Assembly (NCBI GenBank): GCA_943789005.1
Contig: CALSSL010000001.1
Location: 512,511-576,510, forward strand
Source: an uncultured SAR86 cluster bacterium
GTDB taxonomy: Bacteria; Pseudomonadota; Gammaproteobacteria; Magnimaribacterales; D2472
Length of the DNA stretch: 64,000 nt
Direction of reading: 5' to 3'
How positions within the stretch are numbered: the stretch's first letter is position 1; every line of letters starts with the position of its first letter. A program made the position numbers and the translations under genes. The notes under the pieces were generated by a model. It made no database searches and had not been told where the DNA came from. It saw only the letters and a program-made list of their open reading frames with translations. Of this stretch, positions 1 through 64,000 are shown one piece after another.

Positions 1-128
1 TTACAGTTGGCTCAAACGCAACTGTTGCGGCAGGGTCTGTAATCACCAAAAATATCCCTGATAATGGGCTGGGCGTAGCAAGGGGCAAACAAAACAATAA
101 AGAAAACTGGTCTAAGAAAAAGGATTAA
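1..128 (+). CDS. glmU: GlmU (N-acetylglucosamine-1-phosphate uridyltransferase/acetyltransferase), C-terminal fragment running in from the left edge
   Basis: Reading from nt 3 gives [41 protein letters not shown], stop TAA at 126-128. This is a hexapeptide-repeat acetyltransferase tail, in the conserved glmU-glmS order. Confidence 0.8.
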
Positions 129-130
129 GC

Positions 131-1957
131 ATGTGTGGAATTATAGCTGCGGCATCAACTAGAAATGTCGGAAAACTACTAGTTCAAGGGCTCCATAAAA
201 TGGAGTACAGAGGATATGATTCTGCTGGAATTGCGCTCCATCAAGAAAACTCTATTGCACACCTTCGAACTGTAGGTAAAGTTCAGTTGCTTGAAGAGAA
301 GATGATTTCAGAAAAACCAAAAAGTAAACTTGGCATAGCTCATACAAGATGGGCAACGCACGGAGAGCCTTCAGAAGCAAATGCGCATCCCCACAAATCA
401 AAAGATTCTGTTTATATAGTTCACAACGGTATTATTGAAAATTATGTGGAGCTAAGAGAATCTTTGATTGCTGATGGATACGATTTCACATCTCAAACAG
501 ACTCTGAACTCATAGCTCATTTGCTTGATCTTTTTATTAACAAAGGTAATTCAATGATTGATGCTATGTATCTTGCCAAAGAAAAATTAGATGGAGCATA
601 TGCTATAGCAGCAATCAATCTAAACGATAATTCAAATTTAGTTGTAGCAAGAAACAAGTCACCACTTTTAATCGGGCTTGGAACAGATGAAATGTTTGCA
701 GCCTCAGACCCTCTTGCAATAGCCCAGCTCACCAACAACTTTATTTTTTTAGAAGACGGTGATGTTGCATCCATATCGGCAGAAGAATACAAAATTTACG
801 ATTCAACAAAAGCAGAAGTCATTAGAGACGTAACCCATATAGATATTTCAAGCCAAGCCACTTCTAAAGGTGATTTTAGACACTTTATGGAAAAAGAAAT
901 CTATGAGCAGCCCGAAGCAGTGTCAAACACCATAGATGGAAGAATTGGCGGTGAAGATGTTTTAGATAATATTTTTGGTCTTGGCTCTAGCGATCTTTTT
1001 TCAAAAGTTAAACGTATTCAAATCGTTGCATGCGGAACTAGCCTTCACGCAGGAAGAGTTGCTGCTAATTGGTTTTCATCAATAGCTGAGATACCTTGCC
1101 AAATAGATTATGCAAGTGAGTATAGGTATAGAAACCCTCATGTAGACAAGAACTCATTACTCATAACCATTTCTCAATCTGGAGAGACAGCAGACACACT
1201 AGCAGCACTTAATTATGCAAAGGAAAAAGATTATTTAGCCTCTTTAACTATTTGTAATGTTCCAACAAGCTCTCTTGCAAGAGAATCAGATTTTTCATTA
1301 TTTACTAATGCCGGTCCTGAGATAGGAGTTGCTTCAACAAAAGCTTTTACAACTCAATTAGCCGGACTAATGTTGCTTGCACTTTCATTGGCTAAAAGCA
1401 GAAATTTAAACCCACGTTTAAGAGGAAGAATTGTTAAAGCACTAAGGCTTCTTCCGGAAACCATTGCAGAAGCACTTCTTTGTAAAGAAAAAATGATTGA
1501 AATAGCCCCAAGTATCGCTAACAAAGATAATGCATTATTTTTAGGAAGAGGTATCTTTTATCCCATTGCAAAGGAGGGCGCCTTAAAGCTTAAAGAAATT
1601 TCCTACATACATGCTGAGGCTTATCCAGCTGGCGAATTGAAACATGGCCCACTAGCACTTATTGATGAAAATATGCCCGTTATAGCTTTAGCTCCAGAAA
1701 GTGAAATAGCAGAAAAACTAATTTCAAATCTTGAGGAAGTAAAAGCGAGGGGCGGCACTTTATATGTTTTTGCAGACCCATCAGTCAATATGGATGTGAA
1801 GGCAGGACATTTAATTCATATGCCAAAATGTGATTTCTTTATGACTCCAATTGTTTATAACATCCCGCTTCAAATACTGTCTTATGAAGTTGCTCTATTA
1901 AGAGGGACCGATATTGATCAGCCAAGGAATCTAGCCAAATCAGTAACTGTTGAATAA
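131..1957 (+). CDS. glmS: Glutamine--fructose-6-phosphate aminotransferase
   Basis: 608 aa. N-terminal MCGI (Cys nucleophile of class II amidotransferases), two SIS-type halves, C-terminal KSVTVE. Confidence 0.97.
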   Translation: MCGIIAAASTRNVGKLLVQGLHKMEYRGYDSAGIALHQENSIAHLRTVGKVQLLEEKMISEKPKSKLGIAHTRWATHGEPSEANAHPHKSKDSVYIVHNGIIENYVELRESLIADGYDFTSQTDSELIAHLLDLFINKGNSMIDAMYLAKEKLDGAYAIAAINLNDNSNLVVARNKSPLLIGLGTDEMFAASDPLAIAQLTNNFIFLEDGDVASISAEEYKIYDSTKAEVIRDVTHIDISSQATSKGDFRHFMEKEIYEQPEAVSNTIDGRIGGEDVLDNIFGLGSSDLFSKVKRIQIVACGTSLHAGRVAANWFSSIAEIPCQIDYASEYRYRNPHVDKNSLLITISQSGETADTLAALNYAKEKDYLASLTICNVPTSSLARESDFSLFTNAGPEIGVASTKAFTTQLAGLMLLALSLAKSRNLNPRLRGRIVKALRLLPETIAEALLCKEKMIEIAPSIANKDNALFLGRGIFYPIAKEGALKLKEISYIHAEAYPAGELKHGPLALIDENMPVIALAPESEIAEKLISNLEEVKARGGTLYVFADPSVNMDVKAGHLIHMPKCDFFMTPIVYNIPLQILSYEVALLRGTDIDQPRNLAKSVTVE

Positions 1958-1963
1958 ACCTGA

Positions 1964-2551
1964 ATGTCAGTCAGTAAAGAGAAATTCAAAAAAATAAAAT
2001 CTAAATATCAGTATCTTTCAAGTTGGGCAATTTGGGCAACCGAAGGCGAAACTCCTAAAAGCAATGTGGGCGACTTAACTATCCTTGATCCAGATTGTAA
2101 TAAAAATCTTTTAAGTCAACTTAATACTGAAGTAGTCTTTGTTGCTTTGAATATCTCAAGAGGGGACATAAAAACCCCATTTGGCAATTTTCATGACCAT
2201 AGACCTGCTGCAACAGATTTCAAGATTAGGTTTGCTTTTAAGGACACCCCTTTTTGGGGAGGGTATATGACAGATATCATTAAAGACTTTGAAGAAAAGA
2301 TTTCTGGAAAGGTAAAAGACTATCTATCTAAGAATAGAGATTTTGAAAAACAAAATGTCGATATTTTTTTGGAGGAGTTAAATGACATTGGCGCAAAAAA
2401 CCCTGTTTTGATTGCTTTTGGTAACGAGGTTTTTAATATTTTAAATAGACACTTAAAAGATAGGTTTAAAATCATTAAAGTACCTCACTATGCAAACTAC
2501 ACAAACAAGGAAAAATATAGAGAACAAATTAAAACTATACTTAAGTTTTAA
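1964..2551 (+). CDS. Hypothetical protein, weakly UDG-superfamily-like
   Basis: 195-aa ORF starting 6 nt after the glmS stop. VFVALNISRG and VPHYANY loosely resemble UDG-fold motifs A and B. No confident family. Confidence 0.55.
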   Translation: MSVSKEKFKKIKSKYQYLSSWAIWATEGETPKSNVGDLTILDPDCNKNLLSQLNTEVVFVALNISRGDIKTPFGNFHDHRPAATDFKIRFAFKDTPFWGGYMTDIIKDFEEKISGKVKDYLSKNRDFEKQNVDIFLEELNDIGAKNPVLIAFGNEVFNILNRHLKDRFKIIKVPHYANYTNKEKYREQIKTILKF

Positions 2552-3363
2552 CTCATTATTAATTCTGCAATTAGTGGCGAGTGATCGCTGATTTTTCTTG
2601 TTCTAGGTTCTTGATCATAAAACACATTATCAACCCTCATATTAGATGTGCAGAAAATATGATCATATCTTCTGCCAACACCCTTATTAGTAAACCAACT
2701 AAAAGACTCTTTCTCATATCTATGTTGAGATCTAAATACATCCTTCATGTCTAAATCTGTATGATTTTCAATAATGTTTCTTTCAGCAAGATCCCATCTT
2801 TCGCCAGTACACTCATCCTTCCACTTGGGATTAACAGCAATTCTTACTTTCCCATTTGAGTTTACTTTTTGACCCCAGGTTATAACTTCACCAGACATCA
2901 ACTCTTGTTTTGGTGAATTAAAGTCGCCAGTCAGTATCATATTCTTAACACCCCTTTTTGATAGAAATTTATACAGACCTTCAAAGTGTTCAACTTTAAT
3001 AACTCCATTCGATGACCCTGGTGGAACATGGGTAGTGTGAACTTCATAATCCTGTATAGAACAAGACAAAACCCTTTCAGGAAAAGGAACTGGAGCAAAC
3101 TCCTCTATATTAATAATAGAACTTTTAGAGATTATCATTTGACCATATTTTCTTTTATTCACTAATACAGACTTATCTTTAACCAAGTCGAAAGAACATA
3201 TAACACTCTCATTGGCAAAATAGTCTTTTATAAAACCCTCTGAACCTAAAAGAACTTCTTGAAGTGTGATTATGTCAAAGTCTCCCTTTCTCAAATAATC
3301 ACATTGTTCAGTTAAATTTTTTTTATTTGTTCGTGAATTTAAATTCCAAGTTATTACTCTCAT
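2548..3363 (-). CDS. Endonuclease/exonuclease/phosphatase (EEP, ExoIII/DNase I-like) family protein
   Basis: 271 aa. MRVITWNLN...LQEV at the N-terminus, GDFNS, and SDHSPL near the C-terminus are EEP-fold motifs. 4-nt convergent overlap with 1964-2551. Confidence 0.8.
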   Translation of the reverse strand: MRVITWNLNSRTNKKNLTEQCDYLRKGDFDIITLQEVLLGSEGFIKDYFANESVICSFDLVKDKSVLVNKRKYGQMIISKSSIINIEEFAPVPFPERVLSCSIQDYEVHTTHVPPGSSNGVIKVEHFEGLYKFLSKRGVKNMILTGDFNSPKQELMSGEVITWGQKVNSNGKVRIAVNPKWKDECTGERWDLAERNIIENHTDLDMKDVFRSQHRYEKESFSWFTNKGVGRRYDHIFCTSNMRVDNVFYDQEPRTRKISDHSPLIAELIMS

Positions 3364-3420
3364 AAAAACATTTTAACTTATGCGATAATTAATAAATGTT
3401 AAATATTGGGTGGGTTAAGA

Positions 3421-3552
3421 ACACTCCGTTACGGTGGAGTAAATTTGAGACGTCCTTCGTTTTAACCTCGCATTCTGCGGGGGTTTCAAGAATCACCAAA
3501 AATTAAACCCGGTAAAAACTACCTTAAAAAGGTCACCTATTTTTTCGTGTTA
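3421..3552. repeat. Structured intergenic repeat, copy 1 (left arm + spacer + diverged right arm)
   Basis: ACGGTGGAGTAAATTTGAGACGTCCTTCGTTTTAACCTCGCATTCTGCGGGGGTTTCAAGAATCAC aligns with 5817-5880. AGGTCACCTATTTTTTCGTG (3530-3549) aligns with the right-arm end AGGTTCACTTATTCTTTTGCTG (5906-5927). Confidence 0.7.
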
Positions 3553-3641
3553 GCAGAAGTCATAAGACATTTATAAGAACGATTGCGACTTCTTATGTGT
3601 ATTAATAGGACATTTATGAGGAGTTATGGCAGAATATTTTA

Positions 3642-4091
3642 ATGAACATGTACAACATTCAAGATAAAGAAATGATAGAAGGATATGTTTCTTTAGATGG
3701 CGACCAAGTAACAGCAGCTATTTTTAGCTCACTATTACCTGACCCCAAAGGCGACTATTATCTGGGTGCTTATTACGGTTACGCAGGAGGGGGTGTAAAT
3801 GATGGAGGGTTTTTTAGCATTGATATAGAAAATTCATTTCACAAACACATTGATTTTGATGAGTTTGATGAGATAAGAAGTCAAAATATAAAACAACACA
3901 GTGTTTTGGAAACCTTAATGCAGAGAATATGGCATTACATTGAAGAAGATGATGGTATTTTACAATTAACAAGCAGTGGTCTAAAACTTAAAAAGAACGA
4001 AGATGGAATATGGATTTCAGATAATTTTGATGGAGACTTTTTATCTGAAATTTCTGACCAGTGGTCTATTTCATTAAAGTTTTATAACTAG
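3642..4091 (+). CDS. Hypothetical acidic cytoplasmic protein (cassette ORF)
   Basis: 149-aa ORF bracketed by repeat copies 1 and 2. No recognisable motif. Confidence 0.5.
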   Translation: MNMYNIQDKEMIEGYVSLDGDQVTAAIFSSLLPDPKGDYYLGAYYGYAGGGVNDGGFFSIDIENSFHKHIDFDEFDEIRSQNIKQHSVLETLMQRIWHYIEEDDGILQLTSSGLKLKKNEDGIWISDNFDGDFLSEISDQWSISLKFYN

Positions 4092-4132
4092 AATTAAAAG
4101 ATTTAATAGGAATTATGATCAAATCATGCAAT

Positions 4133-4207
4133 CAATTCTCAAACTCTTCAAACACTGCAGAAATAGTGGAGAATGAAAGTCGAGGTTCACTTACTCCGTT
4201 ACAGTCG
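4133..4207. repeat. Structured intergenic repeat, copy 2 (spacer end + right arm)
   Basis: CAGAAATAGTGGAGAATGAAAGTCGAGGTTCACTTACTCC (4158-4197) matches CAGAAATAGTGGAAAATGAAAGTTGAGGTTCACTTATTC (5881-5919) with a few mismatches. Confidence 0.7.
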
Positions 4208-4255
4208 AATGATAAGAAGTCTTCGGCCCTCGACGGCGCACTAGGGAGTTGACGT

Positions 4256-5059
4256 CTGTTTAAGCACATTCACATTGTTGCCTGCTCGCCGCGATCCGGT
4301 ACTACTCTCTTGCACGAGGCGATGGTCACCTGTTTTCGGACAAACAAGCATTATGACCATGAGATTCGCTTTCACCTCGTAACCGCAAAAAACAACGATG
4401 TGGTTATCACGAAACGACCCAGAGATACGTTGTACATGCCAGGAGTCATCGACGATCCTAATCTCTATGTCATTTACGTAACGCGCGATCCGCGTGATGT
4501 CATCGTTAGCCGGCACGGTAAGAGCGAGGATATGTACTACTCGAACATTAGGCTTTGGCGTGAATTGCATGCCTGTGCACGCTCATTGTTCGGCCACGAT
4601 CGTTTTCTCAATATCCGGTACGAGGATTTCGTAAATAACCCTGACGCCACACAAAGCCAAATCACTGCAAAATTTCCATGGCTTGAGAAACAACACAAAT
4701 TTTCTGAGTACCATGAACACGCGCAAGTGTCTGAAAAGTCAAAGGTTGCAATGCGTGGCGTCCGTCCTATTGGACCGACCAGTGTCGGTGTCTGGCGAAA
4801 ACATCTCGGTCGCATCGTTCAACAGCAGGCAATCCACGGCACAATGACACCAGATCTGGTCGGTTGTGGATACGAATCATCGCCGGATTGGGAAGTTGTT
4901 CTGGACGGCGTTTTACCGGATAAATCTAACAGTTGGTATCCGGAGAAAAAACGTTTTTGGCAGAGAATTTCGCAATCCATTGATGCTTCGAGAAAAATAG
5001 CTATCTATCGGCGCAAGAAAGGACTTAGTCGAATCAGCAGAGCAACCAATGATCGTTAG
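4256..5059 (+). CDS. PAPS-dependent sulfotransferase (start moved upstream of the ORF-track start)
   Basis: RDPRDVIVS is the 3'-phosphate-binding motif. The same frame upstream of 4310 reads FKHIHIVACSPRSGTTLL, the 5'-phosphosulfate-binding P-loop. The frame is closed by TGA at 4250-4252. The only start-like codon ahead of the P-loop is CTG 4256, 7 nt after TAGGGAG (4242-4248). Confidence 0.75.
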   Translation: MFKHIHIVACSPRSGTTLLHEAMVTCFRTNKHYDHEIRFHLVTAKNNDVVITKRPRDTLYMPGVIDDPNLYVIYVTRDPRDVIVSRHGKSEDMYYSNIRLWRELHACARSLFGHDRFLNIRYEDFVNNPDATQSQITAKFPWLEKQHKFSEYHEHAQVSEKSKVAMRGVRPIGPTSVGVWRKHLGRIVQQQAIHGTMTPDLVGCGYESSPDWEVVLDGVLPDKSNSWYPEKKRFWQRISQSIDASRKIAIYRRKKGLSRISRATNDR

Positions 5060-5747
5060 CCATGCAAAGAAGTTTATTTTCGTAAAGACCCGTAAAACCT
5101 CGGGCACAAGCATGGAGGTTAGTCTGAGCCAAGTCTGTGGTCCCGATGACATCATCACTCCGATATCGTTTGAAGACGAACTCGTCAGGCTGGACATGGG
5201 CGGCACGTTACCTCAGAACTACGCTGGTCTTGGAGAGCAGCGATATCGCGATATGATAAAGGCACGCAAGATGAAATTTTTACGCGCCAGACGCCGTGGC
5301 AAGTTTTTCAATCATATGCCGGCTGTTGCGATTCGCGAGCACGTCGGCAAAAAAACTTACGATGATTACTTCACTTTTTCGATCGAAAGGCATCCGTACG
5401 AAAAGGTTGCATCACATATCTATTATCATGCGCGCGGAAAAAAGAACTGGAGTTTTGACAAGGAGCTTGAGCGTGTTCTGAAGAAGAAGTATTACGTCAA
5501 TTACCCAACCTATTCAGACGGTGAAAAACCTATTGTCGATTTCATTGTCAATTTTGACAATATGCAGGAAGACCTCACGACCCTCGGCGACAGGCTTGAA
5601 TTTGATATTGTCGCGCACTATCCACAAACCAAACACGAATTCCGAACTAACAGAAGGCCTGCATCCGAGCTGTTGTCGCAGAAAGTAAAGGACCAAATAT
5701 ATAAGAACTGCAGGATCGAGTTCGATGCAATGGGTTACGAGCGTTAG
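5049..5747 (+). CDS. Sulfotransferase family protein (family-2-like)
   Basis: 232 aa. N-terminal FVKTRKTSGTS resembles the PAPS-binding loop. The ATG overlaps the upstream stop (ATGATCGTTAG), which suggests translational coupling. Confidence 0.7.
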   Translation: MIVSHAKKFIFVKTRKTSGTSMEVSLSQVCGPDDIITPISFEDELVRLDMGGTLPQNYAGLGEQRYRDMIKARKMKFLRARRRGKFFNHMPAVAIREHVGKKTYDDYFTFSIERHPYEKVASHIYYHARGKKNWSFDKELERVLKKKYYVNYPTYSDGEKPIVDFIVNFDNMQEDLTTLGDRLEFDIVAHYPQTKHEFRTNRRPASELLSQKVKDQIYKNCRIEFDAMGYER

Positions 5748-5752
5748 CCATG

Positions 5753-5927
5753 CACAAATAGTGGAAAATCAAAACATTGCTACGGCTACTCTGCTACTGT
5801 TGAACTCAGTCAGTGACGGTGGAGTAAGTTTATAACGACTTTCATTTTAATCCCGCATTCTTAGAGGGTTTTAAAAATCTCAGAAATAGTGGAAAATGAA
5901 AGTTGAGGTTCACTTATTCTTTTGCTG
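5753..5927. repeat. Structured intergenic repeat, copy 3 (partial unit plus the most complete unit)
   Basis: In the complete unit 5812-5927, ACTTTCATTTT (5838-5848) is the perfect reverse complement of AAAATGAAAGT (5893-5903). The outer arms GAGTAAGT and ACTTATTC pair at 7 of 8 positions, around a spacer of about 45 nt. 5753-5772 repeats CACAAATAGTGGAAAATCAA. Confidence 0.8.
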
Positions 5928-5950
5928 TAAAGTAGATTTGGTATAAACAT

Positions 5951-6679
5951 ATGAATAATCTAGTTGACGTTTTTTTAAATATTAGAAATAGTAAGTTTTT
6001 TAACACCCTAGTAATTTTTATAATAATAGCTTCAGCTATATATGCAGGAGTAAGCTCTTATAATCTTCCAGAAAATTACCTCAAGCTTTTAATCGCATTT
6101 GACTATGTAATTACTATTTTTTTTGTATTTGAGATACTAGTTAGAATTGTATCTGAAAAATCATTTGGTAAGTTCTTTAAAGATGGGTGGAACATTTTTG
6201 ATTTTATTATTGTGGCTTTAAGTCTTATTCCCGTTGGAGCGGGTTCTGCAATATTTGTTGCAAGGCTGCTTAGGATTATTAGAGTTCTTAGAATTATAAC
6301 TGTCATTCCAGCATTCAGAAAAATTATAGACTCATTAATTATGTCATTGCCCAGAGTTGGATTCGTTGCCCTTTTGTTATTTATATTTACATATATTTTT
6401 GCGGTAATTGGCACTATGTTATTTGCTGATGTTGATTCGTTAAAGTGGGGAAATGTTGGCAGGGCATTGCTGACACTGGCGCAAGTAGCAACATTTGATG
6501 ATTGGGGGGCAATTATGGGGCGAGTTCTTCAAACCAACCAATTTGCTTGGATTTATTTTGTTTTCTTTATAATTATTAATGCTGTTATTCTTCTCAACAT
6601 GGTCATTGGGGTCATTGTTGATGTAATGATAAGCGAAAACAACAAACCTTCTATCAAAGAAACAAGATATGAAAAATAA
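5951..6679 (+). CDS. Voltage-gated ion channel, BacNav/NaChBac-like single-domain 6-TM type
   Basis: 242 aa with six hydrophobic segments. S4 has Arg at every third residue (RLLRIIRVLRIITVIPAFRK). The pore loop LTLAQVATFDDWGAIM aligns to the BacNav FQVMTLESW filter. Confidence 0.85.
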   Translation: MNNLVDVFLNIRNSKFFNTLVIFIIIASAIYAGVSSYNLPENYLKLLIAFDYVITIFFVFEILVRIVSEKSFGKFFKDGWNIFDFIIVALSLIPVGAGSAIFVARLLRIIRVLRIITVIPAFRKIIDSLIMSLPRVGFVALLLFIFTYIFAVIGTMLFADVDSLKWGNVGRALLTLAQVATFDDWGAIMGRVLQTNQFAWIYFVFFIIINAVILLNMVIGVIVDVMISENNKPSIKETRYEK

Positions 6680-7130
6680 ATTTATTGTAATGTTTGTTTT
6701 TTTATTGTCATCTTTTACAAAGGCGGATGATCAACGTTTTGCCATCGACGCTTTATTGGATGGTCTTCACCAAGACGCACACAGGGGGAATTTTCAAACC
6801 TATTTTGCCCGTTATAGTTCGGACGCTATTTTTTTAGGAACAGACAAAACAGAGCGCTGGACCATAGAAGAGTTTAAGAACTATGCCAAACCAGCCTTTG
6901 CAGACGGTCATGGATGGACCTATAAAGTTGTTGAGAGAAACTGGGCAGGAGAGAGTAATACAAGATGGTTCGATGAAATTCTGTTCAATGAAAAACTAGG
7001 TCATTGCAGAGGCACTGGTGTTGTACAACTGAAAAATGGTAAATGGAAAATAGCTCACTATGCTTTGACAATGCTTGTACCTAATGCCATCGCCGCAGAG
7101 GTAGGTGAGCAAACCCAAGAAGCTGACTAA
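6669..7130 (+). CDS. Secreted NTF2-like (SnoaL/DUF4440-type) protein
   Basis: 153 aa with an N-terminal signal-like segment MKNKFIVMFVFLLSSFTKA. NTF2-fold-like core. 11-nt overlap with the channel gene. Confidence 0.55.
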   Translation: MKNKFIVMFVFLLSSFTKADDQRFAIDALLDGLHQDAHRGNFQTYFARYSSDAIFLGTDKTERWTIEEFKNYAKPAFADGHGWTYKVVERNWAGESNTRWFDEILFNEKLGHCRGTGVVQLKNGKWKIAHYALTMLVPNAIAAEVGEQTQEAD

Positions 7131-7147
7131 ACATAAAATAAAAAATT

Positions 7148-7189
7148 CTGCTTCGGATACTCTGCCACAGTGGAGAAAATTAACGGCAG
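7148..7189. repeat. Structured intergenic repeat, copy 4 (short left-side remnant)
   Basis: 7148-7171 (CTGCTTCGGATACTCTGCCACAGT) matches 5777-5800 (TTGCTACGGCTACTCTGCTACTGT) at 19 of 24 positions. It then continues GGAGAAAATTAACG, like the left arm GGAGTAAGTTTATAACG. It ends in a T-run and may double as a terminator. Confidence 0.5.
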
Positions 7190-7232
7190 TTTTTTAAAAT
7201 TTTAAGATGCTAAAACAACTAAACATTATCCC

Positions 7233-7445
7233 CTAAGGGAGTTTAAAGATATCCTCAACCGAACAATCTAAAATCTTTGCTATTCGTAAAGCAAGCACTG
7301 TGGAAGGAACATAAATTCCATTTTCAATAGCGTTGATACTTTTTCTTGAAACGTCTGCTTGGTCTGACAATTCTTGCTGAGTGAAACCAGCAGACTTTCT
7401 TAGATCTTCAAGGTTGTTTAGTAGTTTTTTATGATTTTTACCCAA
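7233..7445 (-). CDS. XRE/Cro-type helix-turn-helix transcriptional regulator
   Basis: 70 aa. FTQQELSDQADVSRKSINAIENG is a classic HTH_3 motif. Confidence 0.85.
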   Translation of the reverse strand: MGKNHKKLLNNLEDLRKSAGFTQQELSDQADVSRKSINAIENGIYVPSTVLALRIAKILDCSVEDIFKLP

Positions 7446-7447
7446 AA

Positions 7448-7882
7448 CTATTTCTTTTCAAATTGCTCTACTGCTTTATTGATTTCTTCACTTTCTATTG
7501 GATAAAGATACCCAGCAATCATCAACCCAATACCAATTGCGGAAACTAATAACCCCACTCCAAAAATGGCACCAACACCTAAACCAAACTTACCTAGCAA
7601 AAATAGACCAATACCTACTCCAATTGTAATAACACCATTTCTTCTATAATCGGTCGGTGATTTTCTTTCAACTAAACTCTCAAGAATTTCTTTCAAATCA
7701 TCAGGATTATTTATGTTTTTTGATATTGTGATGAGTGTGTCATATCTGCTCTTCTTATTTTTAGAATCATAAAAAAAGATAATTAATACAATTAAAACAG
7801 GCAATAGCACGCTAACATAACCAATCCCAAGTGCTAATGCTCCATTCAAAGAATCCATAAATCCATTCATTATTTTCTCCAT
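7448..7882 (-). CDS. Small multi-pass membrane protein, co-operonic with the XRE regulator
   Basis: 144 aa with one N-terminal and two C-terminal glycine-rich TM segments. It ends 2 nt before the HTH gene starts. Confidence 0.6.
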   Translation of the reverse strand: MEKIMNGFMDSLNGALALGIGYVSVLLPVLIVLIIFFYDSKNKKSRYDTLITISKNINNPDDLKEILESLVERKSPTDYRRNGVITIGVGIGLFLLGKFGLGVGAIFGVGLLVSAIGIGLMIAGYLYPIESEEINKAVEQFEKK

Positions 7883-7891
7883 ACTAAAAAA

Positions 7892-7946
7892 TTAAATGTA
7901 ACGTAAACTTACCATAAATTTTATGAGAAGCAAAGGTTACATTTAA
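7892..7946. promoter_or_regulatory. Candidate operator: 11-bp perfect inverted repeat upstream of the membrane-XRE operon
   Basis: TTAAATGTAAC (7892-7902) and GTTACATTTAA (7936-7946) are exact reverse complements separated by 33 nt. They lie in the 5' region of the minus-strand operon. Confidence 0.45.
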
Positions 7947-7995
7947 ATTTTTATTTATATTGTCAATATTGGTTAACTGGGTTTAGAATGGAATT

Positions 7996-8778
7996 ATGAA
8001 TAAATATATAAGATTATTAACACTTGTAACTATTTTTTGTTTTAGTTCATCCGGATATACTCATGACCTAAAAAATGCAATAGCCAGCAAAGAAAGAACC
8101 CCTAGTTATGTTTCAAGAGATGAATATAGAAATCCTCATGAGACCCTAACTTTTTTTCAAATTAAATCGGATATGAGGGTGGTCGAACTGTCACCCGGAG
8201 GAGGTTGGTATACTGAAATTCTTGCCAACTATCTTCACGAGCCCGGACTTTTAATAGCAGCACATTTTGATAAAAACTCAGATAGAACTTATTTTAAAAA
8301 TAGCAGGGCAGCATACGAAAAGAAAATCGCAGAAAAACCAATGTATGACAATGTTTATATAGTTGATCTGAGCTCAGAACTTGCTAGCGAAGGAAGTGTG
8401 GATGCAGTCCTTACATTTAGAAATCTCCATAACTGGCTGGGTCCACAGATGGATCTTATTTTTGCCAATAGTTACAAAGCACTGAAATCCGGAGGCATAT
8501 TTGGTGTTGTTGAGCACAGAGCTAGCCCAGGCACTTCAATGGATATAATGAAAAAAACTGGCTACGTAACAGAAGAACATGCAATTATGGTTGCAAAGAA
8601 ACATGGCTTTACTTTGGTTGCAAGCTCAGAAATTAATGCAAATAACAAAGATACTAAAGATCATCCCAAAGGGGTCTGGACTCTTCCACCAAATCTCAGG
8701 CTTAAGGATGTCGATAAAGAAAAATATATCGATATTGGCGAAAGCGATAGGATGACTTTGCTATTTAAAAAGCTTTAA
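7996..8778 (+). CDS. Class I SAM-dependent methyltransferase-like protein with signal peptide
   Basis: 260 aa. VVELSPGGGWYTEIL resembles SAM-binding motif I. The N-terminus is hydrophobic. Confidence 0.65.
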   Translation: MNKYIRLLTLVTIFCFSSSGYTHDLKNAIASKERTPSYVSRDEYRNPHETLTFFQIKSDMRVVELSPGGGWYTEILANYLHEPGLLIAAHFDKNSDRTYFKNSRAAYEKKIAEKPMYDNVYIVDLSSELASEGSVDAVLTFRNLHNWLGPQMDLIFANSYKALKSGGIFGVVEHRASPGTSMDIMKKTGYVTEEHAIMVAKKHGFTLVASSEINANNKDTKDHPKGVWTLPPNLRLKDVDKEKYIDIGESDRMTLLFKKL

Positions 8779-8781
8779 AAA

Positions 8782-9753
8782 ATGCAATATAGAAAGCTTG
8801 GTAATTCTGGCTTAAAAATTTCAGAGCTGTCTTTTGGTTCATGGGTAACTTTTCATAAACAAGTTGACTCTAAGCTGGCTGAGAAAATGTTTGGCCTATG
8901 CTTAGATTCTGGTGTAAATTTTTTTGACAATGCTGAGGGATATGAAAGAGGCATGTCAGAAATCGTTATGGGAGAGGCGCTCAAAACACTTAATAGACCT
9001 AGAGATTCATACTGCGTTAGCTCAAAAGTTTTTTTTGGATCACATGATAACCCGCTCCCAACGCAAATGGGCCTTAGCAGAAAACATATTACAGAAGCAT
9101 GCAATCAGGCCCTTAAAAGATTGCACGTTGATTATTTAGACTTATATTTCTGCCATAGAGCAGATCCTGACACACCGATCGAGGAAACAGTTTGGGCTAT
9201 GCATAATTTAATAACCCAAGGAAAGATTTTATATTGGGGTACATCTGAATGGACTGCACAAGAAATTAACCAAGCTTATGAGTTTGCCCTACAAAACAAT
9301 TTAACACCCCCAACCATGGAGCAGCCACAATATAACTTATTAGATAGAGAAAGATTTGAGGTTGAATATAGGCCAATCTTTGAGAAATATAAGATGGGGA
9401 CAACCAGTTGGTCACCGCTTGCATCTGGCGCACTAACCGGAAAATATTTAGACGGCGTGCCAGAGGGCTCCAGGGCATCACTCAAGGGTTATGAATGGCT
9501 GCGCAAACATATGATTGATTCTGACAGGGGCCAAGAAAGAATGAAGAAGGTTTCATCTTATATCGATATAGCTAAAGACTATAATTTAGACCCAACAAAG
9601 CTTGCTATAGCTTGGTGCCTATTAAATAAAAATGTTTCAACAGTAATTCTTGGAGCATCTAATGTTAAGCAGCTAGAAGACAATCTGAAATCTTTAGAGT
9701 ATATGGAAAAGCTCGAAAACAAGGACCTTGTTAACAGCTTAAATAAACTTTAA
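8782..9753 (+). CDS. Aldo/keto reductase (Kv-beta/Tas-like subgroup)
   Basis: 323 aa. MQYRKLGNSGLKISELSFGSW, GYERG and DLYFCHRAD are AKR motifs. Confidence 0.9.
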   Translation: MQYRKLGNSGLKISELSFGSWVTFHKQVDSKLAEKMFGLCLDSGVNFFDNAEGYERGMSEIVMGEALKTLNRPRDSYCVSSKVFFGSHDNPLPTQMGLSRKHITEACNQALKRLHVDYLDLYFCHRADPDTPIEETVWAMHNLITQGKILYWGTSEWTAQEINQAYEFALQNNLTPPTMEQPQYNLLDRERFEVEYRPIFEKYKMGTTSWSPLASGALTGKYLDGVPEGSRASLKGYEWLRKHMIDSDRGQERMKKVSSYIDIAKDYNLDPTKLAIAWCLLNKNVSTVILGASNVKQLEDNLKSLEYMEKLENKDLVNSLNKL

Positions 9754-9755
9754 TT

Positions 9756-9950
9756 TTGAAAACTAACATTGCAAGAACTATCCACTGGATAGGTTTTTTC
9801 ATGTCTTGTTTTATGTTGCTGGCATCAATACTAGACGAAAGCAAAGATGAAATTTTTATTCATCTTACAGCCTCCAGTCTTCCTTTATTTTTAGCTATAA
9901 CAATTCGATACTTAATCACAAAAGAATTTAAGATAATGCCTTTTAGATAA
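9756..9950 (+). CDS. Small hypothetical membrane protein
   Basis: 64-aa ORF with a TTG start and two hydrophobic segments. Weak support. Confidence 0.3.
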   Translation: MKTNIARTIHWIGFFMSCFMLLASILDESKDEIFIHLTASSLPLFLAITIRYLITKEFKIMPFR

Positions 9951-10008
9951 ACTGTTGAACAAATTATAATATTTTAATGTCTATTAATTTAACAAGGAGA
10001 CAAAAACT

Positions 10009-10221
10009 ATGAATGAGAAATATATACAAGCCCTAATATTAGGATCTTTAATTGGAGGAGCAATTTTATTTGATGATTATGTAAAGCCACAAAAAGAAAA
10101 AGCTATGAAAAAACACATGATTATCAAGAAATCGGATTATAAAAATGGTGATGTTTCTGATATAGAGGGAATTAAGGAACCAGATTTACTGCAAAATATG
10201 AAAGTTCTAGAAGGAGGTTAG
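10009..10221 (+). CDS. Small hypothetical protein
   Basis: 70-aa ORF preceded by AAGGAGA about 8 nt upstream of the ATG. Confidence 0.4.
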   Translation: MNEKYIQALILGSLIGGAILFDDYVKPQKEKAMKKHMIIKKSDYKNGDVSDIEGIKEPDLLQNMKVLEGG

Positions 10222-10310
10222 ATCTTAGATAATTTAGGAAAGCTTAGAGGACGTTGATATCCAAATAAAAGTAGAAGTTAAAAATAAAGACAAAGAAGAG
10301 GATAAATAAA

Positions 10311-10991
10311 CTACTCGTTATCAAAACCAAGATATTTAACAAAATCTTTATTATCTGCTCTGACTGATCTTACGTCATTTGCAGCAAAGCTTTCATCTGG
10401 ATAACCCATAGCTATACATATCATTATATTTTGATCATCAGGAATTTTTGCATACTCTCTAACAATATGAGACTGCATTATGCCTTGACCGTTAATAACA
10501 CACCCAATACCTCTTTCCCAAGCAGCTAGTATTATTCCATACGCCAAAGAACCCAGACCAAACTGACTAATTGCAGCTGGTTCAAGATATTTGTCATATG
10601 TTAGAACCAAAGAAACTGGTGCATCAAATTGCCTAAATCCTCTCAGCATCCAATCCATACGTTTTTCTTTATCGTCTCTTTCAATACCCATAGCTTCAAA
10701 GAGTTGGATAGCAACATCGATTTGATTCTTTCTATGAATTCCTTCGTACTCTTCTTTGTATGGAAAATCACGCACATGAGGTTTCCCAGCCATGGTTTCT
10801 TCGATGTTACCTTCTCTAATTTTATTTAATACCTCACCAGCTACTGCATGAATATGCCATGTTTGTGTATTGTATGAAGAAGGCGCCCACTTAGCAGCCT
10901 CTATAATTTCATCAACAAGTTCTTTTGGAACTGGTTTGTCTAAAAATCCTCTGACACTTTTTCTTGATTCAGCAAATTCTTTGAAGTTCAT
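10311..10991 (-). CDS. Nitroreductase family protein
   Basis: 226 aa. RKSVRGF and APSSYNTQTW are nitroreductase-fold motifs. Confidence 0.85.
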   Translation of the reverse strand: MNFKEFAESRKSVRGFLDKPVPKELVDEIIEAAKWAPSSYNTQTWHIHAVAGEVLNKIREGNIEETMAGKPHVRDFPYKEEYEGIHRKNQIDVAIQLFEAMGIERDDKEKRMDWMLRGFRQFDAPVSLVLTYDKYLEPAAISQFGLGSLAYGIILAAWERGIGCVINGQGIMQSHIVREYAKIPDDQNIMICIAMGYPDESFAANDVRSVRADNKDFVKYLGFDNE

Positions 10992-11018
10992 ATAACCTTT
11001 AGTAATTTTTCTAAAAGT

Positions 11019-11046
11019 TTGACATATTTTTATTGGTTTTTATATT
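11019..11046 (+). promoter_or_regulatory. Possible sigma70-type promoter
   Basis: TTGACA (11019-11024), 16-nt spacer, TATATT (11041-11046), about 60 nt upstream of the 11107 ATG. False positives are common in AT-rich DNA. Confidence 0.35.
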
Positions 11047-11106
11047 TTTAATTATGTTTAAATATCAACATACTATTGCTCAATTAATAAGGATGAGTTT
11101 ATTAAA

Positions 11107-11484
11107 ATGAAAGAAAATTTATATAAAATTCTCACCCCTGAAGAGTGGAACAAATCAAAAATTAGCGGGCTAATAACTACAGAGCTTGATCAAATTGATG
11201 GCTTTATTCATTTGTCTAATGCATCACAACTTTCAGCAACACTGGCATTATATTTTTCTGAACACGAAGAGGTGATATTGCTTTTACCAGAACTCAAACA
11301 TATTCGAGATAAATTAATTTATGAAGCAGTGGATGCTAAAAGCAAAAGATCTGGAAAGTTTGGACATTTATATGCAGAACTTAAGGTAGCTGATATATCC
11401 AAATCATGGGTTTTAAAGAGAAACGCCTTTGAAATACCTGAGGACATATTGCTTGAAGCAGAAACTGTAAACCCAGCTAACTAG
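11107..11484 (+). CDS. DUF952 family protein
   Basis: 125 aa. LYKILTPEEW...DGFIHLS matches the DUF952 signature. Confidence 0.7.
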   Translation: MKENLYKILTPEEWNKSKISGLITTELDQIDGFIHLSNASQLSATLALYFSEHEEVILLLPELKHIRDKLIYEAVDAKSKRSGKFGHLYAELKVADISKSWVLKRNAFEIPEDILLEAETVNPAN

Positions 11485-11513
11485 ACCATTTAGTAAAGTT
11501 TAGATATTCTATA

Positions 11514-11948
11514 ATGATGAAATTAAAACTACCCTTTACAGACAGCGGCCTTCACTGGACCACAGTAATTAGTGAAAAGATTCTTTTGGCAATTATTGGA
11601 ATAGCAACATGTGTTGCAGCGGCTCAGTATTTATATTGGATGTATGAAGCAAGAGAGATACTTCTTTCAGATTTATTTATGTTATTTATTTATGTTGAGA
11701 TAATAGGAATGGTTGGTGCATTCTATAGCACAAGTAGGATTCCAGTAACGCTCCCTATTATTATTGCGATAACAGCTTTATGTAGATTAATCATTATGCA
11801 AGGCAAAGAAATGGATGCGCTAATGCTGATTGGAGAGTCTGGAGCAATTTTGATTCTTTCTGTAGCTGCATATGTCATGAGCCTTAAAGACAAGATTAGT
11901 CTTGAGAAAAAGGAACAGTTCAAGGATGAAAAAAGTCCAGGAAACTAA
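11514..11948 (+). CDS. PsiE-like small inner-membrane protein
   Basis: 144 aa with four hydrophobic segments. Size and topology fit the PsiE family. Assignment is tentative. Confidence 0.45.
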   Translation: MMKLKLPFTDSGLHWTTVISEKILLAIIGIATCVAAAQYLYWMYEAREILLSDLFMLFIYVEIIGMVGAFYSTSRIPVTLPIIIAITALCRLIIMQGKEMDALMLIGESGAILILSVAAYVMSLKDKISLEKKEQFKDEKSPGN

Positions 11949-12119
11949 GTGATAGAGATTATTTATTTTTTAGTCTTCGCTTGGTTTTTTATCCATTTCA
12001 TAGAATGTATTTATTATAGAAAGACTATTAATAAATCTCCTCATGGCAGACTAAAAGGGTACTTATATACTTTTTTATTTGGAGTGCTATATCTTAGAAA
12101 GTTAAAATCGAAACATTAA
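11949..12119 (+). CDS. Possible 56-aa membrane peptide (below the ORF-track cut-off)
   Basis: GTG follows directly after the upstream TAA. It reads VIEIIYFLVFAWFFIHFIECIYYRK... and stops at TAA 12117-12119. Support is low. Confidence 0.25.
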   Translation: MIEIIYFLVFAWFFIHFIECIYYRKTINKSPHGRLKGYLYTFLFGVLYLRKLKSKH

Positions 12120-13420
12120 AAATTTTCTTCGTGGAAATCTGTAATAGCAGAATCAACCATTGCATCTCTAACTTGTAATTCTTGATATAGATTTAAAGAG
12201 TTTAAAGTCTTGCACCTGCTTAGAGCCACATAAGTTTGACCGGTAGCAAAAGCACCATTACCTAAATCTATCGAACAACTTTCTAAAGTTAATCCTTGGG
12301 CTTTATGAATAGTAACTGCCCACCCAAGCTTAATAGGAAATTGTTTGAAAGATGACACGACCTCCTCCTCCATCTCATCATTATATTCATCGTAAACATA
12401 TTTAATTTTATTCCACTCTTCTCTTTTAACTTTATGTATATCATCACCAACCTGAACTCTTAAGAACCTTCCTTTTTTGTCTGAACAATTAGTAACCTCA
12501 CCTATTGTGCCGTTTACCCATCGCCCCTCACTATCATTTTTTATAAACATTACTTTTGCACCTTTTTTTATTCTTAAATTCCTTGGCGCCGGAAGATCAT
12601 TTTCATTAAACTCTCCAAATTCCTCTGACTTAGCTGATGTAGCTGGTCCTTCTATGAAATTTAACATTTCTTCATTTATTTGCTCTGCTCTGTACTTTCT
12701 TGTGGTGATTATAAGAGAAGATTCATTATCAAAATCTGGATTAAAGCAGGCATGATTGATTTTATTTATTGATTCTTCAAGATTTTCTCCTAGACGAATA
12801 TTATTAAGAAGAGAATAAAAATTTTCATCTGCGCTTTGCCTAAAAGAATAAGTAAGCTCAAAAAAGGATGGATTCTTTATTGCTTTAAAACTATTTGCGC
12901 TGAAGAAATATACAGAATCATATTTTTCATCTATTGCATTTATTTCATTATCCTTAACAACTGGAGGTAATTGAAAAAGATCACCACATGCCAGAACATG
13001 AACCCCGCCAAAAGGCTTATCACTATTTCTATAAAGTTTTAAGGTCTCAGATATAGCATCAAGCATCGGAGCTCGAACCATTGAAATTTCATCAATAATT
13101 AAAAGCTCTAATTTTTTTAATAATTTTTTAAATCTAGGATCATTTGACTCTTGTATAACCGGAAAAGTATCAAAACCAATTCTAAAAGCAGAGTTTATCG
13201 TACTGCCGCCAATATTTAATGCTGCAACACCGGTAGGGGCAACAACAATTTTTTTAAGACTATTTTCTTCTAAAACTTTTTCTATGAGGGTCGTTTTACC
13301 AGTTCCAGCGGCACCAGTTAAATAGATAAACTGTTGCTTATCAGAATCTAAAAGATCGAGAACTCCACTTAAAGTATCTTCAAATGAATTCTTATTATCT
13401 ACATTTACTGTTTTTGTCAT
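12116..13420 (-). CDS. PIF1/RecD-like SF1B DNA helicase
   Basis: 434 aa. Walker A GAAGTGKTT, LIIDEISM (Walker B), GDLFQLPPV, and C-terminal VTIHKAQGLT...YVALSRC. Confidence 0.85.
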   Translation of the reverse strand: MTKTVNVDNKNSFEDTLSGVLDLLDSDKQQFIYLTGAAGTGKTTLIEKVLEENSLKKIVVAPTGVAALNIGGSTINSAFRIGFDTFPVIQESNDPRFKKLLKKLELLIIDEISMVRAPMLDAISETLKLYRNSDKPFGGVHVLACGDLFQLPPVVKDNEINAIDEKYDSVYFFSANSFKAIKNPSFFELTYSFRQSADENFYSLLNNIRLGENLEESINKINHACFNPDFDNESSLIITTRKYRAEQINEEMLNFIEGPATSAKSEEFGEFNENDLPAPRNLRIKKGAKVMFIKNDSEGRWVNGTIGEVTNCSDKKGRFLRVQVGDDIHKVKREEWNKIKYVYDEYNDEMEEEVVSSFKQFPIKLGWAVTIHKAQGLTLESCSIDLGNGAFATGQTYVALSRCKTLNSLNLYQELQVRDAMVDSAITDFHEENF

Positions 13421-13505
13421 ATGTTAAATATAGCTAGGCTTGTTAAAGATTTTTTTATTAACCTTATTTAGATGTAGAATTATATGATATTAAAAAACAA
13501 AATTG

Positions 13506-14804
13506 ATGATGAAAAATAAAGTAGCAATTATTGGAGCAGGCCCATCAGGCATAACTGCAATAAAGAACTTTTCTGAAGCAGGTTTTGAGGTAACAGCGTT
13601 TGAGAGATGTGAGGGAGTTGGAGGTAACTGGAGGTTTAATGATCCTTCAGGACATTCAAGTGTTTTTGAAACAACTCATATAATTAGTTCGAAATATACC
13701 TCATTCTATGAAGATTATCCCTTACCCGATTCTGCCTCAGACTATCCGTCTCACAAAGAACTTTTAGAATACTTTAATAATTATGCCGATCACTTTGATA
13801 TAAAAAAGTTAATTCATTTTGGAACTGAGGTTTTGCACTGTAAACAAAAAGATAACGACACATGGACTGTTAAATGGAAAAATCTCAAAGACGGACAGGA
13901 ATTTTCTGATACTTATGATGCATTGGTTGTATGTAATGGACATCACCACAAGCCTAGGTACCCAGATTATCCAGGAGAATTTTCTGGAGAGATGATTCAT
14001 TCCCATGACTTTAAATCTTCAGCACCATTTGTTGATAAAAGAGTTTTAGTTATTGGCGGAGGAAATTCTGCTTGTGATGTTGCAGTAGAAACTGCAAGAG
14101 TCTCTAAGTCAACCTCTATTAGTTGGAGAAGAGGCTATTATTTAATTCCTAAATTTATGTATGGCTTGCCCGTCGACCTATATGCTTTAAAAAATAGATG
14201 GATGCCTGCTTTTTTAAGAGCGCCATTTACAAAAATGATGCTAGAAATATTTCAAGGTAAAAACGAAGATATCGGACTTCAAAAGCCTGATCAAAACCTT
14301 TTCGCTACACACCCCACCGTTAATTCAGAACTTTATTATGCGGTTCGCCACGGAAAAGTAACTCCATATAAAGATATAGAGCGACTAGATGGAAATACCG
14401 TTCATTTTGTTGATGGTCAAAGCTCTGAGTTCGATACAATAATTGCTTGCACAGGATTTAAAATACAACATCCATTTTTTGAAAAAGACTTTATAAATTA
14501 TGAGGAGGGCAAAGTGCCTCTCTTACATAGAATGATTCCTGCTGACGTAAATAACTTATATTTTATTGGTTTATTTCAACCTCTTGGATGCATATGGCCT
14601 GGAGCAGAATTACAATCGAAATTAGCTGCAAAGCATCTGCAGGGCAATTGGAAGCCACGCAAGTCAATTCAAAGACTTATTGATGAGGAGATTGCAAAAC
14701 CTGATGTTAAGCAAATAGATACGCCTAGACACACTATTACAGTCGATGACTTCTCTTTTAGAGCTAGACTGAAAAAAGAGCTTAATAGGTCACAGAACAT
14801 ATAA
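13506..14804 (+). CDS. Flavin-containing monooxygenase (FAD/NADPH-dependent)
   Basis: GAGPSG dinucleotide motif, FSGEMIHSHDF (FxGxxxHxxxF FMO motif), GGGNSACD second Rossmann motif. The ORF track starts at TTG 13503; ATG 13506 is preferred. Confidence 0.85.
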   Translation: MMKNKVAIIGAGPSGITAIKNFSEAGFEVTAFERCEGVGGNWRFNDPSGHSSVFETTHIISSKYTSFYEDYPLPDSASDYPSHKELLEYFNNYADHFDIKKLIHFGTEVLHCKQKDNDTWTVKWKNLKDGQEFSDTYDALVVCNGHHHKPRYPDYPGEFSGEMIHSHDFKSSAPFVDKRVLVIGGGNSACDVAVETARVSKSTSISWRRGYYLIPKFMYGLPVDLYALKNRWMPAFLRAPFTKMMLEIFQGKNEDIGLQKPDQNLFATHPTVNSELYYAVRHGKVTPYKDIERLDGNTVHFVDGQSSEFDTIIACTGFKIQHPFFEKDFINYEEGKVPLLHRMIPADVNNLYFIGLFQPLGCIWPGAELQSKLAAKHLQGNWKPRKSIQRLIDEEIAKPDVKQIDTPRHTITVDDFSFRARLKKELNRSQNI

Positions 14805-14819
14805 CCCAGTCCATTTAAT

Positions 14820-15455
14820 ATGCAAGATTGTATAGTTTGCGAAAGCAAGTTAACTAAACCCTTTAATACTTCAGATAATCTTTTATATTGGGATTGCAAC
14901 TCATGTGAAGTTATATTCTTAGATAGCAAACATCATATAGATCCAGCCTCTGAAAGAGAAAGGTACCTAGAACACAAAAATATTATTCAAGATACAGCCT
15001 ATAGAGATTTTTTATCTAAACTTACAAATCCATTAAAAGAAAAACTTTCTTCAGGTTCCTGTGGCCTGGACTTTGGATGCGGTCACGGCCCTGCTCTTGC
15101 AGATATCTTAACGAAAGATGGCTTTGAGATTGAATTATATGACCCATTTTTTTATCCAAATAAAGAAATATTCTCAAAAATTTATGATTTTATAACCTGT
15201 ACTGAGACAGCAGAACACTTTTTTAGCCCAAAGAAGGAATTCGATATATTAAATAGCTTATTAAAACCCAAGGGCTGGCTTGGTGTTATGACATGTTTTT
15301 TAACCGAAAGAGAGGCCTTTGATAAATGGTATTATAGAAGGGACCCAACCCATGTAGTTTTCTATGCAGAAAAAACATTTGAAGTTATAGCAAAACAAAG
15401 AGGTTGGAAATGCGAAATAGTTACCAAAGATATAGTACTATTTTATAAACAATAA
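14820..15455 (+). CDS. Class I SAM-dependent methyltransferase with N-terminal Cys4 zinc ribbon
   Basis: CIVC...CNSC at the N-terminus. LDFGCGHG is SAM motif I. Confidence 0.75.
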   Translation: MQDCIVCESKLTKPFNTSDNLLYWDCNSCEVIFLDSKHHIDPASERERYLEHKNIIQDTAYRDFLSKLTNPLKEKLSSGSCGLDFGCGHGPALADILTKDGFEIELYDPFFYPNKEIFSKIYDFITCTETAEHFFSPKKEFDILNSLLKPKGWLGVMTCFLTEREAFDKWYYRRDPTHVVFYAEKTFEVIAKQRGWKCEIVTKDIVLFYKQ

Positions 15456-15476
15456 TTTTAAACTAAGGGGTTATAT

Positions 15477-15890
15477 ATGTTTAGTCATGTAATGTTGGGT
15501 GCAAATAATATAGAAGAGTCAAAAGTATTTTATGATGAGACTCTTTCGGCTTTGGGCGCAAGGCCAGGAAAGCTTTCCTTAAATCATGACGGACATACAA
15601 GATATATTTATTTCGTTAACAATAAAAATAGCTTCATAATTTCACAACCAATTAACAATCAAGAAGCAACTCATGGGAACGGCGCTACGATTGGATTTAA
15701 TGCCTTAAGTGCAGATATGGTAGACGAATGGTATCAAGCTGGAAAAAATGCCGGGGGATCTGATCCTGAATTATGCGACCCCCCAGGCATTAGAGAGGGT
15801 GGCGGTGTTCAGTTATATTTAGCATATTTGTTAGACCCGGCTGGTAACAAGATATGTGCTATGTATAGAATACCAAGGCAAGTCGACTAG
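15477..15890 (+). CDS. VOC (glyoxalase/bleomycin-resistance/dioxygenase) family protein
   Basis: 137 aa. MFSHVMLGANNIEESKVFY is a typical VOC N-terminus. Confidence 0.7.
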   Translation: MFSHVMLGANNIEESKVFYDETLSALGARPGKLSLNHDGHTRYIYFVNNKNSFIISQPINNQEATHGNGATIGFNALSADMVDEWYQAGKNAGGSDPELCDPPGIREGGGVQLYLAYLLDPAGNKICAMYRIPRQVD

Positions 15891-16276
15891 TTATTTTCTT
15901 TAGTTGCTAGAATTAAAAGCCCTCCAGCAATAGCAGTATTTTTAATAAAATTTTGCATCTCATGTGCCTGGGAAGGATCTCCACTCAAATCCCAAAAGTT
16001 ATGAATGTAGTAGTTAATTAGAAAAGTTAAAACAAATAATATTAGTCCACTCAATCTTAAATTTTTACCAAACACTATAAATAGACCAAATGTTGTCTGA
16101 ATTATTATAGTTAGTGGCAGAGTAATTGTTACTAACGGCACTCCTTTTAGAAGCATCAAGGCACCGATGTCATGATATGTAAAAAGCTTGGCAAAACCAA
16201 ATATGAAAAAATATAAACCAAGAATAGTTCTTCCAACAAGAAACGAAGCGTGATCAATTTTTTTTATATTTAACAT
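15887..16276 (-). CDS. DoxX family membrane protein
   Basis: 129 aa with four TM segments. Size and topology fit DoxX. Confidence 0.65.
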   Translation of the reverse strand: MLNIKKIDHASFLVGRTILGLYFFIFGFAKLFTYHDIGALMLLKGVPLVTITLPLTIIIQTTFGLFIVFGKNLRLSGLILFVLTFLINYYIHNFWDLSGDPSQAHEMQNFIKNTAIAGGLLILATKENN

Positions 16277-16298
16277 ATTTATATGTTAACTTAATTGC

Positions 16299-17495
16299 AT
16301 GTACAAGATACTTTTAATTCTTTTATCAGTGTTGCTCATAATTATTGGGGTTTTTTATGGTCCCAAAATTGCAAGACTTTATCATTTAGCAAATTTATAT
16401 AATGAGGATTCAATAGCTAGTAATTTTATTAATATAGATAAAATTTTTTCTGTTTCTGAGCCTATTCCTTCCTCAGATAAGCCGTATACATTTCCAACAA
16501 GAGATTTTGTTCTACCAGAAACTTATTTTTTTGATGGTGAGCAAAGACTTCTCTCTGAAGGTTTGGAGCACTTTAAAACCGATGGTTTGATTGTTTTGCA
16601 TAATGGAGATTTGCTCTATGAAAATTATTGGAATAATAATTCAGCCACCAGCAAGCACATAGCATTTTCAGTAACCAAATCCTTTGTGTCAGCATTGGTA
16701 GGAATAGCTCTTGACGAAGGACTAATTGATAGTATTGAAGATCCTATTACAAAATATTTATCTGACTTTAATGGCACTGGCTATGAAGGGGTGAGAATTA
16801 AAGACATTCTGCAAATGTCTTCAGGAGTAGATTTTAATGAAGATTATGCCGACCCAAAATCAGATATAAATAGATTTGGAAGGGCAACAGCGAGAGGGTC
16901 ATCTTTCAGAGATTTTGCAAAATCTCTTGAAAGAGGAAGAGAGCCAGGCACCTATCATGATTATGTGAGTATAGACACTCAAGTACTTGGATTCCTGCTT
17001 GCAGAAGTTACAGGAATGCCATTAAAAGAATACTTACATAAAAAAATATGGAATAAAATTGGCATGGAGGATGAGGCCTTTTTTATTGTGGATAATAATG
17101 GTGTAGAAATGGCTCTTGGCGGGCTAAATGCAACCTTGAGAGATTATGCAAAATTTGGTGAGCTTTATTTAAATAGGGGTAAATGGAATGGCGAACAGGT
17201 AGTTCCAGCAAGCTGGGTAGATGCATCTCACAACACAGACGGCCCTCATTTAAAGCCGGGTGAGTCTGAACTATCTTCATCGCCCTGGGGATATGGATTG
17301 CAGTGGTGGGTGCCAGGCTTTCCAGATACAGATTACACCGCTTCCGGTGTATACAATCAATATATTTATATTGATCCATTAACCAATGTGGTGATAGCGA
17401 AAACATCTTCAAATCATAGATATACTTCTGAAAAGGAATACTCAAAAGCTGCTCATGTGGCAATGTTTAGGGCAATAGCAGAAAGTATTAGATAA
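16299..17495 (+). CDS. Serine hydrolase (beta-lactamase/PBP-related fold)
   Basis: 398 aa with an N-terminal TM anchor. SVTKS is the SxxK active-site motif. Confidence 0.85.
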   Translation: MYKILLILLSVLLIIIGVFYGPKIARLYHLANLYNEDSIASNFINIDKIFSVSEPIPSSDKPYTFPTRDFVLPETYFFDGEQRLLSEGLEHFKTDGLIVLHNGDLLYENYWNNNSATSKHIAFSVTKSFVSALVGIALDEGLIDSIEDPITKYLSDFNGTGYEGVRIKDILQMSSGVDFNEDYADPKSDINRFGRATARGSSFRDFAKSLERGREPGTYHDYVSIDTQVLGFLLAEVTGMPLKEYLHKKIWNKIGMEDEAFFIVDNNGVEMALGGLNATLRDYAKFGELYLNRGKWNGEQVVPASWVDASHNTDGPHLKPGESELSSSPWGYGLQWWVPGFPDTDYTASGVYNQYIYIDPLTNVVIAKTSSNHRYTSEKEYSKAAHVAMFRAIAESIR

Positions 17496-17499
17496 AAAC

Positions 17500-18066
17500 A
17501 TGCGCTTATTAATACTCTTCAGTAGTATTTTTTTATTTTCTTGTCAGAAGATACCAGAAGATAATGTTTATACCCCACCAAACACCACAAAAGAGCTTAA
17601 AAATATAATTTATCTAAATGTTGATATAGATAAAGCCTTACAAAAAATACCAAGCATAATTAATCAAAATTACTCACAAGACCAAAATCTTTTTGAATTT
17701 AAAATTAAAGTTAAGCCCGAAAATATTTCCAAATTTATTGATTGTGGAACAATGAATGATGAGATTTATGTTAATTATATAAATAGGATTTTTGATTCAT
17801 CGCTGGAGATTAAAACATTAACAGAACTTTCAGCTGAAAGGGACAGTTATACTAAGATTGAAATTATTTCACATTATATATTTTCATCAATTGAGACAGG
17901 GGCTCATTTAATGTTGATGCCAAAAGATCCGTCTTCTTTAGATGGGCAATCCACAGACTATACAACAGGAGCACCTTATGTGATGTTTAAAGGAACTCCT
18001 TATGTTCATCTTATGATTCCTATGACCGGATATTACGATTATCAGCCCACGGCAGCACCTAAATAA
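17500..18066 (+). CDS. Hypothetical lipoprotein
   Basis: 188 aa. MRLLILFSSIFLFSC is a lipobox-type signal. Confidence 0.55.
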   Translation: MRLLILFSSIFLFSCQKIPEDNVYTPPNTTKELKNIIYLNVDIDKALQKIPSIINQNYSQDQNLFEFKIKVKPENISKFIDCGTMNDEIYVNYINRIFDSSLEIKTLTELSAERDSYTKIEIISHYIFSSIETGAHLMLMPKDPSSLDGQSTDYTTGAPYVMFKGTPYVHLMIPMTGYYDYQPTAAPK

Positions 18067-18074
18067 AACATTCT

Positions 18075-18104
18075 GCGGCTTCTAAAAAAGAGGCCGCTTA
18101 TTTT
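18075..18104 (+). terminator. Rho-independent terminator
   Basis: GCGGCTTCT (18075-18083) pairs with AGAGGCCGC (18089-18097): 9 bp including one G-U. The loop is AAAAA, followed by TTATTTT. Confidence 0.65.
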
Positions 18105-18194
18105 CAGCCTCACTTACTAGGCAAAAAAGATAATTTTATATTTGTTTCTTACAAAAAATAAAGGTATCTTAATATTTCATTAAAGGGGAAGCGA

Positions 18195-18500
18195 ATGGAA
18201 AGATATACTAATTTTAAAGATTTTTACCCATACTATTTAAGCGAGCACAGTAATAAAACAACTAAGTTGTTGCATTTCATTGGAACAAGCATAGCAATAT
18301 ATTTGTACGTAAGATTTTTTATGACATTTGATTTTATTTTTTTGCTTTATTCTCTTCTTGCTGGCTATGGGTTTGCTTGGATTGCTCATTTTTTTGTTGA
18401 AAAGAATAAACCCGCTACTTTTAAATATCCTTTATGGAGCTTTATTGGCGATCACAAAATGTATCTAGAAATACTTCAGGGCAAGCATAAAATTTTCTAG
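18195..18500 (+). CDS. DUF962 (Mpo1-like) membrane protein
   Basis: 101 aa. FYPYYLSEHSNKTTKLLHFIGT fits the DUF962 signature. Confidence 0.7.
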   Translation: MERYTNFKDFYPYYLSEHSNKTTKLLHFIGTSIAIYLYVRFFMTFDFIFLLYSLLAGYGFAWIAHFFVEKNKPATFKYPLWSFIGDHKMYLEILQGKHKIF

Positions 18501-18503
18501 AAT

Positions 18504-19325
18504 ATGCAAACCTATCAAATAGTAGTTTTATCTATATTTTGTTTTTTAGTAGTTTTAGAGATTGTTTTCACAAATTTTTTTAATAAGAAAAATCAGAGAC
18601 TAAAAGATGGGGTTGTTGAGTTTGTAGGATTTTTTCAATTAAACTTTTTGGCTCTACCTTTAGTATTTGGTTTAGGCTATGGTCTTGCAGAAACCTTTCT
18701 TCCATCCTCTAAGGGCATGATTTCTGATTGGGGTTTTTTTGCTATTTTTGGGTTACTCCTTATTTTTGATGACCTAACCCAATATTGGTGGCATAGAACT
18801 TGCCATAATGTACCTGTCTTATATAACCTTCATAGAGCCCATCATGACTCAGAATATTTATCCATAAGAGTTGTCTATAGAAATGCTTTAGCATATTACT
18901 TATTAATGCCAGGATTATGGTTTGCTGGGATATTATTTTATATGGGTTCTGGGTGGGTATATTTTGTTTATATAGTGGTAAAGCAGGCAGTTATTTTTGG
19001 AGCACATACAGATTTAAGGTGGGATAAAAAATTATATGAAATTAAATGGATGAATCCCATTATGTGGGTTTTGGAAAGAACTATTTCAACCCCCTCTACT
19101 CATTGGGCCCATCATGGTAAACATCTTGATGATGAAAACACTCACTATAAAGGAAACTACGGAAACTTATTATTTATATGGGATATGATTTTTGGCACCG
19201 CAAAGATTACAAGAAAATATCCTAAAGAGGTTGGAGTTGAAAATTTGTCTGAAGTTTCAGCTTTAACACAATTATTCTGGCCAATTTTTCGATCTCCCCA
19301 AGAATCTAAAACAGAAAAAGTATAA
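18504..19325 (+). CDS. Fatty acid hydroxylase/sterol desaturase family protein
   Basis: Histidine boxes WHRTCH, HRAHH and HWAHH. Multi-pass membrane protein. Confidence 0.85.
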   Translation: MQTYQIVVLSIFCFLVVLEIVFTNFFNKKNQRLKDGVVEFVGFFQLNFLALPLVFGLGYGLAETFLPSSKGMISDWGFFAIFGLLLIFDDLTQYWWHRTCHNVPVLYNLHRAHHDSEYLSIRVVYRNALAYYLLMPGLWFAGILFYMGSGWVYFVYIVVKQAVIFGAHTDLRWDKKLYEIKWMNPIMWVLERTISTPSTHWAHHGKHLDDENTHYKGNYGNLLFIWDMIFGTAKITRKYPKEVGVENLSEVSALTQLFWPIFRSPQESKTEKV

Positions 19326-20111
19326 ATGCTTAAAGCGGACGAGTCTTTTTGGAGCAATCCTCCCTGGGGCGATGGCAAACAAAAATATAGGCTTGGTCTT
19401 AGCCCTATAGCTAAAGAAGAATGGCTCAATCGTAAAATTGGAGACAGTCTTTTTAAGCATAAGAAAGATTTGTTAGATAATAACTATCAAGAGGTTGTTG
19501 CTGTAACTCAATCCTCATTAGAAGCTCAGAACATTTTAAAAGAATACCTCAAGGTAGATAAAAGACAGTACCCAGATCTTATAGCTGACATGAGTTTAGT
19601 TATTCAAGATGATCTTTGTTTAATTAGATCTAATGGTGACCAAGAGCTCATAGCTGCTAGTGTTTGCTCTCCTAGCTACTGGAATGTTCAATCAAAGATT
19701 GGAAGACCCTTAAGAGAAATACATAAACCTGTTACGACACTCAATGAAAAAATTGGAGATAGGATAGAAACGTTTATAAGACAAGCACCTATCATGAAGC
19801 CTTTTTCAAGACAGAACTGGCTAATTCATGGCGATACAAATAGGTTTTATATAAGAGAAGAAACATTACCTAAAACAGACCCATCTGGGTGGTTTATTAG
19901 ATCTGAAAGAGAAACATTATGCCGTTTCCATAAAGACTATTCTTTATTTACCATTAATGTTTTTTTCCAGCCTCTTAAATTAATTCACGAACACATTAAG
20001 CAAAAACAAGACTTAATTAATAGTTTAAGGGGTTTTGATGAGGCGGAGATTTCCTATTTTGGCGGAATAAAAAAAATTCAGCTTTTACTCAATTACCTAT
20101 TAGGTAAATAG
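19326..20111 (+). CDS. DUF3445 (heme-dependent oxidative N-demethylase-like) family protein
   Basis: 261 aa. VIQDDLCLI...ASVCSPSYW...IHKPV resembles the DUF3445 core. Confidence 0.6.
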   Translation: MLKADESFWSNPPWGDGKQKYRLGLSPIAKEEWLNRKIGDSLFKHKKDLLDNNYQEVVAVTQSSLEAQNILKEYLKVDKRQYPDLIADMSLVIQDDLCLIRSNGDQELIAASVCSPSYWNVQSKIGRPLREIHKPVTTLNEKIGDRIETFIRQAPIMKPFSRQNWLIHGDTNRFYIREETLPKTDPSGWFIRSERETLCRFHKDYSLFTINVFFQPLKLIHEHIKQKQDLINSLRGFDEAEISYFGGIKKIQLLLNYLLGK

Positions 20112-20145
20112 AGTAAAATAATATATATATATTTTAGGGGAAAAT

Positions 20146-20646
20146 ATGTTTGGTGGAATTTCATATATTGGTTGGTTTCATACTATTTTGGGAACTGCTG
20201 CCATCGTTATAGGGCTTTATCTTTTAATAAAAGATAGATTTATTTTTATGAACACCAAGCTTACAAATTTCTATTTGTTGAGCACTTTCTTTACATGTGC
20301 ATCATCATTTTTTTTATATGCAGCGACAGGCTCTTTTAATACCGCTCATCTGCTTTCTGTTATAACCATCTTCGCTATCCTTTTTGCATTGGTCTTACAA
20401 AGGTTTAATCTTTTTGGATTTTTAACAGTTTACTTAAAGCAGCTTGCTTTAACTGGAACAGTATTTTTTAGCATGTTGCCAACAACCGCTGAAGTTCTCC
20501 AAAGGTTTCCACCAAATGATCCTTTTGCAAACTCGATAGAAGATCCGTTAGTTCAAAGTTTTTATATGGCATATGTTGGCATTTTCGGCATTTTTGCAAT
20601 TTATCAAATGGTAAGAATTTATAGGGAGGATATAGATGGAATCTGA
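20146..20646 (+). CDS. Hypothetical multi-pass membrane protein
   Basis: 166 aa with 4-5 hydrophobic segments. GGGGAAAA lies upstream of the ATG. Confidence 0.55.
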   Translation: MFGGISYIGWFHTILGTAAIVIGLYLLIKDRFIFMNTKLTNFYLLSTFFTCASSFFLYAATGSFNTAHLLSVITIFAILFALVLQRFNLFGFLTVYLKQLALTGTVFFSMLPTTAEVLQRFPPNDPFANSIEDPLVQSFYMAYVGIFGIFAIYQMVRIYREDIDGI

Positions 20647-22009
20647 TAATTATAATAACTTGGTTAAAGCCTCTAAAGAGGCTCATCGAAAGTGGAGACT
20701 GATTCCTGCTCCACAAAGAGGCGACGTCATTAGACTATTTGGGAATGAGTTAAGGAATAACAAAATAGAACTTGCAAGTGTAATTACTACTGAAGCAAGA
20801 AAAATTGTTTCTGAGGCTGAGGGAGAGGTTCAAGAAGCAATTGATATGTGTGATTTTGCAACAGGACTTAGTAGGCAGCTTTATGGCTTAACTATGCCAA
20901 GCGAAAGACCCGATCATAGATTGCAAGAACTGTGGCAACCCATAGGAGTGGTTGGCTGTATAACGGCTTTTAATTTTCCTATGGCAGTATTTGCATGGAA
21001 CTTTTGTTTAGCTTCAGTGTGTGGCAACAGCATTATTTGGAAACCAAGTCCTCATTCTTTTAAATGCGCTGATGCTATTAAAGAGATATGGGACAGAGTT
21101 TCGGGAGAGCATAAAGATTTGGTTATCCTTTTAAAAGGAGGAAAAGAGGAGGCCGTAGCTCTATGTAAGGACAATAACATTCCTCTTATTTCTGCAACTG
21201 GAAGTACTCAGATGGGCAAAGAGCTTGCTCCGATTGTATCGGCTAGGCTAGGAAGAACTTTATTAGAATTAGGCGGAAACAATGCGGCAATTATATGCCC
21301 AACTGCGGATTTAGATTTAACAGTAAAAGGCATAACATTTTCTGCATGCGGGACAACAGGACAAAGATGTACAACTCTAAGAAGAGCCTTTGTCCATGAG
21401 GATGTATATGCAGAATTTATGGACAAACTTCATGCATATTACTCAACCCTTAAAATTGGAGACCCTTCTGATAAATCTTCTCAGCTAGGGCCGTTGATTT
21501 CAGAATTAAGTTTTAATAACATGCAAAGAGTTCTGATTCACTCAGAAAGAAAGATGTAAATATTTATGGAGGGCAAAGATTAGAGACTGGAGACCCAAAA
21601 GAATTTTATGTAATGCCTGCAATTGTTGAGGTTTCTGAAAGTTGAAGATGAAATGCTAAATGAGACTTTTGCACCAATCTTATATGTAAAGAAATTTAAA
21701 GACCTAAAAGACGCTATTCATATGCAAAATAATGTTAAACAGGGTTTAAGCAGCTCAATTTTTACCAATGATATTAGAGAGTCTGAGCTGTTTTTAAGCT
21801 CAGAAGGAAGTGATTGTGGAATAGCAAATGTAAATATTGGAACCAGTGGCGCAGAAATAGGCGGAGCCTTTGGCGGTGAAAAAGAAACTGGGGGTGGTAG
21901 AGAGTCAGGATCAGATGCGTGGAAAACCTATATGAGAAGAGTTACAGCAACAGTGAATTATGGAAAAGATCTTCCACTAGCTCAAGGAGTAGAATTTGAT
22001 GAAAGCTAA
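20636..22009 (+). pseudogene. ALDH7-type aldehyde dehydrogenase (alpha-aminoadipic semialdehyde/piperideine-6-carboxylate dehydrogenase), broken by two frame changes
   Basis: EGEVQEAIDMCDFATGLSRQLYG, ELGGNNA, GQRCTT and the C-terminal [31 protein letters not shown] closely match the ALDH7 (antiquitin) family. Frame 2 runs to about 21535. Frame 1 holds [35 protein letters not shown]. Frame 2 resumes at 21641. Confidence 0.85.
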
Positions 22010-23006
22010 AATAGCAATTATTGGTAAAGGCAACATAGGCTGGGCAATTAAACAGCTTTTAAAAGAAGACTATGAGATTAAACATGGCGATATAACAGAA
22101 GGCTTAGATGCCCGAGATATATCTCAGGTAAGAGAATTTCTTAAAGGAATGGATGCTGTTATATCTGCTGGCCCATTTGCAATTAATAAAAACATTGGAA
22201 CGGTTGCTGCAGAAATGAGTATTGGATATTTTGATTTAACTGAAGATGTGGAAACCACAGAATTTATAAGAAAAATAGACTCTCCAAGCGTTATGATGCC
22301 CCAGTGTGGACTAGCTCCTGGTGCAATTAATATTTGTGCGGCTGGGATGATAAACCAATTTGATAATGTAAAAGAAGTCATGATGAGAGTTGGCGCTCTT
22401 CCTAGGTTTACAAATAATGAAATGAGCTATTATTTGAGCTGGTCTACAAATGGCTTGATAAATGAATATTGCAATGAAGCAGATGCAATTTATGAGGGAA
22501 AATCCATAAAAGTAATGCCTTTAGAGGGGGCCGAAAAGTTAACCATTGAAGGAGAGGCATACGAGGCATTTAATACCAGCGGCGGTTGTGCAACTATGTG
22601 TGAAACATATGAAAATAAAGTCGACAACCTTTCATACAAGACAATTAGATACCCAGGGCATCTTAATCATATGAAATTTTTATTCAATGATCTGCACTTA
22701 AAAAAGAATAAAGATGTCTTAGAAAAACTATTTGATAAGGAAGTGCCTAGGACCACAAACGATGTCATTGTTTTTTTTGTAAAGGTTATTGGCGAAATCA
22801 ATGGCATACTCCAAGAGAAGACATATTTAAAAAAAATATACGGCAATAAAAAATTTAGTGCAATTCAGCTAACAACAGCCTCAGGTGTTTGTAGTGTTTT
22901 GGATATGTATTTGAATGGAAAAATAAAATCTAAAGGTTTTGTAAAGCAAGAATCAATTTCCTGGGAAGACTTTATTGATAACCCTTTTGGGAAAGTTTAT
23001 ATTTAA
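21996..23006 (+). CDS. Saccharopine dehydrogenase family protein (possible L-lysine 6-dehydrogenase)
   Basis: 336 aa. N-terminal Rossmann motif [10 protein letters not shown], and Sacchrp_dh-like [12 protein letters not shown]. It overlaps the end of the ALDH7-type gene. Confidence 0.7.
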
Positions 23007-23201
23007 CTAATCTTCATACTTAAAAATTTCATCTATAGAAACATTAAAGTATTTGGTCAATTTAATAGCCAATGTAAGAGAGGGATCAAATTTTCCATTT
23101 TCTATTGAATTAATTGTTTGTCTACTAACAGATAAAGCATTAGCCAAATCATTTTGACTGACATTTTTTATCTTGCGCAGACTTTTTAAATTATTATTCA
23201 T
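23007..23201 (-). CDS. XRE/Cro-type helix-turn-helix transcriptional regulator
   Basis: 64 aa. VSQNDLANALSVSRQTINSIENG. Paralogous to 7233-7445. Confidence 0.85.
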   Translation of the reverse strand: MNNNLKSLRKIKNVSQNDLANALSVSRQTINSIENGKFDPSLTLAIKLTKYFNVSIDEIFKYED

Positions 23202-23652
23202 TTCTTAAATATTTTTTATCGAATATAAATCCACCGATAAATGTTCCTATGCATAATGCAAGGAAACATTCATAAAAACCAACAACAAAGCCAAGGTATG
23301 GAGAAAATATAGACATCAACATCCCAAAGCATACAAAGCCAATGCTGCCCCATGCCCCTATGTAATAGGAATACCTATGAAAAAGTTCATCTTGGGTTTT
23401 AAGAAATTTATTGTAGAAATATACCGCCATACTCCAAAAAAATACAATGAACAATCTTATAATACCGAAGAAAGTTGAGGTTGGATCTACATCTTGAGCA
23501 GGGCCCATAACCCCATCAACGCTTGTTAAGTGTATCCCCCAAAAGATTGCGCCTATGAAAAACATTGTTATGGAGATAAGATAATTTTTTTTATCCTCTT
23601 TGTTTAAAGACGAAATTTTTACCCATCCGCCTCTATGCGTTATTTTAGCCAT
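23194..23652 (-). CDS. Small multi-pass membrane protein, co-operonic with the XRE regulator
   Basis: 152 aa with four TM segments. 8-nt overlap with the HTH gene. Same architecture as 7448-7882. Confidence 0.6.
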   Translation of the reverse strand: MAKITHRGGWVKISSLNKEDKKNYLISITMFFIGAIFWGIHLTSVDGVMGPAQDVDPTSTFFGIIRLFIVFFWSMAVYFYNKFLKTQDELFHRYSYYIGAWGSIGFVCFGMLMSIFSPYLGFVVGFYECFLALCIGTFIGGFIFDKKYLRNE

Positions 23653-23712
23653 TTACAATCCCTCATTATTTAAAATAATATTAAGTTAAAACAATATAAG
23701 ATATAAAAAAAA

Positions 23713-23734
23713 TATGTCAAGTATACTTGACATA
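23713..23734. promoter_or_regulatory. Candidate operator: perfect 22-bp palindrome
   Basis: TATGTCAAGTATACTTGACATA is its own reverse complement. It sits in the divergent region between the minus-strand membrane-XRE operon and the plus-strand lipoprotein gene. Confidence 0.5.
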
Positions 23735-23798
23735 AGATTTTTTGTCTTATGTTATTCTATTTAATGAAATTACTTATAAAAAGTGTAATATAGCTATT

Positions 23799-24290
23799 AT
23801 GAAATATAAAAATTTTTTAATACCGGCTCTATTTTTAACAATTTTATCAAGTTGTGCTCTTATAACAGACGAATATCAAGCAAATCAAAGAAAAGTCATT
23901 GCTTATCTTCTTGAAGATTTGCCACTACCTGAAGACGCTGAAATTATAAAAGTTCCGACAGTACTTTTAGGAACAGGTGATTCAATATCCGGAAGGATAA
24001 TTATGACATCAGGATATAGTCCTGCTGAAAACTTAATTTTTTATGGAACTGAAACTCTTTCAACCGGATGGCAGCTAATATCCTCAAAAGTTGGTGAAGA
24101 GGTTACGTTGGTTTATTCAAAGGCCGGAAGATTCGCAACTATATATATTTCACCTCGTTCTACCGTTGGCGGTTTTATAGCAGGCGATTATGGAAGTGAT
24201 ATCGATATTTCTGTTGTTCACCCTGACGCGATAGGTATTCAAAACCCATACGAAGATCTTAATTATCAATCTCTACCCGAGCTGCCTTAA
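23799..24290 (+). CDS. Hypothetical lipoprotein
   Basis: The internal Met gives MKYKNFLIPALFLTILSSC (lipobox). The ORF-track start at 23742 is probably too far upstream. Confidence 0.55.
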   Translation: MKYKNFLIPALFLTILSSCALITDEYQANQRKVIAYLLEDLPLPEDAEIIKVPTVLLGTGDSISGRIIMTSGYSPAENLIFYGTETLSTGWQLISSKVGEEVTLVYSKAGRFATIYISPRSTVGGFIAGDYGSDIDISVVHPDAIGIQNPYEDLNYQSLPELP

Positions 24291-24308
24291 TCAGATTATT
24301 TACAAAAG

Positions 24309-24992
24309 ATGGTTGAGTTAGATGTTCTAGGGCTGTCTCATATTCTGACAGTTATATTAAGTATATCCAGTATTATTTTAATCCCTAAATATCTTAAAGA
24401 CACATCTTTCAAGGTAAAAAATTCTTTTAAATACCTAATAATTTTTTTGTTACTCATTAATCAGATTATGGATTTTTATAGGGAGGGAATTGCTATTGGA
24501 AGATGGCAAGAAGGACTACCACTTCATTTGTGCGATTTTTCTACGATGGCTATTATTTTATATTTTCTTACAAAAAAAAGAGATTTTTTTGTTTTTGCAT
24601 TTTTCTTTGGTATAGCTGGTGGCGGTATGTCAATCTTAACTCCAGATACTGTCTATGGTTTTCCTTATATTGGCTATATACAAAGTCAAATAGGCCATAC
24701 AATGATTCTAATGGGCGTTACTTATGCCATGATAATAGATAAACAAAGACCTTACTTGATTGATGTGCCTAAAGCACTTTTTTATGCTTCAGTGCTTTTG
24801 TTGTTTACTTATTTTATGAATTATATTTTAGGTACCAACTATTGGTTCTTGGCAGAAAAACCTATTGGAGATAATATAACCTCGTTTATGAGACCAGAAC
24901 CTTTTCACATAATTGATCTATATATAGCCGCTATCGTTATCTGTTACGCTATTTATTTACCATACTACTTAAGAGATAGATCTCGAGGTTGA
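24309..24992 (+). CDS. TIGR02206/YwaF-like integral membrane protein
   Basis: 227 aa, multi-pass. The LPLHLCD motif is characteristic of this family. Confidence 0.65.
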   Translation: MVELDVLGLSHILTVILSISSIILIPKYLKDTSFKVKNSFKYLIIFLLLINQIMDFYREGIAIGRWQEGLPLHLCDFSTMAIILYFLTKKRDFFVFAFFFGIAGGGMSILTPDTVYGFPYIGYIQSQIGHTMILMGVTYAMIIDKQRPYLIDVPKALFYASVLLLFTYFMNYILGTNYWFLAEKPIGDNITSFMRPEPFHIIDLYIAAIVICYAIYLPYYLRDRSRG

Positions 24993-24993
24993 A

Positions 24994-25617
24994 ATGTCAA
25001 AGATAAAAAAAGAAATAGTTTCAAGAAAGCAGATACCTATTAATTTTAGAGCCTCTAGACCGAAGATTGTTCAATGGTTAGCCAGATGTTTTTTAAGGGC
25101 TTTTGGCTGGAAAGTTGAAGGAGCAGTTCCTCCTGTTGCCAGTAATGAAAACTTAATTCTTATTGCCGGGCCTCATACATCAAACTGGGATGGTATTTTT
25201 GGATTTGCAGCCATTCTTGGCCTTGATGCCAAGATTACTTTTTTTGGTAAACATAGTTTATTCAAACAACCTATTCTCGGTAGGTTTATGAAATACATGG
25301 GTGGAATTCCTGTGGACAAGACTAAACCTGGGGCAGGTTTAACTGAGGTTGCTATAGCAAACATGAAAAAGCTTAATGGTTCATTAATAGCCATGTCTCC
25401 TGAGGGAACAAGAGCAAAGACTGAAAAGTTGAAATCAGGGTTTTTAAGAATTGCTAAAGCTGTTGAAGGTCAAATATTCTTAGGCGCGTTTGATTTTGGT
25501 AATAAAAAAATTGTGCTCGATAAATTTTATAATCCAACCGGAAACATGGAAAAGGACTTAGCTTGGATTAGAGAATATTTTAGGCAATACCAAGCAAAGC
25601 GTCCTGAAAATTATTAA
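24994..25617 (+). CDS. Lysophospholipid (1-acyl-sn-glycerol-3-phosphate-type) acyltransferase family protein
   Basis: HTSNWD is the HxxxxD catalytic motif. SPEGTR is the second acyltransferase block. Confidence 0.8.
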   Translation: MSKIKKEIVSRKQIPINFRASRPKIVQWLARCFLRAFGWKVEGAVPPVASNENLILIAGPHTSNWDGIFGFAAILGLDAKITFFGKHSLFKQPILGRFMKYMGGIPVDKTKPGAGLTEVAIANMKKLNGSLIAMSPEGTRAKTEKLKSGFLRIAKAVEGQIFLGAFDFGNKKIVLDKFYNPTGNMEKDLAWIREYFRQYQAKRPENY

Positions 25618-27509
25618 TTATTTGTTAAGCCCTTAGAAATCATTTCATCAATCTTCTGCTCAACTATAAATAGAGGAGGATTGCCATGATCTAGAACAGC
25701 AGAGTGAAAGTCTTTGATATTAAACTTATCACCAAGAGCATTCATTGCTTTTTCTCTTAACTCTAGAATTTTAATCATACCAACTTTATAGCTAAGAGCT
25801 TGGCCAGGCCAAACGATATATCTTTCTATTTCTACCCTACACTCAGTATCAGACATTCCCGTCTTTGCCTTCATGTAAGCAATAGCTTCTTCTCTTGTCC
25901 ATTTCTTATAATGTATTCCAGTATCTACTACCAATCTAACAGCTCTAAATATTTCACTTTGTAAAATTCCAAGTTCATCGTATGGATCTGGAGCCAGACC
26001 AGCTTCAAGCGCTAATTGCTCAGAATAAAGAGCCCAGCCTTCAGAAAAGGCAGAGGTTCCATAGCCGAACCTTCTGTATAAGGTCAATTCATCATTTTCT
26101 AATGAATGAGCTATTTGATGGTGATGTCCTGGTGTCGCCTCATGATATGCAAGAGTTTTCATACTGTATTTAGGCGTCTGCTTTATATCATAGAGATTCA
26201 CATAAAAAGCACCAGGCCTACTCCCATCCAGTGCTGGGGACTGATACCAACCACCAGGAGCAGTTTTTTCTGAATATTCTGGAGCAGCTATAACAGTTAC
26301 CGGCGATTTTGGCATGGTGTGGAAATATCCTTTTATTCCCTCAGTAGCTTCAGTTACCATGTCCATATAATCTTGAACAACAATTTTTTTTCTATCAGGA
26401 GTATCTGCATAGAGCATCGAAGGGTCTTCGTTTAGCTCGTTCATTAGAGTTCCAGCAGTCTTACTTGCATCATAGCCAAGAGAAACAAGAATCTCCTTCA
26501 TTCTAGATGAAATTCTTGCTACTTCACTAACTCCTAAGTCATGAATCTTTTGAGGGCTATAATCTGTTGTTGTATATGAGCGTATTCGTAATTCATAAAA
26601 CTCATCACCATTTGGCTGAGACCATATACCATGATGAGGATTGGCATTGACTTTTGTTGAGACCATAAAATCCCTGAGCAAAACAAAACCAGGAGTAACA
26701 CTATTTTCTATAGATGATTTTAGACCAGCATCCAGATTAGCTAGCTCATCATCTGAAATGTCTAATAATTTAGCTTTTTTAATAAATTGAGTATAAAGAG
26801 GATGCTCCTCAATAGAATAATTTATTAATTCATTAAGCTGTTTGATTAAATGATCATATACAAACTTTGGCGCATATATCCCTTCAGCAGCCTGCCTTTC
26901 TAACCAACCTAACAGACCAGAATATACATCTATTACAAGGTTTGTTCTTTTGATAAAATCTTTAGCTTCAGAAAGGCTTCTAATAGGATGCATATCACTC
27001 ATAAAGCTAATAAGGTTATGATGCTCACCTCGGACTTGGTTTAATGGATAATCATGATAAGGGAATTCCTCTAATTGCTTTAGGTTATTTTCAGTATCAA
27101 AAATGGCAATCTTCTTAGTAATTTTTTGATTATCAGATAGAGAACTATCTTTATATTTGTTTAATATCTTAAGAGTTTTCTTTGCATCTTTAATATTAGT
27201 CTGAAGGTCATTAGGGTTCAGTATAGAAAGTTTTGAATTATGCCTTGTTATCCAGTTGAATTGATCAAATATTCCTATATAAGTCATAGACTCAGGAGAG
27301 TCAGCAAGACCTGTCAAAAACTCTTTACCTAAGAAGTGATCAATGGAGACTGGCTTCATAAAAAATAAATTTACAAGATAGAGCGAGCTAAGACTCAACC
27401 CAAATATTAATAATATTCCTATAGCTTTAAAAGTTCTTTTGATCATTACCGCCCCTTGATTAGTTAAAATTTCATTCATATCATTATAAGAATATTTGCT
27501 AAACTTCAT
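25614..27509 (-). CDS. DUF885 family protein (metallopeptidase-like)
   Basis: 631 aa with an N-terminal TM anchor. HEATPGHHHQ matches the DUF885 HExxPGHxxQ motif. Confidence 0.8.
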   Translation of the reverse strand: MKFSKYSYNDMNEILTNQGAVMIKRTFKAIGILLIFGLSLSSLYLVNLFFMKPVSIDHFLGKEFLTGLADSPESMTYIGIFDQFNWITRHNSKLSILNPNDLQTNIKDAKKTLKILNKYKDSSLSDNQKITKKIAIFDTENNLKQLEEFPYHDYPLNQVRGEHHNLISFMSDMHPIRSLSEAKDFIKRTNLVIDVYSGLLGWLERQAAEGIYAPKFVYDHLIKQLNELINYSIEEHPLYTQFIKKAKLLDISDDELANLDAGLKSSIENSVTPGFVLLRDFMVSTKVNANPHHGIWSQPNGDEFYELRIRSYTTTDYSPQKIHDLGVSEVARISSRMKEILVSLGYDASKTAGTLMNELNEDPSMLYADTPDRKKIVVQDYMDMVTEATEGIKGYFHTMPKSPVTVIAAPEYSEKTAPGGWYQSPALDGSRPGAFYVNLYDIKQTPKYSMKTLAYHEATPGHHHQIAHSLENDELTLYRRFGYGTSAFSEGWALYSEQLALEAGLAPDPYDELGILQSEIFRAVRLVVDTGIHYKKWTREEAIAYMKAKTGMSDTECRVEIERYIVWPGQALSYKVGMIKILELREKAMNALGDKFNIKDFHSAVLDHGNPPLFIVEQKIDEMISKGLTNN

Positions 27510-27530
27510 ATCTATATAAAGGAATAAATT

Positions 27531-28220
27531 ATGTCAGATAAATTAGCAACTCTAACCAGCAAAGATGATGTCTCGATAATTACTTTGGATGACGGCAAGG
27601 CAAACGTCTTTTCCCCGAAGATGATTAAAGATGTAAATGAATGTTTAGATAAGGTTCCAACAGAAAGGGGTGCTCTAATCATTACCGGAAGAGAGGGTAT
27701 GTTTTCAGCAGGTTTTGATTTAAAAATTATTTCAGCAGGTGATATGCAGGCAACCATGGATATGTCACTAAGCGGATTTAAATTATTATCAAGACTATTT
27801 TCCTTTCCAAGGCCTATATTAGCGGCATGTTCAGGTCATGGAATTGCTCTAGGAACTTTTTTGCTATGTTGTTGTGATTATCGCGTTGGCGTTAAAGGAG
27901 ATTTTATGATCGGTGCCAATGAAATGAGAACAAATATGGTTATACCAATTCCTATCCTAGAGCTTATTAACCATAGAGTGTCTCCTAATCATAAATATAG
28001 AGCAATCTTAGGAGCTGAGATGTATTCAATTGAGAATGGAATAGATGCTGGATTAATAGATGAGGTTGTCGATCCTGAATATCTAATGGAAACGGCAATG
28101 CTAAAAGCAAAAGATTTAGCAACTATGGGGCACCCAAGCTATACACTCACCAAAGAGCTGCTCATTAGGGAGCCGCTTCAAAAGATTAATGATGCAATTA
28201 GTGCAATTGAATCTAGCTAA
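27531..28220 (+). CDS. Enoyl-CoA hydratase/isomerase (crotonase) family protein
   Basis: 229 aa. ITLDDGKANVF...FSAGFDLK fits the crotonase-fold oxyanion region. Confidence 0.8.
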   Translation: MSDKLATLTSKDDVSIITLDDGKANVFSPKMIKDVNECLDKVPTERGALIITGREGMFSAGFDLKIISAGDMQATMDMSLSGFKLLSRLFSFPRPILAACSGHGIALGTFLLCCCDYRVGVKGDFMIGANEMRTNMVIPIPILELINHRVSPNHKYRAILGAEMYSIENGIDAGLIDEVVDPEYLMETAMLKAKDLATMGHPSYTLTKELLIREPLQKINDAISAIESS

Positions 28221-28236
28221 CATTCAGATTTAAATA

Positions 28237-28740
28237 ATGAACTTGGTTCATGAGACAGAGCTATCAGTATTTACAGAAGTTCCAGAGAATAAAGAATTGA
28301 ATGTTTTGTATTCTTTAAATCAACAAAATACCCCAGAGGTTGGCGGACTAGAATCGATTAATGATTTATCAAAGCTAATCAAAATGAGTGCTATTAATTT
28401 CTACGTGCTCATAGGTAATAAAATTATTGGGTTTGTTATCTGCTTCCGAGAGAACTCAGAATATAAATCACCAAACTACAATTATTTTAAAAATAAAGAA
28501 GATAAATTTTTATACATAGACAGAGTAGTTATTAAAGAAAGTTATAGAAGAAGAGGTGCTGGATCTTATCTATATGATCGTTTAGATGAGCTTGCAAAAA
28601 AAGAAGGCATTCCTTTATGTTGTGAAGTTAACATAATGCCTAGGAATGAAATTTCTTTGAGCTTTCACTATAAAAGGGGATTTAAAGATGACGGAGAATG
28701 CCATTTTGAACATCATTCAGTGAGATATCTAAAAAAATAG
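28237..28740 (+). CDS. GNAT family N-acetyltransferase
   Basis: 167 aa. YRRRGAGSYLY fits acetyl-CoA-binding motif A (R/Q-x-x-G-x-G/A). Confidence 0.8.
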   Translation: MNLVHETELSVFTEVPENKELNVLYSLNQQNTPEVGGLESINDLSKLIKMSAINFYVLIGNKIIGFVICFRENSEYKSPNYNYFKNKEDKFLYIDRVVIKESYRRRGAGSYLYDRLDELAKKEGIPLCCEVNIMPRNEISLSFHYKRGFKDDGECHFEHHSVRYLKK

Positions 28741-28945
28741 ACCCCTAAATTGTCTCGAATTAATTCATAGTTCTATAAATCAGTTATTATTATCTCGTGT
28801 TATTAGAAACATCACTTTTCTTTAAAACCATGTTTATTTTATGTGGTCAGCTTTCAATTTGGCTTTTCAAATATACTTAGATATCATTAATTTATTACTT
28901 GAAATACTAGACGCTATGTCTAATTAAAAATAAGGAAAGAAAAAT

Positions 28946-29155
28946 ATGTCTATATACAAATGTAATGAGTGTGGAATGTCGGTTAAAACGTCTTGTGGCG
29001 AATGTGATACACCCCTAGTAGATGGAATACTGGATTTAGATGATGGTAGTCAGGTTAAAATATCACAGTGCCAAGAAGAAGATTGCACAAATTATAATGG
29101 AAAGATTAAGTCTCCACTTTGCTGCGGCAATGATATGCATTGCACTATTGGCTAG
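28946..29155 (+). CDS. Small Cys-rich (zinc-ribbon-like) protein
   Basis: 69 aa with paired CxxC motifs (CNECG...CGECD) and further Cys residues. AAGGAAAG lies upstream. Confidence 0.45.
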   Translation: MSIYKCNECGMSVKTSCGECDTPLVDGILDLDDGSQVKISQCQEEDCTNYNGKIKSPLCCGNDMHCTIG

Positions 29156-29844
29156 AAATTTACTTGGTATCCAATCTTAAAAGTGCTATCAAGCACCTTG
29201 CTTGAAATTAATTCAAGGGTTACCGCACTTCTATTATTTATATTGTATAAAACACCTGCTCCAAATTTTTGATCTGTTTCATCATCGAGTACATATTCAA
29301 TAACAGCAGGACACACTTGACCATCTGGACAGGGTTTTATAATTACATCAGATTCCTTTGAATAGTCTATAAAAATCTTACCTTCCCAGCTATTGCTATC
29401 ACCAAATCTTATTCCAGCAATAAGGTGAGCCTGTGCATCATCTTCAGAAAAAGAATTTGTATCTCCATCTATTGCAACACTTTTAACTCCAAGCTCTCCG
29501 TAAACATCAAAAATATTTTTTATACCAAGGTTTACACCTTTTGCAGAAATGTTACTCAATAAATCACCTATCCCAATTTGGGCTCCAATTCGTGCACCGT
29601 TTATTATACGATCATATGATTCTGTATCTTTATCAACACCCTCAGCCTTTCGTTCAAACACAGCATAAAGTGGTCCAGGCAATACAAAAGAAACCCTAGC
29701 ACCAATACCAGTTTTATCTGTTTGGATTAAATCTATCCCAATAGATGTATATTTGTATTCACTGGGTTCTCTTCCAAGCCTTCCCTCATCTGCAATGGAA
29801 TAAAACGAAAAAATAAGAACCAGAATAAATTTAAAAGATCGCAT
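29152..29844 (-). CDS. Outer-membrane beta-barrel protein
   Basis: 230 aa. Signal peptide MRSFKFILVLIFSFYSIA, alternating amphipathic strands, C-terminal YQVNF. Confidence 0.65.
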   Translation of the reverse strand: MRSFKFILVLIFSFYSIADEGRLGREPSEYKYTSIGIDLIQTDKTGIGARVSFVLPGPLYAVFERKAEGVDKDTESYDRIINGARIGAQIGIGDLLSNISAKGVNLGIKNIFDVYGELGVKSVAIDGDTNSFSEDDAQAHLIAGIRFGDSNSWEGKIFIDYSKESDVIIKPCPDGQVCPAVIEYVLDDETDQKFGAGVLYNINNRSAVTLELISSKVLDSTFKIGYQVNF

Positions 29845-29917
29845 ATATAGATATTAGCAGACTAGATTCATCAAAGGAATATTTAAGATTTAAGACATTT
29901 AAATACTATCTTACAGT

Positions 29918-31708
29918 TTATGTTCTAACTCTTCCTTTTTTTCTGAGGCGGATAGATTCGGGAGTTACTTCAACAAGCTCATCGTCTTCAATAAATTCTA
30001 AAGCTTGCTCAAGAGTATGCTTGATATGAGGAACTAGAATTAGATTTTCATCTGTTCCGGCAGCTCTGATATTTGTTAGCTGTTTTGCTTTAGTTGGATT
30101 TACAGGTAAGTCATTATCTCTTGAATGAAGACCAACTATTTGGCCTATATAAACTTCATTACCATGACCCAGAAATAATTTTCCACGGTTTTGTAGATTA
30201 AACAATGCATAGGCAAGAGTTTTTCCAGCCATCATAGAATACATAACACCATTTGTTCTTTTAGCAATTTCACCAACTTTTACAGGACCATAATGATCGA
30301 AAACGCTTGTCATAATTCCTGTTCCGCTGGTAATGGTCAGAAAATGAGATCTAAAACCAATAATTCCTCTTGAGGGAGCTATAAATTCTAATTTAGCTCT
30401 GCCTTTTCCATCTGATTCCATGCTTTGGAGTTCAGCCTTTCTGGGGCCAAGCTCTTCCATTACTGAGCCTTGATGGATTTCTTCCACGTCAATTACTATT
30501 TGCTCATAAGGCTCATGGATTTCTCCGTTAATCTCCTTTTGTATGACCTTTGGCTTAGATATAGCTAGCTCGAAACCCTCCCTTCGCATTGTTTCTATAA
30601 GCACTGATAAATGAAGTTCGCCTCTGCCTGAAACAACAAATTTATCTGGGCTATCGCCTGGAGCAACCCTTAGAGCAACATTTGATATCAACTCTTTTTC
30701 TAATCTTTCCTTAATATTTCTTGATGTTACAAATTTTCCTTCTCTTCCAGCAAAAGGCGAATCATTAACTTGAAAAGTCATGCTTACTGTGGGCTCATCA
30801 ACAGAAAGGGGTGGCAAAGCTTCAACAGAAGAAGGATCACAAACAGTATCTGAAATATTAAGTTTATCGATACCTGTAATACAGACTATTGATCCTGCAT
30901 CGGCACTTAAAACTTCAACCCTTTCTAAGCCTTCATAACCCATAACCTGAAGAACCTTTCCTTTTCTAGTTTCACCCTCTCTATTAATTACCGTTACTTG
31001 GTCATTTGGCTTTACAGTTCCTTGCTTAATCCTTCCAATACCAATTACCCCAACGTAGCTATTACTATCTAAGGCACTAATTTGCAATCGAAGCGGACCA
31101 TCTTTGTTTACTTCTGGAGCTGGCACTTTATCTAAAATCATTTGCATTAATGGAGTCATATCTGTAGACATTTGATCTACCTCTAGTCCTGATATCCCCT
31201 CTATAGCAGATGCATATATTACCGGAAAATCAAGCTGCTCATCAGTGCCGCCAAGTCTGTCAAAAAGATCAAAGACTTGATCTAAAACCCAATCTGGCCT
31301 TGCATCTGGACGATCAATTTTATTAATTACCACTATTGGCTTAAGACCTTTTTCAAAAGCTTTTTGTGTAACAAATCTTGTTTGAGGCATAGGACCATCA
31401 ACGGCATCTACTAATAGCAACACAGAATCAACCATTGAAAGAGCTCTTTCAACTTCACCGCCAAAATCAGCATGACCCGGAGTATCAACAATATTGATAA
31501 GATGACCATTCCAATTTATAGAAGTATTCTTTGCTGTAATAGTAATTCCTCTCTCTTTTTCTTGATCATTTGAATCCATAATTCTTTCTGAATCCATATT
31601 TTTACGATCTAGCGTTCCTGATTGCTGAAGTAATTTATCAACCAAAGTGGTTTTACCATGATCAACATGGGCAATGATTGCAATATTTCTTAAATTATTA
31701 ATGTCCAT
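29918..31708 (-). CDS. typA: Translational GTPase TypA/BipA
   Basis: 596 aa. NIAIIAHVDHGKTTLVD, DTPGHADF, NKIDR. EF-G-like domain order without domain IV. Confidence 0.97.
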   Translation of the reverse strand: MDINNLRNIAIIAHVDHGKTTLVDKLLQQSGTLDRKNMDSERIMDSNDQEKERGITITAKNTSINWNGHLINIVDTPGHADFGGEVERALSMVDSVLLLVDAVDGPMPQTRFVTQKAFEKGLKPIVVINKIDRPDARPDWVLDQVFDLFDRLGGTDEQLDFPVIYASAIEGISGLEVDQMSTDMTPLMQMILDKVPAPEVNKDGPLRLQISALDSNSYVGVIGIGRIKQGTVKPNDQVTVINREGETRKGKVLQVMGYEGLERVEVLSADAGSIVCITGIDKLNISDTVCDPSSVEALPPLSVDEPTVSMTFQVNDSPFAGREGKFVTSRNIKERLEKELISNVALRVAPGDSPDKFVVSGRGELHLSVLIETMRREGFELAISKPKVIQKEINGEIHEPYEQIVIDVEEIHQGSVMEELGPRKAELQSMESDGKGRAKLEFIAPSRGIIGFRSHFLTITSGTGIMTSVFDHYGPVKVGEIAKRTNGVMYSMMAGKTLAYALFNLQNRGKLFLGHGNEVYIGQIVGLHSRDNDLPVNPTKAKQLTNIRAAGTDENLILVPHIKHTLEQALEFIEDDELVEVTPESIRLRKKGRVRT

Positions 31709-31748
31709 GTTATTAGTGTTTTGAAAAAGTGAGGATTATAATCTTAAA

Positions 31749-33026
31749 ATGAAAAAATTATCGCTTTTCTTTTTTTTGGCACTCTCAATAAATATTCAGT
31801 CAGACCTAAAGGCTGAGTTAAAAAGTCAACTAGACCCATTAATGGGCAAGGTTATTGAGTGGCGGCATGACATTCATCAAAATCCTGAGTTAAGTAATAG
31901 AGAATATAGAACATCAAAGAAAGTTGAAAATCATTTGCGATCTCTTGGAATAAAAGTTGAGACAAAGATTGCATATACTGGAGTTGTTGGCTTAATAGAA
32001 GGTTCTTTGCCAGGGCCAACCATAGCCTTAAGAGCAGATATGGATGCTTTACCAGTTATTGAAAAAACTGGATTACCCTTTGCCTCAAAAGATAAAACAA
32101 AATATTTAGGACAAACAGTAGGGATTATGCATGCCTGTGGACACGACGCACATGTTGCAATTTTAATGGGCGTTGCAGAATTTTTATCAAAAAATAAAGA
32201 TAAGCTAAAAGGTAATGTAATGCTCATATTTCAACCGGCTGAAGAGGGACCACCTGAGGGGGAAAATGGTGGTGCAAAGATGATGCTAGAAGAAGGTATC
32301 TTTGATAGATATAAGCCTGAAGCAATTTTTGGTCTTCACGTTGGCAATGGTCCACATGGTTATATTGGTGTTGCCTCTGGGCCAGCTATGGCCGCAGCCG
32401 GAACTTATAGAATTAAAATTAAGGGTGTTCAGGCACACGGCTCAAGGCCTTGGGACTCCATAGATCCGGTCATGGCTACAGCCGAGCTAATTCAAAATTT
32501 AAACACCATAGTTAGCAGAAGAATAAACATTGTAAATAATCCGGCTGTAATTTCTGTTGGTATAGTTAGAGCGGGAACTAGAGGAAATATTATTCCTGAG
32601 GATTCGGAGGTTCAGGGAACTATTAGAACTTTTGATCCAGATCTTAGAGAAGAAATATATAAAGAAATCAAACAAGTGGCCGCAGGTGTTGCGCTTGGAA
32701 CTGGAACAAAAATTACCGTAGAGTTTGATGTTGGTGGATTCTATCCTGTTACTTTTAATGATAAAGATTTGGTTGAAAGACTTAAGCCATCATTAGTACA
32801 AGCAGCATCAAATAAAGTATATGAAATGACTCCATCAACTGGTGCAGAGGATTTTTCATTTTTCTCAAATGAAATACCGGGAATGTATTTCTGGTTAGGT
32901 GTAAATGCACCTGGCGTAATGGAAGCGCCTGGCAATCATTCACCATATTTTATTGTTGATGATGGCGCCCTCAATGTTGGTCTTAAGGCATTGGTTTATT
33001 TAGTGTTAGACTACCCAAAAAAATAA
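31749..33026 (+). CDS. M20D-family amidohydrolase (N-acyl-amino acid/hippurate hydrolase type), secreted
   Basis: 425 aa with a signal peptide. MHACGHDAH and FQPAEEG are M20D metal-binding motifs. Confidence 0.9.
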   Translation: MKKLSLFFFLALSINIQSDLKAELKSQLDPLMGKVIEWRHDIHQNPELSNREYRTSKKVENHLRSLGIKVETKIAYTGVVGLIEGSLPGPTIALRADMDALPVIEKTGLPFASKDKTKYLGQTVGIMHACGHDAHVAILMGVAEFLSKNKDKLKGNVMLIFQPAEEGPPEGENGGAKMMLEEGIFDRYKPEAIFGLHVGNGPHGYIGVASGPAMAAAGTYRIKIKGVQAHGSRPWDSIDPVMATAELIQNLNTIVSRRINIVNNPAVISVGIVRAGTRGNIIPEDSEVQGTIRTFDPDLREEIYKEIKQVAAGVALGTGTKITVEFDVGGFYPVTFNDKDLVERLKPSLVQAASNKVYEMTPSTGAEDFSFFSNEIPGMYFWLGVNAPGVMEAPGNHSPYFIVDDGALNVGLKALVYLVLDYPKK

Positions 33027-33055
33027 TTTCAAAATTAAAATTTAAGGAGCTATAA

Positions 33056-34021
33056 GTGGCAATCCCAAATCATATTAAAAATAATTTATCTATTCCTGTT
33101 ATAGGATCTCCTCTTTTTTTGGTATCCGGTCCTGAATTAGTAATAGCCCAATGTAAAGCTGGAATCATTGGATCATTTCCAGCTCTAAATGCTAGACCAC
33201 AGCATGTATTGGGCGAATGGATTATTAGAATTAAAACAGAATTAGCTGAATATCAAGCTCAAAATCCAGATAAAAAAGTTGCTCCTTTTGCAGTGAATCA
33301 GATATGTCATGGATCTAACGACAGGCTTATGGATGATATGGCTACATGTGTAGAGCATGAGGTTCCTATAATTATTACTTCTCTAAGACCTCCGGCTGAA
33401 TTAGTTGAGGCAGCACATAGTTATGGTGGGCTGGTCTATCACGATGTAATTAATGTAAGGCATGCAAAAAAAGCTGCAGAACAAGGAGTTGATGGTTTGA
33501 TTTTAGTTTGTGCTGGAGCGGGGGGGCATGCAGGAGCATTATCACCATTTGCATTGCTTAGAGAAGTCAAGGAATGGTTTGATGGGACAGTTATTTTATC
33601 GGGATCTATAGGTGATGGTTATTCTGTAGCATCATCTTTAGCTCTTGGTGCAGACTTTGCATATATGGGCACACGCTTTATAGCTACAAAAGAAGCAAAT
33701 GCAGACCAGAGCTATAAAGAAATGCTAATCAAAAGCGCGGCTGATGATATTGTCTATTCAAATTTATTTACCGGTGTTTCTGGTAATTATTTAAAACCAT
33801 CTATAAGAAATGCTGGTCTCGATCCAGATAATCTACCTGAGGCTGACAAGACTGCTATGAACTTTGGATCAGGTGGAAATACAGATGCAAAAGCATGGAA
33901 AGATATATGGGGTTCTGGACAAGGAATAGGCGGCATTAAAGATGACCCTAGTGTTGAAGAATTAGTTGAAAGGATAATAGAAGAATATAATCAGGCTAAA
34001 AAAGAATTTAATGAAAAATAA
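33056..34021 (+). CDS. Nitronate monooxygenase (NMO/2-nitropropane dioxygenase family)
   Basis: 321 aa. GTG start 7 nt after AAGGAG. GAGGHAG and YMGTRF are NMO motifs. Confidence 0.9.
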   Translation: MAIPNHIKNNLSIPVIGSPLFLVSGPELVIAQCKAGIIGSFPALNARPQHVLGEWIIRIKTELAEYQAQNPDKKVAPFAVNQICHGSNDRLMDDMATCVEHEVPIIITSLRPPAELVEAAHSYGGLVYHDVINVRHAKKAAEQGVDGLILVCAGAGGHAGALSPFALLREVKEWFDGTVILSGSIGDGYSVASSLALGADFAYMGTRFIATKEANADQSYKEMLIKSAADDIVYSNLFTGVSGNYLKPSIRNAGLDPDNLPEADKTAMNFGSGGNTDAKAWKDIWGSGQGIGGIKDDPSVEELVERIIEEYNQAKKEFNEK

Positions 34022-34039
34022 TATTATTCGGAGGAAAAC

Positions 34040-34213
34040 ATGGAGGCAATAATATTAATCCTGATTGGAGCTGTTTCTGGTGCTTCAATTGTTACATTAA
34101 TGAATATATCCAAGAAAGGTAAAGAAGGAGCAAAGGGCATTACTGAAGAGTATACAACCGAGTCTGGGATTAGAAGAACAGCAAAAAAAGACAGAGAAGA
34201 TCATATAGTTTAA
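34040..34213 (+). CDS. Possible 57-aa membrane-anchored peptide (not in the ORF track)
   Basis: GGAGGA lies 4 nt upstream of ATG 34040. It reads MEAIILILIGAVSGASIVTLMNISKKGKEG... and stops at TAA 34211-34213. Confidence 0.35.
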   Translation: MEAIILILIGAVSGASIVTLMNISKKGKEGAKGITEEYTTESGIRRTAKKDREDHIV

Positions 34214-34219
34214 GAATTC

Positions 34220-34414
34220 ATGGCTAAACGAAATCTAAGAGAAAAATTTGAAGATGGGTGGAATAAACTATTTGGTAAAGAGGAAGACAAAGGTAAATTA
34301 AGAACTCAAAGTCTATATAGAGCACAACAAAAGAATATTAGCCTAAATGCAGGCACCCCTCATGACTGGGAAGACTTAAAAAAATATCAAGAAGAAGAAA
34401 ACAAAAATGAATAA
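34220..34414 (+). CDS. Small hydrophilic hypothetical protein
   Basis: 64-aa charged ORF overlapping the next gene by 8 nt. Confidence 0.35.
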   Translation: MAKRNLREKFEDGWNKLFGKEEDKGKLRTQSLYRAQQKNISLNAGTPHDWEDLKKYQEEENKNE

Positions 34415-35276
34415 AATTGGTTTTGTTGGCCTTGGAGTTATGGGAGCCCCAATGGCAGGGCATCTTTCTAAAAAGAATTTCCAAGTTTCAGTATTTAATA
34501 GAAGCCAAGAAAAATCTATTATCTGGAAATCAAAATATAAGGGCAAAATGTGTGAGTCCCTTTCTGATATAGCAACTTCTTCAGAAGTTATAATTCTTTG
34601 CGTTAGAAATGATAAAGACGTTAAAGATGTTATTAATGGAAAATCAGGAATTATAGGCTTGCTAAAACCAGGATCAATCATTATTGATCACACCACAACA
34701 TCGGCAGAACTTGCAAAAGAAATGAATAAGGCGCTTTTGTCTAAAGACTGTTATTTTATAGATGCACCAATTTCTGGAGGTCAGTCAGGAGCCGAGTCTG
34801 GAACTCTCTCCATTATGGCTGGTGGAAATCAAAAAGCATATGATGCTTCTAAAGCAATTTTTGAAGCTTATTCAAAATTTTATAAGTTCATGGGCCCATC
34901 AGGATCTGGCCAGTTAACTAAAATGGTTAATCAGATTTGTATAGCTGGATTAATTCAAGCCTTAGCAGAAGGGATAAATTTTTCTAAAAAAGCTGGATTA
35001 AACACAGCTGATGTAATGGAGGTTATTACTAAGGGTGCTGCGCAATCATGGCAAATGGACAATAGATGGAAGACCATGCTAAATGATGAATATGATTTTG
35101 GTTTTGCTGTTGATTTGATGAGAAAAGATTTAGATATAGTGTTAGATCAAGCCAAAATAATTAATGCAGATCTTGAAATAACAGACTTAATAAATAATTT
35201 TTACAAAGAGATACAGAGTTTAGGGGGAGGTAGATGGGATACCTCCAGTCTTCTAAAAAGGGTACAAAAAAAGTAA
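34407..35276 (+). CDS. NAD(P)-dependent beta-hydroxyacid dehydrogenase (3-hydroxyisobutyrate dehydrogenase family)
   Basis: 289 aa. IGFVGLGVMGAPMA Rossmann motif and DAPISGG motif. Confidence 0.9.
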   Translation: MNKIGFVGLGVMGAPMAGHLSKKNFQVSVFNRSQEKSIIWKSKYKGKMCESLSDIATSSEVIILCVRNDKDVKDVINGKSGIIGLLKPGSIIIDHTTTSAELAKEMNKALLSKDCYFIDAPISGGQSGAESGTLSIMAGGNQKAYDASKAIFEAYSKFYKFMGPSGSGQLTKMVNQICIAGLIQALAEGINFSKKAGLNTADVMEVITKGAAQSWQMDNRWKTMLNDEYDFGFAVDLMRKDLDIVLDQAKIINADLEITDLINNFYKEIQSLGGGRWDTSSLLKRVQKK

Positions 35277-35277
35277 A

Positions 35278-35508
35278 TTAGAAAATTATTCTAGAAAATA
35301 AAGCCATACCTGCATAAATTAAAAACGTAATCACAACAACATTTTCTAAAAGATTAGAATCTAAATTAATAGACTCTTCTGCCATTTCATAAAAACTATC
35401 AGGGTTTCCAATAAGCCAGGCTATGCCAATTAGGTGCATAAACATTAATATAGCAACTATCCAGTTGAGTGGCTGATTTGTAAAAACAATCAATGAAGTT
35501 ATTATCAA
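35278..35508 (-). CDS. Small membrane protein, probably the 3' part of a 5'-truncated gene
   Basis: The frame stays open and TM-like (DYFFSFLYIFSAFAYFYANKSGYSLL...) for 49 more codons up to 35655. This stretch has no ATG, GTG or TTG and ends inside the stop region of the methyltransferase gene. Confidence 0.4.
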   Translation of the reverse strand: MIITSLIVFTNQPLNWIVAILMFMHLIGIAWLIGNPDSFYEMAEESINLDSNLLENVVVITFLIYAGMALFSRIIF

Positions 35509-35651
35509 AAAAACTATTTCAGTTAATAGATAAATATTAATATTTTCTCTTTTCCAAATGTATCTTAGGAGACTGTATCCAGATTTATTGGCATAAAAAT
35601 ATGCAAATGCAGAAAAAATATATAAAAAGCTAAAAAAGTAATCATTTATTT

Positions 35652-37043
35652 TTATTCAAAACCAGAATCAAAACTTACTTTAAAATTCATTGCCTCATTT
35701 ACTTTTTTTATTCGCATTGTTAGATAAGCCATTGGCCTATTACCCTTTACTCTATTGCAGTGCCCACATAACAACTGATAGTTTTCAATGCAGTCTGGAC
35801 CATTTTTATCTCGTGGTATTATATGATCAATCTCAAAATTTTTAATTCCAAAATCTTCATTACATCCATTACACTTCCCCTTTTGTTTTTTATAGAGTGC
35901 TTCTTTTACATTGCCTGATTTTTTTACTATCTTTACATCAGTTCTTTTTGGAAATTGAGAGGAATGCCCGAAATCATTAAACAAGCCTCCGTCTTGTTGA
36001 AGTCTGTCTATTAAAAACTTAGGTGATTTTTCACTAATATCAATTCCAATAAAATTTCTGTTAAGCTGTTGAGCCGCAACACAGGTGGTGGCTCCACCAC
36101 AAAAAGGATCAAGAATTATGTCACCCTCTTCTGAGCTTTGTTTAATAATACGATGCATTAGAGCCAATGGTTTTTGAGTGGGATATCCTAGATCTTCATC
36201 TCCTTTAACATACATAATATCATCCCAGGTTGCCTGAAGAGGAACACCTTTTGCTTCGTCAAGATATAGTTTCCTGTTAGCTAGACCTTTACTGCTGTAA
36301 TAGATTCTGTTGTTGTCATGAAGCTCTTTCATTGTTTCTTTTGGGACCCTCCATAGGTGATATCTCCCATTCCATTCATACTCATAACCACCACCTGCAA
36401 GACTTTTTGCATCTAGCGGCCCAGGTCTAAAGAGTCTCCCATCAACATCTTTATATCTATAACTCTTCTTTATATATTTTTCGTCATATTCTCCATACTG
36501 TTTATTCCACTTGTATTTCTTTGACATTACGTACCATAAAATTCTGTCATTGTTATTGCCTAGCCCTTTAGAATCATTTTTGGGGTTAGATCTTTTCCAT
36601 ACAATTTCAGACTTAAAATTGCTTTTACCAAATAGTCTGTCACATATTATTTTTAAATAGTGAGACGCAGTCGGATCACAATGAAGGTAGAAAGAACCGG
36701 TTGGCTTTAGAATTCTTTTCATAACTAAAATGCGCTGCGCCATATACGTTAGATATGCTTTCATACCATTTCCATGAATTTTTCCTACGGTTTGAATAAA
36801 CTGAACCATAAAAGGATATTTCTCGATCATTTCATCTAGATATTCAGTGTCTACATCTTTCCAAGTCCACATATCGTTAAAAGAAATTCCAGCAGCCTTA
36901 CTGCCTATAGGCGCTTCATATATTCTTTTTGAATTAAAAGGCGGGTCTAGATAAATTAAATCAATAGTATCTGTATTGATTCCATTCATAACATACAAAC
37001 AATCTCCAGTGTAAAGCATATTTGCATGTTTATTTTTTTTCAT
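35652..37043 (-). CDS. Beta-class N6-adenine/N4-cytosine DNA methyltransferase fused to a C-terminal HNH endonuclease domain
   Basis: 463 aa. Motif IV LDPPFNS is near the N-terminus. YPTQKP and motif I ILDPFCGGATT come late, which is the beta-class order. The C-terminal CNGC...FEIDHIIPRDKNG...ENYQLLCGHCNRVKG is a Cys4 HNH module. Confidence 0.9.
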   Translation of the reverse strand: MKKNKHANMLYTGDCLYVMNGINTDTIDLIYLDPPFNSKRIYEAPIGSKAAGISFNDMWTWKDVDTEYLDEMIEKYPFMVQFIQTVGKIHGNGMKAYLTYMAQRILVMKRILKPTGSFYLHCDPTASHYLKIICDRLFGKSNFKSEIVWKRSNPKNDSKGLGNNNDRILWYVMSKKYKWNKQYGEYDEKYIKKSYRYKDVDGRLFRPGPLDAKSLAGGGYEYEWNGRYHLWRVPKETMKELHDNNRIYYSSKGLANRKLYLDEAKGVPLQATWDDIMYVKGDEDLGYPTQKPLALMHRIIKQSSEEGDIILDPFCGGATTCVAAQQLNRNFIGIDISEKSPKFLIDRLQQDGGLFNDFGHSSQFPKRTDVKIVKKSGNVKEALYKKQKGKCNGCNEDFGIKNFEIDHIIPRDKNGPDCIENYQLLCGHCNRVKGNRPMAYLTMRIKKVNEAMNFKVSFDSGFE

Positions 37044-37053
37044 ATCATAATTC

Positions 37054-37074
37054 TACAACACTTATAGTGTAGTA
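37054..37074. promoter_or_regulatory. Candidate operator palindrome in the divergent MTase-HNH/KAP promoter region
   Basis: In TACAACACT-TAT-AGTGTAGTA, 8 of 9 positions are symmetric around a 3-nt centre. It lies within the 94-bp intergenic region. Confidence 0.4.
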
Positions 37075-37137
37075 AAGTTTTTTTGCAGATCGGAGCTAAT
37101 ATAGGTATATTAATAATCTATATAATGAGGGTATATT

Positions 37138-39228
37138 ATGGTTGGAATAGTAGATCAAGCACTTGAAGCGGGAGGCTCAGACAGCCTTGAAATTGCTTCT
37201 TATCATGAAGCATTAGTTGATTTTATTAAAAAAACGGACACGCCAATGACAATAGGTGTTCAAGGTGAGTGGGGAAGTGGCAAGACTTCTCTACTAAATC
37301 AAATATGGAACAGGCTTGAAGAATCTAATAACGAGCATGATGATGATGAGAATTTTTTACAAATATGGGTTAACTCATGGGAACATTCATTGCTTTGCAC
37401 ACCAGAAGAGTGCCTTTTAAAAATTGTAAACGAGATAATACAAGAATTATTAGAGGCCGATGTAGATAAAAGTAAAAAAGATAAAGTTAAAGAGGGAGTG
37501 CAAAGTTTAATGAGGGGTGCTCTAAGGATAGGATCTTCTTTGGCCGCTGGCAACGCAGGAACCCAGGCAGTTGATTCCATTTTTTCATCTGAGACAAATA
37601 CAATTAAAGAACTAAGAAGGCAGCTCAATTCATTGGTTGAAGAAATAAAAGAATTAGAATCAAATCCCTATCAAAGGGTTGTGGTTTATGTAGATGACCT
37701 TGACAGAATAGATCCAGAAGATGCCGTAAGCATTCTTGAATTATTAAAAAATATTTTTAATATTAAAGATTGTGTATTTGTTTTAGCTATTGACTATCAA
37801 GTCGTAGTAAAAGGATTAAAAGAAAAATTTGGTGACCCTACTCCTGAAAATGAATGGGAGTTCAGGTCGTTTTTTGACAAAATTATTCAGTTACCTTTTT
37901 CAATGCCGATGGGAAGCTATGACATTGGCAAGTACGTTCTAAGCCTTCTTGGTGATATTAATTATTATGAAAGTGACAACGATCAACTTGATGAAGAATT
38001 AATTAAATCATTAGTTACTTTATCAATTGGCACCAATCCCAGATCTATTAAAAGACTAATTAACTCTCTTAGCTTAATTAAAATACTTAATGATACAAAA
38101 AATGAATCAGGCTCAGTAGATGGAAGTACAATTGATAATAAAGATGTGGCAACAGTATTGTTAGCAATGGTTTGTTTACAAATTGCCAATTCTGATATTT
38201 ACGATATGTTAGTTGCAGAGCCAACATTTACAGACTCCTGGGATGACGATTTTGCATATAAAATTACTCAAGGAAAAGAAAAACGAGACAAGGCTTGGAA
38301 TGAAAATTTTAAACAAGCAGTAAGTTCAAAAGATTTTGATGAACCATGGGAGCAGTGCTTGTATAGAGTATGTTATGTAAATCCAAGACAAAGAAATAAC
38401 GCAATTAAATACTCAAGATTTCTTAGTGTGTTATCAGAGAACTACAAACCGCAAGAGTTTCAGAAATTTATTGCAACCGCTCTAAAAGAGACTGCTGTTA
38501 CCGCAGTCTCAGCCACCGACAAACCAAATGTAAGGCCTCCAAGGGGCTCCTTCAAGCCTCATTTTAATCTTGGTATAGACGACTGGGTGCTAAGAGTCAA
38601 AGAAGATAATCCTGGTTATGAGGACTGCCCAAAAGAATCCTCTTTAGATGTAATTAAATTATTTGTTGATACATATAAGAATTCTTACAATGCTGTAGAT
38701 GAAAAATCAGAAGAAAATAAAAACGGCGATATTGAACATACTATAAAGTATGCTGGAGGAGTAACACTTTATAAAAATAAGAAAAAGTTTCTTGGTATTG
38801 GAATCTCAAGAAATCAAAAGGGTGAATCTGTATTTATAGAGGTACATAAAAACGCTAAAGACAATCAGATGCCTCTTAATTTTTCTTCTACTGGGCTAAG
38901 TTTTACTCATGGCGGAGTTCTCGAGATAACTGATATCGAAAATAAAAAGATTAAAGGAAATTGCGGTTATATAGAATGGATGTTTGCACGTTTTGATCCT
39001 ACAGATATTTCAATATCTCAAGAACTTATTAAATTTTTATATAAATACTCGATGGAGGGCCTTAAACAAAGAATAGACAAGGACAAAAGATTCATAGTAT
39101 ATGACACAATGAAAAAGCATCTTCAAAATTTCAAAAATAAAAGAAGAAACTCAAATGATTTTAAAGAAGCTGTAGAGGCCATTCAAAGTTTTTACGATCT
39201 AAATAAGATAAAAGTGATTGAACTATAA
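37138..39228 (+). CDS. KAP-family P-loop NTPase with an unassigned C-terminal domain of about 230 aa
   Basis: 696 aa. Walker A GVQGEWGSGKTSLLNQI. Walker B with the KAP signature VVVYVDDLDRIDPEDAVSILELLKNIF, then NPRSIKRLINS. No obvious TM insert between Walker A and B. Confidence 0.85.
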   Translation: MVGIVDQALEAGGSDSLEIASYHEALVDFIKKTDTPMTIGVQGEWGSGKTSLLNQIWNRLEESNNEHDDDENFLQIWVNSWEHSLLCTPEECLLKIVNEIIQELLEADVDKSKKDKVKEGVQSLMRGALRIGSSLAAGNAGTQAVDSIFSSETNTIKELRRQLNSLVEEIKELESNPYQRVVVYVDDLDRIDPEDAVSILELLKNIFNIKDCVFVLAIDYQVVVKGLKEKFGDPTPENEWEFRSFFDKIIQLPFSMPMGSYDIGKYVLSLLGDINYYESDNDQLDEELIKSLVTLSIGTNPRSIKRLINSLSLIKILNDTKNESGSVDGSTIDNKDVATVLLAMVCLQIANSDIYDMLVAEPTFTDSWDDDFAYKITQGKEKRDKAWNENFKQAVSSKDFDEPWEQCLYRVCYVNPRQRNNAIKYSRFLSVLSENYKPQEFQKFIATALKETAVTAVSATDKPNVRPPRGSFKPHFNLGIDDWVLRVKEDNPGYEDCPKESSLDVIKLFVDTYKNSYNAVDEKSEENKNGDIEHTIKYAGGVTLYKNKKKFLGIGISRNQKGESVFIEVHKNAKDNQMPLNFSSTGLSFTHGGVLEITDIENKKIKGNCGYIEWMFARFDPTDISISQELIKFLYKYSMEGLKQRIDKDKRFIVYDTMKKHLQNFKNKRRNSNDFKEAVEAIQSFYDLNKIKVIEL

Positions 39229-39268
39229 TCTGGTATGCGCCTCTTATGCATGAATTTAAATAAAATTA

Positions 39269-39832
39269 ATGATATCTAAATCTAGTTTTATTCTTGGGCA
39301 ACAATGCTATAAATCATTTTGGTTCGATATCAATAATGAAGAACCAACCAATCCGCCTGATGAGGGAGCACTAGAAAGACTTAGTGCAGGTAATGAGGTG
39401 GGTGAAATATCAAAGGAGCTCTTCCCAAATGGCAAAGAAGTGCCTTATTTTTCAGGTGAACCTTTAAAGATGGCAATGCTAACCAAAGAATATATTGAGG
39501 AAGGCATCACTTCAATATATGAAGCATCTTTTATATACGACGATATATTTGTAAGAGTAGACCTTATGAATAAAACAGATAAAGGGTGGGATATTTATGA
39601 AGTTAAGTCATCTACACGCATAAGAAGCTATCATGAATATGATGTAAGTATTCAATGGCATGTTCTTAAAAGTTTAAATCTAATAGAGCTTAACGATGCA
39701 TTTATTGTGACTCTCAATAATCAATTTTCGAAGAGCGATCGCATAAACCCAATAAAACTTTTTAATATTGATTCTGTTAAACAAATTGCAGAAGAGAATC
39801 AGCCCGAAGTTATAGAAAAAATTCGTCTGTGA
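39269..39832 (+). pseudogene. DUF2779/Cas4-like PD-(D/E)xK nuclease, N-terminal half only
   Basis: 187 aa. SKSSFILGQQCYKSFWF, YEASF, and VDLM...WDIYEVKSS (D...E-x-K nuclease core). Family members are typically more than twice this length and carry a C-terminal Cys cluster that is absent here. Confidence 0.6.
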
Positions 39833-40120
39833 ATATGTTTTCTTTCCTAAATTATCTTGAATAGACTCTGCTAGCAAAGATGCTGCAAAAGCAACCCTTG
39901 CTAGAGGAACTGTGCTATTAGAAACATGTTCAATTGACTCAGCTAAGTTAGACATACCTTCGGCCATATAGGCCAATTTTTTATCCATGTCTCTTTCTCT
40001 TTTTGCATAGTCAAACTGTCTTTTAGCATCACTAGCTTTTCTAGAGGCTCTGTCTGACTCGCTTCTAACATCACTATTAGCTGACCCAGCAACAGAAGCT
40101 CTTACTAACCATCTAAGCAT
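39680..40120 (-). CDS. Hypothetical helical protein; the last ~50 codons are probably read-through into antisense of 39269-39832
   Basis: AAGGGAG lies 6 nt upstream of ATG 40120. The first ~95 aa are protein-like (charged, helical). The tail NFFYNFGLILFCNLFNRINIKKFYW... has junk-like composition and overlaps the converging ORF by about 150 nt. Confidence 0.45.
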   Translation of the reverse strand: MLRWLVRASVAGSANSDVRSESDRASRKASDAKRQFDYAKRERDMDKKLAYMAEGMSNLAESIEHVSNSTVPLARVAFAASLLAESIQDNLGKKTYSQTNFFYNFGLILFCNLFNRINIKKFYWVYAIALRKLIIESHNKCIVKLY

Positions 40121-40146
40121 ATTTAACTCCCTTAATTAAAAATTAA

Positions 40147-40485
40147 TTAGAAAATTTTTTTTATTAGAAAGTGATATGTTGCAACAACCAAGTCGTCTTT
40201 TAAAGATTCACCACCTTTAACCCTATAATCTTTTACATTTCCAATTCTTCTTCCAGAACCAATACTTTGTCCGTCATACACATAACCATTTTTTACGTTA
40301 CCAACTTTTTTTCCAGTACCAATACTTTGTCCGTCATATATCACGCCATTTTTTACATTACCAACTTTTTTTCCAGTACCAATACTTTGTCCGTCATATA
40401 TAACGTCATTTTTTATATTTCCAATTTTTCTTCCAGACCCAGGGCTTGATCCGTCAAAAAATACACCATTTTTAAAATTCGCCAT
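40147..40485 (-). CDS. Tandem 20-aa Gly-rich repeat protein
   Basis: 112 aa with five consecutive units of the type GNVKNGVIYDGQSIGTGKKV, followed by a short C-terminal tail. Confidence 0.7.
   Translation of the reverse strand: MANFKNGVFFDGSSPGSGRKIGNIKNDVIYDGQSIGTGKKVGNVKNGVIYDGQSIGTGKKVGNVKNGYVYDGQSIGSGRRIGNVKDYRVKGGESLKDDLVVATYHFLIKKIF
40231..40485. repeat. 60-bp coding tandem repeat (3 near-identical units plus 2 diverged flanking units)
   Basis: Units 40261-40320, 40321-40380 and 40381-40440 all begin AATACTTTGTCCGTCATA and differ at only a few positions. Confidence 0.9.
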
Positions 40486-40553
40486 ATTTTAGTCTCCAAG
40501 TTTATTATTAAAATAATTTAATATGTTTCTTTTATAAACGCAAATTTATTTAA

Positions 40554-40709
40554 TTAATAGTGTGGCGGCCTCTCATAATTAATTGGTTCAAAGTCAGGCT
40601 TCTTCTCTTTCTCTTTAAACCTTTTGTATCTTGATGTTACGTCAGCACAATCATCTGCTGCCGATGGGATTTTTTCTATTTTATTATTTTTAGATTTGGG
40701 ATTACCCAT
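40554..40709 (-). CDS. Possible 51-aa basic peptide (not in the ORF track)
   Basis: MGNPKSKNNKIEKIPSAADDCADVTSRYKRFKEKEKKPDFEPINYERPPHY. AGGAAT lies upstream. Same strand as the flanking operon genes. Confidence 0.3.
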   Translation of the reverse strand: MGNPKSKNNKIEKIPSAADDCADVTSRYKRFKEKEKKPDFEPINYERPPHY

Positions 40710-40720
40710 ATTTTATATTC

Positions 40721-40825
40721 CTATGGCCAATCAATAGTAAACTTGTCTGCTCCTACGCTTATAGCTTTTGTTGCAGTTCCACGTATTGTAAAGCTAGATT
40801 TTATATTTAATAACAGTTCTCTCAT
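40721..40825 (-). CDS. Possible 34-aa micro-ORF translationally coupled to the MazG-like gene
   Basis: Its ATG overlaps the upstream TGA (ATGA at 40822-40825). It reads MRELLLNIKSSFTIRGTATKAISVGADKFTIDWP. Confidence 0.25.
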   Translation of the reverse strand: MRELLLNIKSSFTIRGTATKAISVGADKFTIDWP

Positions 40826-41238
40826 AAGTCACCTTCCTTTCTTACCTCACTTCTTTGGACTTCAAATTTTTCACCATATCTTGCTTCTAATTTCTTTTGA
40901 TTTTCACTTATGACCTCAAAAGGATCTAATCCAAGAGATGCACATGCTGTGGTCCAATACCATATTATGTCTCCTAACTCCCTTTTCATATGAAAGATAT
41001 TATCTTCAGATGCTGGTTTTCCCTGAAGAACCATTTTTTTTACTATTTCTACAAATTCACCCGTTTCACTACCAAGCCCCAATGCTGCAGTTAATAATCT
41101 TGGCATTTTAATTGATGAATTTAATTCAATTTCATCCATGCTCTTTTTTAAAGCTTCTATGTCTAAACTAGGCTCGCTGGTTACCTTAGTAACAAAATCA
41201 CTATAGGTAGCAAAAAAATCTTTTACTTCTTGGCTCAT
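40822..41238 (-). CDS. MazG-like all-alpha nucleoside triphosphate pyrophosphohydrolase
   Basis: 138 aa. LGLGSETGEFVEIVKK (ExxE) and RELGDIIWYW (ExxD) form the MazG metal-binding signature. Confidence 0.8.
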   Translation of the reverse strand: MSQEVKDFFATYSDFVTKVTSEPSLDIEALKKSMDEIELNSSIKMPRLLTAALGLGSETGEFVEIVKKMVLQGKPASEDNIFHMKRELGDIIWYWTTACASLGLDPFEVISENQKKLEARYGEKFEVQRSEVRKEGDL

Positions 41239-41258
41239 TAATCTCTCCTGTAATTAAA

Positions 41259-42101
41259 TTATTTTATTTTTAATGACCTTTGACTATCAACTATATTATA
41301 TAAATGTTCTTGTGCTTCTGGTTTTAACTGGGCAATACCCATGGTCATGACATCGATAACGGCCGTGTATGCAATTCTAGAAGTATGAGGTTTTGTAATT
41401 CTATAGTTATCTCCAACATTGATGCTGATTGGATAATCGCAAATATTTGCTAATGGAGTATTTTCAGGCATTATTCCAACAACCTTAACTCCAGACTTCT
41501 TTAAAATTTTTACACTGTCTATTAGGGCTGAAGTTGTTCCAGATTGTGATATAGCCAACACTACATCATTTTTAGAAAGAGAATTAGCTGACATTAATTG
41601 GATATGAGGATCTGAAATAAATGATGATGATATTTTTAATCTAAAAAATTTATGCTGTGCATCCATAGCCACAGGAGCTGAACCGCCAAACGCATAAACT
41701 TCAACCCTTTTAGCATTTGCCAATGCCTCAATTGCTGATTCAAGAATATCTTGATCAATTTGAGATCTAACATTTAATATCTCGCTTATAGTAGTGTCAA
41801 AGACTTTCTCACATAATTCATGAATGCTGTCGTCTTCTTCAATCTCATACATCACAAAATAATCGTCAGCTGCTAATTGTTGAGATAGATTAATTTTAAA
41901 CTCTTGATAGCCTGAGAAACCCAATGCCTTACAAAACCTAATTAATGTTGGTTCGCTAATACCCATTGCAGATGAGGCTTCTGCAGTCTTCATGGTTACT
42001 ATAGATTTAGGATTTTTAAGAACAAAATCTGCTACTAGTTTTTCAGATTTCCTTAATTCAGGAAGAGTATTTTTAATTTGTCTCAATAATTTTGTTGGCA
42101 T
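41259..42101 (-). CDS. MurR/RpiR family transcriptional regulator (HTH + SIS domain)
   Basis: 280 aa. N-terminal LRKSEKLVADFVLKNP...ISEPTLIRFCKALGFSGYQEFK, and C-terminal SIS region (AISQSGTTS). Confidence 0.9.
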   Translation of the reverse strand: MPTKLLRQIKNTLPELRKSEKLVADFVLKNPKSIVTMKTAEASSAMGISEPTLIRFCKALGFSGYQEFKINLSQQLAADDYFVMYEIEEDDSIHELCEKVFDTTISEILNVRSQIDQDILESAIEALANAKRVEVYAFGGSAPVAMDAQHKFFRLKISSSFISDPHIQLMSANSLSKNDVVLAISQSGTTSALIDSVKILKKSGVKVVGIMPENTPLANICDYPISINVGDNYRITKPHTSRIAYTAVIDVMTMGIAQLKPEAQEHLYNIVDSQRSLKIK

Positions 42102-42143
42102 AAGGTTAGAATATCTCTCTTAAACAAAAAAATGAATCCCTAA

Positions 42144-44317
42144 ATGGACGTATCTCACATTTTAGAACATCTTAATGACCAGCAACGAGAAGCTGTTACG
42201 TCTGAAAAACAACATTTAATGGTACTTGCTGGGGCTGGCTCAGGAAAAACTAGAGTATTGGTTCATAAAATAGCATGGGAAGTAGAAGCACTTAGAAAAA
42301 ATCCTGCCTCTATTATGGCTGTGACTTTTACAAACAAAGCTGCACTTGAAATGCGATCAAGAATTGAAGAATTACTTGAAGCGCCAATGATGGATGGTTG
42401 GGTGGGTACCTTCCATGGCCTAGCTCATAGAATGTTGAAGAGATTTCATAAAGAGGCAAGTCTCAACAGTGGATTCACAATATTAGACTCAGACGATCAG
42501 CTACGGATTATTAAAAGAATCTCCAAAGAGCTGGGTTTTGATGAATCAGTATGGCCTTCTAGGCAGACACAGTGGCAAATTAATGCATGGAAAGATGAGG
42601 GTTTTAGAAGCAATTTAGTAGATGATAAAGGAGATTACTTTAAAGAAAGTATTAATAAAGTTTATAAGGAATATGAAAAAACATGTATTCGTGACAATCT
42701 TGTAGACTTCGGAGAACTTCTTCTCAGATCATTTGAAATCGTTCGAGACAATGAATCAGTTAGAACTTTTTTTCACTCTAGGTTTAAATCTATTTTAGTG
42801 GATGAATTTCAAGACACTAACACCATTCAATACAATTGGTTGCTTGAAATAGCATCAGATCAAGCATCTTTGACTGCTGTTGGAGACGATGATCAATCTA
42901 TCTATGGATGGAGAGGGGCAAAAGTTGAGAATGTAGATTCTTTCACAAAGACTTTTGAAGATACAGAGATCATAAGACTTGAACAAAATTATAGATCAAC
43001 AAATATAATTCTAGGGGCTGCTAATGCGCTTATCGAAAATAATACAGACAGACTTGGCAAGAATCTTTGGACTGAAAAACTTGAAGGCGAGCAAATAATT
43101 TTATACCAGGCATATAACGAACAAGACGAGGCAAGATTTGTTGCAGACATTTTAAAAGACTGGATGAATAAAGGAGAGATGTATGAGGATGCGGCAGTTC
43201 TTTATAGATCAAATGCCCAATCAAGAGCTCTAGAAGAAGCATTATTAAGATCTAGTATTCCATATAGAATTTACGGCGGTCAGAGATTCTATGAGCGTAT
43301 GGAAATCAAGAACGCTATAGCCTACTTAAAAATTATCTTTAATAATTCTGATAACCCAGCTTTTGAAAGATCAATCTCAAATCCTACAAGAGGCGTTGGT
43401 GAAAAGACGTTAGCAAAAATTAGAACTGCTGCAAATCAATATAATATTTCATACATAAAGGCTTCTGCTAAATTAATAGATGATGGATCTATATCTGGCA
43501 GAGGAGGGACTGGATTAAAATCTTATCTCGAGTTTATTTCTAGATGTAAAGAATTTATCGAAGAAAACCCTTTATCTGATTTAATGGAAGAGATAATTAA
43601 AACATCTGGCCTAGTTGCATATCATGCAAAAGAGCCAGGTGAAAAGGGTAAAACAAGAGTAGAAAATTTAGAAGAGCTTGTTTCGGCTACAACTAATTTT
43701 GAACAAAGTATTAGGGAAGACAAAACAAATAAAGAAATTGCAGAGCAATACTTAGATATGATTTCTTTGATTCTGGAGATCGACAAGCTTCAGAGCATGA
43801 TGATGCTGCCCAACTAATGACTCTTCATTCTGCCAAGGGATTAGAATTCAAGCTCGTGTTAATGACAGGACTTGAAGAGAGTCTTTTTCCTCATGGGAGG
43901 TCTATGGAGAACCCAGCCCAGTTGCAAGAGGAAAGAAGGTTGTGTTATGTAGGCATAACAAGAGCTATGGAAAAGTTATATATAACTCATGCTGAATCTA
44001 GAAGGTTGCATGGCTCAGATACTTTTAATCCTCCTTCAAGATTTTTAAAGGAAATTCCAAAAGATCTTATAAATGAGATAAGACCTAGAGCACAAACTCA
44101 TATCCCTTATAATAGAAAAGACTTCAGTGAAACCAAGCTTGAGTTTGAAGATGAGATTGGAATCTCATTGGGTCAAAGAGTTCTTCATAAAAAATTTGGT
44201 GAGGGTGTAGTTTTGAATTATGAAGGCTCTGGTGAGGCAGCTAGAGTTCAAGTTAATTTCAGCAAAGCGGGTACTAAATGGTTGGTTATGGCTTATGCAA
44301 ATTTAGAGAAAATATAA
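42144..44317 (+). pseudogene. uvrD: UvrD-type SF1A DNA helicase II, interrupted by a single-nt frame change near 43767-43771
   Basis: LNDQQREAV, AGAGSGKT, VDEFQDTN and QNYRS lie in the first ORF. LMTLHSAKGLEF and VGITRA lie in the second. The frames join as ...YLDMIS(L/F)DSGDRQASEHDDAAQLMTLH. Confidence 0.85.
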
Positions 44318-45404
44318 TGAGAAAATTTTTATTACCAATATTAACTATCGTTATTTTAGCGGGTGTTCTGATACAGGCATTGCCAAAGAATCTTCTCAAT
44401 TAGAAGAGCAAAAGAAATATGAATGGAGGCTGGTCACCTCATGGCCAAAAAACTATCCTGGATTGGGGATGGCTCCAGAAAGAATTGCTAATTTGGTAGA
44501 AGAAATGAGTAATGGTCAGATGAAAATAACAGTATATGGAGCCGGAGAACAAGTTCCTGCATTTGGGGTCTTTGATGCTGTATCTAGCGGCTCACACCAA
44601 ATGGGCCACAGCGGCGGGTATTTCTGGAAAGGAAAAGTTCCTGCAGCTCAATTTTTTACCAGTGTGCCTTTTGGACTAACTGCAGATGAAATTAATGCCT
44701 GGGTAAATAGAGGAGGCGGCTTAGAGCTTTGGAGAGAGATATATGAACCATTTAATATTTATCCTATTCCTGCAGGAAATACAGGAACCCAAATGTTTGG
44801 TTGGTTCAATAAAGAGATTAATTCTCTTGAAGATATTAAAGGTTTAAAAATGCGTATTCCGGGCATTGGTGGAGAGGTCCTTAAAGAGGCTGGCGGTATA
44901 CCGGTAACTCTTCCAGGCGGGGAATTATTTACTGCATTACAAACAGGCGTAATTGATGCGACAGAATGGGTTGGACCATATAACGATCTAACCTTTGGCT
45001 TTCATCAAGCTGCAAAATATTACTATTATCCAGGGTGGCATGAGCCAGGACCGATGCTAGAGCTTTTAATTAATATTGATGCATGGAACAGTCTTCCAAA
45101 ACATCTTCAAGTTATTATTGAGACTGCTGCTAAAGCTATAAATCAGGACATGCTTGATGAGTATTTAGCAAGAAACAATAAAGCCCTTACAGAACTAATA
45201 GAGGTTCATGGCGTTGAGTTAAGAAAGCTGCCAGATGATGTAATCGAAGAGTTTAGGCTTATATCAGAAAAAATATTAGATGATTTGGCTAAAGAAGATA
45301 AGGTTATTGGAAGGGTTTATGAGTCTTATTCAGAATTTAGAAAAAATGTATCCGCATATCATGAAATATCAGAGGATGCATTTATTGAAGCTAGAAATAA
45401 GTAG
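44317..45404 (+). pseudogene. TRAP-transporter DctP-type solute-binding lipoprotein, signal peptide out of frame with the mature part
   Basis: ATG 44317 encodes MRKFLLPILTIVILAG in frame 1, which stops at 44401. The mature protein (CSDTGIAKESSQLEEQKKYEWRLVTSWPKNYPGLG...) is in frame 3. One extra G in the run at 44361-44363 restores the lipobox ILAGC. Confidence 0.8.
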
Positions 45405-46006
45405 TGTCAGAAAATTTAACTTTTAAATCTCTTGGTCTTCGTGATTATGATGGTGTGTGGCAGTCAATGAAATCACATATCAGGGAAGAAGATTTTAAAA
45501 ATGAGATATGGTTTTTGGAACATCCACCAGTTTTTACTTTAGGAACCGCTGCTGATCAAAAACATATTTTAAATGCTAAAGGTATTCCAGTTATTCAATC
45601 TGACCGCGGAGGTGAAGTAACCTATCACGGACCCGGACAATTAGTTATTTACTTTATGATCGATGTGAAAAGATCAAAACTAGGACCAAAGATTCTTGTT
45701 AAGACACTTCAAGAATTCACTAAATCACTTCTTAAAGAATACTCAATAGATTCTGAATTTATAGATGGCGCACCGGGAGTTTATGTAAATGAAAAAAAGA
45801 TAGCTTCTATTGGTCTAAGAATTTCTAAAGGAAAAACTTATCATGGGATCAGTATTAATGTTGATATGGATCTTGCCCCTTTTAGTTATATAAACCCCTG
45901 TGGTTATGAAGGGCTTAAAGTCACACAAATTAAAGATTTAAACAACAAGGCAAACATTAAAGACGTTGAGCGCCTTGCAATTAAACTTTTAGAGCCTATA
46001 TTCTAA
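45404..46006 (+). CDS. lipB: Octanoyltransferase LipB
   Basis: 200 aa. [23 protein letters not shown] and the PCG motif. Confidence 0.9.
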
Positions 46007-46008
46007 AT

Positions 46009-46971
46009 ATGGAGATTATTCCAACACAAAAAATAATTAATAGGGATGGGGTCAAGGCCGTAAAAAATGGACAGAAGCGCAACCAGTATTCTCATATCCC
46101 TAACTTAAAAAAACCTGAATGGTTAAAAGTTAAAGCTCAGTTCAATCCTAATTTTCATAAGATAAAAAATCAGGTTTCAGAAAAAAGGCTTAACACTGTC
46201 TGTGAGGAAGCGCATTGTCCTAATATCTCTGAGTGCTGGTCTGCTGGCACGGCAACTTTTATGCTCATGGGCTCAGTATGCACAAGGGCATGTAAGTTTT
46301 GTTCAGTAGATACAGGAAATCCAAAAGGCTGGTTAGATCAAGACGAACCTCTTAATACCGCAAAAGCGGTTGAAATTATGAAGCTCAAATATGTTGTTCT
46401 TACATCAGTGAATAGAGATGATCTTCCAGACGGAGGCGCCAAGCATTTTGCTGACACAGTAAAGCTGATCAAAGATTTAAATCCTGGAACAGCGGTGGAA
46501 GCACTAACACCAGATTTTAAGGGACTATCATCTTCTATAGATACCATCGTTAACTGTGGATTAGAAGTTTTTGCACAAAATATTGAAACTGTTGAAAGAC
46601 TTACTCATCCAGTAAGAGATATTAGAGCGGGCTATCAACAAACTCTTGATGTTTTAGCAGAATCAAAAAAAATTAATCCAAAGGTTCTAACTAAAACCAG
46701 TCTTATTCTTGGTCTTGGCGAAACAGATGAAGAAATCGAGCAAACAATGGATGATCTAATAGCTAATAAAGTAGATATCCTAACAATTGGACAATACTTA
46801 AGACCAACCTTAAATCATTTACCCATAGAAAGATGGGTAACTCCAGAAGAATTTGAGACTTATAGAGAAATTGGATTGAGAAAAGGATTTTTAGAAGTTG
46901 TTTCAGGACCTATGGTTAGATCTAGCTACAGAGCTGAAAGAGCTCTAGAGAAAAATAACGCTGGTTTATAA
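46009..46971 (+). CDS. lipA: Lipoyl synthase LipA
   Basis: 320 aa. [12 protein letters not shown] auxiliary cluster and CTRACKFC radical-SAM cluster. Confidence 0.95.
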
Positions 46972-46973
46972 AT

Positions 46974-48119
46974 TTACTTCAAATTTGAAATAACACCTGA
47001 GACCAATTCGTAGCTTTTGTTAGATATATATTCTAAATCAACCCATTCTTGGTAAAGCTTTTTGAATCTTTCCACGCCCATTTCATCAAGAATATCAAAA
47101 GGACCTTTTTGAAGATTGGTTCCATAAGTCCAGGCATTATTAATAGCATCTTTTTCCAAGATACCATCAGATAATAAAACAAGAGATGCTTCTATAATTC
47201 CGATATATAGATCTTGTTTTATATTTTCATAGTTAATCTGATCATTGCTTATATCAATGTTGGAGTGATTTAAAAAACCTGCTCCAGTTTTAATACCAAG
47301 ATTATTTTTATGAATGTATGAAGATAGGTGCTTTAGGATTTTTCCTTTATGATCAATTAGTCTAGATTCTTCATCTTGCTCCTCCCAAGCATTTTTTATT
47401 ACATCAAGGCCGAGCATATCCATTATTCCAAAAGGCCCTAGCTTACTGTCATTAGCATTTTTCCATGCTCCATCTATCTCTTCTATGGAGTACCGTCCTT
47501 CAATTACCATCAGCATGCTTTGAGTTGTTAGTGCTCCAAGCATTGGATTTAAGGCATATTTGGAATTTCTATTTTTATATATAATCCCACCGCATCCTAA
47601 AGTTTCCACAAAAGTTTTTATGGATATTATTGTTTCCTCACTTGTATGAGTTCCTCTAACAATGTCAACCAACCTTGAACCTAAATGGAAATGCATTGCA
47701 GCAAACTGATGTTTGGGGCTGAATTGATTGCTTAATACCTCTAAAGACAAACCAGAAGTATTAGTAGTAATGATTGTTTTTTTGCTTACTAAACTCTCAA
47801 GTTCTTGGAATAATTGTTTTTTTAACTCTAAATTTTCTGGAATAGATTCACTCACTAAATCGACTCCATCTAAAGCAAATTTTAAATCACTGCAGTCATA
47901 TATTTTTTTTATAGCAGCGTTCACATCAACGCCCTTAAAAAAATTGTCATGGTTTAGAAAATCAGCCAATTTTGCTTGATTACTAGCCCTATTTTTGAGG
48001 GATTCTTCACAAGGATCATATATTACACATTCATATCCAGCCGCTGAGGCTAGCAGCGAGTTAAAACATCCCATTGTTCCAGCCCCAATAAAGCAGACTT
48101 TTTTAATAGGAACATACAT
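46974..48119 (-). CDS. 3-hydroxyacyl-CoA dehydrogenase family protein
   Basis: 381 aa. N-terminal VCFIGAGTMG Rossmann motif and 3HCDH-type layout. Confidence 0.75.
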   Translation of the reverse strand: MYVPIKKVCFIGAGTMGCFNSLLASAAGYECVIYDPCEESLKNRASNQAKLADFLNHDNFFKGVDVNAAIKKIYDCSDLKFALDGVDLVSESIPENLELKKQLFQELESLVSKKTIITTNTSGLSLEVLSNQFSPKHQFAAMHFHLGSRLVDIVRGTHTSEETIISIKTFVETLGCGGIIYKNRNSKYALNPMLGALTTQSMLMVIEGRYSIEEIDGAWKNANDSKLGPFGIMDMLGLDVIKNAWEEQDEESRLIDHKGKILKHLSSYIHKNNLGIKTGAGFLNHSNIDISNDQINYENIKQDLYIGIIEASLVLLSDGILEKDAINNAWTYGTNLQKGPFDILDEMGVERFKKLYQEWVDLEYISNKSYELVSGVISNLK

Positions 48120-48122
48120 ATC

Positions 48123-48938
48123 TTATTTTAGAATTTTTGAAGGTTTATCAGGGATAAATAGATTGGTTGCACCTTTCGTCATCACAGCATCTTCATATTC
48201 AAGAATTGGTAACCTTTTAAGTTTATTAATTATATGAGACTGAGTTGGATTTTGTTCCCAGCTAGATGAGTGCCAGTTAACCAACCCTTTACCAAGACTC
48301 ATTTCAGTAAAAATATTTTGTGAGTTATGTAATATTGGTTCTGCAACAACAGGCGGTAATGCTGGATTAACATTGGGTATGTATCTATATCCAAAGGATT
48401 TCATGTATGCTTTTTCTTTCACTATCCCATCAACAATTTTTTTGTCTAATCGAGCAGCATCAGAAATCGCAATATCTAAAATAGGACTTGTAAAATGCGA
48501 CATTCGCACATTAGCAGAATTATTATCATAAGATATATCATCAATATCAGCATATATCTTTGGGATACCTTGCATCTCTCTTCCTGTAAGGATTGGGTCT
48601 GTTAAGTTCTCCCACATGACCAAATTGTATGATGCTGTAACTTCATCAACATCTCCAGAAAAAATAGCCTCAACACTAACCGAAATCAAATTATAGTTTC
48701 GTCCTGCAAGCCAATCGATATCTTTATTACACGCATAATTTACAGAAACAGTTGGCTCATCAGAAATTTTAAACTGTTCTGGTATTAGTTTTCTTAGCAT
48801 TTCTGCATCTGTTTTATAGGGGATAATCAACATCGATACATCTCGATACCATCCAGAACTCCTTGGGTCTGTGTCCCTTGGACCAAAATTAAAAGGCATC
48901 ATGCTGTTACCATTTTTTGGAATTTTAAAATTTGTCAT
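48123..48938 (-). CDS. Acetoacetate decarboxylase (ADC) family protein
   Basis: 271 aa. Overall resemblance to the ADC family (MPFNFGPRD...YRDVSMLIIPYKTD). Assigned from memory of the family. Confidence 0.65.
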   Translation of the reverse strand: MTNFKIPKNGNSMMPFNFGPRDTDPRSSGWYRDVSMLIIPYKTDAEMLRKLIPEQFKISDEPTVSVNYACNKDIDWLAGRNYNLISVSVEAIFSGDVDEVTASYNLVMWENLTDPILTGREMQGIPKIYADIDDISYDNNSANVRMSHFTSPILDIAISDAARLDKKIVDGIVKEKAYMKSFGYRYIPNVNPALPPVVAEPILHNSQNIFTEMSLGKGLVNWHSSSWEQNPTQSHIINKLKRLPILEYEDAVMTKGATNLFIPDKPSKILK

Positions 48939-50272
48939 AGAACTAAAAATGGTACAAGAAGAACAGCAACTAAAACAAGTAGTTGAATAATAATAAAAGG
49001 AATGACACCTTGGTATATCTCAGATGTCTTAATTGATTCATCTGCAACACCACGCAGATAAAAAAGAGAGAAACCGAATGGAGGTGTTAAAAATGAGGTT
49101 TGGAGATTTATTGCTATAAGTATTGCAAGCCATACAGGATCAAAGCCCATCATCAATAATGGCGGAGCAACTAAAGGAACAATAACATAACAAATTTCAA
49201 TAAAATCTAAAATAAAGCCAAGCAAGAAGACAAATATCAATACGAAAATAAGAGCCATATAAGGGCCACCAGGCAAAGATCCAAAAATTAGGTCAATCAG
49301 ATCATCACCTCCAACCCCTCTAAAAATTAATGAAAAAATTGAAGCTCCAATTAATATAGTAAAGATCATAGTCGAAATAATTGCAGTCTTTTGACTGGTC
49401 TCTTTTATAAAATTAAATGTTAACCCTCCATTGATTAATACAATTAGCAAAGCTCCCATTGCTCCAATAGCTGATGCTTCAGTTGGAGTGGCAATACCGG
49501 CAATGATTGATCCTAAAACCAATATTATGAGCAAAAGGGGTAAAGCAAGAGTTTTTAAGATATCTATAAAAGATGCTGAGCTTGCCTCAGGCTCAAAAAG
49601 AATGTCAGGGTTTTTCTTGTTCTTATAGATTGTATATAAAAGATAACCAAAACAAATCATAATGCCTGGCACTATCGCACCAACAAACAGATCCCCGACT
49701 GTGACAGTCTTTTGAGAAAAAATGCCCATATTATTTTGGGCCCTTTGATATGCATTAGACATAACATCGCCCAATAACACCAATGCAATTGAGGGAGGAA
49801 TAATCTGACCAAGAGTCCCCGTGGATGCAACAAGCCCTGATGAAAAATCCTTTTTGTAACCTTGCTGAACCATTACAGGAAGTGACATTAAGCCCATGGT
49901 AACTACAGTTGCCCCAACTATTCCAGTGCTTGCAGCTAATAATGCTCCGACTGCAATAATAGAAATACTTAACCCACCCCTTACATTTTTAAAAGCCAGC
50001 GCCATATTTTCTAACATTTTTGATGCTATGCCAGAACGCTCAAGCACTGTACCCATAAAAATGAAAAGCGGTACAGCAAGCAAAGTTACATTATTCATAA
50101 TTCCAAATATTCTTAAAGGAATACTTTTTAAAATTGACTCGTCAAATATTCCAAGTGGAATACAAACAAGAGCAAATAAAATAGAAACTCCAGAAAGAGT
50201 AAATGCTACTGGATATCCAAAGAGTAATGCGCAGCAAACTAAAACTAAAAGTAATAAGGGTATTATTTCCAT
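48935..50272 (-). CDS. TRAP transporter large permease (DctM family)
   Basis: 445 aa with about 12 TM segments. Typical DctM N-terminus, and overlaps the dctQ-like gene. Confidence 0.9.
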   Translation of the reverse strand: MEIIPLLLLVLVCCALLFGYPVAFTLSGVSILFALVCIPLGIFDESILKSIPLRIFGIMNNVTLLAVPLFIFMGTVLERSGIASKMLENMALAFKNVRGGLSISIIAVGALLAASTGIVGATVVTMGLMSLPVMVQQGYKKDFSSGLVASTGTLGQIIPPSIALVLLGDVMSNAYQRAQNNMGIFSQKTVTVGDLFVGAIVPGIMICFGYLLYTIYKNKKNPDILFEPEASSASFIDILKTLALPLLLIILVLGSIIAGIATPTEASAIGAMGALLIVLINGGLTFNFIKETSQKTAIISTMIFTILIGASIFSLIFRGVGGDDLIDLIFGSLPGGPYMALIFVLIFVFLLGFILDFIEICYVIVPLVAPPLLMMGFDPVWLAILIAINLQTSFLTPPFGFSLFYLRGVADESIKTSEIYQGVIPFIIIQLLVLVAVLLVPFLVL

Positions 50273-50736
50273 TTGATTTTCAGGAGCTGATTAATAAGAG
50301 CAGCCATAAGTGTAATTGGAAATAATATAAGAAAAGTTTTTTGAATAAATACAAATGCCAAACCGCCGGCTTCAGTTGAAACTTCTTTCATTTTCCATGA
50401 TGCTTCAATAGTTTCTAGAGAATATATGAAGGTAACAATTATTATTGGTAATAGAAAAAGAAAGCCAAAAATATTATTGATACGATTTTTATATTTATTC
50501 GATGCATTTCTATAAAATATATCTACGCGAACATGTTCATCCTTATTCATAACATATCCTGCACAACCCAAGAAAACCAAAGCATGAAAATACATTACTA
50601 ATTCTTGCAAATTAGTCCTTCCAACCCCAAAAAAATACCTACTAATAATAACAATCACCATTAGTAAAATCATTACTGGTATAAGGTATGAAATTTTTTC
50701 ACCTACAAAATTTATATACTTTTCTATAAGTTTCAT
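50263..50736 (-). CDS. TRAP transporter small permease (DctQ family)
   Basis: 157 aa with four TM segments, immediately upstream of and overlapping dctM. Confidence 0.8.
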   Translation of the reverse strand: MKLIEKYINFVGEKISYLIPVMILLMVIVIISRYFFGVGRTNLQELVMYFHALVFLGCAGYVMNKDEHVRVDIFYRNASNKYKNRINNIFGFLFLLPIIIVTFIYSLETIEASWKMKEVSTEAGGLAFVFIQKTFLILFPITLMAALINQLLKIKWK

Positions 50737-50772
50737 TAGTAGTCTGACCTAGATTTAGTTAGAATAATTATC

Positions 50773-51540
50773 ATGTTAATAGTACTTTCCCCAGCAAAAA
50801 CCTTGGATTTTGGCATTGATGCTAAAAGCAATCATACTGCACCGCAGTTTTTAAGCCAATCTTCAAACCTTATAAAGAATTTAAAACAGAAAGAGCCAAA
50901 AGATATTGCAAGTCTTATGGGTCTTAGTGATAAACTTGCTGCTTTAAATTTCGATAGATATCAATCTTGGAAAGCCTCAAAAATAGTTTCTGCAGATACC
51001 AAGCCATCTGTAATGGTTTTCAAGGGAGATGTGTATCAGGGTCTGGATGCTGAAACTTTAAATAACAAGCAAATTAAATTTGCTCAAAAGCACTTAAGAA
51101 TTCTTTCTGGTCTATACGGTATTCTTAGGCCTATGGATGTAATTAAGCCTTACAGATTAGAAATGGGAACAAAGTTAGAAACAAGTAAGGGTAAGAATCT
51201 ATATGATTTTTGGGGCAACTCAATTCAGAAAAATGTTCTACAAGATTTACAGTCTCAAAAATCTGATCTGCTTATAAATCTTGCATCTAAAGAATATTTT
51301 ACTGTATTAGGAAAATTGCCAGAGCATATCAATGTAGTATCACCAGTGTTTAAAGATTATAAAAATGGTAAGCACAAAATCATTAGTTTTTATGCTAAAA
51401 AAGCAAGAGGCCTTATGGCAAGGTGGATTATTGAAAATAATATAAAAGACTTTGAAAAACTATCGAAGTTTAATATAGATGGATATTACTTTTCTAAATC
51501 AGAATCTACAGTAACTGAGCCAGTTTTTTTGAGAGACTAG
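50773..51540 (+). CDS. yaaA: Peroxide stress protein YaaA (UPF0246)
   Basis: 255 aa. MLIVLSPAKTLDF is the family signature N-terminus. Confidence 0.9.
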   Translation: MLIVLSPAKTLDFGIDAKSNHTAPQFLSQSSNLIKNLKQKEPKDIASLMGLSDKLAALNFDRYQSWKASKIVSADTKPSVMVFKGDVYQGLDAETLNNKQIKFAQKHLRILSGLYGILRPMDVIKPYRLEMGTKLETSKGKNLYDFWGNSIQKNVLQDLQSQKSDLLINLASKEYFTVLGKLPEHINVVSPVFKDYKNGKHKIISFYAKKARGLMARWIIENNIKDFEKLSKFNIDGYYFSKSESTVTEPVFLRD

Positions 51541-51542
51541 TT

Positions 51543-52343
51543 TTAAATTAAACCCTCTTTTTCCCAAAAAGATTTCTTTGGCTCTAAATCTTCAAACTCA
51601 CCATCAGTTTTATTCATATAAGCAGTCATTGCTGCCTCCATATCTTTTCCACTTATTAGGCTTGCATTCCAAGTGGCATGAAACTCTAGAGCATCTCGAA
51701 CAGAATGATCTCTAGCATAATTTATTTGTTTTTTAATAACCCTAGTAACTAAAGGTGATTTACTGGCAATTGTTTGAGCTATTTTTTGAACTTCGCTCCT
51801 AAGCTCATCTTCTGAAGAATAAACCTCATTAACTAAGCCTAAAGATTTTGCTTCAGATGAATCGAACTTCCTTCCTGTATATGCAAGCTCTCTTAATGCT
51901 GCAAGAGGGATCAAGGAGGGTAGTCTCTGGAGGGTTCCCACATCTGCAGCAATTCCAATATCAACTTCAGCAATTTTAAAAAATGCATTCTCTGAGCAGT
52001 ACCTTAAATCACAGGCTGCCGCCATATCTATAGCACCACCAACACAGGCACCCTGAATAGCTGCTATGGTCGGCATCCTGCATTCCTCAAGAGCTGTAAA
52101 TGTATCTTGAAGCTCTAAAACTTCATGATAAAAAGCCTCTCTTTGCCTTGCTGGATCTATTTCTCTTTCTGATTTTTTGGGTGGTGCAAAGGTGCTTAAA
52201 TCCATACCAGCGCTAAAATGTTTACCTTGTCCGGATAGAACTATTACTCTTGCATCAGAGTTTTTATCTATATTCTTAATAATCTCTGGAAGTTCTTTCC
52301 AAAAAATTCTTGTCATAGAATTTAATTGATCAGGCCTGCTCAT
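51543..52343 (-). CDS. Enoyl-CoA hydratase/isomerase family protein (start uncertain, see findings)
   Basis: 266 aa. GQGKHFSAGMDL and AAIQGACVGGAIDMAAACDLRY are crotonase motifs. The conserved N-terminal strand continues upstream of the ATG. Confidence 0.8.
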   Translation of the reverse strand: MSRPDQLNSMTRIFWKELPEIIKNIDKNSDARVIVLSGQGKHFSAGMDLSTFAPPKKSEREIDPARQREAFYHEVLELQDTFTALEECRMPTIAAIQGACVGGAIDMAAACDLRYCSENAFFKIAEVDIGIAADVGTLQRLPSLIPLAALRELAYTGRKFDSSEAKSLGLVNEVYSSEDELRSEVQKIAQTIASKSPLVTRVIKKQINYARDHSVRDALEFHATWNASLISGKDMEAAMTAYMNKTDGEFEDLEPKKSFWEKEGLI

Positions 52344-52606
52344 TGAAAGATGAGCTATACCATCCTTATAGACTTACTTCAAAGCAAGAATAATTATTCA
52401 TTTTCTGCAATTTTTATTGAATCATCGACAATATTACGAATTTTTTCAACATGTTCAAAAGTCTTATGATGTGACATAACAACTTTTCTTTCTTCACTTA
52501 AAAGAACAAGCATTTTCTTTAGCTTGTGCAGATTTTCTAAGACTTCACTATTCATATTTATTTGTATAACTAAAATTAATTATTGGCATTATAATGCTCT
52601 TAATCT

Positions 52607-53449
52607 ATGAAATCACGAAATCTAATATATTTATCCTCTGTCTTTTGTTTATTTGCTGCTGATATTTCAGCAACCGAAGAGAAAATTGATAATTCTGTCC
52701 AGGCTCAGTCCATGCTTGCAGTTTTATATGCTCAATCCTCTGCTGAGTATGAAGCAAACAATCTTCAAACTTATGCTGGAGCAAAACTAGCATTAGAAAA
52801 AGCATTGGCTAATAAAAATTGGACTGCTGCGATAGAGCAAAAAGAAGATTTTTCTGAAAAACCGCCTGCAGTTATTTTAGATATAGATGAAACCGTTCTT
52901 AATAATATACCTTTTCAAGCAAGATCAATTATAAAAGGTGAATCTTATCCAAATGGTTGGGTTGAGTGGATGCTTGAAGAGGCATCTACTTCTGTAGCTG
53001 GAGTTTATGAGTTCTTGAAATATGCTGATAGCAAAGGAATTAAAATTTTTTATGTGACTAATAGAATTGCAATTGCTGAAGAGGCTACTCGAAATAATTT
53101 AAAGAAACTTGGATTACCTTTTGACTCTGATAGAGATGTTTTATTAATGAAAAATGAAAATGGTTGGACCTCTGATAAGGTTTCTAGAAGAGAATTAATT
53201 GCTCAGGATTATAGGATTCTCCTTCTCATAGGAGATCAGCTAGGCGACTTCATATCATTAGAAGAGGCAACTGCTGGCATGGATTCAAGAAAAGAAATAG
53301 CTTCAAAATATGAAGAAATGTGGGGTAAGAAATGGTTTATGATTACAAATCCAATTTATGGAAGATGGGAAGCTTCAATTTACAACAATGAATATCCTGA
53401 TACTGAGAGCGAGCTTATGCAAATGAGACTAAAAGCTCTAAAGCCATAA
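52607..53449 (+). CDS. Class C acid phosphatase / 5'-nucleotidase, e(P4) lipoprotein family (HAD superfamily)
   Basis: 280 aa with a signal peptide. ILDIDETVLNN (DDDD-type HAD motif I) and GDQLGDF. Confidence 0.8.
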   Translation: MKSRNLIYLSSVFCLFAADISATEEKIDNSVQAQSMLAVLYAQSSAEYEANNLQTYAGAKLALEKALANKNWTAAIEQKEDFSEKPPAVILDIDETVLNNIPFQARSIIKGESYPNGWVEWMLEEASTSVAGVYEFLKYADSKGIKIFYVTNRIAIAEEATRNNLKKLGLPFDSDRDVLLMKNENGWTSDKVSRRELIAQDYRILLLIGDQLGDFISLEEATAGMDSRKEIASKYEEMWGKKWFMITNPIYGRWEASIYNNEYPDTESELMQMRLKALKP

Positions 53450-53456
53450 AATACTA

Positions 53457-54608
53457 ATGAAAAAATTTTTGCTTATCCTAAGTCTAGTTAGTATAGCTAT
53501 CTTTTTAAATTTTCTGAATATCAAAACCAATACAGAGAAAATAAAAATAGGAAACAAACAAACAAAAAATATAAATATTGCTAGCTTTGAAAAGAATCAG
53601 AAGCCCAAAAATATTATTTTAATAATTGGGGATGGAACCGGCCTTAATCAAGTAACATTATCAAGAATTGCCATTGGCGGCCTAGATTTCAAATTAGCTA
53701 TTGATCAAATGCCTTATACCGGTTTTTCTCTTACCCATTCTTATAATAATGCTTATACAGATTCTGCAGCTGCAGCAACCGCATGGGCAACTGGGAAAAA
53801 AACAAATAACAAATTTTTATCGGTTGATGTCAATAAGAAAGAATTAAAAACCTTACCTGAAATTTTATATGAAAAAGGCTTCTTATCTGGTCTTGTATCT
53901 ACTTCTTCAATAACTCATGCAACACCAGCAGCATTTTATGCTCATGTTGATTCAAGATATGAAGAAGAAGAAATTGCCAATCAATTAATAGCTTCATCTA
54001 TCAGCATTGCTTTAGGAGGGGGTAAGGAATTTTTTGACAATGAAAGATTAAAAAAGGATTCTTTATACATATCTGATAAAGAAAGTCTGGAAGAGTTAGA
54101 ATTGTCAGCTTCGAGAAGAGTCATCGGTCTTTTTGATAAAGATGGTATTGAAAGATCACCCAAAAAACCCACTCAACAAGAGATGACAAGAGTTGCTTTG
54201 AATTTTTTAAAAACTAAGACAAATAACTGTAAAGGATTTTTTTTAATGAGCGAAGGAAGTCAAATTGATTGGGCAGCTCATGATAATGATGCAAAGAAAA
54301 TGATAACTGAATTTGAAGATTTTGATAAAACCATTAGATTGGCTATGGAATATGTAGGTAAAAATAAAGATACTCTTTTAATCATAACAGCTGATCATGA
54401 AACCGGAGGTCTGCAAATTTTAAGGCAAGATAAAGATTATGTTGAAATTCAATGGGGCACTGGAAGACATACCGGTATTCCAGTTGGCGTATATGCTTAT
54501 GGTCCTGGAGCGGCTCACTTTACTGGCCTGATGGATAATACTGAGATTTATCATAAGATTATTTCAATTTTGAGTGTTGATGAGTTGGAGCCAGCAACGT
54601 GCATATAG
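53457..54608 (+). CDS. Alkaline phosphatase (PhoA family)
   Basis: 383 aa with a signal/anchor segment. IGDGTG and YTDSAAAATAWATG (active-site Ser) motifs, plus ADHETGG. Confidence 0.85.
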   Translation: MKKFLLILSLVSIAIFLNFLNIKTNTEKIKIGNKQTKNINIASFEKNQKPKNIILIIGDGTGLNQVTLSRIAIGGLDFKLAIDQMPYTGFSLTHSYNNAYTDSAAAATAWATGKKTNNKFLSVDVNKKELKTLPEILYEKGFLSGLVSTSSITHATPAAFYAHVDSRYEEEEIANQLIASSISIALGGGKEFFDNERLKKDSLYISDKESLEELELSASRRVIGLFDKDGIERSPKKPTQQEMTRVALNFLKTKTNNCKGFFLMSEGSQIDWAAHDNDAKKMITEFEDFDKTIRLAMEYVGKNKDTLLIITADHETGGLQILRQDKDYVEIQWGTGRHTGIPVGVYAYGPGAAHFTGLMDNTEIYHKIISILSVDELEPATCI

Positions 54609-55411
54609 ATTCAAACTTTCTGAAAAGTTTATACCAGCCTTTGAGGGTTGTAGTTAAAGATGCTTCAGAAGCTATCATGGAGATATACCATAAAGATTCC
54701 TATGAACTTATTGAAAAATCTGATGGATCTCCTGTTACAGAAGCTGATAATAATGCAAATAAAATAATTCTGAATTCTCTAAAAAAAATATCACCAAATA
54801 TTTCAGTAGTTTCTGAAGAAACTTATGATAAAAGTTCTGAAATTCCAAAAGAGCCATATTGGCTTATAGATCCTTTAGATGGAACAAAAGAGTTCATTAA
54901 CAAATCAAATGATTTTACAGTTAACATAGCTTTGATTGAAAACAGAGTTTCTATATTTGGCACTATTTGTTCTCCAACCAGTAGCAAAATATGGCAGGGA
55001 TCTAAATTTGATGAGTGTAATAATGCCAATGATATGCCAGAGACCCTTCGTATTGTAATGAGCAAAAGTCATCAAACTGAAATAGATAAAGAATTTTTAA
55101 ATTATTTAAAGATTAATCATATTTCATTTGAAATAATTGAGAGAGGTAGTTCGCTAAAGCTATGCGCACTTTCTGACAATAAAGCTGATATTTACCCAAG
55201 GTTTGGCCCTACATCTGAATGGGATATTGCAGCAGGCCATGCTATTTTATCCAGCAACGGCGGACATGTATGCCAAATTCTTAATGAGCATTCTTTAGAT
55301 TATTCAAAAGACGAAACCATCCTTAATCCTGCTTTTGCAGCATTCAGAAATACATCACTAAAAAATCATTATCTTCCATTATTAAGCGGATTTTATAAAA
55401 AATTGGTATAA
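54599..55411 (+). CDS. cysQ: 3'(2'),5'-bisphosphate nucleotidase CysQ (inositol monophosphatase family)
   Basis: 270 aa with a GTG start. SPVTEAD, WLIDPLDGTKEF and WDIAAGHAI motifs. Confidence 0.8.
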   Translation: MHIDSNFLKSLYQPLRVVVKDASEAIMEIYHKDSYELIEKSDGSPVTEADNNANKIILNSLKKISPNISVVSEETYDKSSEIPKEPYWLIDPLDGTKEFINKSNDFTVNIALIENRVSIFGTICSPTSSKIWQGSKFDECNNANDMPETLRIVMSKSHQTEIDKEFLNYLKINHISFEIIERGSSLKLCALSDNKADIYPRFGPTSEWDIAAGHAILSSNGGHVCQILNEHSLDYSKDETILNPAFAAFRNTSLKNHYLPLLSGFYKKLV

Positions 55412-55469
55412 TTTTGTTAATAACATTAATTAATAATATAATTAATTATAAATAAAATTTATAATAAAT

Positions 55470-56330
55470 ATGGGAACACAGTTACAACCATCTCAGTTAA
55501 ATAGTCCGGGTAAGGATATTGAATCTTATTTAGCTTCTGTGCATTCAATTCCTATATTGACTAAAGAACAAGAGCAGGAATTAGCTTTAAAACTTTATGA
55601 AGAGGATGATTTAGATGCTGCTAGGCAACTTGTTATTCATCATCTGAGGTTTGTGGTGCATATTGCTAGATCTTATCAGGGCTATGGCTTGCCATTAGCT
55701 GATATTATTCAAGAGGGTAATGTTGGTCTAATGAAAGCTGTAGACAAATATGATCCCCATAGAGGTGTAAAAGTTGTATCTTTTGCTGTGCATTGGATTA
55801 AAGCTGAAATTCATGAATATATTCTTAAAAATTGGAGATTGGTTAAGATTGCCACAACTAAAGCTCAGAGAAAATTATTTTTTAACCTAAGAAGCAAGAA
55901 AAAAAGCTTAGAGTGGTTAACAAAAGAAGAGGCCGAAAAAATAGCTAAAGATTTAAATGTTGAAGTAAAAGATGTGCTTCACATGGAAAATAGACTTTCA
56001 TCTAATGATGCATCTTTTGATGCTCCAGTGGTATCTGAAAATGATGATGAGATGATGTCACCATCTCAATACATTGAAGACAACACATACGATCCTGAGA
56101 TTATTGTCGCAAAAGCTGAGGCAGATGACCTTAATCATAACGATTTGTCTGAGGCATTAAAAATGCTAGATGACAGAAGTAAAGATATTCTTCAGAGAAG
56201 ATATTTAGATGATGACAAAACCACTCTTCATGATCTTGCTGATGAATATGGTGTTTCTGCTGAAAGAATTAGACAAATTGAGAACGGAGCTTTAAAAAAA
56301 TTAAAAGCTTTGATGGTAAGCGCTGCTTAA
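55470..56330 (+). CDS. rpoH: RNA polymerase sigma-32 factor RpoH
   Basis: 286 aa. Sigma70 regions 2 and 4 plus the RpoH box QRKLFFNLR. Confidence 0.93.
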   Translation: MGTQLQPSQLNSPGKDIESYLASVHSIPILTKEQEQELALKLYEEDDLDAARQLVIHHLRFVVHIARSYQGYGLPLADIIQEGNVGLMKAVDKYDPHRGVKVVSFAVHWIKAEIHEYILKNWRLVKIATTKAQRKLFFNLRSKKKSLEWLTKEEAEKIAKDLNVEVKDVLHMENRLSSNDASFDAPVVSENDDEMMSPSQYIEDNTYDPEIIVAKAEADDLNHNDLSEALKMLDDRSKDILQRRYLDDDKTTLHDLADEYGVSAERIRQIENGALKKLKALMVSAA

Positions 56331-56347
56331 AAATTTTAATTTAGACC

Positions 56348-56995
56348 ATGCGTCATAAATTTTTACCTTCATTTGTTCAAAGAAAAGGCCGTTTAACAAA
56401 GAGCCAAGAAAAAAACCTTTTAAATCTCTCAAGTTATCAAATATCTTCCTATTCAGAAATCCTAAAAGCTAAGACCAATTTTAAAAAAATAATTTTAGAA
56501 ATAGGTTTTGGTAATGGAGAAAATATTTTTAAATTTGCTAAAAACAATTCAGAACACCTTTATATTGGTTCTGAAGTATACGTGTCTGGAATAGGCCAAT
56601 TGCTTGGAGATATTATTAGTAATGATTTAGATAACGTAAAAATCATTACAGGTGACATAAGGCTCATACTTGATGAGATTGCCGAGCCTATATTTGATCA
56701 TGTAGTTATCATTTGCCCAGATCCTTGGCCCAAATTAAAACATCACAAAAGAAGAATGCTTAATAATGATTTTTTAAATCTAATGCACAGGACTATAAAG
56801 GATGGTGGGCATTTGTTCATATCTACCGATTGGGAAAACTATGCTGAATCAATCGATGAGGCAATAAGCCAAAATAAAGGCTTTGTTAGGTTAAAAAATT
56901 CAATATACAAAGAAGCTGATTTAACCAAGTTTCAACAAAGAGCGTTAACAGAAGGTAGAAAAATATATCCTTTTCCGCTTCAAAAAATTAGCTAA
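56348..56995 (+). CDS. trmB: tRNA (guanine-N7)-methyltransferase TrmB
   Basis: 215 aa. LEIGFGNGE SAM motif and CPDPWPK motif. Confidence 0.9.
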   Translation: MRHKFLPSFVQRKGRLTKSQEKNLLNLSSYQISSYSEILKAKTNFKKIILEIGFGNGENIFKFAKNNSEHLYIGSEVYVSGIGQLLGDIISNDLDNVKIITGDIRLILDEIAEPIFDHVVIICPDPWPKLKHHKRRMLNNDFLNLMHRTIKDGGHLFISTDWENYAESIDEAISQNKGFVRLKNSIYKEADLTKFQQRALTEGRKIYPFPLQKIS

Positions 56996-58127
56996 ATATA
57001 TTTACAGTGTCGTTTAAAAACTTATAACCTTTTGAAGTAGCTTTTAAAGTATTTTTTTCAAGCAACCCTTTATCAATTCCTTGAAGAATTTTTTCTTTAA
57101 ATGAATTAGTTATATATATGTTCCTATTTTTTAGCTCACCAAAAGAGACCCCATTTTTTATTCTTAAAAGATTCATAGCAAGATCAAGGTCATATGAAAA
57201 GCTATCTATTTCAGTAGTTGATGATTTATTAGGATCTTTAATGTAAGAGTTAACTTTTTTTAGTTTAACCATTCTTTTTATTGACTCTTCTGTGGTAATT
57301 TTGCTATGAGCTCCAGGACCAACGCCCAAATAGTCACCATACATCCAGTAATTCATATTATGTTTGCTATATCTGTTATCTCTAGACCAAGAAGAGACTT
57401 CATATTGATAGATATTATTTTTGTTAAGAATCTCACCAGCTATAGACTCCATCGATTCAATAATAGAGTCTTCAGGTATCTTAAGTTCTTTTTTAAAGAA
57501 GATTGTATTTGGCTCAATAGTTAGCTGATACAAAGATAAATGATTAATTTTATATAAGCAGAATGTTTCAATATCAGACCTAAATGAGGAAAGTGACTGA
57601 TCCATAATGCCATATATTAAATCAATAGATGTTTCTATGCCTTTAAATCCAGACAAGATCTCCAATGCCTGAAAACTATCATGAGAGGTATGATTTCTTT
57701 CAAGACTATTTAATGTTGACTGATCAAAACTTTGAATACCAAGAGAAACTCTATTGATACCAGAATCAATAATTTTAGTTAGATAATCTTTTGTAACCTC
57801 TTTGGGATTGAGTTCAAAATTAATTTCACAACCTTGCTGAACAATTCGCATTTCATTTAGCTTATTAATAATGCTTCCAACCATTGTTGAAGATACCAGA
57901 GAGGGCGTACCCCCTCCAAAATATATTGAAGAAAACCGCCTTTCACCTATATATTTTTTTGAAAATTCTATGTCATAAAAAATAGCTTTCATCAATCGAT
58001 CTTCATCACCATCTGACCTATCAATACTTATATTAAAATCGCAATAAGGACATTTTTTTTCACACCATGGAAGATGTATATATAACGATATTGGTATCTT
58101 ATTAGGAGTAAATTTTTTCAAGCTCAT
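56988..58127 (-). CDS. hemW: Radical SAM heme chaperone HemW (HemN-like, oxygen-independent coproporphyrinogen oxidase family)
   Basis: 379 aa. LYIHLPWCEKKCPYCDF is the CxxxCxxC cluster. GGGTPS motif present. Confidence 0.9.
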   Translation of the reverse strand: MSLKKFTPNKIPISLYIHLPWCEKKCPYCDFNISIDRSDGDEDRLMKAIFYDIEFSKKYIGERRFSSIYFGGGTPSLVSSTMVGSIINKLNEMRIVQQGCEINFELNPKEVTKDYLTKIIDSGINRVSLGIQSFDQSTLNSLERNHTSHDSFQALEILSGFKGIETSIDLIYGIMDQSLSSFRSDIETFCLYKINHLSLYQLTIEPNTIFFKKELKIPEDSIIESMESIAGEILNKNNIYQYEVSSWSRDNRYSKHNMNYWMYGDYLGVGPGAHSKITTEESIKRMVKLKKVNSYIKDPNKSSTTEIDSFSYDLDLAMNLLRIKNGVSFGELKNRNIYITNSFKEKILQGIDKGLLEKNTLKATSKGYKFLNDTVNIFS

Positions 58128-58704
58128 TTAAAAATGATTTTGCTGCCACAGCTCTATGACTGATGCTATTTTTAATATCTGAGTCCATCGTCGCCATAGA
58201 GATAGCATAGTTATTTGGATAAAAAATCTTATCGTAACCAAAGCCGCCTTCGCCTGAACTTTTTATCGAAACCTTGCCATGAATTTCTCCATACGCATAT
58301 AAGGGGACTGGATCAGAGTAAGACCTGACTCCAACAAGAACACATACATAATATGCATCAAGAGAGGTTTTTTTTAGTCTCTTTATTTCTGAAATAATTT
58401 TATCTCGATTATCTTTATCAGATGCATTTTCTCCCGCATACCTTGCTGAAAAGATTCCTGGTTCATAGTTTAGTTCTGGAACAACTATTCCAGAATCATC
58501 AGCTATTGTAAAAATTTGTGATTCTTTTGATGCGTGCCTTGCTTTTTTTAGAGCATTTTCAAAAAAGCTCATCCCATCCTCAATAGCATCCCCAATACCA
58601 AGTTCCTCTTGAGATACAAGCTCATACTTATTAAAAATTTTTTTAAATTCTTTAATTTTTCCTTTGTTGGATGAGGCTAAAAGGATTTTTTTATTTTCTA
58701 GCAA
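58102..58704 (-). CDS. rdgB: dITP/XTP pyrophosphatase RdgB (Ham1 family)
   Basis: ILLASSNKGKIKEF, and FGYDKIF near the C-terminus. TTG 58704 gives a canonical 200-aa length. The ORF-track start at 58776 runs deep into metW. Confidence 0.8.
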   Translation of the reverse strand: MLENKKILLASSNKGKIKEFKKIFNKYELVSQEELGIGDAIEDGMSFFENALKKARHASKESQIFTIADDSGIVVPELNYEPGIFSARYAGENASDKDNRDKIISEIKRLKKTSLDAYYVCVLVGVRSYSDPVPLYAYGEIHGKVSIKSSGEGGFGYDKIFYPNNYAISMATMDSDIKNSISHRAVAAKSFLNELEKIYS

Positions 58705-59284
58705 GCAGATAAACTCCTTCAGAAGCGAATGCATTAGGCATGGCCGAAGAAAGAATATTCTTGGCTCCCTTATCATTTAAATAAAATCTTTCGTTAATTA
58801 CAAACCCTTCACTTTCACATAACCCTTCAAAATCTCTAATAGTACATAAGTGTAAGTTTTTTGTTTCGTACCAACTTGATGGAAGGTTTGGTGTGACAGG
58901 CATTCTTCCTAATGCAAGGTCTATCCTGCACTTCCAGAACCCAAGGTTTGGCAATGTAACAATGCATTGTTTGGAAAGATGAAGCATTTTTCTTAGAGCT
59001 ATATGAGGTTCTTTAAGGCATTGAATTGAGCTAGCCATAATTGCCACATCAAAACTAGAGGATTTAAAGTCATCTATGCCCTCATCAATATCTTTCTCAA
59101 TTACAGATATGCCCCTATAAACACATTCTTGAATTTTTGCATGATCTATTTCTACTCCGTAACCATGAACACCTTTGTGATCAATTAAATTTTTAAGAAG
59201 AGAGCCATCACCACAGCCAAAATCAATAACTTTGCTTTCTTTTGGTATCCAATTTTTTATTATATTTGCTTTTAGATTATTCAT
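58691..59284 (-). CDS. metW: Methionine biosynthesis protein MetW
   Basis: 197 aa. VIDFGCGDGSLL SAM-like motif. Follows and overlaps metX. Confidence 0.9.
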   Translation of the reverse strand: MNNLKANIIKNWIPKESKVIDFGCGDGSLLKNLIDHKGVHGYGVEIDHAKIQECVYRGISVIEKDIDEGIDDFKSSSFDVAIMASSIQCLKEPHIALRKMLHLSKQCIVTLPNLGFWKCRIDLALGRMPVTPNLPSSWYETKNLHLCTIRDFEGLCESEGFVINERFYLNDKGAKNILSSAMPNAFASEGVYLLARK

Positions 59285-60378
59285 TCGGCCTCTATAAAAG
59301 CTTTTAATATATTTACATATCTATCTGAAGCAAACAGAAAACTATCGTGACCTTGTTTTCCTTCAAGAATCACGCAAGAGCAAGCTACATTTGCATTCAT
59401 TGCTGCTAATTGTATTTCTTTGCTGCGTTTAGGTGGGTAAAGCCAGTCGCTATCAAAGCCAACAAGTAAAAGCTTAGCTTTTACAGGTGATAAAGCCTGT
59501 TCAAGATCTCCATCGGTCTGATAAGAAGCATCATATCCGTCCATTGCCTTTGTCATCAGAATGTAGCTGTTAGCATCAAAAATATCTGAAAATTTTTCTC
59601 CCTTGTATTGTAAGTAATTTTCAACTTGGTAATCTATACCTTTATCAATCTTAGATTTAATATCTTGAAAATTCCTTCCAAATTTTTCATCCATGATGCC
59701 TTCGGATGAATAGGTAATATGTCCAAGCATTCGAGCAGTTTTTAAACCATTTTTAGGTTTTACATCATGAAGCAAATAATCCCCATCCATAAAATTCTTG
59801 TCTTTTCTAATTGCCTCACGACCAACTTCATTCATGGCAATGTTCTGAGTGCTAGATTTAGCAGCGGCAGCAAATATTCCTGCTTTATTTAAACTTTCCG
59901 GAAATGAGATAGACCACTGAAGTGCTTGCATGCCCCCTAAACTGCCACCAAGGACCATGTGCCATTTTTTTATTTCGAAATAATTTGATAATTGTTTTTG
60001 AGAATTAACCCAGTCAACAACACTCACAGCAGGAAAATCTTTGCCATATGGTTTTTTGCTTATAGGATTTGTGCTTAGTGGCCCTGATGAGCCAGAACAC
60101 CCTCCTAAGTTATTGGAGCAGACCACAAAATACTTGTTAGTATCGACCGCTTTACCTGGACCAATAATATTATCCCACCAGCCTATATCTTTTTTGTCTT
60201 CTGAGATACCGGCAGCATGATGGTTGCCTGAAAAGGCATGACATATAAGAATTCCGTTGGACTTGTCTTTGTTTAGCTCACCATAAGTCTCAACCATTAA
60301 TTCGAATGAATCGAGCCTTGCCCCACAGGCTAGATCAAGACCATTATCAAATTTAATTAGGCTGCTGCTCGTTTTCAT
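59281..60378 (-). CDS. metX: Homoserine O-acyltransferase MetX (alpha/beta hydrolase)
   Basis: 365 aa. CHAFSGNHH and GGSLGGMQAL (nucleophile elbow), with a GHDSF tail. Confidence 0.92.
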   Translation of the reverse strand: MKTSSSLIKFDNGLDLACGARLDSFELMVETYGELNKDKSNGILICHAFSGNHHAAGISEDKKDIGWWDNIIGPGKAVDTNKYFVVCSNNLGGCSGSSGPLSTNPISKKPYGKDFPAVSVVDWVNSQKQLSNYFEIKKWHMVLGGSLGGMQALQWSISFPESLNKAGIFAAAAKSSTQNIAMNEVGREAIRKDKNFMDGDYLLHDVKPKNGLKTARMLGHITYSSEGIMDEKFGRNFQDIKSKIDKGIDYQVENYLQYKGEKFSDIFDANSYILMTKAMDGYDASYQTDGDLEQALSPVKAKLLLVGFDSDWLYPPKRSKEIQLAAMNANVACSCVILEGKQGHDSFLFASDRYVNILKAFIEAE

Positions 60379-60887
60379 ATAATTGATCTTATTATGCTTG
60401 CTAGAAGAATCTCCACCTGCCTAATAAAAATCAAAGCAAATATAGGTGAGATATCTATTCCACCCATAGATGGTATAAATTTTCTAATTGGCGCTAAAAG
60501 TTTGGTAGATATTTCTTCAACTAATTTCAATAACGGGTGAGGGTTTCCAGGAGCAATCCAGCTTAAAACTACCGAGCCAATTATACAAAAGAAAAAAATT
60601 GTTACAGTTGCATTTAAAGTTTCAATCACTGAAATCACACCAAGAACATATTCATCATATTGGCTGGAATACAGAAGATAATACCCAGAAAACTTTAACA
60701 AAACTGCTAGTAAAAAAATTGTATAAACTTGATTAGAGAAAATAGATATTTTACTTATTGGGCTATAGAAATTAACAAATGCTTTTACAACTGGATTATA
60801 GTAGTCAACCTTCAGAGTATAGAATACAAACATTATTATAAAAAAATAACTCAAAACGCCAAGACATAAACTTATTATCTCATTCAT
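60375..60887 (-). CDS. YggT family membrane protein
   Basis: 170 aa with four TM segments, positioned between proC and metX as in many gammaproteobacteria. Confidence 0.7.
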   Translation of the reverse strand: MNEIISLCLGVLSYFFIIMFVFYTLKVDYYNPVVKAFVNFYSPISKISIFSNQVYTIFLLAVLLKFSGYYLLYSSQYDEYVLGVISVIETLNATVTIFFFCIIGSVVLSWIAPGNPHPLLKLVEEISTKLLAPIRKFIPSMGGIDISPIFALIFIRQVEILLASIIRSII

Positions 60888-60888
60888 A

Positions 60889-61680
60889 TTAAAACTCTCT
60901 AGAAATTTCTTTAGATCTTTTTATTGCTGCTGCAATACCCTTATCAAAACTCTTAGATAATTCAGAGTTTTTAAAGCTCTTGATACCGGCTTCTGTGGTA
61001 CCTTTTTTTGAAGCTACAGCCTTAATTAAAGCATCTGTTGTCTCTCCGCTACCAATTGACTTGGAGATGCCTTCAAGAAGATTACTTATAATAAGATTCT
61101 TTTTTTTAACGTCTCCATTGCAAATTTTTATTATGCGTTTTTCGTATACTTGAAGAAGATAAAAAAAGTATGCAGGACCACTTCCAACAAGGCCTGTGAA
61201 ATCATCCAGATGTGATTCTTTGTCAATATCTAAAACCATTCCAACTTTTTTAAAAAGAAGGGCAATTTCTTTTTGAGTAACTTTTGATGCTGAAATATTA
61301 AACAAAGCAGTGATTCCTTTTTTAAATCTAGATGATGTATTGGGCATCACTCTCATTAGCTCAACATTTGCAAATTGAGAAAGATATTTTTTTGATTTAA
61401 TTCCAGCAACTAAAGAAATAATTTTAGGCTTTTTAATCAAAGAGCATACTTCTGAGTATGCACTTAAAGCATCTTTAGGCTTAACCGCTAATATAAAAAT
61501 ATCAGAAGACTGCACGTTATTAATTGAGTATTTTTTAATTTTTAGCTTATCGAGCTTAGCAGAGTTAGATTTATTTCTATCAATATAAAATAGATTTTTT
61601 CTGCTATGTCCACTCTCAATTAAGCCCTCTACAATAGCTTGAGATATATTTCCTGCTCCAACAAATATTACTCTTTTCAT
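60889..61680 (-). CDS. proC: Pyrroline-5-carboxylate reductase
   Basis: 263 aa. VIFVGAGNISQAI Rossmann motif and C-terminal SKKGTTEAG motif. Confidence 0.9.
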   Translation of the reverse strand: MKRVIFVGAGNISQAIVEGLIESGHSRKNLFYIDRNKSNSAKLDKLKIKKYSINNVQSSDIFILAVKPKDALSAYSEVCSLIKKPKIISLVAGIKSKKYLSQFANVELMRVMPNTSSRFKKGITALFNISASKVTQKEIALLFKKVGMVLDIDKESHLDDFTGLVGSGPAYFFYLLQVYEKRIIKICNGDVKKKNLIISNLLEGISKSIGSGETTDALIKAVASKKGTTEAGIKSFKNSELSKSFDKGIAAAIKRSKEISREF

Positions 61681-62354
61681 TATCTTTTACCAAAAATTAG
61701 CTCCCCAATTCTTACCATATTTGACCCAAATTTTATTGCAGACTCAAAGTCATTGGTAGTACCCATGGATAGATATTTAGCATCTGGATGAAATTCTATC
61801 AATTTATTATGTAGTTTTTTTGATTTAATCATCTGCTCTTTTACATCTCCCGCAAGGCTAGGGAGAACCATTATGCCCTTTAAATGAATATTTTCCAGCA
61901 ACTTAATATGATCTGCAAAGTCGAGCAATTCTTCGGGCCTTAATCCAGACTTAGATGCCTCTCCCGAAATATTGATTTGTATGCACCCATTTATTTTTTT
62001 GTTCGCACTCTGACATTCAGAATTAATTTTATTTGCTATTTTTTCTCTATCTAATGAATGAATCCAGTCAGCGTTTATAGCAATGCTTTTTGCTTTATTG
62101 GACTGAAGGGGCCCAATAAAATGCCAAATGATTTCTTTATAATTGAGTTGTTTTACTTTTTCTTCTAATTCTTGAGCATAATTTTCACCAAAGTTTCTTA
62201 TTCCTATCTCATACGCATTTTTAATATGCTCAATGCTCTTTTTCTTTGATACTGCAATCAAAGATATTTCATTAGATTCTTTTAGTATTTTTTTGCAGGC
62301 TTCATCAATTCTTAATTGAATATTATCAATCTGTGATCTTAATTCTTTTTGCAT
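61680..62354 (-). CDS. yggS: YggS family pyridoxal-phosphate homeostasis protein
   Basis: 224 aa. LIAVSKKK (PLP lysine), WHFIGPLQSNK, LSMGTTNDFESAI. Confidence 0.9.
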   Translation of the reverse strand: MQKELRSQIDNIQLRIDEACKKILKESNEISLIAVSKKKSIEHIKNAYEIGIRNFGENYAQELEEKVKQLNYKEIIWHFIGPLQSNKAKSIAINADWIHSLDREKIANKINSECQSANKKINGCIQINISGEASKSGLRPEELLDFADHIKLLENIHLKGIMVLPSLAGDVKEQMIKSKKLHNKLIEFHPDAKYLSMGTTNDFESAIKFGSNMVRIGELIFGKR

Positions 62355-62872
62355 AACGTTCTTAGACGAGGATCAAAGCCATTTTTTGTTATTTGCTCTT
62401 TAGCATTATTTGCTGCAGACCTATTTTCATATGGGCCGCTTAAAACGCTGAAAAGCAATTTTTCAGGATTAGAAGCGCTATATATTTCATTAATTGATAT
62501 TAATTCAATGTCATTAAGTATTTCTTTTGCCTCATAGGCATATTTTTTATTACCGTATGCCCCAATTTGAACAAAGTATTCACAAGACATAAAATTTGCT
62601 TCGTCTGAAGTCTCAATAAGAATAGAATTTTCTATAAGAGATGTTGGAAAGTCTATAGTTATATTGTTTAAATTTTCTCTTGGCTCAATTCTCTTAATAT
62701 CAGTTTCAAAATACATAAATGAAATTACAGCAAGCGTTATTGCCATAAAAATTATCCCCATCAATAAGCTACCAGATACAACTAAGGTATTTTTCTTCTT
62801 TGATCTAAATACAGTTTTTTTAGTTTTTATATGATTTTTTTTAGATGAGTTTCTTTTTGCATAATCTCTCAT
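62339..62872 (-). CDS. SPOR domain-containing membrane-anchored protein
   Basis: 177 aa. Basic N-terminus, one TM segment, and a C-terminal YFVQIGAYGNKKYA...SGPYENRSAANNAKEQI SPOR repeat. Confidence 0.7.
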   Translation of the reverse strand: MRDYAKRNSSKKNHIKTKKTVFRSKKKNTLVVSGSLLMGIIFMAITLAVISFMYFETDIKRIEPRENLNNITIDFPTSLIENSILIETSDEANFMSCEYFVQIGAYGNKKYAYEAKEILNDIELISINEIYSASNPEKLLFSVLSGPYENRSAANNAKEQITKNGFDPRLRTLCKKN

Positions 62873-62877
62873 AAATT

Positions 62878-64000
62878 CTACATTTTCTCTATTGGCTTTA
62901 TGCCCAGTAGACCAAGTCCATTAGATAAAATTATTTTTGCTGCATTAAGGCAGTAGATAATTGCTTCAATATTCTCTTTTGACTCAGTCAACACCTGATT
63001 ATCATTATAAAAGCTGTGAAAAAAGTGAGCAAAATCTTTTAAATAAAATATTATTAAATGGGGCTGAAGAGAGGATGATGCTCTTGATACAACATTTGGA
63101 TATTTGCTCATCTCATGTATTAATTTGTCACAATTTTTATATGATCCATTAGCTACGGCAGTTGCCATCTTAGGCATTGATGAATTTTCATTTATGTATT
63201 TTGTTAGAAGTGAGCATATTCTGGCATGAGCATATTGAATGTAATAAAACATATTTTCTTTGCTATCAGCCTTTGCAAGATTTAGATCAAAATCCAAGTG
63301 TTGATCGGCTTGCTTTGAAAGATAATAGAATCTCGCGGCGTCTGTACCAATTTCATTTATTAGATCTGATAAAGAAAAGAACTCACCAGATCTTGTGGAC
63401 ATTTTTACCTTATTGCCATCCTTATAAAGGTTGGCAAATTGAACCAATTGGACATCGAGCTTCTCTTTATCAAAACCAAGACCCTTAATGGAAGCTTCTA
63501 TCCTTTTTATATATCCGTGGTGATCGGCACCCCAAACATTAATAAGTTTATTAAAACCTCTATCTATTTTATCTTTGTGATACGCCACATCAGACGCAAA
63601 ATATGTAGCCCTTCCATCATCCCTTATAAGAACTCTATTTTTATCGTCACCTGAATCTATAGTGTTTAGCCAAATTGCTCCATTTTCTTCATAAGCAAGC
63701 CCTTTATTTTTTAATGATTTAATTGCTAATGATATTTTTGAATCATTAGCATTTAAATCACCAAGACTTGACTCGCTAAACCAGTTATCAAAAGATACAT
63801 TAAAATTTTCAAGATCAGTTCTGATTGTTTGCAACACTTTACTTAGCGCAAATGACTTAATTTTTATCCATAGCTTATTTTCTTTGTTTTTAATTCTTAA
63901 AATTAATTCATCTATTTCTTTTTCTTCATCTTGCGGAAGGTCTTTAATTAATATTCTTGAATCAATAAGATTGCCAGGCTTATGTTTTTCTTTAAATAAT
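62878..64000 (-). CDS. argS: Arginine--tRNA ligase, C-terminal part (continues past the right edge)
   Basis: The frame stays open from 63837 to nt 64000 (...HKPGNLIDSRILIKDLPQDEEKEIDEL...). WGADHHGY, KMSTRSG (KMSKS-like) and the anticodon-binding domain ending ...PIEKM are present. Confidence 0.9.
   Translation of the reverse strand, partial: LFKEKHKPGNLIDSRILIKDLPQDEEKEIDELILRIKNKENKLWIKIKSFALSKVLQTIRTDLENFNVSFDNWFSESSLGDLNANDSKISLAIKSLKNKGLAYEENGAIWLNTIDSGDDKNRVLIRDDGRATYFASDVAYHKDKIDRGFNKLINVWGADHHGYIKRIEASIKGLGFDKEKLDVQLVQFANLYKDGNKVKMSTRSGEFFSLSDLINEIGTDAARFYYLSKQADQHLDFDLNLAKADSKENMFYYIQYAHARICSLLTKYINENSSMPKMATAVANGSYKNCDKLIHEMSKYPNVVSRASSSLQPHLIIFYLKDFAHFFHSFYNDNQVLTESKENIEAIIYCLNAAKIILSNGLGLLGIKPIEKM

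Follow-up and report, generated by a model that had tools for sequence, protein, structure and literature searches.

Gene units downstream of glmS in the window

The window (the whole 64-kb stretch of DNA of a marine SAR86 bacterium that was analysed) contains, from 1940 to 7178, a series of gene units placed downstream of the essential gene glmS, and each boundary of this array bears an 18-nt copy of the glmS 3' terminus. LA and RA denote the two halves of a palindrome, described below, that open and close the cassettes, respectively. The features are as follows.

131..1957, + strand: glmS, 608 aa (ORF; Pfam GATase_6/7 and SIS), the presumed target gene
1940-1957, + strand: glmS-proximal site TCAGTAACTGTTGAATAA, final 18 nt of glmS
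1958..3432, + strand: unit U0, in first position, with a 195-aa ORF and an Exo_endo_phos protein
1964-2551, + strand: U0 ORF, 195 aa
2548-3363, - strand: U0 Exo_endo_phos protein, 271 aa (Pfam)
3425..3442, + strand: site 2, TCCGTTACGGTGGAGTAA, codes SVTVE-stop
3433..4202, + strand: cassette 1, type 1 (LA, inner arm, leader, ORF, trailer and RA)
3436-3463: cassette 1, left arm LA
3467-3494: cassette 1, inner GC palindrome arm
up to about 3641: cassette 1, conserved leader, with a mini-ORF at 3625-3666
3642-4091: cassette 1, acidic ORF, 149 aa
4115-4197: cassette 1, trailer and right arm RA
4195..4212, + strand: site 3, TCCGTTACAGTCGAATGA, codes SVTVE-stop
4203..5797, + strand: cassette 2, GC 0.48-0.50, sulfotransferase and 232-aa ORF
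4310-5059: cassette 2, Sulfotransfer_3 protein (Pfam PF13469, E 3.6e-7)
5049-5747: cassette 2, ORF, 232 aa, without Pfam match
5756-5792: cassette 2, diverged RA
5790-5807: cassette 2, decayed site TCTGCTACTGTTGAACTC, codes SATVEL
5810..5827, + strand: site 4, TCAGTGACGGTGGAGTAA, codes SVTVE-stop
5818..5925, + strand: empty cassette (LA 5821-5848; inner arm 5852-5879; RA 5884-5920)
5918-5935: decayed site after the empty cassette, TCTTTTGCTGTAAAGTAG, codes SFAVK-stop
5951..7130, + strand: distal unit, Ion_trans channel (5951-6679) and SnoaL_3 protein (6669-7130) (Pfam)
7142..7178, + strand: terminal decayed site, RA remnant and TCTGCCACAGTGGAGAAA (7161-7178, codes SATVEK); end of the array

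The 18-nt motif (TCN GTN ACN GTN GAR stop) translates as S-V-T-V-E-stop, which corresponds to the last five codons of GlmS and the stop. A motif count revealed four strict mimics of the glmS 3' end between 1940 and 7178, starting at 1940, 3425, 4195 and 5810, versus 0.00 expected, and three further, decayed copies lying distally. The motif is the middle of an imperfect palindrome with the approximate layout GTTTAAACTTAnTCC-GTT-AC-nGT-GGAGTAAGTTTAAAC, of which one half (LA) opens each cassette and the other (RA) closes it. The right end of U0, ATATTGGGTGGGTTAAGAACAC, is a 'type 3' arm without a matching left arm; the same arm was found in two other contigs (L030 and L049).

The sequence-only reading had placed copies of one repeat at four intergenic boundaries, and pairwise alignments bore this out: 3422-3501 aligned with 5807-5886 (75% over 80 nt), 4147-4205 with 5870-5928 (80% over 59 nt), and 5771-5803 with 7142-7174 (76% over 33 nt). 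A fifth copy, degenerate and comprising the right half, was found at 5742-5800. The inverted arms that this reading described in the best copy are also as claimed (5822-5848 and 5893-5919, 27 nt, 74% complementary, separated by a gap of 44 nt), with perfect pairing over 11 bp of ACTTTCATTTT with AAAATGAAAGT and outer pairing at 7 of 8 of GAGTAAGT with ACTTATTC. However, the hairpin at 5812-5927 is not the unit boundary for which it had been taken. The true boundary is the mimic of the glmS stop at the centre of a palindrome, each cassette has one palindrome half at either end, and 5812-5927 is actually an empty cassette viewed inside-out. Individual copies did not fold significantly better than shuffles (best z-score -1.4).

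The contrast in composition between units was real, with a GC content of 0.48-0.50 across 4200-5400 versus 0.31-0.34. Two other points of the same reading needed amendment. The sulfotransferase pair is backed by Pfam for its first gene but not for its 232-aa partner, and the array does lie at glmS, but two genes (1964-3363) precede the first copy that had been noticed and are themselves a variable unit. The in-frame SVTVE-stop codons within each repeat copy had been overlooked.

Variation among strains and distribution of the sites

We compared the region downstream of glmS in the window and 16 other contigs of the same population, 17 in all. They differed in the units that lie between glmS and the gene for the ion channel, in an island of 2.9-7.3 kb, which agrees with the earlier proposal of a strain-variable cassette array at the glmS hotspot. 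U0 was present in the window and two other contigs (L046 and L047) and missing from L050 and the remaining ones. Cassette 2 occurred in 10 of the 17 contigs, next to three different left neighbours, and the distal unit in 14/14 contigs whose retrieved sequence extends that far. The slot of the empty cassette was occupied by 173-aa and 134/145-aa ORFs in L003, L044 and L049, while the cluster of the 149-aa ORF of cassette 1 occurred in 56 contigs. Furthermore, seven contigs (the window and six others) encode an identical 608-aa GlmS yet carry six different terminal 18-mers, preceded by 300 nt of glmS that are 98-99% identical.

Six SAR86 species have comparable arrays past glmS, as do contigs with a GlmS just 44-52% identical. 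In 120 metagenome contigs, 230 strict sites were found on one strand and 0 on the opposite strand, with up to 8 sites per array and a spacing of 171-5570 bp; these loci were chosen by the site pattern, so that part of the association is biased, and several of the contigs are long-read assemblies carrying frameshift errors. Codon positions 1 and 2 are invariant across the 230 sites, and all four bases occur at the wobble positions. In 30/30 contigs in which GlmS was matched (44-100% identity), it terminates exactly at the first site, as it also does in the six SAR86 species and in one Enterobacterales metagenome-assembled genome. The 179 cassettes, mostly co-oriented and with a median size of about 1 kb (minimum, 171 bp), fall into 147 distinct clusters with varied neighbourhoods, and most units lack any recombinase. 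A 248-bp cassette was 94% identical between two hosts that cannot be aligned at the 3' end of glmS. Restriction-modification and McrB-type cargo was present in array loci. A search of IMG/VR did not find the elements.

Large serine recombinases, cassette ends and rival explanations

As the sequence-only reading had stated, the window contains no recombinase detectable by phmmer with XerD, IntI1, Hin and gamma-delta resolvase or by tblastn with six large serine recombinases (LSRs); XerC was recovered as a positive control with the same phmmer queries and command. The 16 sibling contigs contain none either, and recombinase activity on these cassettes is therefore inferred. In relatives, proteins of about 550 aa with a Resolvase, Recombinase and Zn_ribbon architecture are encoded by glmS-oriented genes that stop 4-63 nt ahead of a site. 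This arrangement was observed in six loci found by the site pattern (L065, L102, L115, L130, L081 and L093) and in loci retrieved independently via the protein (L173-L180, L182 and L183), and it recurs in at least six LSR lineages. In L177 and L174, glmS is followed by an element of 6.8 or 9.1 kb that is inserted exactly at the glmS stop and closes with the LSR gene, then by a site and more cassettes. L081 corresponds to L005 plus an LSR element placed between glmS and the first cassette. The closest solved relatives of these proteins are SPbeta SprA, TP901-1 and TnpX (E 2e-10, catalytic half only).

In L177-L180, the LSR elements share an identical right end, ...TCCGTTAC, beyond which four different sequences occur, with the same behaviour in L182 and L183, and divergence starts as soon as the invariant AC in the middle of the dyad has been passed. 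The site after RA always reads TCCGTTAC, and genuine glmS ends retain TCA GTA/GTC AC. The two ends of one cassette are matched inverted repeats, and virtual circle junctions had a lower folding energy than array junctions (-14.3 vs -8.5 kcal/mol; p=2.5e-5). Compensatory changes, one of the checks proposed with the sequence-only reading, were found in 12/20 cassette-end pairs, a level reached by 0/500 shuffles. The boundaries are marked by dyad-symmetric recombination sites, and the earlier view of a non-attC repeat stands. Symmetry extends about 45 nt on each side in type 1 arms, which exceeds usual LSR half-sites, and type 2 cassette ends span only about 20 nt. Neither an excised circle nor an empty attB was observed, the circle-junction search being confounded by shared leaders.

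We consider it improbable that homologous recombination alone built the arrays, with RecA swapping, deleting or adding segments via leaders, trailers and flanking core genes after DNA uptake and the glmS-end copies arising as by-products. Type 1 leaders (about 220 nt, 82-93% identical) do offer the necessary identity, LA and RA types are mixed inside single units, and cassette 1 of the window is a chimera, as its alignment relative to L047 assigns the leader to a 224-aa cassette and the body to the 149-aa cassette. Cassette 1 is the product of leader-leader homologous recombination, the one case in which such a deletion was demonstrated; in this respect the earlier suggestion that repeats seed recombination stood. 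A MITE is not the closest analogue. However, recombination through homology fails to explain the same cassette in hosts with unalignable flanks (the 248-bp cassette; L009), breakpoints fixed at AC, the single orientation and codon-level conservation of the 230 sites, or LSR genes beside the sites, and type 2 ends are too short to recombine efficiently.

An integron-like process, in which the palindromes are attC-type single-stranded hairpins recombined by an IntI- or Xer-like tyrosine recombinase encoded elsewhere, is less likely still. Small, mostly co-oriented and highly diverse cassettes, covarying cassette ends as in attC sites, and an array that itself lacks a recombinase, as in CALINs, would all fit. 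Against it, R''/R' boxes are missing, GTTACNG is a poor fit to GTTRRRY, the crossover falls at the palindrome centre with no intact attC at the cassette 3' end, and the compensatory changes are largely transversion pairs with few G-T intermediates. Moreover, phmmer found no IntI or Xer homologue in about 1 Mb of array-bearing loci (positive control recovered), and the enzyme that adjoins the sites in multiple lineages is an LSR, not an integron-type tyrosine recombinase acting on folded hairpins. Target-specific TIR transposons or MITEs moved by a transposase of the DDE or HUH type that duplicates GTNAC as its target, or a Tn7-like version thereof, are more improbable again, even though cassettes have terminal inverted repeats with a single core copy between neighbours, glmS is a Tn7 hotspot, the LSR elements give a weak REP_ORF2-G2P (HUH-like) match, and a separate Tn7-like element adjoins one array (L181). 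That element apart, no array carries transposase or Tns genes; cassette ends lack TGT...ACA termini, the TIR sequence differs from one cassette to the next, which would be unexpected under one transposase, and the LSR association is consistent among lineages. Least credible of all is a generic REP-like repeat, or a terminator hairpin, that plays no part in mobility. The intergenic location of the copies, a GC hairpin and subsequent T's directly past the stop codon, and single-copy folds that were not significant would fit, but the family had 0 copies in the rest of the 64-kb window (outside 3400-7200, about 57 kb scanned; sub-motif expectation 0-0.26 each), is always glmS-linked elsewhere and marks presence/absence boundaries among strains. 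The repeat had no Rfam match and was not called by a terminator scan. Its distribution led us to reject a dispersed REP/BIME or terminator-type repeat.

Probable integration at the glmS stop codon and comparison with known systems

Taken together, we think it probable that the cassettes in 1940-7178 were integrated site-specifically and in tandem at the glmS 3' end, and that they belong to an LSR system resembling the staphylococcal cassette chromosome (SCC), in which the window units are recombinase-less passengers. The attachment site would be the final 18 nt of glmS, and the circular element would bear the complete palindrome, RA-core-LA. Strand exchange by the LSR would take place at the central AC, with which the Thr codon begins. 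After integration, glmS would keep its own sequence through AC and receive the remaining 10 nt from the element, leaving the GlmS protein unchanged, and the former glmS end would move to the far side of the element. Newcomers would enter beside glmS and shift older units away from it, to positions in which the sites of these units decay. The window units, like pseudo-SCC, may be mobilised in trans by same-locus LSR elements of other cells, or be their remnants, and homologous recombination between the shared leaders, as shown for cassette 1, also deletes and reshuffles units. LSRs ordinarily recombine attP with attB only, and relaxed specificity has been reported for Ccr. Repeated entry at the hybrid glmS-proximal site needs relaxed specificity or symmetric half-sites.

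It is quite possible, if a little short of probable, that these arrays represent an ocean-wide, previously undescribed LSR-based platform for gene capture at the glmS stop codon, a functional counterpart of the integron with hundreds of tiny cassettes. If so, cassettes would pass between SAR86 and further Gammaproteobacteria, with GlmS identity as low as 44%, including streamlined cells otherwise without mobile elements, and many would bring their own conserved leader with a mini-ORF. Matched cassette ends would rebuild a long palindromic attP in the circular intermediate, recognised in part at least by symmetry, and this LSR family would find a ready-made attB in most bacteria, since the GlmS C-terminus is near-universal.

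The system appears to be previously undescribed. Tn7 likewise finds a safe harbour in the sequence coding for the GlmS C-terminus; its insertions lie about 25 bp past the glmS stop codon, have a single orientation and form islands downstream of glmS. Unlike Tn7 (TnsABCD, 5-bp duplication, glmS end not copied), the arrays copy the glmS end and contain no Tns Pfam domains, such features being confined to the neighbouring element of L181. Phage and prophage LSR integrases (SPbeta SprA, TP901-1, TnpX) share the domain architecture, and they act on dyad-symmetric att sites in which crossover takes place at 2 bp in the middle. However, sequence similarity is low, and the 7-9 kb LSR elements carry no phage genes recognisable with PHROGs and were absent from IMG/VR. 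In streamlined marine genomes, Methylophilaceae islands contain tRNA-Lys repeats that are copies of the last ~20 nt of the target (PMC10872708), and in tycheposon islands successive integrations push older elements inward while degenerate remnants stay (bioRxiv 10.1101/2020.12.28.424599). Streamlined marine hosts, repeated target 3' ends, successive entry and degenerate remnants are common to these islands and the arrays. Unlike these additive flexible genomic islands and tycheposon islands, which use tyrosine recombinases and tRNA/tmRNA targets, the arrays have repeats made of glmS codons, a protein-coding target with synonymous copy variation, and an LSR; phmmer found no tyrosine recombinase in the window or array loci.

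The system is integron-like in layout, yet it is no integron. Like integrons and CALINs, it has co-oriented arrays of small, mostly single-gene cassettes drawn from a very diverse pool, imperfect palindromic sites of variable sequence and kept symmetry, and one fixed entry platform with apparent distal ageing. In contrast, an IntI with its attI and Pc is lacking in the window and array loci (phmmer with IntI1 and XerD gave no match), the platform is the glmS stop codon and the enzyme is of the serine type. The sites are not attC with R''(RYYYAAC)/R'(GTTRRRY) and L boxes, as the core GTNACNGT misfits; the crossover is at the palindrome centre, and the half-sites therefore lie at opposite cassette ends.

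SCC elements have at their borders imperfect direct repeats of 18 bp, which correspond to the 3' end of the target gene, GAAGC(A/G)TATCATAA(G/A)TGA, and they commonly carry restriction-modification and McrB-type cargo (PMC10581047), as do the array loci. As with SCC/SCCmec (CcrAB/CcrC, rlmH/orfX), insertion falls within the final codons of a housekeeping gene that is conserved and located near oriC, with the ORF kept (six terminal 18-mers for one GlmS, 30/30 contigs). Direct repeats of the last ~18 nt of the target and terminal inverted repeats border the elements, and tandem composites include recombinase-less pseudo elements. A serine recombinase is encoded by autonomous members, here in relatives (L065, L102, L115, L130, L081, L093 and L173-L183) and not in the window. 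Unlike SCC in the strict sense, the target is glmS instead of rlmH/orfX, and the hosts are marine Gammaproteobacteria instead of Firmicutes. With a median of about 1 kb and a minimum of 171 bp, units are much smaller, and they are more numerous and more diverse; many cassettes have the conserved 220-nt expression-type leader, and one ~550-aa LSR at the right end of the element replaces the ccrAB pair. Because the associated enzyme is an LSR, SCC/SCCmec is the closest analogue, ahead of an integron or a MITE, and the system is best regarded as functionally SCC-like without being a member of SCC.

Copies of the glmS end at the cassette boundaries

Inside each repeat copy of the array downstream of glmS we found in-frame Ser-Val-Thr-Val-Glu-stop codons, identical to the C-terminus of GlmS, which the sequence-only reading had missed. 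The pattern TCNGTNACNGTNGARTRR occurs four times in the window against 0.00 expected, and decayed copies accompany the strict ones.

Copies of the glmS end in the window
1940-1957, real glmS end, TCAGTAACTGTTGAATAA
3425, strict glmS-end mimic
4195, strict glmS-end mimic
5810, strict glmS-end mimic
5790, decayed copy (SATVEL)
5918, decayed copy (SFAVK-stop)
7161, decayed copy (SATVEK)

The mimics vary at wobble positions and are therefore conserved as codons. Alignment of 58 distinct sites showed the motif to occupy the middle of an imperfect palindrome of approximate sequence GTTTAAACTTA(C/G)TCC-GTT-AC-NGT-GGAGTAAGTTTAAAC, with the AC of the Thr codon exactly at the dyad centre. The right palindrome half (LA) opens each cassette and the left half (RA) closes it. 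At least two families of ends share a common core. In type 1, the family of the window, LA reads GGAGTAAGTTTA..CTTTCATTTT and precedes a GC palindrome arm and a conserved leader of ~220 nt, and RA reads AAATAGTGGAGAATGAAAG..ACTTAGTCC. Type 2 is compact; its two ends, on opposite sides of the core, are AAATCACTGTTTAAACTTAA and TTTCGAACAGTGATTTAA. We also observed that a 365-aa cargo ORF of locus L014 (3267-4364, reverse-complement orientation) reads through RA and ends in …YGYSVTVE-stop, the recombination site serving as its own C-terminus.

At its end the type 1 leader has a conserved RBS and a mini-ORF overlapping the start of the cargo ORF. It also contains a stem, CATAAGR/YCTTATG, in which the window and L009 differ by a compensatory change. 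The leader has no Rfam match and may be an expression or translational-coupling module.

Type 1 leader
Window 3495-3666, leader
Window 3625-3666, leader mini-ORF, MAEYFNEHVQHSR-stop
L047 5493-5660, leader
L009 4000-4130 (-), leader

Self-alignment of the window confirmed the repeat family where it had been placed, at the unit boundaries. Segment 3422-3501 matches 5807-5886 (75% over 80 nt), 4147-4205 matches 5870-5928 (80% over 59 nt) as well as a degenerate extra copy at 5742-5800, and 5771-5803 matches 7142-7174 (76% over 33 nt). A motif scan found no sub-motifs of the family elsewhere in the 64 kb window. The inverted arms described for the best copy are present at 5822-5848 and 5893-5919, with 44 nt between them, but the hairpin 5812-5927 is not the element that it was taken for: it is LA directly abutting RA, i.e. 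an empty cassette, and its slot is filled by two ORFs in L003, L044 and L049. The higher GC of the sulfotransferase unit was likewise found (~0.32 rising to ~0.49 across 4200-5400), and Pfam backed most of the proposed gene calls (Exo_endo_phos, Sulfotransfer_3, Ion_trans, SnoaL_3), the exception being the 232-aa partner of the sulfotransferase, which has no significant family.

The copies had been described as structured. Folded singly, they did not differ significantly from shuffled sequence (z-scores -1.4 to +0.4); the fold signal emerges only when both ends of one cassette are joined. Such virtual circle junctions form hairpins of -14.3 kcal/mol on average, compared to -8.5 kcal/mol for the actual array junctions (p=2.5e-5) and -10.5 kcal/mol for random re-pairings (p=1.9e-4). 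LA scored a mean of 12.0 against the reverse complement of the RA of its own cassette versus 8.5 for other pairings, and the own RA was the best partner of all in 12 of 53 cassettes. The symmetry spans ~96 nt in type 1. Among 11 type 2 cassettes, 12 of 20 pairs showed compensatory changes, and 90% of the cells were paired compared to 78% in shuffles, none of 500 shuffles reaching the observed values; this covariation signal was lost when the partner was slid. A cassette is therefore the unit whose two half-sites evolve together, as expected if both form one attP-like site in a circular unit. The matching could result from selection on structure or from both half-sites co-evolving with the recombinase lineage cognate to them; wobble intermediates are rare, so an RNA explanation is not favoured. 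Rfam returned no match for the whole window at the gathering threshold or for 3400-4230 at E<=1, and a promoter and terminator scan showed no enrichment. We dropped the label of terminator for the GC hairpin, which that scan did not call. A search for circular-junction contigs was confounded by leaders common to cassettes.

Variation at glmS and distribution of the cassettes

A comparison across strains, suggested in the sequence-only reading, showed that the set of units downstream of glmS varies. An exact-protein look-up retrieved six contigs with an identical 608-aa GlmS that differ in gene content from glmS to the ion channel, and a look-up with the channel protein retrieved ten more variants, the island measuring 2.9 to 7.3 kb. 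Unit boundaries coincide with SVTVE-stop motifs in every contig of this population. Over the 300 nt that directly precede the glmS end, these contigs share 98-99% identity, yet the terminal 18-mer exists in six versions among seven contigs of the same GlmS protein; the last ~10 nt of glmS were therefore replaced together with the first unit. The 149-aa cassette of the window (cassette 1) is preceded either by the first-position unit (1958-3432), found in 3 of the 17 contigs, or by a 224/162/145-aa cassette, and three different units occur to the left of the sulfotransferase unit. All contigs that extend far enough contain the channel-SnoaL pair, whose flanking sites are decayed, a pattern that fits entry beside glmS and ageing distally. 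Downstream of the array, the sibling contig L048 carries a tandem duplication of a nitroreductase-DUF952 gene pair (15406-17758) that is unrelated to the cassette system.

Scanning genome contigs with an RA 19-mer, with ~26 chance matches in unrelated phyla set aside, showed that six SAR86 species representatives, with GlmS 85-92% identical, carry arrays after glmS, with as many as 8 sites in 4 kb. The scan also uncovered arrays in two SAGs, one of SAR92 and one labelled 'Woeseiaceae'. An Enterobacterales MAG with a GlmS of only 52% identity bears one cassette, whose LA is nevertheless identical to that of the window. The array-bearing 8 kb locus of the SAR92 SAG includes the C-terminal part of guaA (L012 189-665 (-), GMP_synt_C), glmS lying outside the fetched stretch; guaA is another classical island hotspot.

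A metagenome scan with the core pattern yielded at least 120 contigs. Among the matches listed, 230 strict sites lie on one strand and 0 on the other, sites are spaced 171-5570 bp apart (median 990 bp), wobble positions use all four bases, and in all 30 contigs that include GlmS (44-100% identity) the protein stops at the first site. The 179 delimited cassettes form 147 sequence clusters. Two hosts with unalignable glmS 3' regions share a 248-bp cassette with 94% nucleotide identity (L119 264-511 and L166 2771-3018, in the orientation reported here). Cargo includes restriction-modification systems, McrB-like, HNH and NucS-like nucleases, a fatty-acid desaturase, PhyH, phytase, a TonB receptor and many small membrane peptides; no integrase or transposase was found among it. 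The cassette shared by L119 and L166 encodes a ~64-aa protein (…ICIKTEIPKE.CEIDDELKAIYHSHDTVCIWVFKSR…) and recurs in four divergent lineages (L119, L166, L009 3090-3284 (-) and L030). Many of the smallest cassettes encode hydrophobic peptides of 40-55 aa starting MEGL… (Gly-zipper type), whose ORFs sit directly after the left arm and an RBS.

MEGL… peptides, examples (many further ones in type 2 cassettes)
L001 13499-13648
L005 12516-12680
L035, type 2
L037, type 2
L182 11769-11897, type 2

Large serine recombinases abutting the sites

In agreement with the sequence-only reading, no tyrosine or serine recombinase was detected in the window, nor in the 16 sibling contigs of its population; the same queries and command recovered the XerC positive control. 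Elsewhere, proteins of ~550-570 aa with Resolvase, Recombinase and Zn-ribbon domains, i.e. large serine recombinases (LSRs), are encoded by genes ending just before a site.

Metagenome loci found by the site pattern with an LSR before the site
L065
L102
L115
L130
L081
L093

The LSR family counts 551 homologues at E<1e-10, its closest solved relatives being SPbeta SprA, the TP901-1 integrase and TnpX. Loci fetched through the LSR protein, and so independently of the site pattern, have the identical arrangement. In L177, glmS is followed by an element of 6.8 kb that closes with the LSR gene; a site comes 43 nt later, then more cassettes and, beyond them, a DUF6249 gene family that also flanks the array of the window. 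L174 has an element of 9.1 kb after glmS, likewise closed by the LSR gene, and then a site. In L173, L175, L176, L178-L180, L182 and L183 the site lies 7-63 nt past the LSR stop. L081, from the window's own population, equals L005 apart from the insertion of an LSR element that separates glmS from the first cassette. This geometry is kept where LSRs are only 36-43% identical and genomes have a higher GC, of 0.43-0.61 (L115, L130, L182, L183). Models based on IS200/IS605-type TTAC targeting and on protelomerase-type hairpins were dropped after LSR genes were seen abutting the sites.

In Pseudidiomarina taiwanensis (L181 11641-14708), the LSR element includes a type I restriction-modification system, and behind the element lies a variant site (TCCAAAACAGTGGAATAA); the right end of a Tn7-like element, a marker of the glmS locus, with tnsA and tnsB starts two nucleotides past that site. 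Two different glmS-targeting systems are thus stacked at one locus. LSR elements of three LSR lineages encode a 140-176-aa protein with a weak match to REP_ORF2-G2P (rolling-circle initiator-like), which hints that the excised element might replicate autonomously. Small Hin/resolvase-like serine recombinases (~200 aa, Resolvase and HTH_7) lie beside the LSR or one cassette off and could be partner, invertase or cargo.

Other genes of LSR loci
L177 5863-6324, REP_ORF2-G2P protein
L174 3049-3579, REP_ORF2-G2P protein
L182 8855-9277, REP_ORF2-G2P protein
L081 3334-3936, small Hin/resolvase-like recombinase
L093 2242-2853, small Hin/resolvase-like recombinase

PHROGs matched the LSR-element genes to one family only, with no function assigned, and added nothing on the REP_ORF2-G2P match. 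IMG/VR returned no real matches to three site/arm patterns or to the LSR protein P0163, and thus gave no evidence of a phage vector.

In L177-L180 the LSR element has an identical right end, ...CACTTATTCCGTTAC, and the sequences after it are four unrelated ones (TGTAGAGTAG; GGTGGAGTAA and a type 1 leader; GGTAGAATGA; TGTTGAATAA), and L182 and L183 diverge past TCGGTGAC. Real glmS ends retain their own TCA-GTA/GTC-AC, and the bases after AC come from the first unit. The exchange therefore occurs at or beside the central AC. Serine recombinases have a 2-bp central crossover, and we infer that the cut position is AC.

Furthermore, cassette 1 of the window is chimeric: up to GGAGTTATGGCAGAAT it is the exact leader of the 224-aa cassette of L047, and after it the body of the 149-aa cassette. 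A leader-leader crossover therefore deleted ~2 kb, which also explains the poor LA/RA match of this cassette. Judging from this chimera, homologous recombination is also acting on the array.

A probable serine recombinase cassette system and its relation to known elements

Taken together, we consider it likely that an LSR drives the cassette array at the glmS stop codon and that the array is SCC-like (SCC, staphylococcal cassette chromosome). The LSR-less cassettes of the window would either still be mobilised in trans or be fossils reshuffled by homologous recombination. As to kind, the sequence-only reading stands, in that the cassettes form an array, their recombination sites are symmetric and a recombinase is missing locally; its mechanism and boundary positions do not. 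Its second idea, that the repeats seed recombination, holds in part, through the leader-leader crossover in cassette 1.

The source of flexible genes in streamlined marine bacteria is an open question because conventional mobile elements seem absent from these cells. The glmS locus offers a concrete, testable route of gene acquisition for SAR86, among the most abundant ocean clades: its attachment site of 18 nt is defined, there is a candidate for the enzyme, and cassettes with defence, surface and metabolic genes form a large pool. An LSR that has the conserved coding sequence of the GlmS C-terminus as its attB could become a broad-host-range, single-orientation landing-pad tool complementing Tn7, and the codon-degenerate 18-nt motif is a simple annotation marker that finds arrays and delimits cassettes in metagenomes. 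The searchable literature, of incomplete coverage, held no description of a glmS-targeting LSR cassette system.

The layout resembles that of integrons, but their defining features are not found in the glmS array. tRNA-anchored additive islands and tycheposons likewise have recurring target-end repeats, but their enzymes are tyrosine recombinases. SCC/SCCmec elements use serine recombinases and 18-bp imperfect direct repeats made of the final codons of a housekeeping gene located close to oriC, and have terminal inverted repeats, composite tandem islands, recombinase-less pseudo-elements and common restriction-modification cargo (PMC10581047). The glmS array is alike in its serine recombinase, 18-bp target-end direct repeats, terminal inverted repeats, tandem islands, pseudo-elements and restriction-modification cargo, and differs in its glmS target, hosts, unit size and diversity, and conserved leader. 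It would extend the SCC principle, which combines a serine recombinase, a housekeeping gene's last codons and tandem cassettes lacking a recombinase, beyond Firmicutes and rlmH.

Follow-up and report, generated by a model that had tools for sequence, protein, structure and literature searches.

A cassette array downstream of glmS

The window analysed here, a 64-kb stretch of the genome of an uncultured SAR86 bacterium, carries glmS close to its start, followed by a run of short units, one of which holds two sulfotransferase genes, ST1 and ST2 (Table 1). The GATase and SIS domains of the glmS product were assigned by Pfam on identical genes, and the gene closes in a core motif (1943-1957) at which the first unit begins. 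The last stretch of cassette A (3391-3432, ATTGGGTGGGTTAAGAACACTCCGTTAC) is a recombinase-proximal arm that resembles the att arm beside the recombinase gene of contig L134; the cassette is missing from contigs L001, L003 and L006, where other cassettes follow glmS. Cassette B comprises repeat families D2 and D3, with core sites at 3428-3442 and 4198-4212, and its type I left half is found again behind the genuine end of glmS in L001, among others. Downstream, the cassette at 5926-7168 is swapped for other genes in L002, L003 and L006. Rfam searches gave no match, either at gathering thresholds over the whole window or at E ≤ 1 across 1900-7300, so the flanking repeats are not a known RNA.

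Table 1. Coordinates of glmS and of the units that follow it in the window (a slash marks the point of exchange)
Feature	Position	Strand	Description
glmS	131-1957	+	608 aa; last codons TCA GTA AC/T GTT GAA TAA form the first array junction
Cassette A	1948-3432		ORF195 (1964-2551, +); endonuclease/exonuclease/phosphatase gene (2548-3363, -; Pfam)
Cassette B	3433-4202	+	Type I left half 3433-3646; ORF149 3642-4091; type I right half 4115-4202
Sulfotransferase cassette	4203-5797	+	99.7-99.9% identical in L003 and L006, in different contexts; junctions exactly after AC at both ends
Left-half remnant of sulfotransferase cassette	4203-4231	+	AGTCGAATGA, V-E-stop of the recoded GlmS end
Foreign cargo	4232-5747	+	Leader, ST1 and ST2; 84% and 83% nt identical to L125 (blastn)
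Shine-Dalgarno-like AGGGAG	4243-4248	+	7 nt before the ST1 start; kept in array copies and in L125
ST1, Sulfotransfer_3/1 type	4256-5059	+	267 codons, CTG start; P-loop PRSGTT 4289-4306; RDPRD motif
ST2, Sulfotransfer_2-like	5049-5747	+	232 aa, ATG start; KTRKTSGTS loop; ERHPYEKVxS motif
Right half of sulfotransferase cassette, variant A	5748-5797	+	CATGCACAAATAGTGGAAAATCAAAACATTGCTACGGCTACTCTGCTAC/
20-bp unit without cargo	5798-5817	+	TGTTGAACTCAGTCAGTGAC; junction halves only
Empty unit	5818-5925	+	Type I left half joined directly to type I right half; degenerate junction ...TTTTGC/TGTAAAGTAG
Next cassette	5926-7168	+	Ion channel 5951-6679; SnoaL_3 protein 6669-7130 (Pfam); degenerate junction CTCTGCCAC/AGTGGAGAAAA

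The sulfotransferase cassette stands out by its composition. In a sliding profile, GC rises from ~0.31 to ~0.48 across ~4210-5750, and the 1535-bp insert has a GC of 0.472, compared with a mean of 0.341 (sd 0.020, maximum 0.390) for all windows of that length over the rest of the 64 kb. GC3 reaches 0.49 in ST1 (z = 7.2) and 0.54 in ST2 (z = 8.7), against 0.252 ± 0.033 in 66 background ORFs; CGN codons are used 64 times per 1000 in the insert and 5 times per 1000 in the background, and CCG, TCG, GTC and ATC are likewise over-represented. A reading made earlier from the bare DNA (the sequence-only reading) had proposed a GC-rich foreign insert here, and on these values the insert is real, with both GC and codon usage deviating strongly from the background of the window. 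The limits drawn from the homology set (4232-5747 for the cargo, 4203-5797 for the cassette) lie near the 4225-5752 of that reading, and those of the cassette fall on repeats, as it had claimed. Far from being generic elements, the repeats at the edges of the insert are the junctions between units of a site-specific array that is anchored at the stop codon of glmS, and the insert is thus one cassette among several.

The array boundaries downstream of glmS are synonymous copies of the end of the gene, encoding the GlmS C-terminus (TCN GTN AC/N GTN GAR stop), and the junctions differ only synonymously in all loci compared. The core GTNACNGTNGARTRR occurs in the window in four exact copies, all within 1943-5827, where 0.04 would be expected. 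Exchange maps to the invariant AC, at which left and right parts reassort exactly; the variant A right half, for instance, is joined in other contigs to three different downstream sequences, always after AC, and secondary exchange events at an internal CGAC/GG reassort with the same precision. The AC lies at all mapped breakpoints and is the dyad centre both in the junction of L134 (TTTGGGTGGGGTAAGAACAATCCGTTAC/AGTGGAGTAGTCTTACCCCACCCAAA), where perfect 16-bp inverted repeats surround a mimic of the glmS end (19 of 24 dyad matches, compared with 8.1 ± 1.7 in shuffles), and in the type I halves (the left half of the 5818-5925 unit taken with the right half at 4150-4200; 16 of 24, compared with 7.7 in shuffles). 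The ends of the sulfotransferase cassette of the window, if circularised, would yield 7 of 24 dyad matches, the same as shuffles, and its left half has lost 73 bp that L003, L006, L013 and L019 retain. These ends look decayed, and given their asymmetry and the deletion the window copy may be immobile.

Spread among SAR86 and origin of the cargo

The cargo is 97.7-99.5% identical at the nucleotide level among SAR86 genomes whose glmS genes are 66-80% identical (62-90% for the GlmS proteins), and the cassette moves: at least five different neighbours were found upstream of it and at least five downstream. Near-identical cargo beside such divergent glmS genes supports the recent acquisition that had been suggested from the sequence, and in sister genomes the insert is polymorphic: of 10 sister contigs, 5 lack it. 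The genes are foreign. In the donor-type genome L125 (GC 0.49), cargo and leader match at 84% nucleotide identity with no step in GC, and Woeseiaceae and other metagenome-assembled genomes of 56-66% GC encode the series ST1–GT2-like–ST2 at 68-70% amino acid identity. That the insert is a cassette transferred horizontally is, in our estimate, very probable. Its cargo would stem from a higher-GC gammaproteobacterial lineage, and its spread among highly divergent lineages of SAR86 would be recent.

The sulfotransferases and their likely acceptor

As the sequence-only reading had it, the cargo encodes two different PAPS-type sulfotransferases, recognisable in ST1 by CSPRSGTT (the PAPS 5'-phosphosulfate loop, PxxGTT) and TRDPRDVIVS (the 3'-phosphate motif, RDPRD...S) and in ST2 by KTRKTSGTS. 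ST1 scores above the Pfam cutoffs for PF13469 (31.1 bits, cutoff 27) and PF00685 (25.4 bits, cutoff 22), and the residues of PRSGTT and RDPRDVIVS are invariant or nearly so among 27 ST1 homologues. The ST2 protein of the window has no match in Pfam, PF03567 included, or in NCBIfam; relatives at 34-41% identity carry PF03567, and K13, T14, K16, T20, S21, R114, P116 and S122 are invariant. No NCBIfam model matches ST1, ST2 or the GT2-like protein, and PDB sequence searches with these three proteins returned marginal matches only. The AF2 model of ST1 (pLDDT 80) has 75 PDB matches at E ≤ 0.001, and all 50 of the 75 that were listed show the sulfotransferase fold, most of them solved with PAP or PAPS. 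For the ST2 model (pLDDT 90.6), all 50 PDB matches listed are PAPS-sulfotransferase-fold proteins, at a TM of only 0.4-0.5.

The best structural matches of the ST1 model are the tyrosylprotein sulfotransferases TPST1/2 (TM 0.55-0.59), so that its nearest solved structures are protein-tyrosine and not carbohydrate sulfotransferases; further matches are small-molecule sulfotransferases, and the cassette of the window lacks a glycosyltransferase. All this speaks for a peptide acceptor (tyrosine sulfation, for example), or for a small molecule or secondary metabolite, in place of an envelope glycan. We consider such an acceptor unlikely, because the structural matches share just 10-17% sequence identity and because the gene neighbourhood points elsewhere. 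In five independent genomic contexts a GT2-like gene is conserved within the pair or next to it, and in SAR86 kdkA, the Kdo kinase gene (292 bits against NF002475, cutoff 142), is repeatedly joined upstream; three junction types (L132, L010/L040 and L021) have it ahead of the pair. The neighbours of the pair include an Acyl_transf_3/SGNH protein and DAGK, and the GT2-like protein of SAR86 shares 51% identity with its counterpart in the Woeseiaceae operon.

The statement of the sequence-only reading that no cognate glycosyltransferase accompanies the pair holds locally, but not for its relatives, which have the GT2-like gene between ST1 and ST2, nor for other SAR86 copies, in which the pair repeatedly follows the GT2-like gene and kdkA. 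This arrangement suggests sulfation of the LPS core. We propose that ST1 and ST2 would act with KdkA and a GT2-like glycosyltransferase, whose genes lie in adjacent cassettes or elsewhere, to sulfate a cell-envelope glycoconjugate and alter the surface; that the acceptor would be the (inner) core of LPS is a tentative suggestion from gene order, with the odds somewhat against it. Sinorhizobium meliloti LpsS and NodH are bacterial envelope sulfotransferases, and with these, as with the Woeseiaceae and gammaproteobacterial ST1–GT2-like–ST2 clusters (with or without Sulfotransfer_4), the present pair has in common the PAPS-type fold, the motifs and the linkage to glycosyltransferase and envelope genes. 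Unlike those clusters, the cassette of the window has lost the glycosyltransferase and is left with two sulfotransferases only, and neither ST1 nor ST2 could be assigned by sequence to any characterised enzyme.

The start of ST1 is unusual. No ATG, GTG or TTG precedes the P-loop in a frame that opens after TGA 4250, and the only plausible start is the non-canonical CTG 4256, which affects expression and not homology; gene callers shorten the protein to 207 or 245 aa. CTG start codons are usually weak, and a promoter and terminator scan found nothing above chance, with no promoter-like signal upstream of ST1. Relatives have an ATG or GTG start at the same position (a full-length ATG form, P0025, exists), and the CTG with the same Shine-Dalgarno sequence is kept in L125. 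Truncation of ST1 by the edge of the insert is ruled out because leader and CTG are native to this donor-type genome, and we infer that ST1 is translated from the CTG. ST2 starts at an ATG (5049) placed 8 nt ahead of the stop codon of ST1 (TAG, 5057-5059), giving the overlap of stop and start described from the sequence, 11 nt long; this overlap arose from a ~105-nt deletion relative to the donor-type arrangement, and translational coupling of the two genes is plausible. Neither gene has a stop or frameshift in any of 20 copies. More diverged pairs of copies give dN/dS values of 0.14-0.5 and some close pairs exceed 1, estimates of selection that are noisy because dS is ≤ 0.07.

The missing ATG, GTG or TTG, the shortened gene calls and the decayed cassette ends could also mean that the cassette is a decaying passenger, with ST1 untranslated and no sulfation phenotype, in a host that is also unable to make PAPS. 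SAR86 genomes have been reported to lack sulfate assimilation genes (PMC3358033; bioRxiv 10.1101/2024.03.17.584874), which fits that account and puts the supply of PAPS for ST1 and ST2 in question. We hold such decay to be rather unlikely, given that both reading frames are intact in 20/20 copies, that the start region is conserved in the donor-type genome and has ATG or GTG in relatives, that the P-loop is nearly invariant, and that the cassette is 98-99% identical across many SAR86 species.

A large serine recombinase associated with the junction sites

Some related loci encode a recombinase of 552 aa with Resolvase, Recombinase and Zn_ribbon domains. In NCBIfam it comes closest to XisF and Ccr, in both cases below the cutoff (for Ccr, 60 vs 900 bits), and no relative from a phage or plasmid exceeds ~28% identity. 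The gene is present in the arrays L020 and L140 and in the elements L118-L120 and L134-L139, and in all 11 of these contigs it ends ~30-40 nt before an arm and an AC core; two subfamilies of the recombinase, 44% identical, pair with different arm types. The L140 array reads, in order, recombinase gene, cassette and sulfotransferase cassette, and in L134 the junction of right end to left end is present in 2.2 head-to-tail copies, the mark of a circle or a tandem array. By tblastn, no recombinase gene lies in the 64-kb window, nor is there one beside most arrays. Scans of IMG/VR with ST2 and the recombinase gave no match, and so no evidence for a viral vehicle.

Large serine recombinases exchange strands at the central dinucleotide of their att site. 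We propose that 4203-5797 is a non-autonomous cassette in an array integrated site-specifically at the 3' end of glmS in SAR86 (Magnimaribacterales). Each cassette brings at its start a synonymous version of the final GlmS codons plus stop (NGT NGA RTRR) and closes with ...TCN GTN AC, so that any cassette adjoining glmS completes the essential protein. Strand exchange would occur at the invariant AC, the centre of a dyad-symmetric site, through a large serine recombinase that related autonomous elements, encoded outside the window, would supply. Judged from comparative sequence evidence, this mechanism is probable. To the explanation as a whole, a mobile sulfotransferase cassette in a recombinase-stacked glmS array that serves envelope sulfation, we assign a probability of roughly 0.7.

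Homologous recombination between conserved copies of the glmS end or between flanking halves, for example after natural transformation, would make the recombinase elements mere passengers. Junction halves are indeed 75-90% identical over 60-220 nt between cassettes, most arrays are without a recombinase, and the ends of the window cassette are asymmetric. We nevertheless regard this route as improbable, because breakpoints fall exactly at AC though the flanks share few bases (CGAC/GGCG in the leader; R-halves of three unrelated types), because the site follows all 11 recombinase genes, and because each recombinase subfamily has its own arm types.

Relation to known systems

The closest parallels to the recombinase-stacked array are found among composite islands. 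Those of the staphylococcal cassette chromosome (SCC and SCCmec) integrate in rlmH by means of the large serine recombinases CcrAB and CcrC. Shared with them are insertion into the 3' terminus of a conserved housekeeping gene with the reading frame kept, direct site repeats between tandem elements, a recombinase gene inside the element, many units without a recombinase of their own, and diverse cargo. The array differs in that it targets glmS and not rlmH, in a streamlined marine gammaproteobacterium, in its much smaller units (0.02-3 kb), in the synonymous codon variation among its junction copies, and in a recombinase far under the Ccr cutoffs.

Arrival by a Tn7-like transposon or an integron is very improbable, and we reject both on the anatomy of the site and on gene content. 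Tn7 transposes by TnsABCD to a position ~23 bp downstream of the glmS stop, with a 5-bp target duplication, and in integrons the attC site stands whole at the 3' end of each cassette, with crossover at G/TTRRRY. The array resembles Tn7 in that a conserved sequence, the 3' end of glmS, gives it a safe place to land in the chromosome, and integrons in its small, mostly promoterless and co-oriented cassettes, set between structured repeats, devoid of their own recombinase and common to distant hosts. In contrast to Tn7, exchange takes place at AC within the last glmS codons, and the 5-bp duplication is absent; in contrast to integrons, adjacent cassettes share the palindromic site, which is divided between them at its centre. 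No tns genes, transposase, IntI or other tyrosine recombinase occurs in any locus compared, and attI, Pc and a whole attC are likewise absent.

Tycheposons and additive flexible genomic islands use tRNA or tmRNA targets and mostly tyrosine recombinases, with large serine recombinases in a minority of tycheposons (PMC10872708; bioRxiv 10.1101/2020.12.28.424599). The glmS array is similar to them as a cassette hot spot of streamlined ocean hosts, with repeats of the target-gene 3' end between units and with integrase-bearing elements beside cargo without an integrase. The systems are alike in function only: the glmS array sits on the coding end of a protein gene, and its repeats are thus constrained at the amino acid level, while ARAGORN found no tRNA or tmRNA target in the window. 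Finally, an assembly chimera or contamination, or selection on native genes, has nothing in its favour but the GC anomaly itself and can be dismissed as the most remote of these readings, since the same junctions recur in more than 30 independent contigs and single-cell genomes, the shift in GC3 goes beyond amino-acid-driven GC, and the homologue in the 49%-GC genome shows no GC step.

Implications for SAR86

The insert as such is ordinary, an acquired accessory gene pair; its route of arrival is not. In the literature on SAR86 glmS and hypervariable regions, and on large serine recombinases at glmS, we found no description of such an array, which is apparently undescribed. SAR86 is among the most abundant bacterial groups of the surface ocean and has been cultured only recently. 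The glmS array looks like the principal hypervariable region of its genomes, and exchange by a serine recombinase at the AC within the SVTVE-stop codons is a candidate mechanism for that region, one that makes gene flow in SAR86 testable; it also offers a compact pair of recombinase and att site with a conserved bacterial landing site. In its broadest form, a claim for which we see slightly less than even odds, SAR86 would possess an undescribed, integron-like exchange platform, on which a divergent clade of large serine recombinases stacks small cassettes with recoded GlmS ends onto glmS, which passes near-identical cassettes across lineages down to 62% GlmS identity, and which carries among other cargo two sulfotransferases for hosts thought unable to activate sulfate. 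If so, this would imply either an unrecognised source of PAPS or a novel way of making a sulfated LPS core. The cargo itself raises the question of where SAR86 obtains PAPS, and it suggests strain-level variation in surface charge through sulfation of the LPS core, which may be relevant to interactions with phages and grazers.

Cassette boundaries coincide with copies of the glmS end

Proteins encoded in the window carry the source names “Gammaproteobacteria bacterium” or “SAR86 cluster bacterium,” and GlmS shares 90% identity with its counterpart in the SAR86 single-cell genome SCGC AAA076-P13. In related contigs, the atp operon and glmU lie upstream of glmS, and the genes on its 3' side vary, including a cadherin-like gene, MAPEG, cupin, methyltransferases, phytase with a TonB receptor, and an ion channel with a SnoaL protein. 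Some long contigs (L001, L011, L013, and L014) have glmS or glmU broken into two or three ORFs, which probably reflects long-read assembly indel errors rather than pseudogenes.

When the window was compared with 20 related contigs using BLAST, the block containing the sulfotransferase genes ST1 and ST2 was 99.7–99.9% identical in L003 and L006, with both neighbors different. Homology stops exactly after AC on either side, at the left junction ...CTCCGTTAC/AGTCGAATGA... and the right junction ...CTCTGCTAC/NGTNGA..., and thus delimits the sulfotransferase cassette. The repeats at which a sequence-only reading had placed the boundaries are copies of the glmS end. The C-terminus of GlmS, S V T V E stop, is encoded by TCA GTA ACT GTT GAA TAA, and all cassette boundaries in the window and related loci have the form TCN GTN AC/N GTN GAR TRR (slash, exchange point), with nearly all variation synonymous (for example, ACG GTG GAG TAA, ACA GTC GAA TGA, and ACT GTT GAA TAA). 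The four copies of GTNACNGTNGARTRR in the window compare with 0.04 expected by chance, and degenerate junction copies are located at ~5797, 5925, and 7168. Sequence to the left of AC stays with the upstream cassette and sequence to the right with the downstream one; the sulfotransferase cassette was found with its left end on four different upstream arms (sequences flanking the core, the AC-containing copy) and its right end on three downstream halves. Given that the junction lies at AC within the glmS-end codons, the glmS-adjacent unit supplies the last codons of the essential GlmS. Shortened variants (L045, L046, and L048) show exchange at an internal CGAC/GG of the leader.

Features of the window discussed in the text
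Feature	Window position	Strand	Remarks
glmS	131-1957		First gene
GTNACNGTNGARTRR	1943, 3428, 4198, 5813		Four copies
Cassette A	1948-3432		Closing arm, 3391-3432, of the L134 type
ORF195	1964-2551		Cargo of a neighboring cassette; no Pfam or NCBIfam match; cluster of 110 members, widespread in marine metagenomes
Cassette B	3433-4202
ORF149	3642-4091		As ORF195; cluster of 104 members
45-aa ORF	4115-4252		Annotated by gene callers; spans cassette B right half, core site, and start of sulfotransferase cassette; almost certainly spurious
Sulfotransferase cassette	4203-5797
Foreign cargo	4232-5747		Leader, ST1, ST2
ST1	4256-5059
ST2	5049-5747
Palindromic intergenic element	7881-7953		~70 nt between DUF6249 gene and 260-aa gene; so called because in related contigs it matches an inverted copy of itself
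Second indel hot spot	10303-10310		Flanking alignments overlap by 8 bp; other contigs hold glyoxalase (279 aa), two small ORFs, and a Polyketide_cyc2 gene
112-aa ORF	40147-40485	-	About five 20-residue repeats (GNVKNGVIYDGQSIGTGKKV); DNA period 60 nt

The closest anatomy is that of SCC composite islands, which likewise combine a serine recombinase, a target at the 3' end of a housekeeping gene, site repeats separating tandem units, and units without a recombinase. The array also resembles the additive genomic islands and tycheposons of marine bacteria, with cassettes set apart by repeats of a tRNA 3' end. Integron and Tn7-like readings were rejected on anatomy. A literature search retrieved no description of a glmS-anchored serine-recombinase array and, on this SAR86 island, only a remark that at least one hypervariable region of SAR86A is unassembled. 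In itself, the acquisition of a gene pair by horizontal transfer is an ordinary finding; the context of this pair is a variant of an integrative cassette system.

A candidate recombinase

Array L020 encodes a protein of 552 aa that combines Resolvase, Recombinase, and zinc-ribbon domains and for which the best NCBIfam matches, far under the cutoffs, are XisF and the SCC recombinases CcrA/B/C. In a metagenome scan and a homologue search, this family turned up on many short marine contigs, in two subfamilies that are 44% identical, each with its own arm type; known phage and plasmid relatives show at most 28% identity. At all 11 loci with downstream sequence (L020, L118–L120, and L134–L140), the recombinase gene ends ~30–40 nt before an arm and AC core, and one and the same recombinase right end is joined to five different sequences downstream. 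In L140, the recombinase gene is followed by a core, a methyltransferase/helicase cassette, another core, and the sulfotransferase cassette. The methyltransferase/helicase cassette (L140:2980-7018) carries defence-like cargo, an N6/N4 DNA methyltransferase of 615 aa and a DEAD/ResIII helicase of 734 aa. Beside the recombinase in the glmS array L020 (1178-3068) is a protein-primed-type DNA polymerase B (PF03175), present as 221-aa and 411-aa ORFs.

The L134 unit (7,143 bp; 2.2 head-to-tail copies in L134:1-16130) encodes a large serine recombinase, a 127-aa ORF, a rolling circle Rep-like gene, and an 893-aa ORF, and represents a circular episome or else a tandem integration. Its junction, TTTGGGTGGGGTAAGA-ACAATCCGTTAC/AGTGGAGTAG-TCTTACCCCACCCAAA (slash, crossover), forms a perfect 16-bp inverted repeat around the mimic of the glmS end, with 19 of 24 dyad matches compared with 8.1 ± 1.7 in shuffles. 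Large serine recombinases are expected to cross over at the central dinucleotide of their site; in type I, the commonest junction, the dyad is centered on GTT-AC-GGT, which places the mapped crossover at the central dinucleotide.

No recombinase gene is encoded in the 64-kb window. The left half of the window sulfotransferase cassette has a 73-bp deletion, and its right half is variant A, which differs from the variant B of L002, L003, L006, and most species representatives. Joined, the window cassette ends give 7 of 24 dyad matches, the shuffle level; for variant B with the long left half, the figure is 12 of 24. The window copy is probably a fixed passenger that would now be mobile only with its neighbors or via homologous recombination.

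Foreign origin and spread of the cargo

In a 300-nt sliding window, GC content rises from ~0.31 to 0.48–0.50 between ~4210 and ~5750, then falls back, and it is at most 0.39 in every other 1.5-kb stretch of the 64 kb. The homology-defined insert has a GC content of 0.472 vs 0.341 ± 0.020 across all other same-size windows. Third-position GC is 0.49 in ST1 and 0.54 in ST2 vs 0.252 ± 0.033 in 66 background ORFs (z = 7.2 and 8.7), and CGN codons number 64 per 1000 vs 5 in the background, bearing out the sharp compositional change and unusual codons claimed from sequence alone.

The insert is missing from 5 of 10 contigs reached via the adjacent ion-channel gene. In a scan of one genome per species, at least eight SAR86 species representatives encoded ST2 at 96–99% amino acid identity; a Woeseiaceae MAG came next (68%), and all others were at most 42% identical. 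Seven of these SAR86 genomes hold the pair within a glmS array, with GlmS 62–90% identical to that of the window, and the cargo is 97.7–99.5% identical at the nucleotide level where glmS is 66–80% identical. Three contigs (L125–L127) of a 49%-GC genome, in which GC content shows no step at the sulfotransferase genes, carry ST1, a 108-nt spacer, and ST2, matching window 4232-5045 and 5049-5747 at 84% and 83% nucleotide identity, respectively. The match takes in the leader GACGGCGCAC(C/T)AGGGAGTTGACG(C/T)CTG and also the CTG start, which follows an in-frame TGA, and therefore defines the foreign cargo. The foreign, recent acquisition proposed earlier is supported by this match and by near-identity across divergent SAR86. 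In the window, the ST2 ATG (5049) precedes the ST1 stop codon (5057-5059), an overlap of 11 nt, as had been read; compared with the donor type, the overlap in SAR86 stems from a ~105-nt deletion.

More distant relatives (68–70% amino acid identity) occupy four independent contexts in genomes of 56–66% GC, Woeseiaceae among them. Three contain a conserved ST1 (259 aa)–GT2-like (glycosyltransferase-like, 294 aa)–ST2 (232 aa) cluster, and in the fourth (L031), ST1 and the GT2-like gene occur without ST2. A divergently transcribed Sulfotransfer_4 gene is nearby in all four and a diacylglycerol kinase in two.

Two intact sulfotransferase genes

Both reading frames and their motifs are as originally described. 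The start of ST1 is the single point on which the observation needed correcting. The ST1 frame is open only after the TGA at 4250, with the first ATG, GTG, or TTG downstream of the P-loop PRSGTT (4289-4306), so that gene callers give a truncated ST1 of 207 or 245 aa. The only plausible start is the CTG at 4256, 7 nt after AGGGAG. Its position is fixed across the family and the codon varies: ATG in Woeseiaceae, the kdkA (Kdo kinase) locus, and L044; GTG in L031; CTG in the donor type and most cassettes; and ATA in L048. From this pattern, we infer that the CTG start would be weak but real.

ST1 scores above the Pfam cutoffs for Sulfotransfer_3 and Sulfotransfer_1, and among homologues its PAPS-binding motifs vary little or not at all. 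The matches listed for its structural model (pLDDT 80) are PAPS sulfotransferases only, the best being tyrosylprotein sulfotransferases (TM 0.55–0.59). ST2 itself has no Pfam match; it shows homology to Sulfotransfer_2 proteins and retains the invariant residues of the loop. Its model is confident (pLDDT 90.6), and the structural matches listed for it share the fold of ST1. There are no stops or frameshifts in 20 copies of the pair, and dN/dS is 0.14–0.5 in the more diverged comparisons, with dS at most 0.07 and close pairs noisy.

Association with kdkA and a glycosyltransferase-like gene, and inferred function

A non-array SAR86 locus encodes the full-length ATG form of ST1 (P0025, 267 aa) in the order malate synthase G, 4HBT, GT2-like (301 aa), kdkA, ST1, ST2, SnoaL_2, TonB receptor. 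Its GC-rich part is the sulfotransferase pair only (0.47 vs 0.36–0.39), the kinase is an equivalog-level Kdo kinase match (NF002475; 292 bits, cutoff 142), and the GT2-like protein shares 51% identity with its counterpart in the Woeseiaceae operon. Here, the donor leader is gone and the cassette right half is kept up to AC, so that the cassette form is probably ancestral in SAR86. Upstream kdkA occurs in three junction types: a core site between adjacent kdkA and pair cassettes (L132); a fusion in which 14 nt of the leader remain, in a four-gene cassette bounded by core sites (L010 and L040); and a fusion making an ATG that overlaps the kdkA stop codon (L021, L038, and L039). The GT2-like and kdkA genes are also found without the sulfotransferase pair, and cluster sizes are 7,620 members for GT2-like, 2,812 for ST1, and 2,232 for ST2. 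The identical 301-aa GT2-like protein is encoded together with kdkA in at least four unrelated genomic contexts (L128–L133), and this gene pair hence itself belongs to the flexible gene pool.

The original observation is confirmed and its interpretation partly supported: that no glycosyltransferase lies beside the pair holds for the window cassette and fails elsewhere, where a GT2-like gene adjoins or splits the pair. Most likely, the pair would sulfate an envelope glycoconjugate, and its recurrent fusion with kdkA and the GT2-like gene points to the LPS inner core as the most likely target. Against this reading stand the nearest solved structures of ST1, which are protein-tyrosine sulfotransferases, the window cassette without a glycosyltransferase, and a promoter scan upstream of the pair in which nothing stood out. 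SAR86 is reported to lack sulfate assimilation genes (PMC3358033; bioRxiv 10.1101/2024.03.17.584874), hence a reservation on the PAPS supply for the putative sulfation. Sulfation of the envelope would fit the usual role of hypervariable islands, namely, cell-surface variation.
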